DNA of 64,000 nucleotides from Betaproteobacteria bacterium (GTDB lineage: Bacteria; Pseudomonadota; Gammaproteobacteria; Burkholderiales; CAIKXV01): the NCBI GenBank assembly GCA_021298815.1, contig JAJTHE010000036.1, positions 37,383 through 101,382 of the forward strand, written 5' to 3'. Made by a program: the position numbers and the translations under genes. Shown one piece after another: positions 1 through 64,000 of this stretch. The notes beneath the pieces are model-generated. The model saw nothing but the letters and a program-made list of their open reading frames with translations. It did no database searches and had not been told where the DNA came from. Numbering within the stretch: the stretch's first letter is position 1; the number at the start of each line of letters is the position of its first letter.

Positions 1-548
1 CCGCGCAGCGTCGCGCCGATGGCGAGGATCGCGTTGAGCGTCACCTGGTGCTGAAGGCCCGCCAGGCCGCCGGAATAGAACGGCGTCGGCCATTGCGCGG
101 CGAGCGCCACGCCCATCAGTGCGATCGCCTGCGCGAGCAGCTCCGGGTCGAGGGTGTCCGCGCGCAGCCAGCCCCGTGCGATCGCCGGCGAGAGCGCGGC
201 AACGGTGAGCGCGATCGCTACGGCGATGGCGAGGGTCAGCACTTCCAGCGTGCGCAGCAGGTCAGCCGGACGGCGCGGCGTGGTGGCCGGAGTGCCCGGC
301 GCGGGGACCGTGGCCGGGGCGGGTTCCGGCGTGCCGCCCCCGAGCCGGGCGAACTCGCGGGTGAGCGTGGTGCCGAAGCCCGGGTCGACGACGGTCGCTA
401 CCGCGGTCAGGGTCAGGTAGAAGCCGATCAGTCCGTAGGCCTCGACGCCGAGGTAGCGGATGTAGACCGGAATCAGCGCAAACGACAGCAGGATCGCCCA
501 GCCACGCCCGGCGAGATTGGCCGCGATGTTGCGCTTGACGCGGGTCAC
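1..548 (-). CDS. wzx: Oligosaccharide flippase (Wzx/MOP family), 5' part; runs off the window edge
   Basis: Manual translation from GTG at 548: MTRVKRNIAANLAGRGWAILLSFALIPVYIRYLGVEAYGLIGFYLTL...DPGFGTTLTRE, a typical Wzx N-terminus; located in a polysaccharide locus. Confidence 0.85.
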   Translation of the reverse strand, partial: MTRVKRNIAANLAGRGWAILLSFALIPVYIRYLGVEAYGLIGFYLTLTAVATVVDPGFGTTLTREFARLGGGTPEPAPATVPAPGTPATTPRRPADLLRTLEVLTLAIAVAIALTVAALSPAIARGWLRADTLDPELLAQAIALMGVALAAQWPTPFYSGGLAGLQHQVTLNAILAIGATLR

Positions 549-585
549 CGGCGGCACCGCTGGATCGGTAGCCGGCCTTCGATGT

Positions 586-1716
586 TCAGCGCTCCAGCAG
601 TCCGCGCAGCACGCCGCAGACGCGATCGACGTCGGCTTCGGACAGGCCGAGGCCGGACGGCAGGTTCACGCCGTGCGGCGCGATCCGGTACGACGCCGTG
701 TTGGCCGCCGCGGCGGCGCCGGCCTGCGGCGTGCCGGCATAGGCGGGCAGCGAGGACAGCGGATGGAAGAACGGCCGGCTGTCGATGCCGGCCGCCGACA
801 GCGCGTCCATCGCCGCGCGCTTGCCGCCGACCCGTGCGGGCAGTATCGCGGTCACCATCCAGTAGGTGTTGAGCACGCCCTGTGGCTCGTGGTTGAGCTG
901 CAGCTCGTCCAGCCCCGACAGGCGCTCGCGGTACCAGTCGAACACCCGGCGCTTGCGCTCGACCAGTTCGTCGATGCGTTCGAGCTGGGCGAGGCCGAGT
1001 GCCGCCTGCATCGAGCTCATCTTGTACTTCCAGCCGACTTCGGTGTTGTAGAAGAAGCGATCGCCGGGTTGCCGGCCATGGTCGCGCAGTACCTGGATGC
1101 GGTCGTGCAGCGCGCGGTCGGCGGTGACCAGCATGCCGCCCTCGCCGGTGGTCAGCGTCTTCGATCCATGGAAGCTGAACACGCCGGTGGTGCCGAAGGA
1201 GCCCGAGGCGCGCCCGTGCAGCCGCGAGCCGATCGACTCGGCCGCGTCCTCGACCACAGCGACGCCATGGCGGGCCGCGATCCGGTTGATCGCGTCGTAG
1301 TCGGCCATGCCGCCGTACAGGTTCACCGGGATCACCGCCTTCGTGCGCGGGGTGATCGCCGCCTCGAAGGACGACGGCGACAGGCACCAGGTGCCGGCAT
1401 CGATGTCGGCGAACACCGTGGTCGCGCCGACGTAGTGGATGGGTGCGGCGCTGGCGATCCACGTGCAGTCGGGCACGATCACCTCGTCGCCCGGGCCGAC
1501 GCCCAGCGCCAGCAGCGACAGGTGGATCGCCGAGGTGCACGACGGCAGCGCGATCGCATGCGGCGTGCCGACGTAGGCGGCGAACGCCCGCTCGAAGCGT
1601 TCGTTGAACGCGTTGGCGTTCGAGTACCAGGCGGTGCGTGCCGCCTCGGCGACGTATCCGACCTCGTGCTCGGTGATCGAAGGACCGGAGACCGGGATGC
1701 GTTCCAGGGAGACCAA
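586..1716 (-). CDS. DegT/DnrJ/EryC1/StrS sugar aminotransferase (perosamine synthase-like)
   Basis: Motifs SCTSAIHL, VEDAAES, FSFHGSKTLTTGEGG (PLP Lys); TTG start preceded by GAGG. Confidence 0.92.
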   Translation of the reverse strand: MVSLERIPVSGPSITEHEVGYVAEAARTAWYSNANAFNERFERAFAAYVGTPHAIALPSCTSAIHLSLLALGVGPGDEVIVPDCTWIASAAPIHYVGATTVFADIDAGTWCLSPSSFEAAITPRTKAVIPVNLYGGMADYDAINRIAARHGVAVVEDAAESIGSRLHGRASGSFGTTGVFSFHGSKTLTTGEGGMLVTADRALHDRIQVLRDHGRQPGDRFFYNTEVGWKYKMSSMQAALGLAQLERIDELVERKRRVFDWYRERLSGLDELQLNHEPQGVLNTYWMVTAILPARVGGKRAAMDALSAAGIDSRPFFHPLSSLPAYAGTPQAGAAAAANTASYRIAPHGVNLPSGLGLSEADVDRVCGVLRGLLER

Positions 1717-1745
1717 GGGGACCTCGTCGGGGATGGGGATGGCGG

Positions 1746-2483
1746 TCAGTCGCGCACGCAGCGCAGCCAGCCATCGGGCGCTACGGTGATCAGCAGCTTG
1801 TGCTCGATGTCGTGGTCGATCGTGAACCGGTCGTTGCCCTGCAGGAAGCGGTGCACCGCGGTCTTCGGCCCGTTGCCCGGGCCCCACGGCCGGTTGCCCT
1901 GGAGGTCGGCCGGCATGTCCTCGAGCAGGGTGTCGAACACCACCAGGTAGCAGTCGCGCGTGACCAGCGGAGCATACAGCGCGAGCTCGCGCTGCACATG
2001 GTCGAGCGTATGGTTCGAATCGAGGATGACCATCACCCGCGAACGGCCGGCGATCGCCGCCTTCACCCGGTCGACGGTGGACTGCTCGATCGAGGAGCCC
2101 TCTATCAGGGTGATGCGCCCGGCCATCGGATGCTTCTCGATCTCCACCCGGTTGTGCGCGCGGATGTCGATGTCGACGCCGACCACCTTGCCGTCGCCGC
2201 CGAGCAGGTGGAGGAAGGAGGCGTTCATGATCAGCGAACCGCCGTGTGCGATGCCGGTCTCGACGATGGCGTCGGGGCGGGTCTTCCAGATCACTTCCTG
2301 CAGCGCGACCATGTCCTGTGGCGTCTGGATGATCGGCCGGCCCATCCAGGTGAAGTTGTAGGTGTAGCGATGGCGGGTGACCTCGCGTGCCCAGATGCGC
2401 GACAGCGCCTGCACGTCGCGGTCTGCCGACAGGCCTCGGATGTTGGCCTCGACCTCGGCCTTGAAACGCTCGGGTTCGCTCAT
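1746..2483 (-). CDS. Cephalosporin hydroxylase (CmcI) family / rhamnosyl O-methyltransferase-like
   Basis: YNFTWMGRPIIQTPQD, ETGIAHGGS, ILDSNHT, WGPGNGPK motifs. Confidence 0.9.
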   Translation of the reverse strand: MSEPERFKAEVEANIRGLSADRDVQALSRIWAREVTRHRYTYNFTWMGRPIIQTPQDMVALQEVIWKTRPDAIVETGIAHGGSLIMNASFLHLLGGDGKVVGVDIDIRAHNRVEIEKHPMAGRITLIEGSSIEQSTVDRVKAAIAGRSRVMVILDSNHTLDHVQRELALYAPLVTRDCYLVVFDTLLEDMPADLQGNRPWGPGNGPKTAVHRFLQGNDRFTIDHDIEHKLLITVAPDGWLRCVRD

Positions 2484-3238
2484 GCGAACTGCCTCCAGTG
2501 GATGGTGCCGGATGTGATGATCCCGGCCGCCGCGCGGCCGAGGTTGGCGATCGGGTCGAGTACGCTGACATGCGGCGTGAACGGTCCGTGCAGCTGGGCA
2601 TGCGCGGTCTTGCGGTAGTCCATGTATTCGACCGCGACGCCGGCCCGCTCGAACGCCTCGTGGTCGAGGTAGTTGCGCGCGCCATGGCCGGTGACGTAGG
2701 TGGCGCCTTCGAAGCGGCGCACCACCTCGAGCACGCGCGCGCTGCCGTGGCCGCCGATGTCCAGCTCGCGCGAGTCGACGAAGCGGCGCCCGGCATCGAA
2801 CCCGAGGTAGCGCACGCAGGCATCGAGGCCGGCGAGCAGGATGTCCAGCAGCCGCTCGCTGTCGGTGGCGTAGGTGCTGCGTACGATGTCGAGCGCGTCG
2901 TCCCGGAACGGCGCGCCGTCGAACGCCTGCGCCAGCAGGTCGAGGTGGCTGCGTCGCCAGTCCCGCCGGTCGTCGAGCAGCACCTCGTCGATCCGCTGCC
3001 CCAGCTGCAGGTCGCGCAGCGGCAGGGTCAGCCAGCGGCTGCCGCCGGCGGTCTTCACCTGCACCCGGTTGGTGAAGCTGCCCTTGGAGAACTGCACGTC
3101 GGGATAGTGCACGTAGACATCCGCGAGCCGGATCTGCTCGAACATGCCGGCCCAGGGGAACAGCATAGGCTGCGAGATCACCACCACCGGAGGCGCCAGC
3201 GCGCGCCCGGGCCGCGAGGGGGCGCCTGCATCATCCAT
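2480..3238 (-). CDS. WbqC family protein
   Basis: ISQPMLFPWAG, DVQF..NR, YVTGHGARNYLD, SVLD motifs; true start may be slightly downstream. Confidence 0.9.
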   Translation of the reverse strand: MDDAGAPSRPGRALAPPVVVISQPMLFPWAGMFEQIRLADVYVHYPDVQFSKGSFTNRVQVKTAGGSRWLTLPLRDLQLGQRIDEVLLDDRRDWRRSHLDLLAQAFDGAPFRDDALDIVRSTYATDSERLLDILLAGLDACVRYLGFDAGRRFVDSRELDIGGHGSARVLEVVRRFEGATYVTGHGARNYLDHEAFERAGVAVEYMDYRKTAHAQLHGPFTPHVSVLDPIANLGRAAAGIITSGTIHWRQFA

Positions 3239-3241
3239 CGA

Positions 3242-3763
3242 TCAGGCCGCTCCGCGCAATCGACGGGCAGGGTTCCCCGCGAGCGCCGTGTCGTCACCCC
3301 AGCTGCCGAAGACCACCGCATTGGGCGAAACGATGCAGCGGTCGCCAAGCACCGTTCCGGGCATGATGACCGCACCGGAGCCGATCCAGCACCCTGCACC
3401 GATGCGCACCGGCGCCAGCTTGCGCACCGGATTCTCGGTGCACATCTCCCCGCTGCTGTCGCCGTACTGGGTGGTGATCACCACCTGCGGCCCGAGGTGG
3501 GTGAAGCTGCTGATCGCGATGCCGCCCTCGGCCAGCAGCATGCAGGCGTTGGACACGACCACATGGTCGCCCAGCACGAGTTCGCATCCGCTGCGCGAAC
3601 CGTACAGGTAGGCGGCGGTCTGCAGCGTGCAGTGCCGGCCGATCCGGATCGAGCGCCAGTACTTCACGGTCACCGCAGGCTCGGCGATCACGTCGAAACG
3701 CCACAGGAGGTTCAGCAGGTTCCAATGGAGCCGTGCGCGGTGACGGAGATTCTTGAGCAGCAC
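3242..3763 (-). CDS. Hexapeptide-repeat (LbH) acyltransferase
   Basis: PVRIGAGCWIGSGAVIMPGTVLGDRCIV...AGNPAR. Confidence 0.88.
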   Translation of the reverse strand: MLLKNLRHRARLHWNLLNLLWRFDVIAEPAVTVKYWRSIRIGRHCTLQTAAYLYGSRSGCELVLGDHVVVSNACMLLAEGGIAISSFTHLGPQVVITTQYGDSSGEMCTENPVRKLAPVRIGAGCWIGSGAVIMPGTVLGDRCIVSPNAVVFGSWGDDTALAGNPARRLRGAA

Positions 3764-3764
3764 G

Positions 3765-3998
3765 CTATGGGCCCTTGGCCCGCTCCTTCAGCGCGTCGAC
3801 GATGCTGGACAGGCTGGTCCGCTCGAACATCTCCTGGTCGCCGAAACGCACGTCGAACTCGTCCTCGATCGCGAGCATGATCTGCATCTGCTTGAGCGAA
3901 TCCCAGTTCTTCGTGCGCCCCGGCCCGGCATCGTCGGCTACCTCGGCCTCGTCGATGCCCAGCACTGCTGCGATGACGCGCTTGACGTCCTGTTCCAT
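3765..3998 (-). CDS. Acyl carrier protein
   Basis: 77 aa acidic protein with WDSL phosphopantetheinylation motif and IEDEFDVRF. Confidence 0.92.
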   Translation of the reverse strand: MEQDVKRVIAAVLGIDEAEVADDAGPGRTKNWDSLKQMQIMLAIEDEFDVRFGDQEMFERTSLSSIVDALKERAKGP

Positions 3999-4059
3999 TC
4001 ACCTGTCCTCGATCGATCCGGGAGCGGGGCACCGCGCTGCGACTTCCTTCAGGCAGAGT

Positions 4060-4557
4060 TTACCCTGCCTCCCTGCCACGAGGGGCGGCAGCCAGCAGCT
4101 CGATCAGGCCGAAACCGGCGACGAAATGGAAGCTCACGAGGCGCCCGCCGAACAGGATTGCCGGCCGCTCGTCGCGGACGCAGACCACCCGGTGGCCGGC
4201 GTCGTTCATCGCTGCCAGCGCGGCGGCGACATCGTCCGTCTCGAAACAGGTGTGGTAGATCGATTCGCCCTGCCGGGCCAGCAGTTCGGTGACCGGACCG
4301 GGCGTGTCGGTCGGGTAGACGAGCTCGACCGCCGGCATTCGCGGATTCTCGGCCCAGACCAGGTTCACGTTCTGCTCCGGGTCGAGGACCGGAGCGCCGA
4401 TGCGATAGCCCAGTGCGCGCAGGAACGCCTGCGCCTTGCGCGGCGTGCGCACGGCCAGCCCGATGTGGTGGAAGGACAGGCCGAAGGCGCCGGGCGAGCA
4501 GGGCGCGTCGCCGGAGGCCGGTCGCGGCCCGGCCCCGGCGAGATGCTCAGTCGGCAC
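4060..4557 (-). CDS. VOC/glyoxalase family protein (methylmalonyl-CoA epimerase-like)
   Basis: FHHIGLAV, VELV.P, YHTCFET, LIELL metal-binding pattern. Confidence 0.88.
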   Translation of the reverse strand: MPTEHLAGAGPRPASGDAPCSPGAFGLSFHHIGLAVRTPRKAQAFLRALGYRIGAPVLDPEQNVNLVWAENPRMPAVELVYPTDTPGPVTELLARQGESIYHTCFETDDVAAALAAMNDAGHRVVCVRDERPAILFGGRLVSFHFVAGFGLIELLAAAPRGREAG

Positions 4558-5458
4558 GGGTCAGCGCGAGCGCGATGTTGATCGGCATCCGGGTGCGCAG
4601 CGATTCCTCCAGCGACAGGCCGGTGTAGGGGACGACCAGCTCCGCGGTGACCCGCAGGCCAGCGGCAGCAGCCATTGCGGTCACCTCGGCCGGGCTGCGG
4701 AACAGCCAGATATGGTCCACCGCCGGCGCATTGATCGCGGTGGTGACGAACACGAATCCACCGGATGCAGCGAGCGAACGGATCTTCGCCAGGAAAGCCA
4801 GCGGCGCTTCGACGTGCTCGAGCACTTCGCCCATCACGATGGCGCTGCAGCTGGCCGGTTCATCGCCGTCAGCAAGGAAGTCGCGGCAACGGATCGCATA
4901 GCCGGCATGCCGTCCGAACAGGCCGCTGGCGACGATGGCTTCGGTCATCGCACAGCTGGTCGGGCTGATGTCGATGCCCTCGAACCGCGTGAAGCCGCTT
5001 GCACGGAGCGCGGCTAGGAAGAACATGCCGTGTCCGGGCCCGATCTCGAGATAGGTGCCGGCACGGTCGCGCGGCAACTGTTCGAGGAAGAACCGGCGCA
5101 TCACGCGGTGGTTCGGCCACAGGTAGGTGGTGAGTGCAAGCCCGTACATGTACCGGCGCATGTAGTCGTCGTTCTGGTAGACGGACCCCGCGACTTCGGC
5201 ATAGGTTGCGTACCGGTAGCGGTCATGCCGCTGGAAGAAAACCTGCTCGCGCAGGGTGTCGACGACGATCGTGTTGTAGCTGCGGGCGAGATAGTCGAGC
5301 CCGATGTCCTGGGTCGCGCAGAAGCGCAGGTATGCGTCGAGCTCCGAACGTTCCTCGGGCAGCAGGCCGGCGACGCTGCTTTCGAGGAACGGTGCCTGCA
5401 GCCGGTTCGTGTTGCCGATCGCCTCGACGAGGGCGTCCAGGTCCATCCTTGCATTCAT
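4547..5458 (-). CDS. Class I SAM-dependent methyltransferase
   Basis: YLEIGPGHG motif I, GIDIS, EVLEHVEAP. Confidence 0.88.
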   Translation of the reverse strand: MNARMDLDALVEAIGNTNRLQAPFLESSVAGLLPEERSELDAYLRFCATQDIGLDYLARSYNTIVVDTLREQVFFQRHDRYRYATYAEVAGSVYQNDDYMRRYMYGLALTTYLWPNHRVMRRFFLEQLPRDRAGTYLEIGPGHGMFFLAALRASGFTRFEGIDISPTSCAMTEAIVASGLFGRHAGYAIRCRDFLADGDEPASCSAIVMGEVLEHVEAPLAFLAKIRSLAASGGFVFVTTAINAPAVDHIWLFRSPAEVTAMAAAAGLRVTAELVVPYTGLSLEESLRTRMPINIALALTRAD

Positions 5459-7242
5459 GCCGAAGCTCCAGCCATGGGCGCTGCCTTAGACGCGGCCCCC
5501 GGGTTGCCCGGCGTCGTGACCGGCAGCAGGTCGGGAGCCGGCAGCCTGGGCGCCGGCAGGTTCACGGCGTAGGCGTGGCAGTCGTCGCTGCGCGACACCG
5601 TCGGGAAGCCCACCCTGTCGAAGAAGTCCGCAACCTGCGCATTCTTCGGGGTGCGGACATAGCTTGCCTCGATGCGCGCGATGCCGTCCCGCCGCAGCGT
5701 CTCGGCGAGCCAGCCGATGAAGGCCTGCTCGACCCTGCGGCCGAGCACCCGGCAGCTGAGCAGGAAGGTATCGATGGTCGACGTCGCCCGGTCCCGGTCG
5801 TCGCGGACGATGCACAGTCCCGAAATGCCGTAGTCGCCGAAGCGGTCCGCCACGCCGATCGCCAGCACCCGGTGCATGCCATCGGCGAGCATCCGGGCGA
5901 TATCGGCCTCCGTGTAGCGCCGGGTCGTCAGGTTGAACTGGTTGGTCTTCTGCGACATCTGGGCGATGCGTGGGACCAGTTCCGCCGGGTTCTCGTGCAC
6001 GCTCAGGGCCAGCCCGAGCGAACGTACGTAAGCATCGAGGTCGGTGGCGGTTTCCTGCAGTGCCTTGCGCTCGGCCTCTTCGCGGTACATCGCGGTCTTG
6101 CGGGCATCTTCGCGCGAAGCCGACAACTGGAAGAACAGGGTCGCGGTCCTCGCCATCAGCGCGGGATACTCGTCGAGCCGGTCCGGCACCTGCACCACGG
6201 TCACTTCGGGGAGCATGCGGCGTACCAGGTCGACCTCGAGGCTGGAATCATCGACGAACACGATGCTGTCCAGCCCGATGTTCCAGGCTTCGGCGAGCGA
6301 CCGCAGGTTGGCGACCTTGTCGGTCCAGTTCACGCGCCTGCCGGCCAGGGTGTCCGGGCGGAGCTGCATCGCCGGATGCCTGGACAGGACCTCGTCGATG
6401 TCGTCCGGATTGTTCTTCGTGTTCAGCGCGAGCAGCACACCGCTTCGCTGCAGGCCCAGCGCGAGCGCCTGCACTTCGGCGAATATGCGGCCGTCGGGCG
6501 TGTCGGGCGACATCTCGATGCCGTCGAAGCCGTCTTCGCCGAGCACGCCCTTCCAGAGCGTGTTGTCGCAGTCGAACACCAGCGCCTTCTTCGCGCGCCC
6601 CGTGGCCGACATCGCGCACGGCCGCAGGCGGTCCGCCCAGGCGGCGAGGAAATCGAGCGTGTACAGGCTGCGGCTCGTTCGGAACAGCCGACGGTCGATG
6701 CTGCGCTCGATCGACAGGCCGGCGTACACCTTGTCGATGTCGAGGAGCACGCAGTGCCGCGGGGCGAGTTCCCGGAGCAGGGCGTTTGCGCGCGCACAGA
6801 AGCGGTCGAGCACGTCGTCGCGCAGCGAGGCCTGCGAGAAAGGCAGGGCGGACACGGTGTTCACGACCACCAGCGGGGTGGCCGCGAGCTGGGCGAACGC
6901 CACAGACACTTCCTGGCGGAACTTCGCCAGCACGCCTTCCAGCTCGGCCTCGTCCATCGCCGCGGCCCGGTAGTGGAAGCCGTCGATCATGCTGGCGAGC
7001 TCCCATGCGATCACCACCAGGTCCACGTCGGCGAGGCGGGCGCTTTCCTGCACGATGCTGTCGAAGCCGCCGATCTCGACCGACGCGTTCACGCCGCCTT
7101 CGCGCAAGGCGTATTCGACCAGTTCTGTGGCCTGAGCCATCGTGGTGTTCGACAGCAGCGCCACCCGGTAGCGCGGGCTCGCCGCCGCGGCGAGCGATTC
7201 GCCGAGCCGGCGGTTCTCGCGCAGCAGCTGGCTGTACTTCAT
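5455..7242 (-). CDS. FkbH-like HAD-IIIC phosphatase / glyceryl-ACP loading enzyme
   Basis: KALVFDCDNTLWKGVLGEDG, NWTDK, FVDDS, KTNQFNLTTRRY, DRFGDYG, LLSCRVLGR; alternative ATG at 7251. Confidence 0.93.
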   Translation of the reverse strand: MKYSQLLRENRRLGESLAAAASPRYRVALLSNTTMAQATELVEYALREGGVNASVEIGGFDSIVQESARLADVDLVVIAWELASMIDGFHYRAAAMDEAELEGVLAKFRQEVSVAFAQLAATPLVVVNTVSALPFSQASLRDDVLDRFCARANALLRELAPRHCVLLDIDKVYAGLSIERSIDRRLFRTSRSLYTLDFLAAWADRLRPCAMSATGRAKKALVFDCDNTLWKGVLGEDGFDGIEMSPDTPDGRIFAEVQALALGLQRSGVLLALNTKNNPDDIDEVLSRHPAMQLRPDTLAGRRVNWTDKVANLRSLAEAWNIGLDSIVFVDDSSLEVDLVRRMLPEVTVVQVPDRLDEYPALMARTATLFFQLSASREDARKTAMYREEAERKALQETATDLDAYVRSLGLALSVHENPAELVPRIAQMSQKTNQFNLTTRRYTEADIARMLADGMHRVLAIGVADRFGDYGISGLCIVRDDRDRATSTIDTFLLSCRVLGRRVEQAFIGWLAETLRRDGIARIEASYVRTPKNAQVADFFDRVGFPTVSRSDDCHAYAVNLPAPRLPAPDLLPVTTPGNPGAASKAAPMAGASA

Positions 7243-7261
7243 CCCGAACATGCCGGCCCCG

Positions 7262-8449
7262 TCATGTCGCCTCGAGGAAGAAGAGGTCGAGCCCGCGATT
7301 CCGCCATGCGGTGACTTCGCCGATGATGGACCGGGCAACCCGCGGGTTGAGTCCGACCAGAACGGCATCGATCGCGGGCGGAAGCTGGTCCGGCGCGACG
7401 ATCGGCCGGTCGAACATCTGCCGGCCCTGCAGGTGGCGGTTCTGGTCGACGAAGCACTCGACCCGCGCCGGCCGTGCAAGGCTGGACGCGATGAAGTTCC
7501 CGTAGAACCCGGCGCCGTAGATCGCGAGCCGGGCCGGTTCCGGGTGGCTCGCTTCGAACGCGCGAATGGCGGTCGCGGCATTGCCCCAGAAGCGGCCCAT
7601 CTCGACGCAACGCTGCCGTGAGGCGGCCACTTCGCCGCCCGGTGGCAGGCCGGCGCCCGCCTCCGCGCCCGCGGATGCGGCATCGTCCTGCCGCGCGACC
7701 ACGACGAACGCGGCATCGTGGGCCGCGTCGTCGATCGATTCCGCGCGGAAGCCGTGGCGGGCCAGCATCGCACCGATCGACGCCGCGGAGAAATGGTTGA
7801 TGTGGTCGGCCACCACGAAGTCGGCGATGTTCGCATAGACGTTCGGCACGATGAAATAGAACATGCCGCCCGGCCGCAGCAGGGCACGCACCGCGGCGAG
7901 CGCTTCCTGGAGATCGGCCACGTGTTCCAGCGCATAGAACGACAGCACGACATCGACCGTGCCGCGCCAGTGTGCCGCCGGCGCCCCGACCGCCTGGTTC
8001 TGCCGCGCGACGAACGCATCCCAGAAGCCGACGTACTTGTCCGTCACGTCGAAGGTCATCGGCACGATGCCCGGCACGGCCGCGACCATCCGCTTCAATG
8101 TCGGCGCCTTCGCGCAACCGTAGTCGAGGACTGTCTGGCCGGGTCGCAGCGCCAGCTTCGCGAGCGCGGTGGCGGCCTGGTGCGCGGCGCGGTAGACCGG
8201 CTTTCCGTCGACCACCTTGTACAGCTGGTCGTCCTCGTCGCTGGCCAGGTTGATCGCGTATTCCTCTGCGTAGTAGCGCGCGAGGTCGGGCAGTTCCGAG
8301 GTTTGCAGGTGCCCGCAACGATCGCAGAAGAAGACCCGGGTCCGCCCCTCGATCACCTTGTTCATGGTCGTGATCGACGCATTGTCCGCGGATTCGTAGA
8401 GCGGGGTGCCGAGGGGGCTGCTGCAGACGTTGCAGGAATCTTTTTTCAT
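7262..8449 (-). CDS. Class I SAM methyltransferase with N-terminal CxxC/CxxC Zn motif and C-methyltransferase-like C-terminal domain
   Basis: CNVC, CDRCGHLQ, VLDYGCA, ALEHVAD, DHINHFS, AIYGAGFYG. Confidence 0.82.
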   Translation of the reverse strand: MKKDSCNVCSSPLGTPLYESADNASITTMNKVIEGRTRVFFCDRCGHLQTSELPDLARYYAEEYAINLASDEDDQLYKVVDGKPVYRAAHQAATALAKLALRPGQTVLDYGCAKAPTLKRMVAAVPGIVPMTFDVTDKYVGFWDAFVARQNQAVGAPAAHWRGTVDVVLSFYALEHVADLQEALAAVRALLRPGGMFYFIVPNVYANIADFVVADHINHFSAASIGAMLARHGFRAESIDDAAHDAAFVVVARQDDAASAGAEAGAGLPPGGEVAASRQRCVEMGRFWGNAATAIRAFEASHPEPARLAIYGAGFYGNFIASSLARPARVECFVDQNRHLQGRQMFDRPIVAPDQLPPAIDAVLVGLNPRVARSIIGEVTAWRNRGLDLFFLEAT

Positions 8450-9306
8450 GCGCGGACGAAACTTTCGGGGAACAGGGCTTCGATGTCGGTCCCGGCAGTT
8501 ACCGAGGCGGGCCAGCCGAGGTCGATGCCGTGCCGCTCGCGGAAGTTGAAGTAGCGAAGCTGCATGGACCAGCGCGAGCGCTGCGCCACATTGTGCCCGG
8601 ACTGGTGCAGCGTGAGGAAATCCATGAGCAGGAGGTCGCCCGGGTGCGACAGCGGTGCCGCCCGTGGATAGCGCGTCACCGTGCCCTCCTCGTCGGCCAG
8701 CCCGATCTGGTAGGCGCCCGTCTTCCCGGCATAGCGGTCGCCGCGCCGATAGCGCGACAGGCCGTCATGGTGGGATCCGACGCAGATCTGGACCGGGCCC
8801 ATCTCCGGCTCGACGTCCACCAGCGGGCTCCAGAAGACGATGCCATCGAGGCTTTGCGGCTGGAACAGGTATTCCTGGTGCCAGTGCGAGCGGAACTGCT
8901 CCTCGTGCGGGTTGTCGATGCGGATGCCGAAGCTGGCGGCGCCGATGCCCGCGAGGTCGGTAGAGCGCAACTCGCGGAACAGTCGTTCGTTCCGGTTGCA
9001 GGAGAGCAGGCGGATGAAGGCCGGGATCAGCTTGGCTGCGTCGTATACGAGGCCGCCCAGCCGGCGGTCATGGGCGATCAGTTCTGCATAGCCGTCGTCG
9101 AAGCGCGCAGGATCGAACGGCGCACGCCTCGCCTGCGGGCGGTGGCGCTCGATCAGCAGCCCGATGATCGAGTGCAATGCGCGCTGGATCGGCGCTATCT
9201 CGCGGGCCAGGTCGTAGAACCCCGGCAGCAGCAGGAAGCCATCGCGGCGGAATGCCTCGACCTGTTCCGCCGACAGCAGGGGTGCAGCCGCCTGCCCGTG
9301 GTCCAT
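8446..9306 (-). CDS. Phytanoyl-CoA dioxygenase (PhyH) family 2OG-Fe(II) oxygenase
   Basis: FRRDGFLLL, WHQE (HxE facial triad), GSH, GDLLLMDFLTLHQSGHN...R; ATG overlaps the upstream stop. Confidence 0.87.
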   Translation of the reverse strand: MDHGQAAAPLLSAEQVEAFRRDGFLLLPGFYDLAREIAPIQRALHSIIGLLIERHRPQARRAPFDPARFDDGYAELIAHDRRLGGLVYDAAKLIPAFIRLLSCNRNERLFRELRSTDLAGIGAASFGIRIDNPHEEQFRSHWHQEYLFQPQSLDGIVFWSPLVDVEPEMGPVQICVGSHHDGLSRYRRGDRYAGKTGAYQIGLADEEGTVTRYPRAAPLSHPGDLLLMDFLTLHQSGHNVAQRSRWSMQLRYFNFRERHGIDLGWPASVTAGTDIEALFPESFVRA

Positions 9307-9839
9307 CAGGCCTGTTCCAGCAATGGCCATGACGCGTCCCTGTCGGACAGCACCGGATCGGCGAGCGGCCATTCGATCGCTAGCGCGCGATCGTTCCAGC
9401 GCATCCCCCGCGCGGATGACGGTTCGAACGCCGTGCTCATCATGTAGAACACCTCGGTGTCGGGCTCGAGCGTCTGGAAGCCATGTGCGAACCCCGCGGG
9501 AACGAAGATCTGTCGATGGTCCTGCGCCGAGAGCGCGAAGCCCGCCCAGCAATGGCGGGTCGGCGAGCCTGCCCGCAGGTCGACGATGACGTCGTAGAGC
9601 GAGCCGCGCGTGCAACGCACGACCTTCGCTTCTTCGTGCGGCGCGGCCTGCCAGTGCAGCCCGCGGATTGTACCGCGCAACCGATTGAACGAAACGTTGC
9701 ACTGGACGAAGCGGGGGGGAAGGCCTTGTCGGACGAATTCCTGTTCGCAGAAGCTGCGCGCGAAGAAGCCGCGCTCGTCTTCATGCCGATCGAGTTCGAT
9801 AAGGTAGGCGCCTGCAAGGCCTGTCTCGACGAAGTGCAT
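9306..9839 (-). CDS. rfbC: NDP-4-keto-6-deoxyhexose 3,5-epimerase (RfbC/RmlC family, second copy)
   Basis: DERGFFARSF, GTIRGLHWQ, DVIVDLR, GFAHGFQTL. Confidence 0.88.
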   Translation of the reverse strand: MHFVETGLAGAYLIELDRHEDERGFFARSFCEQEFVRQGLPPRFVQCNVSFNRLRGTIRGLHWQAAPHEEAKVVRCTRGSLYDVIVDLRAGSPTRHCWAGFALSAQDHRQIFVPAGFAHGFQTLEPDTEVFYMMSTAFEPSSARGMRWNDRALAIEWPLADPVLSDRDASWPLLEQA

Positions 9840-9853
9840 GGGCCGGCTGCGAG

Positions 9854-11092
9854 TCAATCGACGACGTGGATGGACGGGATCGGTACCACGAAGCGCCCGC
9901 CCCAGGAACGCATCTGCGGCACCTGGGCGATGATCTCGTCGCGCAGGTTCCACGGCAGGATCAGCAGCAGGTCCGGCTTCGCGTCGAGCAGGGCCTCGGG
10001 CGCGAGCACCGGTATCCGGCTGCCGGGCAGCAGCGTGCCCTGCTTCACCGGGTTGCGGTCGACGGTGAAGTCGATGAAGTCGGTGCCCACGCCGCAGTAG
10101 TTGAGCAGCGTGTTGCCCTTGGCGGGCGCGCCGTAGCCGCAGATGCGCCGGCCGGCACGCTTCGCCTCGATCAGGAAGTCCAGGATCTCGCGCTTGGTCT
10201 CCTTCACCGCCTCCGCGAAGGCGAGATAGGTGGGCAGTTGCTCAAGCCCGGCGGCGCGCTCGCGCGCGGCCAGCGCATCGACCGAGGGCTGCAGCGGCCA
10301 GCCCCGCGCGTCCTGGCGGCAGGCGAACACGCGCAGCGACCCGCCATGGGTCGGCAGCTCCTGGACGTCGAACACGCGCAGCCCGTGCCGTTCGAGGATG
10401 CGCTGCGTGGTGACCAGGGACAGGTAGGAAAAATGCTCGTGGTAGATGGTGTCGAACTGGTGCTGCGCGATCAGGTTCAGCAGGTGCGGGAACTCGAGGG
10501 TGAGCACGCCTTCGGGCTTGAGCGCGGGCGCGAAGCCAGCCGCGAAGTCGTTGATGTCAGGCACGTGCGCGAACACGTTGTTGCCGACCAGCAGGTCGGC
10601 AGCCAAGCCTTCTGCCCGCAGCGTGGCACCCAGCGCCGCGCCGAAGAACTCGACCCGCGAGCGCACGCCGCGCGCCTCGGCCGCCTTCGCCACGTTGGCG
10701 GCCGGCTCGATGCCCAGCACCGGGATGCCGGCCTCGACGAAGTACTGCAGCAGGTAGCCGTCGTTGCTGGCGATCTCGGTGACCTGGCTCGCAGTGCCGA
10801 GCCGTAGCCGCTCGCGCATGCTCGCCACGTAGGTGCGCGCATGGGCGAGCCAGCTGTCGGAGAACGACGAGAAGTAGGCGTAGTCGCCGAAGATGTGCTG
10901 CGGCGACTCGAACGACTCGAGCTGCACCAGCCAGCAGCGTTCGCAGACCCAGGCGTGCAGCGGATAGAACGGCTCCATCTGCCGGGCGCGGTCGAGCGGC
11001 ACGTAGGAATTGGACAGCGGCGACATGCCGAGGTCGCAGAAGGTGTGGGTCAGCGGGTTCGCGCAGAACCGGCAGCGAAGCGGAGCGTTCAT
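9854..11092 (-). CDS. NDP-hexose C-methyltransferase (C3-methyltransferase family)
   Basis: CRFC, DLGMSPLSN, EIASNDGYLL, FDTIYHEHFSY, THGGSLR, GYGAPAKGNTLLNYCG. Confidence 0.92.
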   Translation of the reverse strand: MNAPLRCRFCANPLTHTFCDLGMSPLSNSYVPLDRARQMEPFYPLHAWVCERCWLVQLESFESPQHIFGDYAYFSSFSDSWLAHARTYVASMRERLRLGTASQVTEIASNDGYLLQYFVEAGIPVLGIEPAANVAKAAEARGVRSRVEFFGAALGATLRAEGLAADLLVGNNVFAHVPDINDFAAGFAPALKPEGVLTLEFPHLLNLIAQHQFDTIYHEHFSYLSLVTTQRILERHGLRVFDVQELPTHGGSLRVFACRQDARGWPLQPSVDALAARERAAGLEQLPTYLAFAEAVKETKREILDFLIEAKRAGRRICGYGAPAKGNTLLNYCGVGTDFIDFTVDRNPVKQGTLLPGSRIPVLAPEALLDAKPDLLLILPWNLRDEIIAQVPQMRSWGGRFVVPIPSIHVVD

Positions 11093-12189
11093 GCGGCACC
11101 TTCCAGCACGGCGTTCGCCGGCATGTCGAGATAGGCGTCGATCTGGCGCAGGCACAGGGTCGCCGCATCGGCGCCGGACGCCAGCGCACGGTGCCAGCCG
11201 ACGGTGTCGGCGACCGCACGCGCGAGAGACAGGCGCGGTGTCCAGCCGAGCGCGCGGCGGGCGGCCGAGGCGTCGAGCATCAGCACGCCCGCCTCGTGCG
11301 GGTGGCTGCTGCCGTCGGTGGTCCAGCCGGCACCGTCGCCCCAGCTTGCCGCGGCGAGGTCCGCGACCGTGCCGACGGTGGCGGTCGACGCAGCATCGGG
11401 GCCGAAGTTCCAGCCGCGCGCCTGCGCAGGGCCATCGGCCAGCAGCGCAGCGGCGAGCTGCAGGTAGCCGGCCAGGGGCTCCAGCACGTGCTGGAACGGC
11501 CGGATCGCCGCCGGGTTGCGGATCAGCGCCGGACGGCCCGATTCGAACGCGCGCAGCAGGTCGGGCAGCAGCCGGTCCTGCGACCAGTCGCCGCCGCCGA
11601 TCACGTTCCCCGCGCGGGCGCTGGCCACCGCCGCAGCGGCGGGATCATGGAAGAACGAACGCCGGTAGGACGCAGCGACGATCTCGGCGCAGCCCTTGCT
11701 CGCCGAGTACGGGTCGTGCCCGCCCAGCGGATCGCCTTCGACGTAGCCGCGGTCGAGCCCACGGTTCTCGTAGCACTTGTCGCTGGTCACCACCACCACC
11801 GCGCGCACCGTGGGGGCGCAGCGTACCGCCTCCAGCAGGTTGGCCGTCCCCATCACGTTCGTCGCGAAGGTCTGCACCGGCTCGGCATACGAGCGGCGCA
11901 CCAGCGACTGCGCAGCCAGGTGGAAAACGACCTCCGGCGCCGCTTCGTGCAGCGCGCGGGCAAGGGCATCGGCATCGCGAAGATCGCCGATCAGGGAGCG
12001 TACGCGGCCGCCGACCGCCGCCAGTTCGAACAGGTTCGGACGGGTCTCGGGTTCGAGCGAAAAGCCGGTGACCCGTGCGCCCATGCGGGCGAGCCACAGG
12101 CACAGCCAGGCGCCCTTGAACCCGGTGTGCCCGGTGACCAGCACGCTGCGGCCGAGCCAGCGCCGGTTGCAAAGTGCATCGTCGGTCAC
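11089..12189 (-). CDS. rfbG: CDP-glucose 4,6-dehydratase
   Basis: [50 protein letters not shown]. Confidence 0.95.
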
Positions 12190-12956
12190 GGCCAGCGCTT
12201 CCATGGCGCCTGGCCCGAGGCCCACAGCTGTTCGAGCAGCGTCTTGTCGCGCAGCGTGTCCATCGGCTGCCAGAAGCCGCGATGGCGGAAGGCGGCCAGT
12301 TCGCCGGCTGCGGTCAGCCGCTCGAGCGGCTCGCGTTCCCAGTGCATCGCGTCGCCGTCGATGAGGTCGAGCACCTTCGGCGACAGCACGAAGAAACCGC
12401 CGTTGATCCAGGCGTTGTCGCCGCGCGGCTTCTCGTCGAAGCGCTCGACCCGGTCGCCCTCGAGCACCAGCGCGCCGTAGCGCCCGGGCGGCTGCACCGC
12501 GGTCAGGGTCGCCTGCCTGCCCTCTGCCCTGTGCCAGGCGACCAGCGCACCGATGTCGACATCGGCCACGCCGTCGCCGTAGGTGAAGCAGAAATCTTCC
12601 TCGTCCAGGTAGGGGGCGACGCGCTTCAGGCGGCCGCCGGTCATCGTGTTCTCGCCGGTGTCGACCAGCGTCACCCGCCAGGGCTCGGCGCTCGCCTGGT
12701 GCACTTCCATCCGGTTCGCCGACATGTCGAAGGTGACGTCGGACATGTGCAGGAAGTAGTTGGCGAAGTATTCCTTGATCACGTAGCCGCGGTAGCCGAG
12801 GCAGACGATGAACTCGTCGATGCCGTGCGCCGAGTAGATCTTCATGATGTGCCAGAGGATCGGCTTGCCGCCGATCTCGATCATCGGCTTCGGCTTCAGG
12901 TGCGATTCTTCGCTGATGCGCGTGCCGAGGCCGCCGGCGAGGATGACCGCCTTCAT
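12186..12956 (-). CDS. rfbF: Glucose-1-phosphate cytidylyltransferase
   Basis: [43 protein letters not shown]. Confidence 0.96.
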
Positions 12957-13005
12957 CGGGAACACTCCGGGCGCTGGGATGGCTGCAGGTGCATGCCCGA
13001 TTGTC

Positions 13006-13917
13006 TCAGGACTCGGGCGCGCCGGCAGCCAGGCATTCGGAAAGCGCGTCGCGCCAGCCGGGCAGGGCCAGCGCGAACCGGGACTGCAGCCGGCTGCAGT
13101 CGAGCACCGACCAGGCGGGCCGTGGCGCCGGCACGGGATAGTCGGCGGTGGCCAGCGGCCGCAGCCGCGGCCGGCGCGCGAGGCCGGGCGCCTGCGCGAA
13201 GATCGCCTCGGCGAAGCCGAACCAGGTGGTCGAGCCGCCCGCGGTCGCATGGTAGAGGCCGGACACGCCCGGCCAGGAGGCCGGATCGTGCGCATGGCGG
13301 TCGAGCAGGTGCAGGGTGGCGCGGGCGATCGAGCGGCTCCAGGTCGGGCTGCCCCGCTGGTCGTCGACCACGCCCAGTTCCTCGCGCTCGCCCGCCAGCC
13401 GCAGCATGGTGCGCAGGAAGTTGTGGCCGGTCAGCCCGTACACCCAGCTGGTGCGCAGCACGATGGCGGCGCAGCCGCTCGCCGCGATCGCGCGCTCGCC
13501 GTCGAGCTTGCTGCGGCCATAGGCGCCCAGCGGCGCGACCGGGTCGTCCTCGCGGTAGGGACGTCGGGCGCGGCCGTCGAACACGTAGTCGGTCGAGTAG
13601 TGCAGCAGCAGGGCACCGCCGTCGCGGGCGGCGGCCGCCATCGCGGCGGGCGCATCGGCGTTGATCCGCTGGCAGGCGCCAGGCTCGGCTTCGGCGCGGT
13701 CGACGGCGGTCCAGGCCGCGGCATTGACGACCACCTGCGGCCGGGTGCGCGCGATCACCGCATGCACCGCGTCCGCATCGGACAGGTCGCAACCGGCGCG
13801 GTCGAGCGCGATCAGTTCGTACCCGCCCTGCGGGGCCCGGGACGCGCGCTGCTCGAACTGCCGGACCAGTTCGCCGCCGACCTGTCCGTTGCGGCCGAAC
13901 AGCAGCACGCGGATCAC
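13006..13917 (-). CDS. rfbD: dTDP-4-dehydrorhamnose reductase
   Basis: [36 protein letters not shown]. Confidence 0.95.
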
Positions 13918-14477
13918 GGATAGGTCTCCGCCTCTCGCAACGGCCGGCCGGCCAGGTCGCGCGCCGACAGCACCGGCAGCGCGGCCGCGGACGGATGCAC
14001 GTCGGACAACGGCCAGTCGATGGCGATCTGCGGATCGTTCCACGCGATCGAGCGTTCGAACTGCGGGCCATAGTAGTCGGTGGTCTTGTAGAGCACTTCG
14101 GCGCGTTCCGACAGCACCAGGAAGCCATGGGCGAACCCCGGCGGCACCCACATCAGCGTGCGGTTTCCTGCCGACAGCCGATGGCCGGTCCACTGGCCGA
14201 AGCGCGGCGAACTGCGCCGGATGTCGACCGCGACGTCGAACACCTCGCCGACTACCGCGCGCACCAGCTTGCCCTGCGCCTGCTCGAGCTGGTAGTGCAG
14301 GCCGCGCACCACGCCGGCGAGCGAGATCGAATGGTTGTCCTGCACGAACGGCAGGTCGATGCCGATGTCTGCCATCGCGCGGCGGTTGAAGCTCTCGAAG
14401 AACATGCCGCGCGCATCGCCGTAGGCGGCGGGTTCGATCAGCAGTACCTCGGGAAGTCGGGTCGATTCGGTGCGCAT
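13914..14477 (-). CDS. rfbC: dTDP-4-dehydrorhamnose 3,5-epimerase
   Basis: DARGMFFESFN, FVQDNHS, RGLHYQ, GFAHGF. Confidence 0.95.
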   Translation of the reverse strand: MRTESTRLPEVLLIEPAAYGDARGMFFESFNRRAMADIGIDLPFVQDNHSISLAGVVRGLHYQLEQAQGKLVRAVVGEVFDVAVDIRRSSPRFGQWTGHRLSAGNRTLMWVPPGFAHGFLVLSERAEVLYKTTDYYGPQFERSIAWNDPQIAIDWPLSDVHPSAAALPVLSARDLAGRPLREAETYP

Positions 14478-14508
14478 CCGTTGCCTTGTGGTTTCCGCGC
14501 GGCGGCGT

Positions 14509-15384
14509 TCAGTACAGCCGGTCGTGCAGCACGCCGCGCAGGTAATCGCCGTAGCCGCTCTTGCCGAGCGCGCCGGCCAGGGCTGCCAGTGCCGCGTCGT
14601 CGATCCAGCCCTGGCGCCAGGCGATCTCCTCCGGGCAGGCGACCTTCAGGCCCTGGCGCTTCTCGATGGTCTGGATGAACTGGCTGGCCTCGAGCAGGGA
14701 GTCGTGCGTGCCGGTATCCAGCCAGGCCATGCCGCGGCCCAGCGCGACCACCTCGAGCTCGCCCCGATCGAGGTAGGCGCGGTTGAGGTCGGTGATCTCC
14801 AGCTCGCCGCGCGGCGAGGGCCGCAGCCGCGCCGCGAGGTCGGGCGCCCGGCCATCGTAGAAATAGAGCCCGGTCACCGCATAGCGCGAGCGCGGTGCCT
14901 GCGGCTTCTCTTCCAGCCCGAGTGCCCGGCCGTGGTCGTCGAACTCGACCACGCCGTAGCGCTCCGGGTCGTTGACCGGATAGGCGAACACCGTCGCGCC
15001 GGTGGTGCGGGCGGCCGCCTGCGCGAGCAGGCCTGTCAGGTCGTTGCCATGGAAGATGTTGTCGCCCAGCACCAGCGCGCAGCCCTGGCCATCGAGGAAG
15101 CTGCGCCCGATCAGCAGGGCCTGCGCGATGCCGTCGGGCTTCGGCTGCACCGCGTAGGACAGCGACAGGCCCCAGCGCGAGCCGTCACCCAGCAGCTGCT
15201 GGAAGCGCGGCGTGTCCTGCGGCGTCGAGATCAGCAGCACCTCGCGGATGCCGGCGAGCATCAGCGTGGACAGCGGGTAGTAGACCAGCGGCTTGTCGTA
15301 CACCGGCAGCAGCTGCTTGGAGACGGCCAGGGTGGCCGGATGCAGGCGGGTGCCCGCGCCGCCGGCCAGCAGGATGCCCTTCAT
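14509..15384 (-). CDS. rfbA: Glucose-1-phosphate thymidylyltransferase
   Basis: [41 protein letters not shown]. Confidence 0.96.
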
Positions 15385-16511
15385 CGTGCGCGCTCCCCGC
15401 TGCGGTAGTTGGTGTCGAGCCACTGGCGATAGGCGCCGGTCTCGATGCCGGCGATCCAGGCGTCGTTCCCGAGGTACCACGCGACCGTGTCGCGCAGGCC
15501 CTGCTCGAAGGCGACGGCCGGCGTCCAGCCCAGTTCGGCGGCGATCTTGCGCTGGTCGATCGCGTAGCGGCGGTCGTGGCCGGGGCGATCGGTGACATGG
15601 GCGATCTGCGCCGCGTACGAGGCGCCGTCGGCGCGCGGCGCCAGCTCGTCGAGCAGGCTGCACAGCAGGTTCACCACCGACAGGTTCTCGCGCTCCGCGC
15701 TGCCGCCGATGTTGTAGGTCTCGCCGGGCCTGCCGCGCGCGAGCACCGCTCGCAGCGCGCTCGCATGGTCGCTCACGTGCAGCCAGTCGCGCACCTGCCG
15801 GCCGTCGCCGTACACCGGAAGGCGTTCGCCGCGCCGCGCATTGCGGATCATCAGCGGCACCAGCTTCTCGGGAAACTGCAGCGGGCCGTAGTTGTTCGAG
15901 CAGTGGGTGATGATCGCCGGCAGACCGTAGGTGTGCCAGGCGGCCTGCACCAGGTGGTCGGCGGCCGCCTTGGACGCCGAATACGGGCTGCGCGGCGAGA
16001 ACGGCGTGGCCTCGCTGAACGGCGGATCGTCCGGCCCGAGCGCGCCGAACACCTCGTCGGTCGAGACCTGGATGAAGCGGAACGCGGCGCGGTCCGCGGC
16101 GTCCAGCGTCGACAGCCATTCGCGTGCCGCCTCGAGCAGGTTGAAGGTGCCGACGATGTTGGTCTGCACGAACGCGTCCGGGCCGAGGATCGAGCGGTCG
16201 ACATGGCTCTCGGCGGCGAAGTTCACGATGGCGCCGACGCGATGCTCGCGCAGCAGCCGGGCGACCAGCGCGCGGTCGTTGATGTCGCCGTGCACGAAGA
16301 CATGGCGGGGATCGCCGGCGAGCCGGTCGAGGCTGGCCAGGTTGCCCGCGTAGGTCAGTGCGTCCAGGTTGACCACCGGCGTGGCCTGCGCATGGCCGGG
16401 TGCCAGCCAGTCGAGGACGAAGTTGGCGCCGATGAAGCCGGCGCCCCCGGTAACCAGGATGGCCGGACGGCCCGGCGGCCCGTTCTCGGGGCGGCTGTCC
16501 TGCGCGGTCAC
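15381..16511 (-). CDS. rfbB: dTDP-glucose 4,6-dehydratase
   Basis: [44 protein letters not shown]. Confidence 0.96.
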
Positions 16512-17824
16512 AGGCGCCAGACGCGCCAGCCGGCGGCGGCCAGCGCCGCGCGGTCGAACGCTGCCTTGACGTCGACGAACGCGCCGCCCTCGACGAGCAG
16601 CGCGCGATAGCGCTCGACCGGGCCTTGCAGGAACGCGCGATGGCTGACCGCGACCACCAGGGCCTCCGCGCGCGGCAGGTCCTCCCAGGCATGCAGCACC
16701 ACGCCGTACTCGTGCGCCGCCTCGGCGGCCGAGGCGACCGGATCGTGGCAATGCACCTCGACCCCGAAGCTCTGCAGCTCGCGGATGACGTCGATCACCT
16801 TCGAGTTGCGCAGGTCCGGCACGTCTTCCTTGAAGGTGAGCCCGAGCACGTTCACCTTCGCGCCGCGCACGGCCGAGCCGGCGGCGATCAGCTGCTTGAC
16901 GGTCTGCGCTGCGACCCAGGCCCCCATGCCGTCGTTGATCCGGCGTCCGGCGAGGATCACTTCCGGGTGGTAGCCGACGGTCTCGGCCTTGTGCGTGAGG
17001 TAGTACGGGTCGACGCCGATGCAGTGACCGCCGACCAGCCCGGGGCGGAACGGCAGGAAGTTCCACTTGGTGGCGGCCGCGGCGAGCACGTCCTGCGTGT
17101 CGAGGCCGAGCCGGTGGAAGATCAGCGACAGCTCGTTCATCAGCGCGATGTTCAGGTCGCGCTGCGTGTTCTCGATCACCTTGGCGGCCTCGGCCACGGC
17201 GATGCTCGGCGCACGATGCACGCCGGCCCGCACCACCACCTCGTACAGCGCGGCCACCGCATCGAGGGTGTCCGGCGTGTCCCCGGCGACCACCTTGACG
17301 ATGCGCGACAGCGTGTGTTCCCGATCCCCCGGGTTGATCCGTTCCGGCGAATAGCCGACGAAGAAGTCCTGCTTCCAGCGGCCGCCGGACACCTGCTCGA
17401 GCAGAGGGATGCAGACCTCCTCGGTGGCGCCCGGATACACGGTGGACTCGAACACGATGGTCGCGCCCGGCTTCAGGTGCGCGCCGGCGCTGCGGCAGGC
17501 ACCGCGCAGCGGGCCGAAGTCCGGCTGGTGCGCGCCATCGACCGGCGTCGGCACCGCCACCACGATGAAGTCGGCCGCGCGCAGCGCCGACGGATCGGTC
17601 GTGTAGCGTGCCCGGCTCGCCGCCGCATAGTCGGCCGCCGTCGCTTCCCCGGTGTGGTCCACGCCGCGGCTGCAGTCGGCCACGCGCCGTTCCGAGATGT
17701 CGAAGCCGAGGGTGTCCATCTCGCGGCCGAAGGCCAGCGCGAGCGGCAGCCCGACGTAACCCAGGCCCACGACCGCGACGGTGCAGTCGCGCACGGCCGG
17801 CCGGCGCTGCGTCGCCGGGCTCAA
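16508..17824 (-). CDS. Nucleotide sugar dehydrogenase (UDP-N-acetyl-hexosamine C6 dehydrogenase, TviB/WbpO-like)
   Basis: [48 protein letters not shown]. Confidence 0.92.
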
Positions 17825-18828
17825 CGCGCGGTCCAGCCGAGGTACCACTCGACGAAGCGCCGCACGCCGGTGTCGATCGGCGTGCACGGCTTGAAGCCGA
17901 CCGCGGCGTCCAGCGCGGACACGTCGGCGAAGGTCGCCTCGACGTCGCCGGGCTGCATCGGCAGCAGGTTGCGCACCGCCTTGCGCCCGAGCGCGTCCTC
18001 GATCGCCGCGATGAAGTCGAGCAGTTGCACCGGGCTCTGGTTGCCGATGTTGTACAGCCGGTACGGCGCATCGCTGACCGCGGCGTTCGGCACGCGCCGG
18101 TCGTAGCCGGCGTCCGGCGTCGCGACACGGTCGACCACGCGCACCACGCCCTCGACGATGTCGTCGATGTAGGTGAAGTCGCGCCGCATCCGGCCCTCGT
18201 TGAACACGTCGATCGGCCTGCCGTCGAGGATGGCCCGGGTGAACAGCCAGAGCGCCATGTCCGGCCGGCCCCAGGGGCCGTAGACGGTGAAGAAACGCAG
18301 GCCGGTGGTCGGCAGCCGGAACAGGTGGCTGTAGCAGTGCGCCATCAGTTCGTTCGACTTCTTGGTCGCCGCATACAGGCTGACCGGATGGTCTACATCC
18401 TGCTCGACCCGGAACGGCAGGTCGGCATTGTGCCCGTACACGCTCGAACTGCTGGCGTAGACGAGGTGCTCGACCGCATGGTGGCGGCAGGCCTCCAGCA
18501 CGTTCACGAACCCGGTCAGGTTGCTGGTGACGTAGGCCTGTGGGTTCTTCAGCGAATAGCGCACGCCGGCCTGCGCGGCCAGGTTCACCACCCGCTGCGG
18601 ACGGTACGCGGCGAACACCTCGTCCAGCGCCCCGGCGTCCGAGATGTCGAGTCGGTGGAAACGGAACGCCGGATGCGACAGCAGCCGATCGAGCCGGGCC
18701 TGCTTCAGCGCCGGGTCATAATAGTCGTTAAGGTTGTCGACCCCGATGACTTCATCGCCGCGCGCCAGCAGGCGTTCGCAGGTGTGCATGCCGATGAAGC
18801 CGGCGCACCCGGTCAGCAGGATCTTCAT
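17821..18828 (-). CDS. NAD-dependent epimerase (UDP-glucuronate 4-epimerase-like)
   Basis: TGCAGFIG, LAAQAGVRYS, YAATKKSNE, RFFTVYGPWGRPDM. Confidence 0.93.
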   Translation of the reverse strand: MKILLTGCAGFIGMHTCERLLARGDEVIGVDNLNDYYDPALKQARLDRLLSHPAFRFHRLDISDAGALDEVFAAYRPQRVVNLAAQAGVRYSLKNPQAYVTSNLTGFVNVLEACRHHAVEHLVYASSSSVYGHNADLPFRVEQDVDHPVSLYAATKKSNELMAHCYSHLFRLPTTGLRFFTVYGPWGRPDMALWLFTRAILDGRPIDVFNEGRMRRDFTYIDDIVEGVVRVVDRVATPDAGYDRRVPNAAVSDAPYRLYNIGNQSPVQLLDFIAAIEDALGRKAVRNLLPMQPGDVEATFADVSALDAAVGFKPCTPIDTGVRRFVEWYLGWTAR

Positions 18829-18905
18829 CGCGCGGGCGGCGTGCCGCGTACCGAATCGAGCATGATTGCAGTCATGCCGATATTCTAGGCTGATCGATAC
18901 TTCCG

Positions 18906-19979
18906 GTGTACCCCGTGCCCGCCCCCACCCTCGCGTCCCCGCCGGCGCCGAGCCCTCCCCCGCGGACATCCGCGCGCGCGCCGTTGCGCAGGATCCTGCT
19001 GGTGAAGACCTCGTCGCTCGGCGATGTCGTGCACAACCTGCCGGTGGTCGACGACCTGCATCGCGCGCTGCCGGGCGTGGAGGTCGACTGGCTGGTCGAG
19101 CAGGCGTTCGCCGAGGTGCCGGCGCTGCACCCCGGCGTGCATGCGGTGATCCCGTGTGCGTTGCGCCGCTGGCGCGCACGGCCCTGGGCGGCGGAAAGCC
19201 GCGCCGGCTGGCGCGAGATGCGCGAGCGGCTCGCGGCCCGGCCCTACGACCTGGTCGTGGATACGCAGGGGCTGCTGAAGAGCGCGCTGCTCGCGCGCCT
19301 GGCCACCGGCCCGCGCGCGGGCTTCGACCAGTCGAGCGTGCGCGAGGCGCTGGCGACGCGCTTCTACCAGCAGGCGTACCCGGTGCCGCGCACTCTGCAT
19401 GCACTGGAACGCAACCGGCAACTGGTCGCGCAGGCCGCTGGCTACACGCTGTGCGACCCGCCGTCCTACGGCTTGCGCCTGCCGCCGGGCGGCGGCGGGC
19501 GGGACGACGGCAACCTGGACGACTGGGACCCGCGTACGCCCTTCGTGGTGTTCCTGCATGCCACCGCGCGGGCCGAGAAGCTCTGGCCCGAGTCGGCCTG
19601 GATCGCGCTCGGGCGGGAAGCGTACGAACGCCTCGGGCTGCGTGCACTGCTGCCCTGGGGTTCGGACGCGGAGCGTGCGCGCGCCGAACGGCTGGCCCGG
19701 TCGATCCCGGGCGCCCGGGTGCCGGCGCGCACCGGCCTCGCGGAACTCGCCCGCGGCCTGTCGCGGGCGAGGGTGGTGATCGGTGTCGACACCGGGTTGC
19801 TGCACCTGGCCTCGGCGGTCGGGGTACGCTGCATCGGCATCTACGTGGCGACCGATCCCGCGCGCAACGGCCTCTATCCGCCTTCGGTCGGACTGAACCT
19901 CGGCGGCATGTCCATCGTACCCGGTCCGGGCGAGGTGCTGGCGGCCGTTTCGCAGGTCACTGCCTGGCAGGCGCCATGA
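18906..19979 (+). CDS. waaC: LPS heptosyltransferase I
   Basis: ILLVKTSSLGDVVH, DTQGLLKSA, LPWG..E, GVDTGLLHLA; start may be GTG 18915. Confidence 0.92.
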   Translation: MYPVPAPTLASPPAPSPPPRTSARAPLRRILLVKTSSLGDVVHNLPVVDDLHRALPGVEVDWLVEQAFAEVPALHPGVHAVIPCALRRWRARPWAAESRAGWREMRERLAARPYDLVVDTQGLLKSALLARLATGPRAGFDQSSVREALATRFYQQAYPVPRTLHALERNRQLVAQAAGYTLCDPPSYGLRLPPGGGGRDDGNLDDWDPRTPFVVFLHATARAEKLWPESAWIALGREAYERLGLRALLPWGSDAERARAERLARSIPGARVPARTGLAELARGLSRARVVIGVDTGLLHLASAVGVRCIGIYVATDPARNGLYPPSVGLNLGGMSIVPGPGEVLAAVSQVTAWQAP

Positions 19980-21358
19980 CCGGGGCAGGCGACCCGCGCA
20001 CGCCGCCGGCAGCGACAGCGGCAACGCGGGTCGGTACCGACAGCGGCAGGCGCGGCGGCACCGGCGGCCGCCGCCTGTACACCCTGGGCCTGTGGCTGGC
20101 GGCGCCGCTGGTGCTGGCGCGGCTCGCGCTGCGTGCCCGCCGCCACCCCGAGTACCTGCACCACCTGGGCGAGCGGTTCGGACGCTACCCGCTGGATGGC
20201 GCGGCGCCGGCGGGCCGGCGCGACGAGCCCGGGCCGCTGTTCTGGCTGCATGCGGTATCGGTCGGGGAAACCCAGGCGGCGCGGCCGGTGATCGAGGCCC
20301 TGCGTGCACGCGTGCCGGATGCACGGTTCCTGCTGACCCACATGACACCGACCGGGCGCGCGACCGCGCGCGAACTGTTCGGCGACGGCGTGCGCTCGGT
20401 CTACCTGCCGTACGACTTCCCGTTCGCGGTCCGGCGATTCCTGGACCGTTTCCGGCCGGATGCCGGCGTGATCATGGAGACCGAACTCTGGCCGAACCTC
20501 GTGTCCTGCTGCCAGCGGTCGGGCGTGCCGCTGTACCTGGTCAACGCCCGCCTGTCCGAGCGCTCGGCGGCGCGCTACCGCCGCTTCCCGACGCTCACCG
20601 CCAGCGCGCTGCGCGGACTGTCCGGCATCCTTGCCCAGGCCGACGCCGACGCCGACCGGCTGCGCGCGCTCGGTGCCCCGGAGGTGTACGTCACCGGCAA
20701 CGTGAAGTTCGATGCGCTGCCGCCCCCGTCACTGGTCGCGCTCGGCGCACGCTGGCGCGCCGCCTTGCAGGGGCGCCCGGTCTGGATCGCCGCCAGCACG
20801 CGCGACGGCGAGGAGCCGCTGGTGATCGAGGCGCTGCGCGCGGTGCAGGTGCCCGGTGCGCTGCTGCTGCTGGTGCCGCGCCATCCGCAGCGCTTCGACG
20901 ATGTCGCGCGGCTGCTCGGGCAGGCTGGCGTGCGCCATGCCAGGCGCAGCACGCCGGGCGCGATGGAATCGCTCGCCGACCGGTCGATCGCGGTGCTGCT
21001 CGGCGACAGCATGGGCGAGATGGCCGCGTACTACGCCGCCAGCGACCTCGCCTTCGTCGGCGGCAGCCTGCTGCCGCTGGGCGGGCAGAACCTGATCGAG
21101 CCGTGCGCGCTGGGCCGGCCGGTGCTGGTCGGTCCGCACACGTTCAACTTCCGGGAAGTGGCGGACCAGGCGATCGAGGCCGGCGCCGCGCGCCGGGTCG
21201 AGGACGCGGCCGGGCTGGCGTCGGAAGTCACGCGGCTGCTGGCCGACCCGGCCGCGCGTGACGCGATGGGCGAGGCGGGCGCGGCGTTCGCGCAGCGGCA
21301 CCGGGGGGCGACGGCGCGCACGGTCGATGTGCTGCTGGGTGGTCGTCCCGGCGGTTGA
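19976..21358 (+). CDS. waaA: Kdo transferase (lipid IVA 3-deoxy-D-manno-octulosonate transferase)
   Basis: WLHAVSVGE, YLPYD, METELWPN, GNVKFD, VPRHPQRF, GGQNLIEP. Confidence 0.95.
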   Translation: MTGAGDPRTPPAATAATRVGTDSGRRGGTGGRRLYTLGLWLAAPLVLARLALRARRHPEYLHHLGERFGRYPLDGAAPAGRRDEPGPLFWLHAVSVGETQAARPVIEALRARVPDARFLLTHMTPTGRATARELFGDGVRSVYLPYDFPFAVRRFLDRFRPDAGVIMETELWPNLVSCCQRSGVPLYLVNARLSERSAARYRRFPTLTASALRGLSGILAQADADADRLRALGAPEVYVTGNVKFDALPPPSLVALGARWRAALQGRPVWIAASTRDGEEPLVIEALRAVQVPGALLLLVPRHPQRFDDVARLLGQAGVRHARRSTPGAMESLADRSIAVLLGDSMGEMAAYYAASDLAFVGGSLLPLGGQNLIEPCALGRPVLVGPHTFNFREVADQAIEAGAARRVEDAAGLASEVTRLLADPAARDAMGEAGAAFAQRHRGATARTVDVLLGGRPGG

Positions 21359-21405
21359 CGGGCCTTGCTTGCTCGGATGCTGGCCGTGCCTGGGTGGGTG
21401 CTGGG

Positions 21406-21476
21406 GGCCTGCTGGGGGTATCGCCGGCGCGGCTCCGGCTTCACAGTCGCCTCGCCGGCGATACCCCCAGCAGGCC
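21406..21476. repeat. Long inverted repeat (24-bp perfect arms), palindrome family B copy 1
   Basis: GGCCTGCTGGGGGTATCGCCGGCG (21406-21429) is the exact reverse complement of 21453-21476. Confidence 0.9.
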
Positions 21477-21723
21477 TCGCCGCCGGTTTCCGGTGCGGCG
21501 GCTGGGTGCCCTGAGCGCCGGCAGGATGTCGTGGAACCGGAGTCGCGGGTGGGATCGACGTTCCGTTGACTACGCAGCATGAGCGCGATGTTCCGGCCGA
21601 CCGTAACGCAACGAAACCGCCCGATTTTCCGCATGTAGATGTGCTTGTGCATGCGCACGCACAAGGCTGTCACACGTGCGATGCGCAACCGCGGCGCGTG
21701 GTGGCACGGCAGTGCCTGGCGAA

Positions 21724-21792
21724 GCCGGTGCGGGGTGCCCGCCGACGGGCGACTGTGGAACCGGAGCCCGGCGGCGGGCACCCCGCACCGGC
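21724..21792. repeat. Long inverted repeat (21-bp perfect arms), palindrome family B copy 2
   Basis: GCCGGTGCGGGGTGCCCGCCG (21724-21744) pairs with 21772-21792; the loop matches the copy 1 loop in the opposite orientation. Confidence 0.9.
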
Positions 21793-21846
21793 CTGCACAC
21801 CCACCCGCCCCGGTTTTCGCACGAGCCGGCGCGACGCCCCGCCAAG

Positions 21847-23199
21847 CTACCGCCCGAACAGCCCGCGCAGCACGCCGCCGACGCCTTCCTTGATCACGTC
21901 GGTCACCGTCGGAGCCGCCGGCGCGCGCTGCGCCGACCCGGCATCGCCGCCGTCCGGCGCCGGCTGCTCGCGCCGGCCGCGCGCGCCCGGACGCCCGCCG
22001 GCATCGCCCTCGGCCAGCATCAGCATGCCGGTGGTGCGCTGGCGCACCTTCACCGCGTACTGCTGCTCCCAGGTCACCCGCGGATCGGTCGGACGTGGCG
22101 GGTGCACCACGTTCAGTTCGTCGCCGTAGCCGATGAAGGTCAGCATCGGCGTGCCGGCCTCGCGCACCACCTCGGCCGGCACCGTGCACTCGGTGGTCGA
22201 CGGGGGCAGCACCACGCGTTCCTTGATCAGCCGCGCCACCTCGGTGGGCGACAGCCAGCTGTTCAGGCCCCAGCCCATGTCGGCCAGTTCGCTCGACGAC
22301 CAGATCACGAGGTCCTGCTGTGCGTTCGCGCCCATGGCGGACATGGCATAGCCGGTCGCGTTCGGGATCGACTGCCACTGCACCGACAGGCCACCGCCCG
22401 CAGTGCGGGTGACCGGCTGGAACGACGGCGCCTGCATGAAGTCGGTGCGCTCGGTCACGCTGAAGCGGATGTCCGGCGAATAGTTGCCCTTCACCAGGTG
22501 GTCGCCGCGCAGCGAGGCATCCCCCGGCACCGTCATGCGTGTCTCGGCATTGGGCCAGTGGCCGAAGGTGCGGTTGCGGCCGAACGACGGGCCGCGCGGG
22601 TTGTTGATGCGCACGGCCGGGAACTTCGGCATCTGGCCCGAGGCGATCTTCGCGAAATCGATGACGATCGGCTGGCCGCTGCGCGTGGCGTCGCCGCAGC
22701 CCCAGTAGATCAGCATGCGGCCCTTCGGCTTTTCGAAGTCGCGCGGCGGCGTGTCGGTCTCCTCGCCGCGAGGCTCGGGCGGCGGCGTGCGCGGGGTGAG
22801 CAGCGGCAGCGAGGGTCCCATGTTCATGCCGGCCGGGATCTCGTGGGCCGCGGCGGGCTCGCCGCCGGCGGTGCGCGCCGAGCCCAGCTCCAGCACCATC
22901 GAGCGGCCGCCCTGCATGGGCGAGCCGGCACCGCCGCCGAGCAGTCCGCCGAGCACGCCGGCCGCCCCGCCCGGCATGCCGCCCATGCCGCCGCGCGTTT
23001 CGGCCGAGACCCAGTAGACCGCGACCGGCGGCGTGACCTTCTGCTGCGTGGTCTGCGCGAGGGCCGCGGGCGCCATGGCGGCGCACAGCGCGGCGGCGGT
23101 GGCGGCGGCGAGGACACGCAGCGCGGGAGCGGCCGGCACGGGCGCCGCCGACGATGCGTTCGGATGCTTGCGCAGGGACAGGCTCGGCACGGGCTGCAT
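21847..23199 (-). CDS. Exported hypothetical protein (Gly/Pro-rich)
   Basis: 450 aa ORF with GGAGG RBS, Ala-rich signal peptide ending ALA-Q, typical codon usage; no recognisable catalytic motif. Confidence 0.75.
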   Translation of the reverse strand: MQPVPSLSLRKHPNASSAAPVPAAPALRVLAAATAAALCAAMAPAALAQTTQQKVTPPVAVYWVSAETRGGMGGMPGGAAGVLGGLLGGGAGSPMQGGRSMVLELGSARTAGGEPAAAHEIPAGMNMGPSLPLLTPRTPPPEPRGEETDTPPRDFEKPKGRMLIYWGCGDATRSGQPIVIDFAKIASGQMPKFPAVRINNPRGPSFGRNRTFGHWPNAETRMTVPGDASLRGDHLVKGNYSPDIRFSVTERTDFMQAPSFQPVTRTAGGGLSVQWQSIPNATGYAMSAMGANAQQDLVIWSSSELADMGWGLNSWLSPTEVARLIKERVVLPPSTTECTVPAEVVREAGTPMLTFIGYGDELNVVHPPRPTDPRVTWEQQYAVKVRQRTTGMLMLAEGDAGGRPGARGRREQPAPDGGDAGSAQRAPAAPTVTDVIKEGVGGVLRGLFGR

Positions 23200-23356
23200 G
23201 GAGGACCTCCGTATGGACTGCCCGCATTATAGGAGCTGGAGCGGTCGCCGGTCCGTGCCCGGCGGGGCGTGTCACGGATCTGTAATCCCGCTGTCGTAGT
23301 CTTCGCGCGCGCCGGGGACCTGCAATCCTGCAGTGCCGACGTGCACGGAGAACGCC

Positions 23357-24358
23357 ATGGGCAGCATGAAGCGCGGCATCGCGGCAGCCATCGCCTGCAT
23401 CACCGGGATGCTGCTGGCGGGTTCGCTTGCGGTACCTGCGCATGCGCAACGCGCCGAGCCTGCGTTTCCGACGCGGCCGGTGCGCGTGATCGTGCCGCTC
23501 GCGCCAGGGGGAGGCAGCGACATCGTCGCGCGCATCGTGGCCGCGGCGCTGGGCGAAGCCTGGGGCCAGTCCATCGTGGTCGACAACCGGCCGGGCGCCG
23601 GCAGCGTGGTCGGTACCGCCATCGCGGCGAAGGCCCAGCCCGACGGCCATACCTTGCTGGTCTCCAGCTCCTCGCTCGCGATCTCGCCGGCGCTCTACCG
23701 CAACCTGCCCTTCGACATCCGGCGCGACTTCGTCCCGGTGACGCTGATCGCGAGCCAGCCCAGCCTGCTCGCGGTGCATTCGTCGGTGGCGGCCGCGAAC
23801 GTGAAGGAACTGCTCGCGCTGGCGCGCTCGCAGCCGGGCAAGCTCGCCTACGGGTCGGCAGGCGCGGGCAGCGCCACCCATCTCGGCTCGGAGCTGTTCC
23901 GCATCGCCGGGGGCATCGAACTGCTGCACCTGCCCTACAAGAGCGCGGGGCTTGCGACCAATGCACTGCTCTCCGGCGAGGCGCAGGTGCTGATCACCAA
24001 CATGGCGAGCCTGCTGCCCCACCTGAAGGGCGGCAAGGTGCGCGCGCTCGGCGTGACCAGCCTGAAGCGCTCGGCGCTCGCGCCGGAGATCTCGACCGTG
24101 TCCGAGGCCGGGTTGCCGAAGTTCGAGTACCTGACCTGGTACGGCATGATGGCCCCGGCAGGGACGCCGAAGCCGGTGGTCGATGCGATCCAGCGCGACA
24201 CCGCACGCGCCCTGCGTGCGGCCTCATGGTCCGAGCGCTTCACCCAGCAGGGGCTGGACGTGTTCGCGACCACGCCTGCCGAGTTCGGACGCTTCCTGGC
24301 CGGCGAATTGTCGCGCTGGGATTCGCTGGTGCAGAAGGCCGGCATAAAGGTCGAGTGA
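23357..24358 (+). CDS. Bug/TctC tripartite tricarboxylate transporter substrate-binding protein
   Basis: PTRPVRVIVPLAPGGGSD, DNRPGAG, YGSAGAGSATHL, HLPYKS. Confidence 0.93.
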   Translation: MGSMKRGIAAAIACITGMLLAGSLAVPAHAQRAEPAFPTRPVRVIVPLAPGGGSDIVARIVAAALGEAWGQSIVVDNRPGAGSVVGTAIAAKAQPDGHTLLVSSSSLAISPALYRNLPFDIRRDFVPVTLIASQPSLLAVHSSVAAANVKELLALARSQPGKLAYGSAGAGSATHLGSELFRIAGGIELLHLPYKSAGLATNALLSGEAQVLITNMASLLPHLKGGKVRALGVTSLKRSALAPEISTVSEAGLPKFEYLTWYGMMAPAGTPKPVVDAIQRDTARALRAASWSERFTQQGLDVFATTPAEFGRFLAGELSRWDSLVQKAGIKVE

Positions 24359-24402
24359 CCGGCGTACCTGCAGGCCCTTGCGGCAGCGGTTCCGATCCGT
24401 GC

Positions 24403-25449
24403 TCACTCCGGCTTGAGCCCGGCGCGTTCCGCCACCTGCAGCATGGTCTTCGCCTGCGCGTCGATGAAGGCGCGGAACTCCTGCGGCGTGTTGCCCACCG
24501 GATCGATGCCGCGTTCCGCGAACGCCGCGCCGACGTCGGGCGCGCGCAGGATCTTCGCCACTTCGCGGTGCAGGCGGTCGACCAGCGGTGCCGGGGTCTT
24601 CGCCGGGGCCAGCAGCCCGAACCAGGTGCCGGCGACGAAGCCCTTCTGCCCGGCCTCGTCCATCGTCGCCACTTCGGGCACCAGCGGCGAGCGCACCGGC
24701 ATGGTCACGGCCAGCGCGCGCAGCCGTCCACCCTTCACCTGCGGCAGGGTGACCGGGATGGTGTCGAAGGTGAGTTCCACATGGCCGCCGATCACGTCGG
24801 CGATCGCGGGGGCACTGCCCTTGTAAGGCACATGGGTGAGTGCGATGCCGGCGGAGAGCTTCAGCAGTTCGCCGGCAAGGTGGTTCGAGGTGCCGGTGCC
24901 GAAGGAGGCGAAGTTGAGCGCACCCGGGCGTGCCTTGGCCAGCGCCACCAGTTCCTTCACCGACTTCGCCGGTACCGTGGGATGCACCACCAGCATGAAC
25001 GGCACGCGCCCGACCAGCGTGATCGGCGCGAAGTCGCGGGTCGGGTCGTAGGGCAGGTTGCGGATGGTCGCGCGCACGGTGGTGAGTTCCGGCGAGGCGG
25101 CGAACAGCAGCAGCGAGGCATCGGGTTCGGCCTTGGCGACCAGCGCGGCGCCGATGGTGCCGCTGGCGCCGGCGCGGTTCTCGACCACCACCGTCGCGCC
25201 GGTCGCGGCCTGCAGGCGCTGCGCGACCAGCCGTGCCGCGATGTCCGTGCTGCCGCCGGGCGGGTAGCCGACGACCAGGCGCATGCCCTTGGCGGGCAGG
25301 GCGTCGGCGGCGGCGTTGGCCTGCGCGAATGCGGCGAGCGGCACGGCGGTGGCACCGACAGCCGCGGCGAATGCGGCTGCGACCGAGGCGGGCGCCGCGA
25401 AGACAGGTGCGCCACGAGGGTGGCGGCTGGATGCGCGTCGAAGGGCCAA
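24403..25449 (-). CDS. Bug/TctC substrate-binding protein
   Basis: VGYPPGGSTD, ENRAGASG, FASFGTGTSNHL, HVPYKGS; TTG start after GGAG is an estimate. Confidence 0.9.
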   Translation of the reverse strand: MALRRASSRHPRGAPVFAAPASVAAAFAAAVGATAVPLAAFAQANAAADALPAKGMRLVVGYPPGGSTDIAARLVAQRLQAATGATVVVENRAGASGTIGAALVAKAEPDASLLLFAASPELTTVRATIRNLPYDPTRDFAPITLVGRVPFMLVVHPTVPAKSVKELVALAKARPGALNFASFGTGTSNHLAGELLKLSAGIALTHVPYKGSAPAIADVIGGHVELTFDTIPVTLPQVKGGRLRALAVTMPVRSPLVPEVATMDEAGQKGFVAGTWFGLLAPAKTPAPLVDRLHREVAKILRAPDVGAAFAERGIDPVGNTPQEFRAFIDAQAKTMLQVAERAGLKPE

Positions 25450-25517
25450 GCGATACTCCCGGGTTCGTTCGGAGGCACCGACACTAGCAAGAAACCTTGC
25501 GGCCCGCCTGCCGGAAC

Positions 25518-25765
25518 TCAGGCGAAGCGTACCGCCGTGATCGGTGGCAGCGACGCATCGATCGCCTGCCAGCGGTCGCCGCCGTCGTCCGACACCCACA
25601 GCCCGCCGGTGGTGGAGCCGATCGCCAGCGTGCACCCGTCATCGGCTACCCGCAAGGCCGTGCCGGCAGACGAGGTCGAAGCAGTTGCGCTGCGGCAGCC
25701 CGTCGCGCAGCCGCTCGAAGCTGCGGCCACCGTCGCGGGTGCGCGCGACCGACAGCGCCTGCATC
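25518..25765 (-). pseudogene. C-terminal remnant of a BNR/Asp-box (sialidase-like beta-propeller) protein, frameshifted
   Basis: ALSVARTRDGGRSFERLRDGLPQRNCFDLV.RHGLA in one frame continues as VADDGCTLAIGSTTGGLWVSDDGGDRWQAIDASLPPITAVRFA* in another; Asp-box motifs S/TxDGGxxW/F. Confidence 0.78.
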
Positions 25766-26000
25766 GCCGCGGCATCCTGCACCGGCTGGTCGAACACCAC
25801 GCGATCGCGGAACCCGCAGCCCGTCGATGAAGATCGCCACATGCGCCCGCAGGTGGCCCTGTTCGTCGAGAATACAGCCGCGCAGCCGCGGATTCACCGC
25901 GAAGGCCGCCTCCAGCGCCGCGCGCAACGTGGGGCCCGGACCTCGAGTTCGGTACGCGGGTGAGGCGGGCAAGCTGCCGGGTAAACACCAGTCTGGCCAT
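25750..26000 (-). pseudogene. MoaD/ThiS family (ubiquitin-like) gene, frameshifted and lacking the C-terminal GG
   Basis: MARLVFTRQLAR.. / TLRAALEAAFAVNPRLRGCILDEQGHLRAHVAIFIDG / RDRVVFDQPV..MQALS spread over three reading segments. Confidence 0.75.
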
Positions 26001-26060
26001 GGCGACCCGGATCGATCGGTGGTCCGGGACCATGAAGATAACATCACGGGGACGACCACG

Positions 26061-26972
26061 ATGACCACGATCACGACGAACCGCAGCGAACCGCCCGAGC
26101 CGCTCACCCTGGGAGTGGCGCAGACCGGACCGGTGCTGACCGACGATCCGCGCGCGATGCTGCCCGAGGCGCGCGCAATGTTCGAGCGCGCGACCGCGCG
26201 GCAGGTGAAGCTGCTGCTGTTCTCGGAGCTGTTCATGAGCCCGTTCTTCCCGAACCGGCTCGAACGCGACTTCGACCGCTGGTTCCTCGATGCGGACGGC
26301 GAGGTGATGCGCACGCTGTGCGGGTATGCGCGCGAGCACCGGATCGCCGCGGTGTTCGGCTTCGGCGAGCGCACCGCCAGCGCTTACTTCAATTCCGCGC
26401 TGGTGTGCGACGCGTCGGGCACGACCGTCGGCGTCTACCGCAAGACGCACATCCCGGCCTACTTCCCGGACGAGCGGCAGGGCGGCACCGGCAGCTACGA
26501 GAAGTTCTACTTCACACCCGGCGCTTCGCTGCCGGTGTTCGACCTGCGCGGCGTGCGCTTCGGCATCCAGATCTGCAACGACCGGCTGTATCCGGAGCCC
26601 TCGCGCGTGCTCGCGGCGCGCGGGGCACAGATGATCCTGATGCCGATCTGCTACTCGACCTACAGCGATCCGGCCCACCGGTCATCGATCTGGGAGGTGC
26701 CGCTGCGCTCGCGCGCCTACGAGAACGGCGTGTACGTCGTCGCGTCGAACCGGGTCGGGATCGAAGGGCCGCGCCACCATCTCGGGCGCAGCATGGTCGT
26801 CGATCCGCGCGGCACGATCCTGGCGGAGGCCGGCACGGAGGGGCCGGAACTGCTGGTGCACACGATCGACCTCGGCGCCGTGCAGCGGGCGCGCAGCGCG
26901 TTCCCGTGGTGGCGCGATCGCCGGCCTGAGCTGTACGGCGAGCTGGGCAGCGTCGAGCCGCTGGATCGCTGA
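26061..26972 (+). CDS. Carbon-nitrogen hydrolase (nitrilase superfamily; N-carbamoylase-like)
   Basis: Catalytic triad E (FSELF), K (YRKTHIP), C (QICNDR); C-terminal WRDRRPELY. Confidence 0.9.
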   Translation: MTTITTNRSEPPEPLTLGVAQTGPVLTDDPRAMLPEARAMFERATARQVKLLLFSELFMSPFFPNRLERDFDRWFLDADGEVMRTLCGYAREHRIAAVFGFGERTASAYFNSALVCDASGTTVGVYRKTHIPAYFPDERQGGTGSYEKFYFTPGASLPVFDLRGVRFGIQICNDRLYPEPSRVLAARGAQMILMPICYSTYSDPAHRSSIWEVPLRSRAYENGVYVVASNRVGIEGPRHHLGRSMVVDPRGTILAEAGTEGPELLVHTIDLGAVQRARSAFPWWRDRRPELYGELGSVEPLDR

Positions 26973-27008
26973 TCCGCTTGCCGCTGCCGTACCGCCTCGC
27001 CCGTCCGA

Positions 27009-27587
27009 TCAGCGGGCGACCGGCACCGTGCTGTCCCATGAGAAGCCCAGCGGGTCGATGATCCCGGACTGGGCCACCGCGAGTTCGGTCCGCTGGACGA
27101 AGATCGCCTCGCTCTCGACGACGGCGCCCATCGCGCCGGCCATCTCGGCCAGGCGGGGCTGGCCCGAGATCGGCAGCGGGCGCGCGATCACCGGGCCTTC
27201 GCCGATCAGCGACGCATGCGCACGGTCGATCAGCCCGAAGCGTTCGAAGCGCCCGGCGTCGACCACCGCCTGGGCGCGCTCCAGCGTGAACGCACGTCCG
27301 GCACGCAGGTGGGAGACCACCTCATGCCGGGTGGCCAGCACTGCGAGCTTGCGCCCCGGCCCGGTCACGCGCACCACCGGTCCGGTGGTCGCTTCGCCGA
27401 GGCGGGCTCGACCGGCCACCTTGACGTCGTCGAACAGCGGGAAGCTGACCTGCAGTTCCGCCTCGGCACTCAGGCTGTGCGTGTTGAAGGCCATTACCGC
27501 GAACAGCAGGTCGCGGATCACCTGCTGCTCGCAGTCGGGCTGCATCACGAGGAAATCGATGTGATCAGAGATGTGATCGGCGGACAT
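27009..27587 (-). CDS. Hypothetical protein with Cas6f/Csy4-like (RAMP) sequence features, standalone
   Basis: 192 aa; N-terminal beta strand, helix ending AVMAFN, LQVSFPLF, GPVVRV, C-terminal IFVQR...DPLGFS...VP match the Cas6f motif order as recalled; not verified by search. Confidence 0.55.
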   Translation of the reverse strand: MSADHISDHIDFLVMQPDCEQQVIRDLLFAVMAFNTHSLSAEAELQVSFPLFDDVKVAGRARLGEATTGPVVRVTGPGRKLAVLATRHEVVSHLRAGRAFTLERAQAVVDAGRFERFGLIDRAHASLIGEGPVIARPLPISGQPRLAEMAGAMGAVVESEAIFVQRTELAVAQSGIIDPLGFSWDSTVPVAR

Positions 27588-27702
27588 GGCTGCGGCACGT
27601 CGACAAGGCGTCGCAGGTTAGCCGCAAACCCGCTCCCCGGACCGCGTTGCACGGCTGTCCACCGGGCCGCGCGCGGCGTATTCCACACGCCGGCTCTGGC
27701 GT

Positions 27703-27728
27703 GGTGTCTGACCCCGGGGTCAGACACC
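27703..27728. repeat. Perfect 26-bp palindrome of the GGGGTCAGA/TCTGACCCC REP-like family
   Basis: GGTGTCTGACCCCGGGGTCAGACACC equals its own reverse complement. Confidence 0.85.
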
Positions 27729-27744
27729 GACGGCGGGGACGAGG

Positions 27745-28488
27745 TCAGCGGCGGTTCGAGCCGGGCAGGTTCGGGAACAGCCCGGACGGCAGCGACTGGA
27801 TGAACGACAGCGATTCCTCCAGCCTGATCACGTCGGCATACTTCGCATGCATGTCGCACAGGTTGATCGCATGGCTCGCCTGCGCGCGGTCGAAGCAGCC
27901 CTCTTCGACGAGCGACACCCTGAAGTTGTTCGAGAACGCATCGAGCACGGTCGCGCGCACGCAGCCGCTGGTGGTGGTGCCGGTGACGATCAGGCTGTCG
28001 GCGCCGAGCAGCATCAGCCAGGACAGCAGGTTGGTGCCGTGGAAGGCGCTCGGCTTCTGCTTGTAGACGACCAGGTCGTCCGGGCCGGGCGCGATCTCCG
28101 GCACGATCGTGTTGCCGTCGGCCTGCACCCCGGTCGGGCGCACCCGCTCCGCCGAGCGGCTGTTCTTCCAGGCCCACGAGCCGGCGTCCCAGTCGTCCTC
28201 GCGGCGGATCCCGGTCGAGTAGAGGATGGGCAGGCCCTTGCCACGGCCGGCGGCGATCAGCTTCTTGATCGCGGCCACGCCGTCCCAGGCCTCGGCGCCG
28301 CAGGAATTGCGCCAGCGCTTGATCGACTCCAGGATCGGCTCCGGGCGGTCGCCGCAGAAGTTGTAGTTGACGTCGATCACCAGGATCGCCGGCCGCTTGC
28401 CGAAGCCCTGCAGCGCGCCATAGCCGCTCGCCTCGAACACCTGGCGGTCGCGTTCGGTGAGGAATTGATCCCAGATTCGGTCGGACAT
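27745..28488 (-). CDS. Isochorismatase family cysteine hydrolase (maleamate amidohydrolase/N-carbamoylsarcosine amidase-like)
   Basis: GFGKRPAILVID, KQKPSAFHGT, GTTTSGCVRATVLDA, KYADV. Confidence 0.9.
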   Translation of the reverse strand: MSDRIWDQFLTERDRQVFEASGYGALQGFGKRPAILVIDVNYNFCGDRPEPILESIKRWRNSCGAEAWDGVAAIKKLIAAGRGKGLPILYSTGIRREDDWDAGSWAWKNSRSAERVRPTGVQADGNTIVPEIAPGPDDLVVYKQKPSAFHGTNLLSWLMLLGADSLIVTGTTTSGCVRATVLDAFSNNFRVSLVEEGCFDRAQASHAINLCDMHAKYADVIRLEESLSFIQSLPSGLFPNLPGSNRR

Positions 28489-28594
28489 CGTGTTCTCCGC
28501 AGGCAGTGTTCGGTTGGCAAGGGCAAGGTCGCAACGGTAGCAAATTCCCGGGTTCCCGGGGTTCCCGGGACTGACCCCCCGTCCGATTGAAGGC

Positions 28595-28766
28595 CTTCTG
28601 AACGGCGAGATCGCCAGGGCGGTGGCCAGTGCCGAGGTGCAGGCGACGCTGTCCACGATCGGAGCGGAAGGGGTGAATGACCCCGGCGCCGTTCCGCGGT
28701 TATCTCGTCGATGAAGTGGCGAGGCTGGGCAGGCTGGTGAAGAAAACCGGCGCGAAGCTCGATTGA
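28595..28766 (+). pseudogene. C-terminal remnant of a Bug/TctC gene, frameshifted
   Basis: LLNGEIARAVASAEVQATLSTIGAEGV, then a frame change near 28676, then MTPAPFRGYLVDEVARLGRLVKKTGAKLD*; matches the C-termini of the intact Bug genes in this window. Confidence 0.75.
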
Positions 28767-28785
28767 TATCCGATAGCATCGAACC

Positions 28786-29226
28786 ATGAATCCGCTGACC
28801 ATCCCGCGCACCACGCGCTACGACCACCTGTCCATCCGGGGCCGCACCGACTATTCATGGCCGGAAGGGCGCCGCCTCGCGTTCTGGGTGACCACCAACA
28901 TCGAGGCGTCCGCGCTCATGACCGGCTGCGGCCCCGACCCCGGCGGTGCCGACGCGCCTCAGACCCAGCGCAACTGCAGCTGGTGCGACTACTGCCTGCG
29001 CGTGGGCATCTGGCGGCTGTTCGACCTTGCCGACGAGCTGGGCATCCCGCTGTCGCACAACATGAACTCGCTGGTCTGCACGTACGCGCCGGACGTGCCC
29101 GAGGCGATCCGCGCGTACTGCAAGGGTCATCCGCAGGCGGCCAGGGTATGGTGGACGAATCCCGGCGCGATCGCGGCGCACTGCATCGGGTTGCCGGCGG
29201 GAGTCGTGCCCGGGGGTGCGGCATGA
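28786..29226 (+). pseudogene. Polysaccharide deacetylase (PuuE-like) gene with large internal deletion
   Basis: N-terminal WPEGRRLAFWVTTNIE and DYCLRVGIWRLFDL are joined directly to C-terminal VWWTNPGAIAAH; 146 aa, with no central His-containing catalytic segment. Confidence 0.75.
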
Positions 29227-30254
29227 GCGGCGGCGCGGGCCTGGTGCTGGTCGCGACGTCGTGGCGGGGGCGGATCCTGCGTTCGGCGGCCTACACCCTG
29301 TTGCCTGCCGCGCTGGCCGGCGGCGCGTCGGAGGCGGCAGCCCAGGCGGTGGAGGCACCGTGGCCTGCGCGCACGGTCCGGCTCCTGGTGCCGTCGGTCC
29401 CCGGTGGTGTCAACGACCTCGTCTCGCGCCTGGTCGCCGAACGCCTGTCGAGCGCGCTCGGCCAGACCATCCTGGTCGACAACCGGCCCGGCGCCGGTGG
29501 TTCGGTCGCCTTCGAGATCCTGTCGAAGTCGATCCCCGATGGCTACACCCTCGGCACCACGGCCGATTCGCTGACCATCTTCCCCGTCGCCTACCGCAAG
29601 CTCGGCTTCGACCCGGTGAAGGACCTCGCACCGATCACCCTGGTCGCGACCCAGCCGTTCGTGCTGGCCGTCTCCGCACAGGTGCCGGCCGCGAACGTGC
29701 AGGCGCTGTTTGCGCTGGCGCGCGCAAAGCCCGGCACGCTGTCCTACGGCACGCCCGGCATGGGCACCTCGGCGCACTTCACCGCCGAACTGCTCAAGAG
29801 CCTGGCGAAGATCGACCTCGTGCATGTGCCGTACAAGGGCGGTGGCGCCGCGATCGCCGACCTGGTGGGCGGCCAGATTCCGGTCGCGATGCTCGGCGCC
29901 TCGACCGTCATCCCGCAGGCGCGCGCCGGCAAGGTGCGCATCCTCGCGGTGAGCACGGCCCGGCGCTCCGGCGTGCTGCCCGACGTGCCGACGCTGGCCG
30001 AGTCAGGCGTGCCCGGCTTCGACATGGCCCAATGGGTCGGCGTGCTCGGGCCGGCCGGGCTGCCGCAGCCGATCGTGACGCGGCTGAACGGCGAGATCGC
30101 GAAGATCCTCGCGCTGCCGTCGGTGCGCGAGCGGCTGGAAATGTCCGGCTTCGAGCCGAGCCCGGGCACGCCCGAGGCGCTGGGGTTGCGCATACGGGAA
30201 GGGATCGAGCGCTGGCGGAAGCTGGCGAAGGAGATGAGGCTGGAGCTGAACTGA
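29223..30254 (+). CDS. Bug/TctC substrate-binding protein
   Basis: WPARTVRLLVPSVPGGVND, DNRPGAGG, HVPYKGGG. Confidence 0.92.
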   Translation: MSGGAGLVLVATSWRGRILRSAAYTLLPAALAGGASEAAAQAVEAPWPARTVRLLVPSVPGGVNDLVSRLVAERLSSALGQTILVDNRPGAGGSVAFEILSKSIPDGYTLGTTADSLTIFPVAYRKLGFDPVKDLAPITLVATQPFVLAVSAQVPAANVQALFALARAKPGTLSYGTPGMGTSAHFTAELLKSLAKIDLVHVPYKGGGAAIADLVGGQIPVAMLGASTVIPQARAGKVRILAVSTARRSGVLPDVPTLAESGVPGFDMAQWVGVLGPAGLPQPIVTRLNGEIAKILALPSVRERLEMSGFEPSPGTPEALGLRIREGIERWRKLAKEMRLELN

Positions 30255-30263
30255 CCCCCGCAA

Positions 30264-31610
30264 TCACCGCACCATGCACGGCCGCTTCGCATCGAACGCC
30301 CACCCCGGAACCAGCGCCTGCATCGCGAGCGCATCGTTGCGCGCCCCGCCGCCCTGCGCGCGGTACAGCGCATGCGCCGCATCCACCTGCGCCCAGTCGA
30401 GGTCCACGCCCAGCCCGGGACGTGCCGGCACGTCGATATAGCCGTCGACGATCGCCAGCGGCCTGCGGGAGAGCCGCTGCCCGTCCTGCCAGATCCAGTG
30501 GGTGTCGATCGCGGTCACTCGCCCCGGCGCGGCGGCGGCGACATGGGTGAACATCGCCAGCGACACGTCGAAGTGGTTGTTCGAATGCGAGCCCCAGGTG
30601 AGGCCCGCATCGCGGCAGGTGGAGGCGACCTTCACCGCGCCCTGCATCGTCCAGAAGTGCGGGTCGGCGAGCGGGATGTCGACTGCGTGCAGGGTCAGTG
30701 CATGCTGCAGTTCGCGCCAGTCGGTCGCGACCATGTTGGTCGCGGTGGGCAGGCCGGTCGCGGCGCGGAACTCGGCCATGATCTCGCGGCCGGAGAAGCC
30801 GCCCTCGGGGCCGCAGGGGTCTTCGGCATAGGCGAGCACGCCGTGCATGTCGCGCATCAGCCGCACCGCGTCGTCGAGCAGCCAGCCGCCGTTCGGATCG
30901 AGCGTGATGCGCGCCTGCGGGAAGCGCTCGTGCAGCGCGACCACCGCCTCGACCTCTTCCTCGCCGCGCAGCACGCCGCCCTTGAGCTTGAAGTCGGCGA
31001 AGCCGTAGCGGGCGTGCGCCGCCTCGGCCAGCGCCACCACGGCGCGGGCATCCATCGCCGGTTCGTCGCGCAGGTGCATCCAGGCGTCGGCGTCGGCGGA
31101 CGAAGGCCCCGCGCGGTACGGCAGGTCGCTGCGCGTGCGATCGCCGATGTAGAACAGGTAGCCCAGCACCTGCACCCGGGTGCGCGGCGCCGGTTCGTCG
31201 GCGAGCTGGGCCAGCAGGTGCGCGACCGGCAGCCCGAGGTGCTGGCCGAGCAGGTCGAGCAGCGCGGACTCGACCGCGGTCATCGCATGGATCGCGACCC
31301 GCTGGTCGAAGGTCTGCTGGCCGCGGCCGCCGGCATCGAGGCCGCCGAAGCGCTGCTCGATCATCCGCTTCACCGGGCCGAAGTCGCTGACCGGGCGCCC
31401 GACCACCATCGGGATCGACTGCTCGAGCGTCTGGCGGATCGCCTCGCCGCCGGGCACCTCGCCGACGCCGGTGCGTCCGGCGCTGTCGGTCAGCACCACC
31501 AGGTTGCGGATGAACACCGGCGCATGGGCGCCGCTCAGGTTCAGCAGCATGCTGTCCTGGCCGGCGACCGGCACCACCCGCATCGCCGAGACCGTGGGGA
31601 ACTCGTTCAA
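30264..31610 (-). CDS. gudD: Glucarate dehydratase (enolase superfamily)
   Basis: [57 protein letters not shown]. Confidence 0.93.
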
Positions 31611-31653
31611 TCCCGCGCCCGAGGGGTGCCGCAGGTCGCCATGCGACGCACGG

Positions 31654-32880
31654 TCAGTCGCTGCCCAGCCGCAGCCGGCTCGGCAGGCGGCGTTCGATCG
31701 ACCACTTGAGCAGGGCCGCGCTGCGGAAGATGCCGTGCGCGAACTTGCCGTAGGGCAGGGTGACGAACAGCGCCATCACCACGCCCAGGTGTATCGCGAG
31801 CAGCAGGCCCATGGCGCCGGTGTCGCGCAGCACCATCAGCACCAGGCCGGTCAGGCTGACCAGGAACAGCAGCGCGAGGAAGCCGTAGTCCATCGTGTTC
31901 TGCGCGTCGTCGCCATGCATGGGGTGCCGCTGCGTCTTCAGGCGCCACAGGCCGACCGGCCCGATCAGCAGGCCGATGCCGCCGACGGTGCCGAGGATCA
32001 CCGGCAGGCTGGTGTAGCCGTACGGTGCCTGCCAGCCGAACGCATAGTGGTAGATCGTCGCGACGCTGGTCGAGGCGAAGCACAGCATGAAGCCGTAGAA
32101 CGTGAAGTGGTGGTAGAGCCGGCGCGTGGTGTTGAAGCGGTCGTCCTCGTTGTGGCAACCCTCCCCATGCCCGCCGTCGAGGTACTTCAGCTTCAGCGCG
32201 TTGTGCACCGCCTCGGCGGCCGCCGGCGCATTGCCGCCTTCGGGCACCTCGCCTGGAGAGACGTCGCGCCAGAAGCGCACCACCCCGATCGCCAGCGCGA
32301 GCATCGCGAAGCCGAACACCGAGCCGAACGTGACGACCATCAGGTTGTGCGGGAACACCGCGTAGAAGTTCCCGGCCAGCGGCTCGTGCCACAGCCCGCC
32401 CTTGAGCACGACTGCAAGCGCGAGGAACAGCGCCAGGCCGCCACCGGTCGCCAGCGAGACCAGCAGGCCGTTGTGGCGGTACAGCGCGCCGAGCGCACGC
32501 GGGAACGCATAGTCGGAGTAGGTCTGGCCGCGCACGACTGCCATCGCCTTGGGCACGTTGATCGCGAACTCGTGCGGCGGCGCGTACTGGCAGGCATGCA
32601 GGCAGGCGCCACAGTTGTGGCACAGGTTGGCCAGGTAGTGCACGTCGGCCTTGCCGAACTCGAGCCGGCGGGTCATCGCCGGGAACACGGCGCACGCGCC
32701 TTCGCAGTACCGGCAGGCGTTGCAGATCTGCATCTGGCGCGCGACTTCGGCCTCGGCCTCGGTCAGCGGCAGCGCGTTGAACGCGGCCGACGGAGAGACC
32801 GGCTGTCCGCCGGCGCCCAGGTGGGCAGCTTCGCGGGTCAGTGCATCAAGGGTGGTCGAGGCGGACTCAGGCGGCGGCAC
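31654..32880 (-). CDS. tcuB: Tricarballylate utilization 4Fe-4S membrane protein
   Basis: [43 protein letters not shown]. Confidence 0.95.
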
Positions 32881-34300
32881 TCAGGGCTCCTTCGGCTGTC
32901 TTTGTCTTGTCGGGGCTGGCGGGGGCCAGGGCGGCGCGCGCCGCGGAGGTGCCGGCGATGCGGCCGAACGCGGTGCCGATGGTCACGCCGATGCCGGCGA
33001 GATAGCCCTTGCCGAGCACGTTGCCGGCACTGACCTCGCCGGCGGCGAACAGGTTGCGGCTGGGCACGCCGGAGAAATGCACCGCGGCGGTTTCGTCGAT
33101 CTTCACGCCCAGGTAGGTGAACGTTATGCCCGGGCGCAGCGCATAGCCGTAGAACGGCGGGGTGTCGAGCGGCAGTGCCCAGTGCGTCTTGGCCGGCGTC
33201 AGCCCTTCGGTATGGCAATCGTCCAGCACGGCATGGTCGAAGGTGCCGACCTTGCACGAGGCGTTGTAGGCCTCGACGGTCTTCATGAAATCGTCGGGGT
33301 CGAGGCCGAGCTGGCGCGCCAGCGTCGGCAGGTCGTTCGCCTTCTCGCCGGGGAACACCGGCGGCATGAAACGGCCGACCGCCTTGGCATCGATGATGGA
33401 ATAGGCGATCTGGTTCGGCTGGAAGGCGACCAGCCGGCCCCATATGGCATAGCGCTTGGGCCAGAAGTCTTCGCCTTCGTCGTAGAAGCGGCGGCCATCG
33501 CGATTGACGACGATGCCGAGCGACACGCAGTCGACCCGGGTGCAGATGCCGCCATCATAGAGCGGCGCGCGTGCATCGATCGCCACCGCATGGCACTGCG
33601 CCGGGTCGCCGATCCTGTCGGCGCCGGCCTCGAGCATCTGCTTGAGCAGCACGCCGGTGTTGAAGCGGGTGCCGCGGATGATGAAGTTGTCCGCGACCCA
33701 CTCGCCCTCGTGCTGTCCCCAGGCCTCGCGCAGCCATTCGCGGTTCGATTCGAAGCCGCCGTTGGATATCACGCAGGCCTTCGCCTCGATGCGCTCGTTG
33801 CCGACCCAGGCGGCGCGGAACTCGCCATTGACCAGTTCCAGCCGGTCGACCGGGGTGTCGTAGCGGATCTCGACGCCCAGGTTGGCCGCGCTGCGGAAGT
33901 AGGCATTCACCAGCGCCTTGCCGCCGCCGAGGAAGAAGGCGTTGGTGCGCGACAGGTGCAGGGTGCCGGAGAGCGAGTTCTGGAAGCGCACGCCATGCTT
34001 GATCATCCACGGCCGGCAGGTCGACGAGTGGCGGATCGCCAGCCGGGCGAGCTTCTCGTCGGTGATGCCGCCGGTGACCTTCAGCAGGTCCTGCCAGTAT
34101 TCCTCTTCGGGATAGGCATCGGTCAGGACGTCCTGCGGCTCGTCATGCATGCAGCGCAGGTTGCGGGTGTGGATCGAGTTGCCGCCGCGCCACTCCTTCG
34201 GCGAGGCTTCGAGCAGGAGCACGCTGGCCCCGGCCTCGCGCGCCATCAAGGCTGCGCACAGCGCAGCGTTGCCGCCACCGATCACGAGCACATCGACCAT
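32867..34300 (-). CDS. tcuA: FAD-dependent tricarballylate dehydrogenase
   Basis: [45 protein letters not shown]; adjacent to tcuB. Confidence 0.95.
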
Positions 34301-34493
34301 GTCCGGGTATCCCCCTGATTTTCCGAGGCCGTAGGGTAACGAATTCGAGCGCGATCAGGGGAACGCAGGTGTCGCACGGGCGACCGTCGACGGTCCCGCC
34401 GGGCTGGCCTCGGGGCGCCGCCCCCGGTAATGTGCAGTGCCTCGCCGCCGCCCTGCGGCGGCGCTCTTCCTTCCGGGCCACCACGCCTTGCCG

Positions 34494-35468
34494 ATGAACC
34501 GTCGTTCCTTCCTGACTGCTGCCGCTTCCACGCTGGGCTTGGCGTCGCTCGGCCCGCTGGCACGGCTTGCGCGCGCACAGTCTTCCGCCGTCAGCGTGAT
34601 CGACCGGGACTGGACCGATGCCCGGCGCGCACGGCAGGTGCCGGTGCGGCTGTACCTCCCGTCAGGGGCCTCGCCGGAACGCCCGGCGCCGCTGGTCGTG
34701 TTCTCCCACGGGCTGGGCGGGTCGAGGTTCGGTTACCGCTACCTGGGCAGTCACTGGGCGAGCGAAGGCTTCGCCAGTCTCCATGTACAGCACGTGGGCA
34801 GCGACAACAGTCTCTGGAATGCGGACGGGCGATGGGCCCTGCTGAGGCGCATGCACCAGGCGGCGCAGGAGTCCGAGGCGATCGCCCGCGTGCGCGACCT
34901 CCGGTTCGCGATGGACCAGCTGCTCGACAGCGACCTCGGCCGCCAGATCGATGGCGGGAAGATCATCGCGGCCGGGCATTCCTATGGCGCCAACACCACG
35001 CTTCTGGCCGCCGGCGCACGGGTCGAGCGGCCCGGCCTGCCGATGGACCTGCGCGAACCGCGCCTGCGTGCGGCCATCGTCATTTCCGCGCCGCCGTTTC
35101 ACGGCGAGTCCTCGCCGGAGCAGATCCTCGCCGGGGTCGGCGTGCCCAGCCTGCACATCACCGGCACCGAGGACGTGATCCGCATCCCCGGCTACTACAG
35201 CGATGCAGCGGACCGGGTCGCGGTGTTCAACGGGGTGGGCAATCCGCGCAAGACGCTCGCGGTGTTCGCCGGCGGCGTGCATAGCATGTTCACCGACCGT
35301 ACCAGCCCCGGCGGCGTGCAGCTCAACGCGCAGGTGAAGTCGGCGACCCAGGAATTGACGACGGCGTTCCTGCGCAGCGTGGTGGCAGGCGACGACAGCA
35401 GCCTGCAGGTCTGGCCGCAGCGCCACGGGGCGATCCTCAGCCGCTTCGTGGGGCCGGCGCAGGGCTGA
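34494..35468 (+). CDS. Tat-exported alpha/beta hydrolase (dienelactone hydrolase/PAF-acetylhydrolase-like)
   Basis: MNRRSFL twin-arginine signal, FSHGLGGS, AGHSYG nucleophile elbow, TGTED, HSMF. Confidence 0.88.
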   Translation: MNRRSFLTAAASTLGLASLGPLARLARAQSSAVSVIDRDWTDARRARQVPVRLYLPSGASPERPAPLVVFSHGLGGSRFGYRYLGSHWASEGFASLHVQHVGSDNSLWNADGRWALLRRMHQAAQESEAIARVRDLRFAMDQLLDSDLGRQIDGGKIIAAGHSYGANTTLLAAGARVERPGLPMDLREPRLRAAIVISAPPFHGESSPEQILAGVGVPSLHITGTEDVIRIPGYYSDAADRVAVFNGVGNPRKTLAVFAGGVHSMFTDRTSPGGVQLNAQVKSATQELTTAFLRSVVAGDDSSLQVWPQRHGAILSRFVGPAQG

Positions 35469-35618
35469 AGGCTATCTGCGCAGCTTGACCAGCGCCCGGC
35501 ACCCGGTCCCCATCCTCTGGTGCGCCTGCAGGTGCAGGATCCCGAACTTGTCGGTGGGCAGCTTCAGCCACCAGGCGCTCGGCCGCAGCCGATGGCAGGC
35601 AGCGCGGCGTTCCATGAT

Positions 35619-36488
35619 TCAGCAGGGCGGCCCGCGCCTCGCGTCCCTGGCCCTGCGCTGGCCGGCGGCAATGACCAGCCCGATGCCACCGAGTATGGCC
35701 GTCGAACAGAGCACCAGCCGCAGGGTCAGCGGTTCGCCCAGCAGCAGGATGCCGCCGACGGCTGCGATCACCGGGACACTCAGCTGCACCGAGGCGGCCG
35801 AGGTTGCCGCCAGGCCGCGCAGCGCGGTGTACCAGACCGCGTAACCCACGCCCGAGGCCAGCGCACCGGAAGCCACGGCATACAGCACGCCCGCACGGTC
35901 GATCGAGGCCCAAGGCAACATCAGCAGGCCCATTCCGCCAGCGAGCACCGATGCACGCAGGAAGTTGCCGGCCGTCTCGCGGGTGGCATCGCCCCCGCTG
36001 CGGCCGCGCAGCGAATACACGCCCCAGGCGGCGCCAGCGGCGATCATCAACAGCGATCCCTGCAGCGGCGGTGCCGACAGCCCGGGCAGCAGCAATCCGA
36101 CGAGGCCGGCAAAGGCGGTGGCCAGGCCCGCCAGCTGCTGCATTCCCGGACGCTCCCCGGATACGAGGCCGTGCCCGATCATCGTCGCCTGGACGCTGCC
36201 GAACAGCAGCAATGCGCCGGCGGCTGCCGGAAGGGTCACGTACGCGAAAGAGAAGGCGGCCGCATAGGCAAACAGCGCGATGCCCGACGGCCAGTCGCCC
36301 AGCGGCGTGCCGGCATGGCGCAGCCGGACGATCATGGCGAGCGCCAGTGCGCCGGCGATGATGCGGATCGCCGTGAAGCTCGCCGGATCGATCGTCGTGG
36401 TGGCCAGCGCCAGCCTGCACAGCAGCGAATTGCCCGCAAAGGCGAGCATGGCGAGTGCCGTCAGCAGCAGCGTCCTCGCAGGCGTCAT
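35619..36488 (-). CDS. DMT/EamA family transporter
   Basis: MLAFAGNSLLCR, about 10 hydrophobic segments, QLSVPVIAA. Confidence 0.9.
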   Translation of the reverse strand: MTPARTLLLTALAMLAFAGNSLLCRLALATTTIDPASFTAIRIIAGALALAMIVRLRHAGTPLGDWPSGIALFAYAAAFSFAYVTLPAAAGALLLFGSVQATMIGHGLVSGERPGMQQLAGLATAFAGLVGLLLPGLSAPPLQGSLLMIAAGAAWGVYSLRGRSGGDATRETAGNFLRASVLAGGMGLLMLPWASIDRAGVLYAVASGALASGVGYAVWYTALRGLAATSAASVQLSVPVIAAVGGILLLGEPLTLRLVLCSTAILGGIGLVIAAGQRRARDARRGPPC

Positions 36489-36564
36489 GCGGGTCGCGAG
36501 GCCTGCCGTGTCGCGCGGCGCAGGCCGGTGGCACGAGGCCTGCGCCCGCGCGCGCGCCAGGGCC

Positions 36565-37809
36565 TCAGCACGCCTCGCCGAACGCGCTGCCTTCGCGTAT
36601 CAGCGCCTCGATCTCCGGTGCGGTGTAGCCGGCCTCTGCCAGCACTTCGACGGTATGCTGACCCTTGGCTGGCGGCGGCCGTGTGGTTTCCAGGAACGCG
36701 CCATCGTAGTTCAGTGGCGCGCCCAGCGTGCGCATGCCGTCCGGCATGCCGGTGGCCATCAATGGCAGGCAGGCAGCGAGCGCCGGATCCGCGAGCACGT
36801 CCGCCACCGTGTTGATCGGCCCGCACAGGATGTCGGCGGCGCGCAGGCGCTCGAGCCAGTAGCCGGAGGTGCCGGCGCGCAACTGCGGCACGATGATGCG
36901 GTCGAGCGCGTCGCGGTTCTTCACGCGCGCGGCATTGGTCGCGAAGCGTTCGTCTGCAACCAGCCCGTCGAGCGCCAGCGCCGCGCAGAACTTCTGCCAG
37001 TGCGAGTCGCGCAGCACCGCGATCGTGATGAAGCGCCCGCCGGCGACTTCGAACGCACCGGCCGGGGCGAGCAGGCTGTTCTGGTTGCCCTGGCGCGGCG
37101 GCAGCAATCCGGTGGCCATGTTCTCGGTGAAGCTGCCGCACATCAGCGAGGCCGCCGCGGCCATCAGGCTCACGTCGATGTTCGCGCCACCGCGGCCGGA
37201 CAGGCGTCCGTACAGCGCGAGAAGCACGCCCTGCACCGCCTGGTTCGCCGCGGTCATGTCGATCAGCGGGAAGCCGACGCGCAGCGGTGCGCCATCGGGT
37301 TCACCGACCACGCTCATCACGCCGCTCATCGCCTGCAGGATGGTGTCGCTCGCCGGCAGCCGGGCGTAGTCGCCATCCTGGCCGAAGCCGGAGATCGTGC
37401 AGTAGATGATCCCGGGGCGCAGTTCCTCGCAGCGCGCATGGCCGAAGCCCAGCTTCGCCATCACGCCGGCGCGGTAGTTGGACATCACCACGTCGGCCTT
37501 CGACACGAGGCGCTCGACGATCGCACGGCCACCCGGCCTGTCGAGGTCTACGCCGATGTCGCGCTTGTTGCGGTTGAGCGCGATGAATTGCGGGTTGCCG
37601 ATGCGTCCCGGGTCGCCGCGGCCGGAGCTGCGCTGCCAGTCGCCTTCGCGCCGCTCGATCTTCACCACGTCGGCGCCCATGTCGCCGAGCAGCGTCGAGG
37701 CATACGGGCCGGCGACGCCCTCGGTCATGTCGACCACGTGGATGCCGGCGAGCACGCCACCCGGCTTGCCCGGAGACCCGACGCCTCGCTTCGCGGTCCC
37801 TGCGCTCAT
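36565..37809 (-). CDS. CaiB/BaiF class III CoA-transferase
   Basis: AGPYASTLLGDMGADVVKIE, NRNKR, ISGFGQDG. Confidence 0.92.
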   Translation of the reverse strand: MSAGTAKRGVGSPGKPGGVLAGIHVVDMTEGVAGPYASTLLGDMGADVVKIERREGDWQRSSGRGDPGRIGNPQFIALNRNKRDIGVDLDRPGGRAIVERLVSKADVVMSNYRAGVMAKLGFGHARCEELRPGIIYCTISGFGQDGDYARLPASDTILQAMSGVMSVVGEPDGAPLRVGFPLIDMTAANQAVQGVLLALYGRLSGRGGANIDVSLMAAAASLMCGSFTENMATGLLPPRQGNQNSLLAPAGAFEVAGGRFITIAVLRDSHWQKFCAALALDGLVADERFATNAARVKNRDALDRIIVPQLRAGTSGYWLERLRAADILCGPINTVADVLADPALAACLPLMATGMPDGMRTLGAPLNYDGAFLETTRPPPAKGQHTVEVLAEAGYTAPEIEALIREGSAFGEAC

Positions 37810-38774
37810 TCCCGGCGCAGGCCCGCCGACTTCACCACCGTTCCCCAGCGCTGGATCTCCGCCTCGAGGAAGCGCCGCGCCTCGTCCGGCCTGCTGGCGA
37901 CCACCTCCGCACCATCGCCAGTCAGGCGGTCGCGCACCGCCGGCTGCGCCAGCGCCTCGGCCAGTGCCACCTGCAGGCGGGACATCACCGGCGCCGGCGT
38001 GCGCGCGGGGGCCATCACCATGAACCAGCCGACCGCCTCGAAGCCGGGCAGGCCGGATTCGATCATCGTCGGCACCTCGGGCACGTGGCGCGAGCGCTTG
38101 TCCGAGGTGACCGCCACCGCGCGCAGGCGTCCGGCCTGCACCTGCGGCAGCGACGACACCAGGGTCGCGAACATCAACTGCGCATGGCCGCCGACCACGT
38201 CGGCCAGCGCCGGGTTGGCACCCTTGTAGGGGATGTGGTTCATGCGTACGCCGACCGCGGTCGAGAACATCTCGGCCACCAGCTGCGGGCCGGTGCCGAC
38301 CCCGGAGGAGGCATAAGTGATCTCGCCCGGCCTGCCGTTGGCCAGCGCGACCAGGTCGCGCACGGTCTTCACCGGCAGCGACGGATTGACCACCAGCATG
38401 TGCGGTTGCGTGGCCACCACCGTGACCGGCGCGAGGTCGCGCAGCGGGTCGTAGGGCAGCTTCGCAACCATCGCCGCGTTGATCGCATAGGCGAGGTTGG
38501 TGAACAGCAGGGTGTTGCCGTCGGCCGGGGACTTCGCCGCGAGGTCTACGCCGATCACCGAACCGGCACCCGGGCGGTTGTCCACCACCACCGTGCGTCC
38601 GAGCGTCGTCGACAGTTGCTCCGACACCGTGCGCGCGATCAGGTCCACGCCTGGGCCGGGCGGGAACGGCACGATCAGGCGCAGCGGACGGCCCTGTGCG
38701 AAGGCGGTCGAACTCGCGGCTGCACCCAGCAGCAGCATCGCGATCGCGGCCGGTCGCGCGGCGCGCATCGTCAT
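37806..38774 (-). CDS. Bug/TctC substrate-binding protein
   Basis: RLIVPFPPGPGVD, DNRPGAG, HIPYKGA. Confidence 0.92.
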   Translation of the reverse strand: MTMRAARPAAIAMLLLGAAASSTAFAQGRPLRLIVPFPPGPGVDLIARTVSEQLSTTLGRTVVVDNRPGAGSVIGVDLAAKSPADGNTLLFTNLAYAINAAMVAKLPYDPLRDLAPVTVVATQPHMLVVNPSLPVKTVRDLVALANGRPGEITYASSGVGTGPQLVAEMFSTAVGVRMNHIPYKGANPALADVVGGHAQLMFATLVSSLPQVQAGRLRAVAVTSDKRSRHVPEVPTMIESGLPGFEAVGWFMVMAPARTPAPVMSRLQVALAEALAQPAVRDRLTGDGAEVVASRPDEARRFLEAEIQRWGTVVKSAGLRRE

Positions 38775-39547
38775 GCCTTGCGCTCGTTGCGCGCGAAGCC
38801 TTCCAGCTTCTGCTTCCATTCGTCCGAGTGCATGCAGGCCACCCAGGCTTCGGTGTCGAAGCGAAGGCCCGCGGCGAGGCCGGCTTCCATCGAATGGTTC
38901 AGCGCGCGCTTGGCCTGGACCAGGCCGGTGGTGGGGAAGGTCGCCATCTTCCGCGCCATCTCCATCGCCTCGTCGAGCACCCGGTCGAGCGGCACCACGC
39001 GGTTCACCAGCCCGAGCGACTTCGCCTCGGCTGCATCCCAGCGCCGGCCGGTGAGGATCAGTTCGCGCGCGACCTGGTAGCCGACCAGGCGCGGCAGCCG
39101 CTGGCAGGCGCCGCCGCCCGGGAAGAAGCCATGGGTGACCTCGGGCAGCGCGAACACCGCGGTGTCGGATGCGATCGACAGGTCGCACTGGAGGACCAGC
39201 TCGAAGCCACCGCCCATGCAGTAGCCCTTGATCGCCGCGATCACAGGCTTGCTCACGCCAGCCACCGCGTGGGTCCACTTCGCCATCACCTGGCGGCGCT
39301 CGTCGATCATGTCGGCGGTCGAGCCCGCCGAGCGCTCCTTCAGGTCGGCGCCGGTGCAGAACGCCTTGTCGCCGGCGCCGGTGATCACGATCACCTTCAC
39401 CGCGGGATCGGTGTCGAGCCGGGGCAGCAGCTCCATCAGCTCGCGGCGCAGCGCGCGGTTGAGCGCGTTGTGGGCCTGCGGGCGGTTCAGGGTCAGCAGG
39501 GCAACGCCCTGGTCGATGACCAGGGTATGCAGCGGCGTGTCGGCCAT
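38771..39547 (-). CDS. Enoyl-CoA hydratase/isomerase family protein
   Basis: LNRPQAHNAL, AFCTGADL, GGGFELVLQCD, ALPEV. Confidence 0.93.
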   Translation of the reverse strand: MADTPLHTLVIDQGVALLTLNRPQAHNALNRALRRELMELLPRLDTDPAVKVIVITGAGDKAFCTGADLKERSAGSTADMIDERRQVMAKWTHAVAGVSKPVIAAIKGYCMGGGFELVLQCDLSIASDTAVFALPEVTHGFFPGGGACQRLPRLVGYQVARELILTGRRWDAAEAKSLGLVNRVVPLDRVLDEAMEMARKMATFPTTGLVQAKRALNHSMEAGLAAGLRFDTEAWVACMHSDEWKQKLEGFARNERKA

Positions 39548-39582
39548 CGAAGTCTCCTCCTGCGGTTCAGCGGTTCAGCGGT

Positions 39583-40293
39583 TCAGCGGGTCGCCGGTTC
39601 CAGGCCGGTCGCCCGGATGTCGGCGGCCGCTTCCGGCGACGACAGGAAGCGGATGGCCCTGACTGCGGCATCCACATGCACTGCGCTCGCAGGCACCGCC
39701 GCGCTGTAGGTCGTGAACTTCTGCAGTTCGCCGGGCAGCGGCGTGATGTGCGCGATGCCTTCGATCGGCATCAGTTCGCTCACCTGCTGGAAGCCGAGCT
39801 CGACCCCGCCGTTCGCGATGAAGGTGCCCACGCGCTGGCCGTTGCCGATGAACCGGCATTTCGGCATCACCTCGTCATGGATGCCGAGCCGCCTGAACAG
39901 TTCGGTGGTCACGTAGCGCCCGCTGACGCTCGCCGAGTAGCCGATGGAACCGGCGCGCAGCAGGGTGGCGCGCAGGGCATCCGGCGTGCCGATGTCCGGC
40001 GCCGGCGCACCGGCACGCACCGCCAGCCCGACGCACGAACGCGCGAGCGGCGCCGCGCCTTCGGCCCGTGCCAGGCCTTCCTGAATGAAGCCCTGCACGA
40101 TGCCGTCGTCGCAGATCACGAGGTCCGCCACCTCACCGCGCTTCATGCGGTTCGGGATCGAGGCGTCGCCGGTGCCGATCGAGGTGGTGACGGTCACGAG
40201 CTCGAGTCCGGTGAGGCGTTCGACGGCGGGCAGCAGCCGCAGGTGGGCGGCCGTGAAGGCGCCCGAGGTCATGACGCGGAACGGTTCGATCAT
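39583..40293 (-). CDS. ModA-like substrate-binding-fold protein (PBP2), no obvious signal peptide
   Basis: VMTSGAF, SIGYSASVSGRY, GFQQVSEL, LPGELQKFTTYSA. Confidence 0.82.
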   Translation of the reverse strand: MIEPFRVMTSGAFTAAHLRLLPAVERLTGLELVTVTTSIGTGDASIPNRMKRGEVADLVICDDGIVQGFIQEGLARAEGAAPLARSCVGLAVRAGAPAPDIGTPDALRATLLRAGSIGYSASVSGRYVTTELFRRLGIHDEVMPKCRFIGNGQRVGTFIANGGVELGFQQVSELMPIEGIAHITPLPGELQKFTTYSAAVPASAVHVDAAVRAIRFLSSPEAAADIRATGLEPATR

Positions 40294-40400
40294 CGCGGAA
40301 GCGGGCGGTGTCGGCCCGCGGCGGAGTGGCTGGACGACGATTGTAATGCCGTCCGGCATTGCCGCTGGCGGAGCGCACGCCCGCATCGGCCGCGGGGCGG

Positions 40401-41420
40401 TCAGCCAGTGAAGTCGTTCCTGAGCACCGCGCGGTAGCGCACCTTGCCCTCGCGCAGGCGGTCCAGCGCCTCGTTCACCCGTGACATCGGGAACATCTCC
40501 ACCACAGGCTCGATCGCATGGCGGGCGCAGAAGTCGAGCATCCGCGCGATCGCGGTCGGAGACCCCGTGGGCGAGCCGGAGACTTCCTTCTGGCCCATGA
40601 TCAGCGGGAATGCCTGTATCGGGATGGGCTCCAGCACCGCGCCGACCACATGCAGGCGACCCTTCGGACCGAGTGCGGCAATCAGGGCGTCCCAGTCGAG
40701 CGACGCATTCGCGGTGACGATGATCAGGTCGAGCTGGCCGGCGATGCCGGCGATCTCGCCGGTGTCACGGCTCGATACCACGCGGTGCGCGCCGAGGCCG
40801 AGTGCCTCGGCCGCCTTGTCCGGGCTGGAGGTGAAGGCGGTCACCTCGCAGCCCCATGCGCGTGCGAAGCGCAGCGCCATGTGCCCCAGTCCACCGATGC
40901 CCACGACACCGACGCGGCTGGTCGGCAACACCCGGTACTCGAGCAGCGGGTTGAACACGGTGATGCCGCCGCACAGCAGCGGCCCGGCCATCTCGGGACG
41001 CACGCCCTCGGGCAGCGGGATGGCCCAGGCCCAGTGGCTGCGCACGCGGTCGGCGAAGCCGCCATGGTGGCCGACGATGGTGGGTACCGCAGTGGCGCAG
41101 AGGTTGTGGTCGCCGCCCAGGCAGCAGGCGCAGTGCATGCAGCTGCCGGCGGTCCAGCCGACGCCGACCGGTTGGCCGATGCGCAGGCCCTTGGCCTGGC
41201 TGCCCAGCGCGACCACCCGGCCGACGACCTCATGGCCGGGCACCAGCGGCCAGGCCGACATGCCCCAGGCATTCTCGATCATGGACAGGTCGGAGTGGCA
41301 CAGCCCGCAGTACTCCACGGCGATCTCGACGTCCTCGGCGCCGAGCCGCCCGGGGTCGTAGTCGTGGCGCTGCAGCGGTGTTCCGGCGGACAGGCTCGCC
41401 CAGGCTCTGATGGTGCTCAT
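40401..41420 (-). CDS. Zn-dependent NADPH aldehyde reductase / cinnamyl alcohol dehydrogenase family (Ahr-like)
   Basis: CGLCHSD, GHE, CxxCxxCx7C, LLCGGITV, GIGGLGH. Confidence 0.93.
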   Translation of the reverse strand: MSTIRAWASLSAGTPLQRHDYDPGRLGAEDVEIAVEYCGLCHSDLSMIENAWGMSAWPLVPGHEVVGRVVALGSQAKGLRIGQPVGVGWTAGSCMHCACCLGGDHNLCATAVPTIVGHHGGFADRVRSHWAWAIPLPEGVRPEMAGPLLCGGITVFNPLLEYRVLPTSRVGVVGIGGLGHMALRFARAWGCEVTAFTSSPDKAAEALGLGAHRVVSSRDTGEIAGIAGQLDLIIVTANASLDWDALIAALGPKGRLHVVGAVLEPIPIQAFPLIMGQKEVSGSPTGSPTAIARMLDFCARHAIEPVVEMFPMSRVNEALDRLREGKVRYRAVLRNDFTG

Positions 41421-41498
41421 GGCATGCTCCGGTTCATTGAGCCCCCATCATGCCTGCATCGATGCGTCGACGGACGCCGCCACCGCCGTCGAGGAAGG

Positions 41499-41574
<76 letters not shown>

Positions 41575-41621
41575 ATTGTTTCACGCATCCGCGGACCCGG
41601 GTTTCCGGAGCGCGGCGGCGG

Positions 41622-41627
41622 ATTATA
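41622..41627 (-). promoter_or_regulatory. Putative sigma70 -10 box for tRNA-Phe
   Basis: TATAAT on the minus strand followed by a GC-rich discriminator CCGCCGCC, about 48 nt upstream of the tRNA; no clear -35. Confidence 0.55.
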
Positions 41628-41633
41628 GCCAAA

Positions 41634-42608
41634 TCAGTCGGCTTTGGCGCCCGAGGCCTTCACGACGCGCGCCCACTTGGCCAGTTCGGCGCGGATGAAG
41701 GCGCCGAACTCGGTCGGTGTCGAGCCGACGATGGATGCGCCGAGATCGCCGAACCGCTGCCGGGTGTCGGGGTGCTGCAGGGCCTTCATGGATTCCTGGT
41801 ACCACCGGTCGACCAGCGGCGCCTGCAGGCCGCCGGGTGCCGCCAGCCCGAACCAGGAGGTGACGTCGTAGCCGGCGACACCGGCTTCGATCATCGTCGG
41901 CACGTCCGGCAGTTGCGGGTTGCGTGCCGTGGTGGTGACTGCCAGCGCGCGCACCTTGCCGGCCTTCACGAACGGCAGCACGAACGGCAGGTTGTCGAAC
42001 ACCATCTGCGTATGGCCGCCGATCAGGTCCTGCATCGCCGGCGCACTGCCCTTGTACGGGACATGCAGCACCTCGATGCTGGCCAGGGATCTCAACAGCT
42101 CGGCCGACAGGTGCATCGACGTGCCGGCACCGGCCGACGCGAACGCGATCGCGCCCGGGCGCTTGCGTGCGAGCGCGATCAGTTCGCTCACCGATTTCGC
42201 CGGCAGCGACGGGTGCACGGCCAGCACGTTCGGGATGGCCGTGAGCTGGGTTATCGGCGTGAAATCGCGGATCGCGTCGAAGGGCAGCTTCGGATAGAGC
42301 GCAGGCCCGATCCCCTGGATGGCGATCGACGTGAGCATCAGTGTGTAGCCATCGGCCGGCGCGCGTGCGACGGCTTCGGCACCGACATTGCCGCCGGCAC
42401 CGGGACGGTTCTCCACCAGCACCGGCTGCCCGAGCTGGTCGGTGAATCGTTGTGCCATCACCCGACCGGTGATGTCGGTCGACCCGCCGGGCACGAAGCC
42501 GACGACGATGCGAACCGGCTTTGCCGGGAAGCCGCCGGCCTGCGCATGTGCGCCGGTGGCGGCCAGGGTCGCCGGCAGTACGGCCAGCAGCGCGAGCACG
42601 GGCATCAT
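41634..42608 (-). CDS. Bug/TctC substrate-binding protein
   Basis: FPAKPVRIVVGFVPGGSTD, ENRPGAGG, HVPYKGS. Confidence 0.93.
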   Translation of the reverse strand: MMPVLALLAVLPATLAATGAHAQAGGFPAKPVRIVVGFVPGGSTDITGRVMAQRFTDQLGQPVLVENRPGAGGNVGAEAVARAPADGYTLMLTSIAIQGIGPALYPKLPFDAIRDFTPITQLTAIPNVLAVHPSLPAKSVSELIALARKRPGAIAFASAGAGTSMHLSAELLRSLASIEVLHVPYKGSAPAMQDLIGGHTQMVFDNLPFVLPFVKAGKVRALAVTTTARNPQLPDVPTMIEAGVAGYDVTSWFGLAAPGGLQAPLVDRWYQESMKALQHPDTRQRFGDLGASIVGSTPTEFGAFIRAELAKWARVVKASGAKAD

Positions 42609-44155
42609 GATGCTACCGCTCCTTCCAGTTCCGCCATCGCCATCGCCGTCACCACCTTGCGGTCGATCTTGTTGGTCCCGGCCAGCGGGAACGCCTCGAC
42701 GATCCACACCCGGCGCGGATGCATGTAGGCCGGCGCATGCTGCAGGCAGTGCCGCTTCAGTTCGTCCTCGGTCGCCGACTGCCCGGCCTTCAGGATCACG
42801 AAGGCGACCGGCTTCATGCCCTTGATCTCGTCCTCTACCGGGATGCAGCAGGCCTGCTCGACCGCCGGATGCCGCTCGAGCAGCTTCTCGACCTGTCCCG
42901 GGTAGATGTTCTCGCCGCCGGACACGAACATGTCGTCGGCGCGGCCGACGAAATAGTGGAAGCCGTCGGCGTCGCGCCGGAAGATGTCGCCGGTGATGTA
43001 GAAGCCGTCCTCGGTGATCGCCTTGCGCGTCGCCTCGGGCAGCCCGTGGTAGCCGTTGAGCATCGCCGGGCTCTTCATCTGCAGCACGCCCTCGGTCGCA
43101 TCCCTGTCGTCGCCGTCCACCAGCCGCAGCTCGACCGCGGGGTGCGGGTAGCCGACCGACATCTCCGGCTGCGGCAGTCCCTTCGGATGCGGCCCGAACA
43201 CCACCATCGCCGCCTCGGTGGTGCCGTAGCCGTTGGCCACGACTGCCTGCGGGATCGCCTGGTGGATGCGCGCCATCAGGGCCTCGCTCACCGGCGCGGA
43301 GCCCATGCGGATGAACTTCACCGTCGACAGGTCGGTGCGGGCCATCGCGTCGGCTTCCTGCAGCATCATCGCCAGCATCGGCGGCACTGCCGTGAGCCAG
43401 GTGCAGCGGTACTTCTCGATCGCGGCGACGTACTCGAGCGTGTTGAACTGCGGCAGCAGCACCAGGGTCGCGCCGGCGCGCATCGACAGCTGCGCCATCG
43501 CCAGGCCGTTCATGTGGTACAGCGGTGCGGCGACCAGCAGCCGGTGCTTCGAGTAGTCCTGGCCTTCGGTGCGCCTGGCCGTCACCCACAGGTGGCTGGC
43601 ATGCGACAGCACCACGCCCTTCGGGCGCCCGGTGGAGCCCGAGGTGTAGAGGAAGATCGCCGGCTCGCGCACGCCATCGACGACGGTCGGCTCGACCGCG
43701 GTGAACGGGCCGGGATCGAGAAGCGCATCGAAGCCGTCGGCACCGGGGGCGCCGAATTCGATCACCGGCAGGCCGGCCGGCACCTGCGCGCGGCGCGCGG
43801 CATCGCAGAACACCAGCTTCGCGCCACAGTTGGCGGCGATGTAGTCGATGGTCTCCTGCGGGAACTTGTAGTTGACCGGCACGCAGACGAAGCCGGCACG
43901 CATCGCGCCGAACGCGGCGGCCATGAACTCGGCGGAGTTGGCGGCGAGGATCGCGATGCGGTCGCCGCGCGACAGCCCGAGCGAGGGCGCGCGCTTCACC
44001 AGGCCGCGCGCGACGCTGTCGAACAGCGTGTCGAGGCGGGCGTAGGTCCATTCGCGCGCCGGCGAGGTGGCGGGTTCGATCAGCGCTATGCGCCCGGCGC
44101 CAGGCGCGGTCAGCGCCGGGTCGATCAGCGCGCCGAGGTTGTACGGGTGATGCAT
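42605..44155 (-). CDS. Class I adenylate-forming enzyme (acyl-CoA synthetase)
   Basis: YTSGSTGRPKGV, YGTTE, TGD, GRADDMFVSGGENIYP, NKIDR. Confidence 0.93.
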   Translation of the reverse strand: MHHPYNLGALIDPALTAPGAGRIALIEPATSPAREWTYARLDTLFDSVARGLVKRAPSLGLSRGDRIAILAANSAEFMAAAFGAMRAGFVCVPVNYKFPQETIDYIAANCGAKLVFCDAARRAQVPAGLPVIEFGAPGADGFDALLDPGPFTAVEPTVVDGVREPAIFLYTSGSTGRPKGVVLSHASHLWVTARRTEGQDYSKHRLLVAAPLYHMNGLAMAQLSMRAGATLVLLPQFNTLEYVAAIEKYRCTWLTAVPPMLAMMLQEADAMARTDLSTVKFIRMGSAPVSEALMARIHQAIPQAVVANGYGTTEAAMVVFGPHPKGLPQPEMSVGYPHPAVELRLVDGDDRDATEGVLQMKSPAMLNGYHGLPEATRKAITEDGFYITGDIFRRDADGFHYFVGRADDMFVSGGENIYPGQVEKLLERHPAVEQACCIPVEDEIKGMKPVAFVILKAGQSATEDELKRHCLQHAPAYMHPRRVWIVEAFPLAGTNKIDRKVVTAMAMAELEGAVAS

Positions 44156-44169
44156 GGGAAGCTCCGGTG

Positions 44170-45012
44170 CTATTCGATGAATTCGATCGTGGTGTTGCAG
44201 GCGAGGCTGGCTGCGACGATCACGCGCGAGCCCTGGTCATGCACGTCCCGTGACGGCAGCGCGCGCAGCGACTGGCGCACCGCGTCGAGCCCGGTGCTGC
44301 GCAGTTCGATCGCGGCCATGTACGACGCACGTCCCTCGCCATCGCAGGCCGACGCCCCGAGCCGATGCTGCAGCAGCGCCGCCGTCACCAGGTCGAGCCG
44401 CAGGTGGCCGAGCGTGAGTTCGGCCCGGGGGGCGTCCGGCCGCATGGAGGATTCCGCGAACAACGGTGCCAGCCGCGAGGCTTCGGCATGCGGGTCGGGC
44501 ACGACGACGGTGATGCGGGTGATCTCGCGCGCACCGTTCGGATGGTTGCGCATGCCGTCGCGCCAGACCAGTTCGCGGGTCAGGTGTTCGCAGACGAACA
44601 GCCGGCCCCAGGCGGCGGTGTCCGGCGGCAGCGCCACCAGCGCGAAGCGCGCGTCCTGCACGCCGTCGTCGATCGCCACCGGGCGCGACAGGGACTTCAG
44701 CGGCTGCGGCCGGAACTTCGCCTGTTCGAGGGCGATGTGGGCGCCCGCTGCGCTGTCGGTAGCGAAGGCAATGGCATTCAGCCCGCGCGGGCTGGCCGAC
44801 AGCTCGGGCCGCAATGCCGCGTTCTCCGGCGGCACGCCGATCAGTTCCAGGTAGTCCGGCCCGAACATCATCAGGTGGTTCACCGAGCCGGAACTGTGGA
44901 AGCCGCGCGGGGTCAGCCTGAACCCCAGGCGGGCGAACTGGTCGAGCGCATCGTCGATGCGCCCGGCAGTGTTGATCACGGCATGGTCGATGCCGAGGCA
45001 GTGGGAGATCAT
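44170..45012 (-). CDS. VOC family protein (Glyoxalase_3-like)
   Basis: IDHAVI, GFRLTPRGFH..GSVNHL, YLELIG, HPNGA. Confidence 0.88.
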   Translation of the reverse strand: MISHCLGIDHAVINTAGRIDDALDQFARLGFRLTPRGFHSSGSVNHLMMFGPDYLELIGVPPENAALRPELSASPRGLNAIAFATDSAAGAHIALEQAKFRPQPLKSLSRPVAIDDGVQDARFALVALPPDTAAWGRLFVCEHLTRELVWRDGMRNHPNGAREITRITVVVPDPHAEASRLAPLFAESSMRPDAPRAELTLGHLRLDLVTAALLQHRLGASACDGEGRASYMAAIELRSTGLDAVRQSLRALPSRDVHDQGSRVIVAASLACNTTIEFIE

Positions 45013-45101
45013 GCTGGATGGCCCGCTTGGCTCGATTCAGGAAGCCGCGAGTGTAGCGAGAAGCCGGGTCCGGCACGCGGGCCGGGCGTCAGTACCCGGC
45101 G

Positions 45102-45392
45102 TCAGTGTCCGTCCGGTCCGCCGCGCGGCGGTTCCTGCGGCGGCACGTGGCTGAACCAGCCGACCGCGAAGCCGAGCGCGGCCATCACCGGGGTGGCGAC
45201 CAGCAGCAGCAGGTTGCGCATGCGCAGGTGGGCGAGTTCGCGCCCGTCGGGCAGCGCGACCAGCCAGCCCTTGCTCGACAGGTAGAGCTCCGCCACCATG
45301 TAGGCGATCAGCACCACCAGCGCGGTGGCGATCGCGAACAGCAGGGCCAGCAGCCCCGCGTAGATCTTCCGGCTGCGCGTGGCGGCGCTCAG
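45102..45392 (-). CDS. Small two-TM membrane protein, hypothetical
   Basis: Two hydrophobic stretches (IYAGLLALLFAIATALVVLIAYMV; LLLLVATPVMAALGFAVGWF); start uncertain (CTG overlapping the upstream stop). Confidence 0.6.
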   Translation of the reverse strand: MSAATRSRKIYAGLLALLFAIATALVVLIAYMVAELYLSSKGWLVALPDGRELAHLRMRNLLLLVATPVMAALGFAVGWFSHVPPQEPPRGGPDGH

Positions 45393-47488
45393 CGCAGCAC
45401 CATCACGCAGTCGACGGCGACCGCGGCATCCGTGGACAGCAGCACCGGGTTGAGGTCGAGTTCCTCCAGCCTGCCACCGGCGGCCGCGCCGAAGCGCGAT
45501 ACCGCGCACAGCAGTTCGACCAGCGCGGCGCGGTCGACCGGCGGCTTGCCGCGCGCGCCGGCGAGGATCGCCCGGCCGCGCAGCTCATCGAGCATCGCGC
45601 CGGCCTCGAACGGCGTCACCGGGCAGCGGCGGAACGCGACATCCTTCATCACCTCGACCAGGATGCCGCCCAGGCCAGCCATCAGCACCGGGCCGAACGA
45701 CGGGTCGTTCTTAAGGCCGATCACGAACTCGACATGGCCGCCGGCCATCTTCTGCACCACCAGGCCGTCGATGCGCGCCTTCGGGTCGTACGCCTTCGCG
45801 GCAGCCAGCACCATCGCCGCGGCGGCGCGCACCGCCTCGCCATCGGCCAGGCCCAGCTTCACGCCGTCGGCCTCGGTCTTGTGCAGGATGTCGGGCGATT
45901 CGATCTTCACCGCCACCGGCCAGCCGAGGGAGGCGGCCAGCGCGGCGGCGTGCGCGGCATCCTTGCCGAGCGCCACGGGTGCCGACGACACGCCGCAGGC
46001 GTCGAGCAGCCGGGTCGCCGCGATCGTGCCGACCACGCCCGGTGCCGGCAGCGACAGGGCCGGCAGCGTCACCGCGGCGCGCGCCGCGCGATCGGCGAGC
46101 CAGGCGCGCCTGGCCTGCGCATAGCCGATCAGCCCGGCGACCGCATCGACCGCCGGCTCGGCACCGCGCAGCACCGGCAGCCCGGCCTCGCGGCAGAGCT
46201 TCAGCGCTTCTTCGGAAGCGGCCACCCAGCACAGCACGAACGGCTTCGAAGTCTCGGCCTTCACCGTGCGGAACAGGTCGACCAGCATCCCGGCATAGGT
46301 GTCCATCGACAGGATCCAGACGATCCCCACATGCACCGACGGATCGGCCAGGGTCAGGCGCAGGCCGTTCAGCAGGATCTCCGGCTCGGCGATGAACTGC
46401 GCGGTGACATCGACCGGGTTGGCGCCGGACCCGAACGCCGGCAGTACCTCGCGCAGCTTCGCCTGCGTCTCGTCGGACAGGGTCGGCAGCGACAGCCCGA
46501 GTTCCTCGGCGCGGTCGGCGATCAGCACGCCGGCGCCGCCCGACTGGGTGACCAGTCCGATGCCGCTGCCTTCGGGCAGGTTGCAGTGGGCGAGCACGTC
46601 GACCATGTCGAGCATGTGCTCTTCGTTGCGCGCACGGATGATGCCGAACTGCCGGGCGAGCCCGTCGAACACCCGGTCTTCGCCGGCGAGCGAGCCGGTG
46701 TGCGAGGCGGCCGCGCGCGCACCGGCCTGGCTGCGGCCGACCTTGGTCACCACGATCGGCTTGCCCGCTTCCAGCGCGCGCTCGGCCAGCGCCAGCAGTC
46801 CGCTGCCGTCCTTGAAGCCTTCGATGTAGCCGCAGCCGACCCGGATGCGCGGGTCGGCGAGCACTTCGTCCATGATCTCGACCAGCGTCGCGTCGCACTC
46901 GTTGCCGGTGTTCACGAAGTAGCCGAGGCCGAGGTGGCGGCGCCGTGCCAGGGTGGCGATCGCCGAGCCGAAGGCACCGGACTGGGTGACGAAGCCGACC
47001 GGGCCTTCCAGCACCGCGCCGCTGCCGTACTGGCTGAAGGTGGCGATCACCCGGTCGAAGGAATTCACCAGGCCGAGGCAGTTCGGACCGCACAGGCGCA
47101 CGTTGCCTTCGCGCGCGACCGCGACCAGTTCGTCCTCCAGTGCATGGCCGGCATCGCCCATCTCGCCGAAGCCCGAGCTGTAGATGATCGCCGCCGGCAC
47201 GCCCTTCTTCCCGAGCGCACGCACCTGGTCGATCACGAAGCGCGCCGGCACGGTGACGATCGCCATGTCGACCGGGTCGGGGATGTCGCCGACGGTGGGG
47301 TAGCAGCGCAGTTCGCCGCCGGGGTGGCTGATCCGTTCGTACTTCGGGTTCACCGGGTAGATCTTCCCGGCATAGCCCTTGTCGACCAGGAACTTCAGCG
47401 TGCGGCCGTTCAGCTTCTGCAGGTCGTTGGAGGCGCCGAGGATGGCGATCGAACGGGGGGCGATCAGTGCACGGATGGCTGGGTTCAT
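45389..47488 (-). CDS. Acetate-CoA ligase (ADP-forming) family protein, fused alpha/beta
   Basis: PRSIAILGAS, YPVNP, GPNCLG, TQSG, ASHTGSLAG (phospho-His), ATP-grasp HKTEADGV, ELDLNP. Confidence 0.93.
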   Translation of the reverse strand: MNPAIRALIAPRSIAILGASNDLQKLNGRTLKFLVDKGYAGKIYPVNPKYERISHPGGELRCYPTVGDIPDPVDMAIVTVPARFVIDQVRALGKKGVPAAIIYSSGFGEMGDAGHALEDELVAVAREGNVRLCGPNCLGLVNSFDRVIATFSQYGSGAVLEGPVGFVTQSGAFGSAIATLARRRHLGLGYFVNTGNECDATLVEIMDEVLADPRIRVGCGYIEGFKDGSGLLALAERALEAGKPIVVTKVGRSQAGARAAASHTGSLAGEDRVFDGLARQFGIIRARNEEHMLDMVDVLAHCNLPEGSGIGLVTQSGGAGVLIADRAEELGLSLPTLSDETQAKLREVLPAFGSGANPVDVTAQFIAEPEILLNGLRLTLADPSVHVGIVWILSMDTYAGMLVDLFRTVKAETSKPFVLCWVAASEEALKLCREAGLPVLRGAEPAVDAVAGLIGYAQARRAWLADRAARAAVTLPALSLPAPGVVGTIAATRLLDACGVSSAPVALGKDAAHAAALAASLGWPVAVKIESPDILHKTEADGVKLGLADGEAVRAAAAMVLAAAKAYDPKARIDGLVVQKMAGGHVEFVIGLKNDPSFGPVLMAGLGGILVEVMKDVAFRRCPVTPFEAGAMLDELRGRAILAGARGKPPVDRAALVELLCAVSRFGAAAGGRLEELDLNPVLLSTDAAVAVDCVMVLR

Positions 47489-47677
47489 GGCGCGCATTCT
47501 AACCGGCACGGTTCCCGCCGCGCGACCGTGCGCGCGCGCTGCCGCCGGGCGACGCAGCGCGCGCTGTGCACTGCCGCATGGTCGAATTCGGCGAGAATCG
47601 CGGCATTGTCGACGCACTCCGGGTCTACCCCGGACGCAACCGAGCCCCATCCCGGAAAACCCTCGCCGCGAGTACCC

Positions 47678-49120
47678 ATGACTGCCGAATCGCCCGTTGC
47701 CCTCGCTCCGAACGCGCCGTCGACGCTGTTCGAGAAGATCTGGAACGCCCATGTGATCGAACAGGGCAGCGCCGACGACGCGCTGCTGCATGTCGACCAG
47801 AACTTCCTGCACGAGGGCGCCTTCCTCGCGTTCGCCGCGCTGCGCAAGGAGGGCCGCACGGTGCGCCGTCCGAAGCAGCACTTCGCGGTCGCCGACCACT
47901 ACGTGCCGACGCTGGGCCGCGAGGCCGGCATCGCCGGGGTGACCGACCCGGAAGTGCGCGGGCTGATCGACCTGCTCGAGCAGAACGCCGCCTGGGGCGG
48001 CATCGACTACGCGGGCATCGACGACCCGCGCCAGGGCATCGTGCACGTGATCGGACCGGAGCTGGGCCTGACCCACCCCGGCATGGTGATCACCTGCGGC
48101 GATTCGCATACGTCGACCCATGGCGCGTTCGGCGCGTTCGCGTTCGGCATGGGTGCCTCGCAGGTGAAGCAGGTGCTGGCGACCCAGTGCCTGTGGCAGC
48201 GCAAGCCGAAGCTGCTGCGCATCACGATCGACGGCACGCTGGCGCCAGGCCTGTCCGGCAAGGACGTTATCCTGGCGGTGATCGCGCAGATCGGCGCGGC
48301 CGGCGCCACCGGGCATGTGATCGAGTACGCCGGCAGCACGATACGTTCGATGTCGATGGAGAACCGGCTGACCGTGTGCAACATGTCGATCGAGGCGGGC
48401 GGGCGCGCGGGGATGATCCGCGCCGACGACACCACCTTCGACTACCTGCACGGCCGTCCGTTCGCGCCGAAGCAGCAGCACTGGGACGCGGCGGTGGCCT
48501 ACTGGCGCACGCTGAAGACCGACGAGGGTGCGGCCTTCGACCGCGAAGTGCGCGTCGATGCCGGCGCGCTGGTGCCGATGGTGACCTGGGGCACCAGCCC
48601 GGGGCAGGGGCTGCCGATCACCGGCCGCGTGCCCGACCTGGCGACGCTGTCCGGCGATGCGCGGCGCGCGGTCGAGTCCGCGCTGTCCTACATGGGGCTG
48701 AAGCCGGGGCAGGCGATGGACGGGCTGCCGGTCGACCGCGTGTTCATCGGCTCGTGCACCAACAGCCGGCTGGACGACATCCGCGCCGCGGCCGCGGTGG
48801 TGCGCGGGCGCAAGGCGAAGATCCCGGCCTTCGTGTCGCCCGGTTCGACGCAGATCAAGCGCGAGGCGGAAGCCGAGGGGCTCGACCGGGTGTTCATCGA
48901 GGCGGGCATCGAATGGCGCGCGTCGGGCTGCTCGATGTGCGTCGGCACCAACGGCGACCTGCTGCAGCCGGGCGAGCGGTCGGCGTCGACATCGAACCGC
49001 AACTTCGAGGGGCGCCAGGGCCGTGGTGCACGCACCCACCTGGTGAGTCCCGCGATGGCCGCCGCCGCCGCGGTCACCGGCACCCTGACCGACGTGCGCC
49101 GGCTGCTGGCCGCGGGCTGA
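47678..49120 (+). CDS. leuC: 3-isopropylmalate dehydratase large subunit family (aconitase family)
   Basis: TLFEKIWNAH, DHYVPT, CGDSHTSTHGAFG, IGSCTN, GCSMC, TSNRNFEGRQG. Confidence 0.9.
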   Translation: MTAESPVALAPNAPSTLFEKIWNAHVIEQGSADDALLHVDQNFLHEGAFLAFAALRKEGRTVRRPKQHFAVADHYVPTLGREAGIAGVTDPEVRGLIDLLEQNAAWGGIDYAGIDDPRQGIVHVIGPELGLTHPGMVITCGDSHTSTHGAFGAFAFGMGASQVKQVLATQCLWQRKPKLLRITIDGTLAPGLSGKDVILAVIAQIGAAGATGHVIEYAGSTIRSMSMENRLTVCNMSIEAGGRAGMIRADDTTFDYLHGRPFAPKQQHWDAAVAYWRTLKTDEGAAFDREVRVDAGALVPMVTWGTSPGQGLPITGRVPDLATLSGDARRAVESALSYMGLKPGQAMDGLPVDRVFIGSCTNSRLDDIRAAAAVVRGRKAKIPAFVSPGSTQIKREAEAEGLDRVFIEAGIEWRASGCSMCVGTNGDLLQPGERSASTSNRNFEGRQGRGARTHLVSPAMAAAAAVTGTLTDVRRLLAAG

Positions 49121-49131
49121 GGAGAGACACG

Positions 49132-49743
49132 ATGCAACCGTTCACCACCTTCACCGCGGTCGCCGCGCCGCTGGACATCACCAACGTCAACACCGACATG
49201 CTGATCCCGGCGCGCTTCCTGCGCAAGCCGCGCGACGAGCGCTACGGGACCTACCTGTTCCACGACCTGCGCCATGACGAGGACGGCCGCCTGCGCGACA
49301 GCTTCGTGCTGAACGAGGCGGTCTACCAGGACGCGAAGATCCTGGTCGCCGGCGCCAACTTCGGTTGCGGCTCCTCGCGCGAGAGCGCGGTGTACGTGCT
49401 GCTCGACTCCGGCTTCCGCTGCGTGATCGCGCCCTCGTTCGGCGACATCTTCTTCGGCAACGCGCTGCAGAACGGCGTGCTGCCGGTGGTGCTGCCCGAG
49501 GCCGAGTGCATCGAGCTGCGCGCCTTCCTCGATGCCAACCCGGGCGCGACGATCACCGCCGACCTGCAGGCGCAGACGGTGAGCGCCGGCGATGGCAAGG
49601 TGCGCCGCTTCGCGCTCGACCCGCTGCGCCGCGAACGCATGCTGAAGGGGCTGGACGAGATCGGGCTGACGCTGACCCGGCTGCCGGCGATCGAGTCCTT
49701 CGAGCAGCGCTACGCGGCCGCGCGGCCGTGGCTCGACCGCTGA
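49132..49743 (+). CDS. leuD: 3-isopropylmalate dehydratase small subunit family
   Basis: NVNTDMLIPARFL, NFGCGSSRE, SFGDIFFGN, GLDEIGLTL. Confidence 0.9.
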   Translation: MQPFTTFTAVAAPLDITNVNTDMLIPARFLRKPRDERYGTYLFHDLRHDEDGRLRDSFVLNEAVYQDAKILVAGANFGCGSSRESAVYVLLDSGFRCVIAPSFGDIFFGNALQNGVLPVVLPEAECIELRAFLDANPGATITADLQAQTVSAGDGKVRRFALDPLRRERMLKGLDEIGLTLTRLPAIESFEQRYAAARPWLDR

Positions 49744-49751
49744 GGCGCGCG

Positions 49752-50741
49752 ATGCCGACGCTGCTCGTCTCCGCGCCGTTCGAACGCGAGTTCGGCGGCG
49801 AACTGCGCGCGTTCGCCGCGGCGCGCGGCATCGCGCTGGAGCTGGTGCTGCTCCCCGAGGACGTCGATGCCCGGGTCGGTGCCGAGGACACCGCGCGGAT
49901 CGACGCCGCGCTGTTCTCCGGCGACATCCATCCCGAATGGTCGCGTTCCTTTTATTCGACGCTGCGCAAGGCCGCCGGCCTGAAGTGGCTGCATGTGTTC
50001 AATGCCGGCGTCGATGCGCCGATCTTCACCGAGCTGATGCAGCGCGGCGTGCGCCTGTCGACGTCCTCCGGCACCAATGCCGAGGCGGTGGCCAATTCCG
50101 CACTTGCGGGGTTGCTGGCGCTGTCGCGCGGCCTGCCCGGCTGGATGCAGCTGCAGCGCGAGCGGCGCTGGCGCAAGCGCACCCGTGCAGAGGCGCCGCC
50201 GGACCTGCGCGGACAGACGATGCTGCTGCTGGGTGCGGGTGCGATCGGCGGCCACATCGCCACGGTCGCGCGGGCGATCGGGCTGCACGTGGTTGCGGTC
50301 CGGCGCAGCGCCGCCCGCGAGGGTGACCCGGCGCACGAGACGCATCCGCCGTCCGCGCTGGTTTCGCTGCTGCCGCGCGCCGACTGGCTGGTGATCGCCT
50401 GTCCGCTCACGCCGCAGACGCGTGGCCTGGTCGATGCCCGGGCACTGTCCCTGCTGCCGCCCGGTGCGCACCTGGTCAACATCGGCCGCGGCGAGGTGGT
50501 CGACCAGACGGCGATGATCGATGCGCTGGCCTCCGGCCGCCTGGCCGGCGCCTATCTCGACGTGTTCGATCCGGAGCCGCTGCCGCCCGAGTCGCCGCTG
50601 TGGGACATGCCCAACGTGATCGTGTCGCCGCATGATGCGGCGAGCGCGGCGGGCAACGACCGGCGGGTGTTCGAGCTGTTTCGCGAGAACCTCGGGCGCT
50701 GGCAGGCGGGGCAGGTGCTGGAAAACGACGTACGCGCTTGA
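49752..50741 (+). CDS. D-2-hydroxyacid dehydrogenase family
   Basis: LGAGAIG, CPLTPQTRGL, VNIGRG, LDVF.PEPL, SPH. Confidence 0.92.
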   Translation: MPTLLVSAPFEREFGGELRAFAAARGIALELVLLPEDVDARVGAEDTARIDAALFSGDIHPEWSRSFYSTLRKAAGLKWLHVFNAGVDAPIFTELMQRGVRLSTSSGTNAEAVANSALAGLLALSRGLPGWMQLQRERRWRKRTRAEAPPDLRGQTMLLLGAGAIGGHIATVARAIGLHVVAVRRSAAREGDPAHETHPPSALVSLLPRADWLVIACPLTPQTRGLVDARALSLLPPGAHLVNIGRGEVVDQTAMIDALASGRLAGAYLDVFDPEPLPPESPLWDMPNVIVSPHDAASAAGNDRRVFELFRENLGRWQAGQVLENDVRA

Positions 50742-50798
50742 CGGGCATCGCTTCGCGCGCGCAGGCTTGGTCCATCGGCTTTTCGTCCAGGAGCAGCC

Positions 50799-51407
50799 AT
50801 GAACGGTACGAAGCTCGCCGTGGTTTCCGCCGTTCTGCTCGGCTCCATGGCGGGTGCCGGGGCCCGCGCGGCGACGGTCGTGGTCGATTTCGATTCGGCC
50901 GTGTCGCCCGTCCTGTCCTCCGCGGATTATCGGGAGGACGGATTCCTGATGCAAAGCCTGTCCGGTCACTACGATTTCCTGCCGCCCGGCCTGAACCCGT
51001 TCACCACGCGCTATCTCAGCCTGGACATCCGGCCCCAGGTGGGCGAGACGGTCAGCGCGGTCCGCTTCAGCTTCACCGGTGGCCGGTTCGATCTTCGTTC
51101 GATCGATGTGAGCGACGCCACGAGCCCGGGGTTCGGCACGCAGGAGATCACGTCCTCGGCAGGAGGGCAGCGATACCTCGATTCCGCCGGCACCGAGACG
51201 TTCTCGGGGCTGCCCTGGAGCAATCTCGACTGGATCGTCCTGTCCGGATCGGTGCCCATCCTGGGTCCCGGTTTCGACAATCTCGTGTTCCAGGCCGTGG
51301 TGCCGGTGCCCGCCGCCGGGCTGCTGCTCGCTTCGGGGCTGGCCGGCCTGTGCGGAGCGGCGGGACGGCGGCGCCGTCCGATCCTCGCGAATCGGACGGC
51401 GCGGTGA
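50799..51407 (+). CDS. PEP-CTERM/VPLPA-CTERM sorting-domain surface protein
   Basis: Signal peptide; C-terminal VPVPAAGLLLASGLAGL..AGRRRR. Confidence 0.85.
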   Translation: MNGTKLAVVSAVLLGSMAGAGARAATVVVDFDSAVSPVLSSADYREDGFLMQSLSGHYDFLPPGLNPFTTRYLSLDIRPQVGETVSAVRFSFTGGRFDLRSIDVSDATSPGFGTQEITSSAGGQRYLDSAGTETFSGLPWSNLDWIVLSGSVPILGPGFDNLVFQAVVPVPAAGLLLASGLAGLCGAAGRRRRPILANRTAR

Positions 51408-51419
51408 GGCAGCGCGCCG

Positions 51420-52265
51420 CTAGCCAGCCTTGATCGCCACGACCCCGGCGCACACCACGCTCACCGATACGACCCGCACCCACCCGAAACGCTCGCGCAG
51501 CACCAGTGCGGCGATCACCAGGCCGAGGATCACCGACACTTCACGCAGCGCGGCGACCAGCGACACCGGTGCGTGCTTCATTGCCCACAGGGTGATGCCG
51601 TACGAGACCGCGGTGCAGGCGCCGCCGATGAGCGCGATCTTCCAGGTCGCGCGGGCGGTCGACCAGAGCAGCGCAGGCCCGCGGGTGGCGAGGCCGACGG
51701 CCAGCATGCCGGGCGCGATCAGCAGCAGCAGCCAGGCCAGGTAGGCCCCGGCATGGCCCGAGGCGCGGGCGCCGAGTGCATCGTTCAGCGTGTAGGCGAC
51801 GACCGTGGCGGCGACGACCAGCACGGCCGCGAGCGCACGGCGATCCATCGCGCCGCTGCGCGAGGACTCGGCCAGCAGCGCCATCACACCCGCGCTGACC
51901 AGGGCGATGCCAGCCAGCCCGAGCGGGCTCACCGCCTCGCCAAGCCAGGCGATCGCCAGCGCGGTGGTAGCCAGCGGCGGCAGGCCGCGCATCAGCGGAT
52001 AGGCCACGGACAGGTCGACCCGCGCATAGGCGAGGCCGACGAAGGAGAAGTAGAACAGGTGGATCAGCACCGACTGCCCGATGAATCGCCAGCTCTCAGG
52101 TGACGGGGCAGGCAGCAGCAGCACCGCCGGGATCGACCACGCCCCGGCGGCGCAGCAGACCAGCACGGTCAGGGCCAGCTTGTCGGCCGAGGCCTTGACC
52201 AGCGTGTTCCAGGTCGCATGCAGCAGCGCACCGAAAAGGACGGCAAGCGCGACTTCGGTGGGCAT
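51420..52265 (-). CDS. EamA/DMT family transporter
   Basis: ALLHATWNTLVK, DLSVAYPLMRG, VAALREVSV. Confidence 0.9.
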   Translation of the reverse strand: MPTEVALAVLFGALLHATWNTLVKASADKLALTVLVCCAAGAWSIPAVLLLPAPSPESWRFIGQSVLIHLFYFSFVGLAYARVDLSVAYPLMRGLPPLATTALAIAWLGEAVSPLGLAGIALVSAGVMALLAESSRSGAMDRRALAAVLVVAATVVAYTLNDALGARASGHAGAYLAWLLLLIAPGMLAVGLATRGPALLWSTARATWKIALIGGACTAVSYGITLWAMKHAPVSLVAALREVSVILGLVIAALVLRERFGWVRVVSVSVVCAGVVAIKAG

Positions 52266-52289
52266 CGGGGATGCGGGCGGCGGCGGCGC

Positions 52290-53024
52290 CTAGCGGTAGG
52301 GCACCAGTATCTCGTTGCGGCGCAGGAACGGGATCGACCACGGCGGGTTGTAGCGGGCGAGCTGCGGCGGCGCGGACGGCTCGAGCCCGCGCTCCTTCAT
52401 CCAGCCGAGCAGCAGGGCCGTCTCTTCCCGCACGCGGTTCTCGGTGACGAAGCCGGAAAAGGTGCGCGCGGCCACGCGCTGGGCGGGCACTTCGCGCAGC
52501 GTGACCGCCGGGTCCTCGGGTATCGGCAGCGTGGCCATCGTGTACTTCGACGGCATCACGAAGTGCATGCGCCAGCGCGCGCCTGCCTCGCCCGAGGCCG
52601 GCGCGGCCTCGGTAGTGACCGGTGCGGTCATCGCGATCTTCTCCGGTTGCATGGTCACCGGCACCGTCATCGCGATCTTCTCGCTGCCTTCCGCCGAGCG
52701 CGAGCGGTTGCGGCCGAAGATGTAGCCGGCGATCTTGCGGAAGCCGGCGTTCGACCCTTCGCCGAGCGCGCCCTCGACCCAGGTCTCGGCGACGATCATC
52801 GGTGGATACAGCCGCAGCTCGAACGCGCCGCTGCGGTCGATGCTCTCGAACTTCGGTTCTTCGGTGGCCATGGCGCTCGGGGAGAACAGGAGTGCGGACA
52901 GCATGCACAGGGTGAACAGGGCGGCGGCGAGCAACGCCGGCGAGGGTGGCGTCGCTGGCGCTGCCGGGGATGCTGGCATTGGCCGGGCGCGGGTGATTGC
53001 AGGGGAGGGCGGTCGCATGGGCAT
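52290..53024 (-). CDS. SOUL heme-binding family protein
   Basis: FELRLYP, GFRKIAGYIFG.N, IAMTAPV, FVMP, YNPPW..RRNE; start uncertain. Confidence 0.9.
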   Translation of the reverse strand: MPMRPPSPAITRARPMPASPAAPATPPSPALLAAALFTLCMLSALLFSPSAMATEEPKFESIDRSGAFELRLYPPMIVAETWVEGALGEGSNAGFRKIAGYIFGRNRSRSAEGSEKIAMTVPVTMQPEKIAMTAPVTTEAAPASGEAGARWRMHFVMPSKYTMATLPIPEDPAVTLREVPAQRVAARTFSGFVTENRVREETALLLGWMKERGLEPSAPPQLARYNPPWSIPFLRRNEILVPYR

Positions 53025-53112
53025 GGCAGTCTCTGGATGTGGCGTTCGGACCGGGTTGTGGACGCACCGACCGGGCGGCGTTAGTCTCCTGAAAAACCCT
53101 GGAGGAGGGAAG

Positions 53113-54177
53113 ATGGACCCGAAGAAAACAGCATCGGGGCCTGCACGGCGGCAGCCGCGCGTTCGCCTCGCGGCATCCGCCAGCGCAGCCTGCGCGACGT
53201 TCGCGGGCGTGGCCACGAGCGCGATGCTGGCCGCCGGCGGCCTGCTTGCCGCGGGCAGTGTACTGGCCGCGGATGCGCCGATGAGCCGGCCGTTGCGTGT
53301 CGTGGTGCCGTATCCGCCCGGCGGCACCTCGGATGCGCAGATCCGCATCATCGGGCCGAAGCTGAGCGAGGCGATCGGCCAGCCGGTGCTGGTCGACAAC
53401 CGTCCCGGCGCCTCGGGCATGCTCGGCGCCGAGATGGTGGCGCGTTCCAGCCCTGACGGGCACACGATGCTGATGACCGATGTCGGCAACCTGATCATGA
53501 CCGCCATCGTGCATCCGAATGCGCCCTACGTGGTCGCGCGCGACTTCGCGCCGGTGACGCTGGTGTCGTTCACGCCGCACCTGCTGGGCGTGTTCCCCGG
53601 CCTGCCGGTGCAGACCGTGGCCGACCTGGTCAAGCATGCCCGGGCGCATCCGGGCAAGCTCAACTTCGCCACCAGCCTCGGCGGGGCGACGCACTTCGCG
53701 GGCCTGCTGTTCGCCCAGCACCACGGGCTGCAGTGGGTCGAGATCCCGACCAAGGGTGGCACCGATTCGATCACCCAGGTGATGGGCGGGCAGTCCGACT
53801 TCGTGTTCAACAGCATGGTGTCGATGATGCCGCAGGGCAAGGCGGGCAAGCTGCGCATCCTTGCTGTGACCAGTCCGAAGCGCGTGCCGCAGTGGACGGA
53901 ACTGCCGACCATGGCCGAGGCCAGCGGTATCGCCGGCTTCAGCACTGGGTCGTGGCAGGGCATCGTGATGCCGGCCAAGGTCGCCCCGGCGGTCGCCGCG
54001 CGCGTCAATCGCGAGCTGGTGCGGGCACTGGGCATGCAGGACGTGCGCGATCGCTACTTTGCGCTCGGCACCGAGATCGTCGCCAACAGCCCGGCGGAGT
54101 TCGGCACCTGGCTGCGCGAAGAGCACGTGCGCTGGAGCGTGGTCGCGAAGAAGGCGAACCTGAAGATGTCGTTCTGA
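53113..54177 (+). CDS. Bug/TctC substrate-binding protein
   Basis: GGAGGAGG RBS; RVVVPYPPGGTSD, DNRPGASG. Confidence 0.92.
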   Translation: MDPKKTASGPARRQPRVRLAASASAACATFAGVATSAMLAAGGLLAAGSVLAADAPMSRPLRVVVPYPPGGTSDAQIRIIGPKLSEAIGQPVLVDNRPGASGMLGAEMVARSSPDGHTMLMTDVGNLIMTAIVHPNAPYVVARDFAPVTLVSFTPHLLGVFPGLPVQTVADLVKHARAHPGKLNFATSLGGATHFAGLLFAQHHGLQWVEIPTKGGTDSITQVMGGQSDFVFNSMVSMMPQGKAGKLRILAVTSPKRVPQWTELPTMAEASGIAGFSTGSWQGIVMPAKVAPAVAARVNRELVRALGMQDVRDRYFALGTEIVANSPAEFGTWLREEHVRWSVVAKKANLKMSF

Positions 54178-54187
54178 CGGAGGGGCG

Positions 54188-55162
54188 ATGGACCGACGGG
54201 TGCTGGAGCGGATGCTGGTGCTCGCGGCGGCGCTGCTGCCAGCGGGCGCCGCTGGCGAGGCGCTCGCGCAGGCGGGCTGGCCGTCGCGCCCGGTGCGCCT
54301 GCTGGTGCCGGCGCAGCCCGGCGGCAGCACCGACACGCTCGCGCGCATCGCCGGGCAGAAGCTCGGCGACGCGCTCGGGCAGCCGTTCGTGATCGACAAC
54401 CGCAGCGGCGCGGGCGGTACCGTGGCGGCCGAGACGCTGATGCGGTCGGCGCCGGATGGCCATACGCTGGGCGTCGCCTATACGGCGCTGACCGTCAACG
54501 CCGTGCTGCAGAAGGTGCCCTACGACACGCTGCGCGACTTCACGCCTATCTCGCTGATCTCGACCTCGCCGCTGGTACTGGTGGTGGGCGCGAATTCGCA
54601 GGTGCGCACGCTGAAGGACCTGATTCAGCTGGCGAAGGCGAAGCCGCTGTCCTACGGCAGCGCGGGGATCGGCAGCGGCGGCCATGTCTGCGGTGAACTG
54701 CTCAACGTGATGGCCGGCATCCGCACGGTGCACATCCCGTACAAGGGCGCGGGCCCGGCGTCGGCCGATGTCGCGGCCGGACAGATCGAGTTCCAGTTCG
54801 GCGCGCAGATCACCACCCAGGGACTGGTCAAGGCCGGACGGCTGCGCATGGTCGCGGTGACCGGCGCCAGGCGCGCGGCGACGCTGCCGGACGTGCCGAC
54901 GATGGCCGAGTCCGGCCTGCCCGGCTTCGAGTTCAACAACTGGTTCGGCGTGCTCGGCCCGGCTGGAATGCCCCCTGCCGTGGTGGCCCGCCTCAATGCC
55001 GAGATGCTGAAGATGATGGCCCTGCCTGACGTGCGCGAGCGCATCACCTTCGACGGCGGCGAACCCGCCGCCGGTCCGCCCGCCGAGTTCCGCGCCCTGC
55101 TCGCCAGCGACCTGTCCAAATGGGCCCGGATCGCCCGCGAACTGCGCATGCAGGCGAACTGA
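54188..55162 (+). CDS. Bug/TctC substrate-binding protein
   Basis: WPSRPVRLLVPAQPGGSTD, DNRSGAGG, HIPYKGA. Confidence 0.93.
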   Translation: MDRRVLERMLVLAAALLPAGAAGEALAQAGWPSRPVRLLVPAQPGGSTDTLARIAGQKLGDALGQPFVIDNRSGAGGTVAAETLMRSAPDGHTLGVAYTALTVNAVLQKVPYDTLRDFTPISLISTSPLVLVVGANSQVRTLKDLIQLAKAKPLSYGSAGIGSGGHVCGELLNVMAGIRTVHIPYKGAGPASADVAAGQIEFQFGAQITTQGLVKAGRLRMVAVTGARRAATLPDVPTMAESGLPGFEFNNWFGVLGPAGMPPAVVARLNAEMLKMMALPDVRERITFDGGEPAAGPPAEFRALLASDLSKWARIARELRMQAN

Positions 55163-55250
55163 AATCCGGGTCAGAGACGAATTTCCCCGAGGTGTCCTGA
55201 TCTGGTGAACGCAGCTCGCGGGGAAATTCGTCTCTGACCCGGATTTCAGT
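55158..55250. repeat. REP/REPIN-like long inverted repeat (32-bp perfect arms); probable bidirectional terminator
   Basis: ACTGAAATCCGGGTCAGAGACGAATTTCCCCG (55158-55189) is the reverse complement of 55219-55250; lies between convergent genes. Confidence 0.9.
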
Positions 55251-56235
55251 CGAGGCGGATGTTGGTGGCCTTGACGACCTTCGACCAGCGGTCGAGGTCG
55301 GTGCGGATGAACTGACCGAGTTGATCGGGGGTCATCGGCGTCGGGATCAGGCCCTGTGCCAGCAGCTTCTCGCGCACGTCGGGTGCGGCCAGTGCCCGGA
55401 TGGCCTCGCTGTTCAGGCGGGCGACGATCTCCTTCGGCGTGCCGCCAGGGGCCATCATCGGGTACCAGTTGAGGGCATCGAAGCCGGGCAGGCCGGTGGC
55501 GGCGATCACCGGTGCATCGGGCAGGGCTTCGTAGCGCGCCGTGCCGGACACGCCGATCACCTTGAGCTTGCCCGCCCTCACCAGCGGCAGCACCGAGGGA
55601 TCGGAGAAGGTGAGGTCGGCATGGCCGCCCATGATGTCGGCGATGGCCGGCGCCGTGCCCTTGTACGGAACGTGCACCGTCCGGATGCCGGCCATCACGT
55701 TGAACAGTTCGCCGGCGAGGTGCTGGCCGGTGCCGGCGCCCCCCGAAGCCATGTTCACCTTGCCGGGGTTGGCCTTTGCCCATGCGATCAGTTCGCGCGC
55801 GTTGCGCACCGGCATCGACGGATGCGCGACCACGATGAACGGCATCGTCACCAGCATCGTCACCGGTGCCAGGTCGCGCAGCGGGTCGTAGCCGAGCTTC
55901 GGGAACAGCAGTGGAGCGACCGCGACCGACCCCGGCCCGGCCACCAGCAGCAGGTGGCCGTCCGGCACGCCCTTCGCGACGAACTCGGCGCCGATGGTGC
56001 CCGCGGCACCCGCGCGGTTCTCGATCAGCACCGGCTGGCCGATGAGTTCGGCCATCTTCTGGCCCACCGTGCGCGCGGTGAGGTCGACGCCCCCGCCTGG
56101 CGGGAAGGGCACGACGATGCGGATCGGTTTCGACGGGAACGGCTGCGCGAAGGCAGCGCCGGCGGACACAACGGCGATCGCCGCTGCGGCCAGCGCAGGC
56201 AGCAGCGCGGTGCGGATGGAGCAGGCTCTGTCCAC
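55246..56235 (-). CDS. Bug/TctC substrate-binding protein
   Basis: FPSKPIRIVVPFPPGGGVD, ENRAGAAG, HVPYKGT. Confidence 0.93.
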   Translation of the reverse strand: MDRACSIRTALLPALAAAAIAVVSAGAAFAQPFPSKPIRIVVPFPPGGGVDLTARTVGQKMAELIGQPVLIENRAGAAGTIGAEFVAKGVPDGHLLLVAGPGSVAVAPLLFPKLGYDPLRDLAPVTMLVTMPFIVVAHPSMPVRNARELIAWAKANPGKVNMASGGAGTGQHLAGELFNVMAGIRTVHVPYKGTAPAIADIMGGHADLTFSDPSVLPLVRAGKLKVIGVSGTARYEALPDAPVIAATGLPGFDALNWYPMMAPGGTPKEIVARLNSEAIRALAAPDVREKLLAQGLIPTPMTPDQLGQFIRTDLDRWSKVVKATNIRLD

Positions 56236-56273
56236 GGTGACTACCTCGCGAGAACGGATACGCAGTATCGCAC

Positions 56274-56376
56274 CCGAGACCGAAATCCGGGGCAGAGACG
56301 ATTTGCCCCGAGGCGTCCGGCTCAGGTCGCCGCCCCTCCCCGGGAAAATCGTCTCTGACCCGGATTTCGGTCTCGG
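56274..56376. repeat. Second REP/REPIN-like inverted repeat of the same family
   Basis: CCGAGACCGAAATCCGGGGCAGAGACGATTT...AAATCGTCTCTGACCCGGATTTCGGTCTCGG; shares the GAAATCCGGG(T/G)CAGAGACGA core with 55158-55250. Confidence 0.88.
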
Positions 56377-56382
56377 CCTGGC

Positions 56383-58050
56383 CTACAGGCCGTAGAGCGC
56401 CTTCGCCTGTGCGGGCGTCACCAGGCCGTCGCGTACGTCACGTTCGACGAGCGCGTGCGGGCGCGCCTTCGGGTCGCCGATGCCGGCGCCGCCGGGTGTC
56501 TCGACCACCACCCGGTCGCCGGCTGGGATCGGCTGCCGGCCGAAGCCTCGCATCTTCGCACCTGACTTGAGCGACAGTCGGCCGGCGCCGCCATCGCCGC
56601 CCCCGCCGTTGCCGCGCGCCGGATGCACGATGCGGTCGAAGGTCGCGGAGATGATCATCGGCACGTCCTCGCCGCTGGAGATCTCCATCACCTGTCCGAG
56701 CCCGCCGCGATGCTCGCCCGCGCCGCCGGAATCGGGCCGGTACTCCTTCTTCCAGTAGACCACCGGCGACAGGGTCTCCATGATCTCGACCGCGACGTTG
56801 CGGATGCCGCTCGGAAACGAGGTGACCGACAGACCGTCTTTCCCCGGCCGCGCTCCCGTGCCGCCGGTGTTGAAGCCGACCACGTTGAACCGGGTCGCGC
56901 CGCGGATCTGCGCCGGCTCGATGCCCTTCATCACCTGCCCGCCAGCCAGGCGGATGTTCCACAGCGACGACGCACCCTCGGCCGGCACCCGGTCCACCCG
57001 CGCCTGGCGCAGGCAGCCGAACACCACGTCGGGCAGCATCTGGCCGATGGTAGAGCGCGCCGCCACCGCCAGCGGATGCGGCGCGTTGACGATCGACCCC
57101 TCGGGTGCGGTGATGCGGATCGCCGACAGCGAACCGGCATTGTTCGGGATGTGCGGCCCGATCACGCAGCGCACGCCGAACGATGCATAGGCATCGGTGT
57201 AGCTCTTCGGCACGTTGATGCCGTTGCCGACCACGTCGCTGCTGCCGGTGAAGTCGATGTCGATGCCGCGGTTCGACACGGTGAGCGTGCCCACCAGCAC
57301 CACCGGCGCGTCGTAGCCGTCGGTGGTCATCGAGTACGACCAGGTGCCCTTCGGCCACTCGCGCACTGCGGCCAGCATCGCCGCCTTCGAGCGCGAGATG
57401 ATGTGCTCGGACAGCGCCTCGATGTTCGACAGCCGGTACTCGTCCATCATCGCCAGCAGCCGCCGGCCGCCGATCTCGTTGCAGGCGATCAGCCCGTAGA
57501 TGTCGCCTTCGACCTGCACCGGCTCGCGCACGTTGGCGCGCACCACCTTCAGCATCGTCTCGTCGATGGTGCCCTTCGAGACCAGGCGGATGATCGGGAT
57601 GAACAGGCCTTCATGGTAGACCTGCGTGCCGTCGGCCGACAGCCCGATGCCGCCGATGTCGACCACGTGCACGGTGGATGCGAACAGCGCGACCATCCGG
57701 CGGCCCTTGAACACCGGGGTCACCATGGTCAGGTCGTTCAGGTGCCCGGTGCCCTTCCAAGGGTCGTTGGTGAGGAACACGTCGCCGGGGAACATGTCCT
57801 GCGGCGGGTACTCGTGCAGGAAGTGCTTCACCGATTCGGCCATCGAGTTCACATGGCCCGGCGTGCCGGTGACCGCCTGCGCGACCATCCGGCCATCGGG
57901 CAGGAACACGCCGGCCGAGAGGTCTCCGGCCTCGCGCGTCGCCGCGCCGAACGCGGTGCGGATCAGCGTCTGCGCCTGTTCCTCGACCACCGAGATCAAT
58001 CGGTTCCACATCACCTGCATCTGGATGTCGGCGAGCCTGGCCATCTTCAT
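56383..58050 (-). CDS. Hydantoinase B/oxoprolinase family protein
   Basis: REAGDLS, TNDPWKGTGHLND, HVVDIGG, DSGGAGEHRGGLG, ETPGGAGIGDP. Confidence 0.92.
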   Translation of the reverse strand: MKMARLADIQMQVMWNRLISVVEEQAQTLIRTAFGAATREAGDLSAGVFLPDGRMVAQAVTGTPGHVNSMAESVKHFLHEYPPQDMFPGDVFLTNDPWKGTGHLNDLTMVTPVFKGRRMVALFASTVHVVDIGGIGLSADGTQVYHEGLFIPIIRLVSKGTIDETMLKVVRANVREPVQVEGDIYGLIACNEIGGRRLLAMMDEYRLSNIEALSEHIISRSKAAMLAAVREWPKGTWSYSMTTDGYDAPVVLVGTLTVSNRGIDIDFTGSSDVVGNGINVPKSYTDAYASFGVRCVIGPHIPNNAGSLSAIRITAPEGSIVNAPHPLAVAARSTIGQMLPDVVFGCLRQARVDRVPAEGASSLWNIRLAGGQVMKGIEPAQIRGATRFNVVGFNTGGTGARPGKDGLSVTSFPSGIRNVAVEIMETLSPVVYWKKEYRPDSGGAGEHRGGLGQVMEISSGEDVPMIISATFDRIVHPARGNGGGGDGGAGRLSLKSGAKMRGFGRQPIPAGDRVVVETPGGAGIGDPKARPHALVERDVRDGLVTPAQAKALYGL

Positions 58051-60146
58051 TTCCTTCCCGCGCGGCGACGGTCGAGCACGATGTAGCCCAGCCCGTCGAT
58101 CGATGCATCGAAATCGGCGGTGACCACCACCGTCGTCTGGTCTTCCACGATCAGCGCCGGGCCGGGGAAGCGGGCGCCGCGCGCGAGCGACGCGCGCTCG
58201 TAGACCGGGATGTCGCGCCACTTCGCGAGCGTCGGTTCGAACACGCGCCGCCGTCCGCCGGGCTTCGCCGGCTTCTTCGGCAGCGCCGCCGCCTTCGCGG
58301 CGCGCTTTACCTTCGTCGACACGGTGACCGACCAGCTCATGATCTCGACCTGCATGTTCGGCACCGTGCGGCCGTACAGCGCGCGGTAGGCACCGTCGAA
58401 CAACCGCTCCAGCCGCGGCAGGTCCTTCGCGACCAGGCGCCCGGCGGGCAGCGTGACCGCGATCTCGTGGCCCTGGCCCGCGTAGCGCATGTAGGCGACC
58501 CGGTGCGCGGTCAGCACTGCTGCCGGGGCCGCCTCCTTCACCACCGCCGTGGCCTGCTTCGTCATCGCATCGATCAACCGGTTGGCCGCAGCCGTGTCGA
58601 GCGTGTGGATGCGCTGGTACCAGCTGCGCACCGCCTGGAAGGCCACCGGCGCGGTGAGGAAGCCCAGCGCCGAGCCGACGCTCGCGCCCACCGGCACCAC
58701 CACCCGCGACACGCCGAGCTTGTCGGCGAGCCTCGCGGCATGCAGCGGCGCCGCGCCGCCGAAGGCGATCACCGTGTAGTCCTCGACCGTCTTGCCCAGC
58801 TCCATCGCATGCACCCGCGCGGCGTTGGCCATGTTCTCGGTGACGATCTCGCCGATCGCCAGTGCACCGAGCGCGGTGTCCAGCGCCAGCGGCTTGGCGA
58901 CGTCGCGCTTCACCGCGGCTTCGGCGCGCGCCGTCTCGAGCACCACCCGTCCGCCTGCGAAACGGGCCGGATCGAGCAGGCCCATCGCGCAGTCGGCATC
59001 GGTCACCGTCGCATGCTCGCCGCCGCGCGCATAGCAGGCCGGGCCCGGTTCGGAGCCGGCGCTGTCCGGCCCGACCTGGATGCGCTCGAGGTCGTCCACG
59101 CGCGCGATCGAGCCGCCGCCGGCGCCGATCTCGACCATCTCGATCACCGGGATGCGGATCGGCAGGCCGCTGCCCTTCATGAAGCGGTACATGCGGCCGA
59201 ACTCGAAGCTGCGCGACACCTCGGGCGTGTAGTCGTCGATGAAGCAGATCTTCGCGGTGGTGCCGCCCATGTCGAACGACAGCGCGCGCGGCGCCCCGAT
59301 GCTCTCGGCCACCGTGCGCGCGAGGATCGCGCCGCCCGCGGGGCCCGACTCGACCAGCCGCACCGGCTCGGCCGCGCCCATCTCGAGCGTGCACAGCGCG
59401 CCGCCGGAGGTCATCAGGAACACCGGGCAGAGGATGTCCATCGACTTCAGCCGCAGCGCGAGCCGGTTCAGGTAACCGGCCATCACCGGCTGCACGTAGG
59501 CGTTGGCGCAGGTGGTGGAGATGCGCTCGTACTCGCGGATCTCCGGGCAGACGTCCGAGGACAGTGTCACCCAGAGCTCGGGCATCTCGCGCTTCAGGAT
59601 GTCGCGCACCCGCTGCTCGTGCGCCGGGTTCACGAAGCTCTGCAGGAAGGCGACCGCGACGCTCTGCACGCCCTCGTGGCGCAGCACCGGCACCAGCGCG
59701 CGTACCGCACGCTCGTCTAGTGGCAGCAGCACCCGGCCCTTCGCATCGGTGCGCTCCGGCACCGGCAGCCGCAGGTGGCGCGGCACCAGCTGCGCCGGCT
59801 TGTCGAGGAAGATATCGTACTGCGCGAAGCGATGCTCCCAGCCGATCTCGACCAGGTCGCGGAAGCCCTCGGTGGTCAGCAGCGCGGTCTTCGCGCCCTT
59901 GCGTTCGATCAGCGCGTTGGTGGCGAGCGTCGTGCCCAGGATGAACAGGCCCAGCGCCGAAGGCTGCAGGCCGGCCGAGGCGAGGATCTCGGTGACCGCC
60001 GTGACCACCGCCTCTTCCGGCGCGCGCGGCGTGGTCAGTACCTTGCCGGTCCAGCGGCGCCCGCGCGCTTCGAGCACCACGTCGGTGAAGGTGCCGCCGA
60101 TGTCGACGGCGAGCCGGGCGCCTCCGACGGTCTTTGCTGCGGGCAT
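58047..60146 (-). CDS. Hydantoinase A/oxoprolinase family protein (ATP-binding subunit)
   Basis: DIGGTFTD, GTTLATNALIE, ESGPAGG, DMGGTTA, GAGGGSIA, AFGGAAPLH. Confidence 0.93.
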   Translation of the reverse strand: MPAAKTVGGARLAVDIGGTFTDVVLEARGRRWTGKVLTTPRAPEEAVVTAVTEILASAGLQPSALGLFILGTTLATNALIERKGAKTALLTTEGFRDLVEIGWEHRFAQYDIFLDKPAQLVPRHLRLPVPERTDAKGRVLLPLDERAVRALVPVLRHEGVQSVAVAFLQSFVNPAHEQRVRDILKREMPELWVTLSSDVCPEIREYERISTTCANAYVQPVMAGYLNRLALRLKSMDILCPVFLMTSGGALCTLEMGAAEPVRLVESGPAGGAILARTVAESIGAPRALSFDMGGTTAKICFIDDYTPEVSRSFEFGRMYRFMKGSGLPIRIPVIEMVEIGAGGGSIARVDDLERIQVGPDSAGSEPGPACYARGGEHATVTDADCAMGLLDPARFAGGRVVLETARAEAAVKRDVAKPLALDTALGALAIGEIVTENMANAARVHAMELGKTVEDYTVIAFGGAAPLHAARLADKLGVSRVVVPVGASVGSALGFLTAPVAFQAVRSWYQRIHTLDTAAANRLIDAMTKQATAVVKEAAPAAVLTAHRVAYMRYAGQGHEIAVTLPAGRLVAKDLPRLERLFDGAYRALYGRTVPNMQVEIMSWSVTVSTKVKRAAKAAALPKKPAKPGGRRRVFEPTLAKWRDIPVYERASLARGARFPGPALIVEDQTTVVVTADFDASIDGLGYIVLDRRRAGRK

Positions 60147-60275
60147 GGTGGGCTTCCGGGATGTGATCACAGAACGAAGCCGCGATCCTAATGCGGTTCG
60201 GCCGGGAAGGGAAACGGCACCGGTCCCCGCCGGATGATCCGCGCTAGACTTGTCGAAATACGGCAGGGTGGCGCG

Positions 60276-61274
60276 ATGTCTTTCGTGAAGATGGTCGAGG
60301 TCTGGCGCGGTCCGGTGGTCGAGAGCGTGCACGCCGGCATCGCCGCGGTCGCCAATTCGGCGGGCGAGATCATCGCCGGCTGGGGCGACACCGGCGTGCC
60401 GACCTTCCCGCGCTCGGCGCTGAAGCCGGTGCAGGCGATCGCGCTGGTCGAGACCGGTGCCCATGCGAAGGCGGGCCTGGGCAGCCGGCACCTGGCCATG
60501 GCCTGTGCGTCGCATCGCGCCGAGCCGATGCATGTCGAGATCGTCGCCGGATGGCTGGCATCGATGGGCCTCGCGCAGGAGGCGCTGGTCTGCGGTGCCG
60601 ATCGACCGGTCGATGTCGCGGCCGCCGACGCCGCGGTGATCGCCGGCCAGCCCCGGCAGCGGATCTTCCACAACTGCTCCGGCAAGCATTGCGGCTTCCT
60701 CGCCCTGTCGCGCGGACAGGGATGGGCGATCGAGGGCTATGAACACCTCGCGCATCCGGCGCAGCAGGCCTACCTCGATGCGCTGTCCGAGCTGTCGCAC
60801 GCAGACGCCGCCGCAATGCCCTGGGGCGTCGACGGCTGCGGCCTGCCGGCGCCGGCGATGCCGCTGAACACCGCTGCGCGGCTGGTCGCCCGGCATGCGC
60901 GCGCGCGCGCGGCCTCGCCCGGCCGGCGTGCCGCGATCGGCGCGATCCACGACGCGATGCGCGCGCATCCCGAACTGCTGTCGGGCGCGGACCAGCCCGG
61001 CGTGCAGATCGCCCGGGCGACCGGCGGACGCATCCTGGTGAAGACCGGCGCCGAAGGCTTCATCACCGCCTTCGTTCCCGGACAGGGGATCGGCGTCGCC
61101 TTGAAGATCGCCGATGGCGAGCAGCGCGCCCGCGTGCCGGTGCTGCTGGCCGTGCTGCGCACGCTGCGCCTGATCGACGAAGCGGAATACCAGTCGCTGG
61201 CCGCGCTTGCCGGGCCAGCCGTCCTCAACAGTGCCGGTGACTTGGTCGGCCACATCCGCGCCAGCCTGGCCTGA
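60276..61274 (+). CDS. L-asparaginase II (Rhizobium etli-type, class 3)
   Basis: ESVH, RSALKP, CASH, NCSGKH, DGCG, KTGAEG. Confidence 0.92.
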   Translation: MSFVKMVEVWRGPVVESVHAGIAAVANSAGEIIAGWGDTGVPTFPRSALKPVQAIALVETGAHAKAGLGSRHLAMACASHRAEPMHVEIVAGWLASMGLAQEALVCGADRPVDVAAADAAVIAGQPRQRIFHNCSGKHCGFLALSRGQGWAIEGYEHLAHPAQQAYLDALSELSHADAAAMPWGVDGCGLPAPAMPLNTAARLVARHARARAASPGRRAAIGAIHDAMRAHPELLSGADQPGVQIARATGGRILVKTGAEGFITAFVPGQGIGVALKIADGEQRARVPVLLAVLRTLRLIDEAEYQSLAALAGPAVLNSAGDLVGHIRASLA

Positions 61275-61300
61275 CCGCACGTTCCTCGAAGGATCCCGCC

Positions 61301-62134
61301 ATGGCCACGACCCATATCGGCGCACCGGTGCAGTGGATGACCACCAGCGACGGCAACCGCATCGCGTACTGCATCGACGACTTCACCGATCCCTGGGCGA
61401 ATGCGCCGACGCTGGTGATGCTGCACTCGGCGATGAGCAGCATGCGCCGGCTGTTCGCGATGGTGCCCTGGTTCGTGCGCGGCTACCGGGTGGTACGCAT
61501 GGACCTGCGCGGCCATGGCGAGTCCGACGTGCCGCCGGACACGGCACCGCTGACGCTGGAGCGGCTCACGGACGACCTGCGCGAACTGCTCGACCACCTG
61601 CAGGTGCCGGCGGCCCACCTGCTCGGCGTGTCCGGCGGCGGCTACCTCGCGCAACGGCTGGCGGTCGAATCACCGGAACGGGTATCGAGCCTGCTGCTGT
61701 TCGCCTCGCGCCCCGGCTTCAAGGAGGGTAACGGCGCGGCGTGGATCCCCGAGATGGAACGCCGCGGGCTGCGCACCTTCATCGCCGACACGCTGGAGGA
61801 GCGCCTGCCGGTCGCGCATCTGCCGCCCGGGCAGGCCGACTGGTTCCTGGACGAGATCGACCGCAACGATCCGGCCTTCGTGCGCCGCTTCGTGCTGTAC
61901 ATGACGACGCAGTACTGGATGGACGACCTGGCCGCGATCCGCTGCCCGACGCTGATCGTCGGGCCGGCCGGCGATTCGATCGGCAATGCGAACGCCTACG
62001 AGCAGATGCAGCGCCTGATCGCCGGCAGCGAGCGCCTCACCTATGAAGCGGCCAACCACAACATCTGCGACTACCTTCCCGATCGTTGCGCGCGCGACGG
62101 GCTGGCGTTCCTGCAGCGGCACTTCAGTCGGTGA
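61301..62134 (+). CDS. Alpha/beta fold hydrolase (PcaD-like)
   Basis: DLRGHGES, GVSGGG nucleophile elbow, CPTLIV, late His (ANHN). Confidence 0.88.
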   Translation: MATTHIGAPVQWMTTSDGNRIAYCIDDFTDPWANAPTLVMLHSAMSSMRRLFAMVPWFVRGYRVVRMDLRGHGESDVPPDTAPLTLERLTDDLRELLDHLQVPAAHLLGVSGGGYLAQRLAVESPERVSSLLLFASRPGFKEGNGAAWIPEMERRGLRTFIADTLEERLPVAHLPPGQADWFLDEIDRNDPAFVRRFVLYMTTQYWMDDLAAIRCPTLIVGPAGDSIGNANAYEQMQRLIAGSERLTYEAANHNICDYLPDRCARDGLAFLQRHFSR

Positions 62135-63116
62135 CCACCTTCGCCGCGCGCGCGACCTTGAACCACTTGTCCGACTCGGACTGGAAGAACGCGCTGAATT
62201 CCTCCGGCGTGTTGCCGGTCGGGATGCCGCCCATCTCGATGATCCGCTCGCGCACCGCCGGCGTCTTCAACCCCTTGTTCAGTTCGCTGCTCAGCCGGTT
62301 TACGATGTCGCGTGGCACGCCGGCCGGCATCGACAGACCCTGCCATGAGCTCGCCTCGTAGCCGGCCACGCCCGATTCGCTGATCGTCGGGATGTCCGGG
62401 AACGACGGCGCGCGCTGCCGGGTCGACACGGCGAGCGCGCGCAGCTTGCCGTCCTTCACGAAGTGCACGAAGCCGACCGCGGGCGCGAACGCGATCTCGA
62501 TGCGCCCGGCCAGCTGGTCGGTGAGCTGCGCCCCCGCACCCTTGTAGGTGACCGACAGGATGTCGGTGCCGGTCATCTGCTTGAACAGCTCGGCCGCGAG
62601 GTGCGGGCCCGCCCCGCCGCCGCTCGACGCATAGCTGAGCGCGCCCGGATTCTTCCTGGCGAGGGCGACCAGCTGCGACACGTTCTTCACCGGCAGCGAC
62701 GGATGCACCAGCAGCAGCATCGGCATGGTCGCGATCAGCGACACATGGGAGAAGTCCTTCAGCGAGTCGAAGCCGACGTTGGCGGACATGCGCGAGGCCG
62801 TGGCCTGCGCCACCGAGGTGACGCACATCGTGTAGCCGTCGGGCGGCGACTTCACGCAGGCGGTGGTGCCGATGGCGCCGCTGGCCCCCGGCCGGTTCTC
62901 GGCGACGATCGTCGTGCCGAGCGATTCGGACAGCGACTTCGCCGCGATGCGTCCGAGCGTGTCGGTCGCGCCACCGGGCGGATAGGACAGGATCATGCGC
63001 AGCGGCTTGGCTGGCCAGGCCTGCGCCTGGGCGGCGGCGGGTGCGAAGGCGGCCGATGCGAGCGGCAGCAACAGGAGGGCGGCTGGCTGCAGGAAGCGTC
63101 GTGTCGTCATGTCCAT
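62124..63116 (-). CDS. Bug/TctC substrate-binding protein
   Basis: WPAKPLRMILSYPPGGATD, ENRPGASG, YKGAG. Confidence 0.92.
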   Translation of the reverse strand: MDMTTRRFLQPAALLLLPLASAAFAPAAAQAQAWPAKPLRMILSYPPGGATDTLGRIAAKSLSESLGTTIVAENRPGASGAIGTTACVKSPPDGYTMCVTSVAQATASRMSANVGFDSLKDFSHVSLIATMPMLLLVHPSLPVKNVSQLVALARKNPGALSYASSGGGAGPHLAAELFKQMTGTDILSVTYKGAGAQLTDQLAGRIEIAFAPAVGFVHFVKDGKLRALAVSTRQRAPSFPDIPTISESGVAGYEASSWQGLSMPAGVPRDIVNRLSSELNKGLKTPAVRERIIEMGGIPTGNTPEEFSAFFQSESDKWFKVARAAKVVTD

Positions 63117-63147
63117 CGGATCCCCTGCGCAAGTGTCTTGGAAAGTG

Positions 63148-64000
63148 TCACGGAAGCTCGACCACCAGCCCCCGGCCGAGCCGTTCGGCTTCCTGCAGGG
63201 CGAAGGCGGAGAACGCGATGTCGCCGATCGCCATGCCCTGCACGATCGCCACGATGCGGTCGGACGGTGCCGTGCGGCCCGGCTTCGTGCCGGCGGCGAC
63301 TTCATGCGCCAGCGCATCGATGCGATCGATGAACGTCTGGTGCGTGAAGTGGCCCTGCGCGATCCAGGCGCCGCCATCGCCGACTTCCGACGCGAAGTCG
63401 GGGTCGTCGACCACCAGCCGCTGGCTCTCGCGCAGCACGCCGATGTCGACCTCGTTCTTGCCGCCCATCGAGCAGACCACCGCGCCCGGCTTGAGCAGGC
63501 CGGGATGTACCAGCGGCGTCGGCGCATCTGTGAGGGTGACCACCAGGTCGGCGCCGTCGACCGCGCGCCGCGCATCCGGTTCCACCCGCATCGGGAACGC
63601 AGCGCGCGGACCGAGCGTGTCGACGAACGCGGCCATGCTCTCGGCGCGGCGGGCGGTCACCCGCAGTTCCGCGATGTCCAGGATGCGGCCGAGCATCGGC
63701 GCGATCTGCCGGGCGATCTTGCCGGTGCCGAACAGCGTCACCACCTGCGGACCCGGATTGCACAGGTGCTCGATGGTCGCGGCACCGAAGGCGGCGGTGC
63801 GGATGCGGCTGGTCCAGAGTTCCGGCACCAGCCCGGACAGCGCGAGCCCGCCATGGCGATAGAGCGCGGTGTAGTTGACCGCGCCGGTGTCGATCGCGGA
63901 CCGGCGCGAGATCAGCCGGATGCCGGCATGGCCCAGGTGGCCGACGTTCGCCGCCTTGAACTTGAACTTGCCGGACCCGAATGCACTGGCGTCCATCGTC
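63148..64000 (-). CDS. Ornithine cyclodeaminase/mu-crystallin family protein, 5' end outside the window
   Basis: SRIRTAAFGAA, FGTGKIA, ADLVVTLT, GMAIGD. Confidence 0.82.
   Translation of the reverse strand, partial: TMDASAFGSGKFKFKAANVGHLGHAGIRLISRRSAIDTGAVNYTALYRHGGLALSGLVPELWTSRIRTAAFGAATIEHLCNPGPQVVTLFGTGKIARQIAPMLGRILDIAELRVTARRAESMAAFVDTLGPRAAFPMRVEPDARRAVDGADLVVTLTDAPTPLVHPGLLKPGAVVCSMGGKNEVDIGVLRESQRLVVDDPDFASEVGDGGAWIAQGHFTHQTFIDRIDALAHEVAAGTKPGRTAPSDRIVAIVQGMAIGDIAFSAFALQEAERLGRGLVVELP

Follow-up and report, generated by a model that had tools for sequence, protein, structure and literature searches.

Does a lone gene for a Cas6f (Csy4)-like protein, with no CRISPR-Cas genes around it, still serve CRISPR, or has it been taken over by its host for other work? 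The question is raised by a 192-aa open reading frame in a 64,000-nucleotide stretch of Betaproteobacteria bacterium contig JAJTHE010000036.1 (here, the window). A preliminary description had reported this frame together with a series of Cas6f-type motifs, and the frame and all of the motifs are present (Table 1). The gene has a GC content of 0.74, 0.47 and 0.88 at the three codon positions and a normal codon bias, and on its 3' side it converges on a nitrilase-family gene. In metatranscriptome contigs, a single 162-nt piece covered 27547-27708 at depth 2 in one of four runs, which is too little for a claim of expression.

Table 1. Features of the Cas6f-like locus (positions in the window)
Feature	Position	Strand	Remarks
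Gene for Cas6f-fold protein without catalytic His, 192 aa	27009-27587	minus	single-copy, conserved
-10-like hexamer	27615-27620	minus	27 nt ahead of ATG; in 9/11 clade-1 loci
Short motif with TGGACA core	27655-27662	minus	~35 nt ahead of -10-like box
Isochorismatase-family gene	27745-28488	minus	Pfam PF00857

The 192-aa protein had no Pfam or NCBIfam match at E 10 and no PDB match by sequence. PF09618 and TIGR02563, the profiles with which the preliminary description proposed to check it, both missed it at this threshold. They also missed 27 aligned family members, and a search of the bacterium's own genome with PF09618 did not return the Cas6f-like gene. A possible PdxR/MocR identity, raised by weak scores in two members that were far below the cut-off, was dismissed.

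Structure gave a different result from these profiles and bore out the proposed likeness to Cas6f. In the ESM Atlas, 27 of 30 matches were in Cas6/Csy4 clusters, the best at 0.92 with 215 shared features, and a search that excluded the Csy4 clusters found nothing usable. The AlphaFold2 model of the 192-aa protein, built with 27 sequences, had a pLDDT of 83 and a pTM of 0.82. The structure prediction and fold search recommended in the preliminary description put Csy4/Cas6f chains at the top: Foldseek with the clade-1 model (clades are described below) returned Cas6f chains at ranks 1-19 (best E 4.3e-6), and in VIA-align the Cas6 of PseCAST (9gs9_H) had a Z of 14.7 (rmsd 3.0, 157 residues) and P. 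aeruginosa Csy4 a Z of 14.3 (rmsd 3.1, 152 residues). The first 35 entries listed by VIA-align were all Cas6f, and the best unrelated entry had a Z of 7.8. Independently of Foldseek, a search through 48,161 chains found five with Z of at least 8, all of them Cas6f (Z 12.9-9.6); other Cas6 subfamilies are absent from this listing, which does not in itself exclude them. The clade-2 model was weaker (pLDDT 62.5), yet Cas6f again filled ranks 1-12. The 192-aa protein is thus predicted to adopt the Cas6f fold, with an N-terminal ferredoxin domain and a reduced C-terminal domain.

By sequence, the family is 11-17% identical to Cas6f. When an HMM built from 32 real Cas6f proteins collected from genomes was used, all 123 of 123 family members scored better than their own reversed copies, with medians of 15.4 bits for the family and -2.3 bits for the reversed set (reversed maximum -1.9); the 192-aa protein itself scored 9.2 bits. 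Comparison of the family and Cas6f with hhalign gave P values of 1.8e-4 and 4.9e-4 for the N-terminal and C-terminal motifs, at low probabilities of 48% and 32%, respectively. The PADLOC Cas6f models scored two of six family members, with E values of only 0.035-0.057. As the family profile did not match the divergent Cas6f of locus L139 significantly (E 0.23), and as five divergent Cas6f score the family lower than the 27 canonical ones do, no donor subgroup can be named. L139 (G203:C114:3000-9151) is a divergent type I-F locus with Cas3f and two further genes; its 475-aa gene has no NCBIfam Cas8f match and its 229-aa Cas6f is barely above the cut-off. L140, L141 and L143 are compact I-F-like loci with a short Cas6f and long arrays, in which a divergently transcribed Cas3-like gene adjoins an unknown gene of 280-300 aa.

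A single-sequence search found 28 relatives of the 192-aa protein, and a profile search scored 7998 sequences, 449 of them at E ≤ 1; the best 120 of the 449 were all at E ≤ 3e-86. The family splits into two well-supported groups that are approximately 55% identical. Of 15 genomes from the window's genus, 14 carry a single clade-1 copy, and the fifteenth (81% complete) lacks both the gene and the neighbouring orthologue. The 10 clade-1 loci are mostly from Betaproteobacteria or Burkholderiales MAGs. One of them, L006, is labelled Bordetella, but its gene order and 90% protein identity fit the other environmental MAG loci and the label is probably wrong. Clade 2 is known from metagenomes, with two members labelled Gammaproteobacteria bacterium. 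The family was absent from 46 genomes of the order's other families, from seven genomes of one further order, and from samples of the class (0/399) and the phylum (0/350). No relatives were found in viral contigs, plasmids or phages, or in BFVD, where the best match was an unnamed protein at E 8e-3. One of 7989 longer candidates resembled a fusion; it lies on a 1.6-kb contig, is truncated and extended at the N-terminus, and was judged not to be a true fusion.

When 1.84 billion representatives were searched exhaustively with an HMM, 25 hits were returned, none of them a canonical Cas6f at E 0.001. Twelve of the 25 were inspected: full-length P0162, the rest being fragments or frameshifted or chimeric frames. 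Isolation of this kind would suit a cellular RNA-recognition-motif relative of Cas6f that predates CRISPR, or a fold reached by convergence, in either case without descent. However, the narrow and patchy range given above, the retention of Cas6f-specific motifs in their order, and structural matches to Cas6f rather than to other Cas6 types leave such an origin very little probability.

The gene is maintained. Values of dN/dS for the window gene against ten relatives were 0.056-0.297, and medians were 0.13 (55 pairs) and 0.25 (2841 pairs). A full open frame is present in 87 of 91 loci, the remaining four stopping at contig edges, and the alignment of 144 sequences has 41 invariant columns. Identity between the clades is approximately that of ordinary conserved genes in the same lineages (ABC transporter, 57%; SPFH protein, 57%). 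The preliminary description had itself named decay among the findings that would undo its proposal of domestication. The loss of catalytic and RNA-binding features described below is consistent with a decaying leftover of a lost CRISPR locus, but with dN/dS far below 1, intact homologues and so many invariant columns this explanation is refuted, and we allow it next to no probability. Domestication, for its part, agrees with a gene that is intact, fixed in the genus and under purifying selection.

The loci examined for context comprise the window, 10 genome loci and 80 metagenome loci (91 loci, 555 kb), 27 of which reach at least 5 kb on one side. No repeat-spacer array was found near the gene in any of the 91. 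With a similar detector, 28-29-nt repeats turned up in 25 of 35 true cas6f loci (two duplicates included). HMMs of Csy3, Cas1 and a third cas-locus cluster had no match in the 91 loci. The bacterium's own genome (88% complete) has no CRISPR array, and the scan for I-F repeats that had been suggested, made with 21 real repeats, found nothing closer to them than to their shuffles. A Csy3 HMM from 26 real loci gave a best E of 5 in this genome; this negative is weak because the Cas6f HMM ranks the Cas6f-like gene just second among 10,780 ORFs (E 0.86). Among genomes of the genus, Csy3 was found in 0/15, Cas1 in 1/13 and TniQ in 1/15, with neither of the last two in the window's own genome. No TniQ was found among the 133 neighbour proteins, a part of all neighbours, that were scanned with Pfam, and Rfam found one tRNA in the window and nothing else. 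The reported lack of CRISPR context therefore extends, by the searches run, to array, Csy3, Cas1 and TniQ in the whole of the available genome.

These counts bear on a role as a CRISPR modulator, which had also been proposed, whether the protein serves a distant array as an in-trans Cas6f or acts as a decoy for I-F Cascades or CRISPR transposons. Type III systems use Cas6 in trans (PMC12669027), transposon Cas6f is among the top structural matches, and arrays often go unassembled in incomplete MAGs such as these genomes. Nevertheless, the searched hosts almost never have CRISPR-Cas, even though nearly all genomes of the genus carry the gene; its conservation is like that of the ABC transporter and SPFH genes and unlike that of an arms-race protein; and the arm that would grip a repeat hairpin is shortened. 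We disfavour this role and consider it highly improbable.

Metabolic and transport genes make up the neighbourhood; they vary by lineage, and none is common to both clades. The 3' end of the isochorismatase gene is upstream of the Cas6f-like gene in 10 of 10 clade-1 loci, and a member of that family was near it in 0/80 clade-2 loci. The isochorismatase gene is syntenic in clade 1 only and is probably not a functional partner. PIN-domain genes near the Cas6f-like gene in three of the 91 loci (L002:7666-8097, L030:3832-4374 and L037:450-821) are probably independent insertions. A 450-aa Gly/Pro-rich, exported-looking protein is encoded at 21847-23199 (minus strand) and near the gene in seven clade-1 loci; it has no NCBIfam match, and its orthologue no Pfam match. 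Elsewhere in the window, a short frame at 25497-25963 encodes a small, ubiquitin-like-looking product with no Pfam match, and 28786-29226 is presumably a short or broken frame from the start of a deacetylase-like gene. The region around these two frames may be decaying.

Judged from sequence, the -10-like hexamer is likely the gene's own promoter element, and a consensus promoter scan returned no site at 27615-27620. In clade 2, a TAnnnT box is located 4-8 nt ahead of the start in 31 of 79 loci, compared with 3 of 177 other ORF starts, and is exactly 6 nt from the start in 26 loci, a spacing that suggests leaderless transcripts. The TGGACA-core motif, seen by eye in 9 of 10 clade-1 loci and in the window, is a possible regulator site. 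No flank motif other than the -10-like box is common to both clades.

A palindrome ahead of the gene was also reported in the preliminary description, which put forward this and other local hairpins as candidate ligands. A perfect 26-bp palindrome does exist, but it spans 27703-27728, not 27676-27728, and is a member of a dispersed REP-like family that is also present on at least seven further contigs; related copies precede the Cas6f-like gene in L002 and L003 only. The sequence at 21406-21792 contains two hairpins with 27-28-bp stems and a common loop motif, and is part of an insertion of approximately 440 bp (21360-21846) between two converging genes. Five orthologous loci lack this insertion and have approximately 50 bp between the same two genes, and a diverged second copy is found elsewhere (G000 C118, ~2600-2910). 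The insertion resembles an element of the MITE or REPIN type that is specific to this strain. As all of these hairpins belong to dispersed or strain-specific repeats that are unlinked to the gene, we rejected them as ligands.

In Csy4, His29 is the general base (PMC3652601), and a serine-histidine pair and major-groove reading have been described (PMC5965381). Residues were numbered through a control Cas6f (L109) that aligns gap-free to P. aeruginosa Csy4. In most control Cas6f, H29 is 16 residues ahead of the proline of the SFP motif; the x of V-x-A-F-N precedes this proline by 16 residues in clade 2 and by 18 in the 192-aa protein. At position 32, which corresponds to the His29 site, the 144 aligned rows have Leu (88), Met (30), Phe (15), Val (7) or Ser (4), and His does not occur between residues 22 and 35 in any of them, whereas H29 is present in 31/31 control Cas6f. 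Replacement of the catalytic His by Met was thus correctly read in the 192-aa protein, and the recommended comparison of homologues extends the loss of His29 to 144/144 rows and the stand-alone state, without cas genes or arrays, to 91/91 loci. In Csy4, S148 and Y176 act at the active site, R102 and Q104 read bases, and F155 also has a role. Y176 is replaced by L180, invariant in 144/144 rows, and F155 by E160 in 143/144, one residue beyond the aligned block. S148 maps, less securely, to His/Gln143, which is His in 117/144 rows (clade 2) and Gln in 27/144, including the 192-aa protein. For the Arg102/Gln104 site, the structure model suggests L119 and the sequence-only merge the invariant R104.

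A Sulfolobus Cas6 cuts without His, via K25, K28, K51 and R231 (PMC3652601). By analogy, conserved basic residues of the family could stand in for His29 in a ribonuclease that processes host RNA: the family keeps R25 (helix alpha-1) and K56/R60 (next loop), and clade 2 has the His aligned to S148. However, that His is Gln in 27 rows, including that of the 192-aa protein, Y176 and probably S148 are replaced, and the family resembles the Sulfolobus site only in the position of its basic residues, so we regard His-independent cleavage as improbable. The family is likely nuclease-dead; this stops short of proof because Cas6 enzymes without His exist (PMC3652601).

Cas6f has an Arg-rich helix, described along with its Cas7 and TniQ contacts (bioRxiv 10.1101/706143). 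The preliminary description found no evident counterpart that could grip a hairpin, and the arm is indeed reduced: the median arm segment is 21 aa with 4 Arg + Lys in the family, compared with 42 aa with 11 in Cas6f. A helix is absent from this region of the clade-2 model, and the clade-1 model has a short, unconserved one. In Csy4 chains with 155-157 resolved residues, 147-151 were aligned, compared with 152/189 in the full chain, the unmatched part of which is presumably the arm. Both models place a new helix at approximately 144-152, in the RNA-side hairpin. Both clades have a median net charge of +1, compared with +6 in Cas6f, and the 192-aa protein has a net charge of -5 and a pI of 5.7. 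The surface that grips hairpins in classical Cas6f is largely gone. Seven basic residues (R25, K56, R60, R104, R136, R145 and R166) are nonetheless kept in 141-144 of 144 rows. Conservation is 0.88 in the N-terminal domain and 0.74 in the former RNA-binding C-terminal domain.

In Cascade, the N-terminal ferredoxin domain of Cas6f docks Cas7, held by a beta-strand, and TniQ, held in a helix pocket (bioRxiv 10.1101/706143). With this precedent, the family might have become a protein-binding adaptor or small-ligand sensor that uses its N-terminal ferredoxin domain and no longer touches RNA. The better conserved N-terminal domain, the neutral charge, the shortened arm and the helix inserted in the RNA-side hairpin would all agree with this. 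Yet gene order points to no partner, Csy3 and TniQ are absent or nearly so from the genus, and many invariant arginines are kept, and we consider an adaptor or sensor unlikely, although less so than a nuclease without His.

Taken together, we conclude that the family is very probably a domesticated, CRISPR-independent, stand-alone derivative of Cas6f. For its activity, we tentatively favour RNA binding without cutting because several near-invariant basic residues sit in elements bordering the old active site. Against this, the protein is near-neutral and its conserved acidic and basic residues could pair inside it, and the better conserved N-terminal domain fits a protein partner equally well. 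Neither a flank element common to the two clades nor any I-F-repeat-like sequence above the shuffled level offered a clue to an RNA ligand. The fuller proposition is evenly balanced in our judgement: a freed Cas6f with a rebuilt active site that has become a core gene of clade 1 and, putatively, of clade 2, in two distant proteobacterial lineages, and that recognises, or cuts without His, cellular RNA in a non-defence role. In such a course of events, a type I-F cas6f would have stayed behind once the remaining system was lost, given up hairpin cleavage and then become fixed for a host job. The gene would make its own, often leaderless, transcript, and the protein would no longer recognise I-F repeat hairpins. 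Its rebuilt, arginine-lined cleft would instead bind a short host RNA, with the seven kept basic residues holding the phosphates, and its role might be post-transcriptional housekeeping or regulation.

If this is true, the family is a new group of Cas-derived cellular regulators that is invisible to every Cas profile, which suggests that further such orphans are likely among hypothetical proteins; structure searches among 'hypothetical' core genes may expose descendants of Cas proteins that escape profiles. A solitary Cas6f fixed in the chromosome as a core gene would be a clear example of a host putting an immune enzyme to work of its own and would illustrate a change of ligand in the RAMP fold. 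The family is small and open to direct testing, and 41 invariant positions define it well. A full-text search, with most subscription papers beyond its reach, found no published account of a stand-alone Cas6f-derived family, and neither the 2025 classification (PMC12669027) nor a 2022 review (PMC8730458) mentions one in its main-text passages on exaptation and Cas6. The reuse that these sources describe is mostly of repeat RNAs or of multi-gene CRISPR modules, whole or reduced, carried by mobile elements.

Compared with P. aeruginosa Csy4 (2xlk, 4al5), the family is similar in size and has, in the models, a common fold over the whole length, and SFP, G..R, F..R, a G-rich loop and TVP occur in the same order in both. 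It differs in sequence (15-17% identity), in having no His29, a replaced Y176 and an inserted helix, in its halved basic arm and neutral charge, and in having neither cas operon nor array. Mean column identity is 57% in the family and 32% in Cas6f. The family should not be filed as Cas6f: the scaffold is that of Cas6f, but His29, arm, profile score, operon and array all set it apart. Cas6f of I-F3 transposons (PseCAST 9gs9_H, V. cholerae 6pif_H) has the highest Z, within 1 of that of Csy4, and the Phe-Asn that follows the His position in V. cholerae Cas6 (H29-G-F-N) is found in the invariant x-A-F-N of the family. However, the family lacks the His and any nearby TniQ, Cas8-5 or Cas7, and its gene is fixed and chromosomal; descent from I-F3 specifically is a lead only.

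Sulfolobus Sso1437 (PMC3652601) likewise has no active-site His and has conserved basic residues both in helix alpha-1 and in the loop that follows, but it is an active dimeric crRNA nuclease of another Cas6 subfamily in a CRISPR-bearing host, and Cas6 of its type is absent from the listed structural matches. The array-less I-E/STAND modules of Streptomyces (PMC8730458) contain several Cascade subunits in one operon, whereas the protein described here is a lone RAMP protein with a rebuilt active site. Solo-Cas4 (PMC5704561), although a DNA nuclease of another family, is also a Cas-family protein found outside CRISPR loci and kept vertically in hosts that are mostly CRISPR-free, and it is the nearest precedent.
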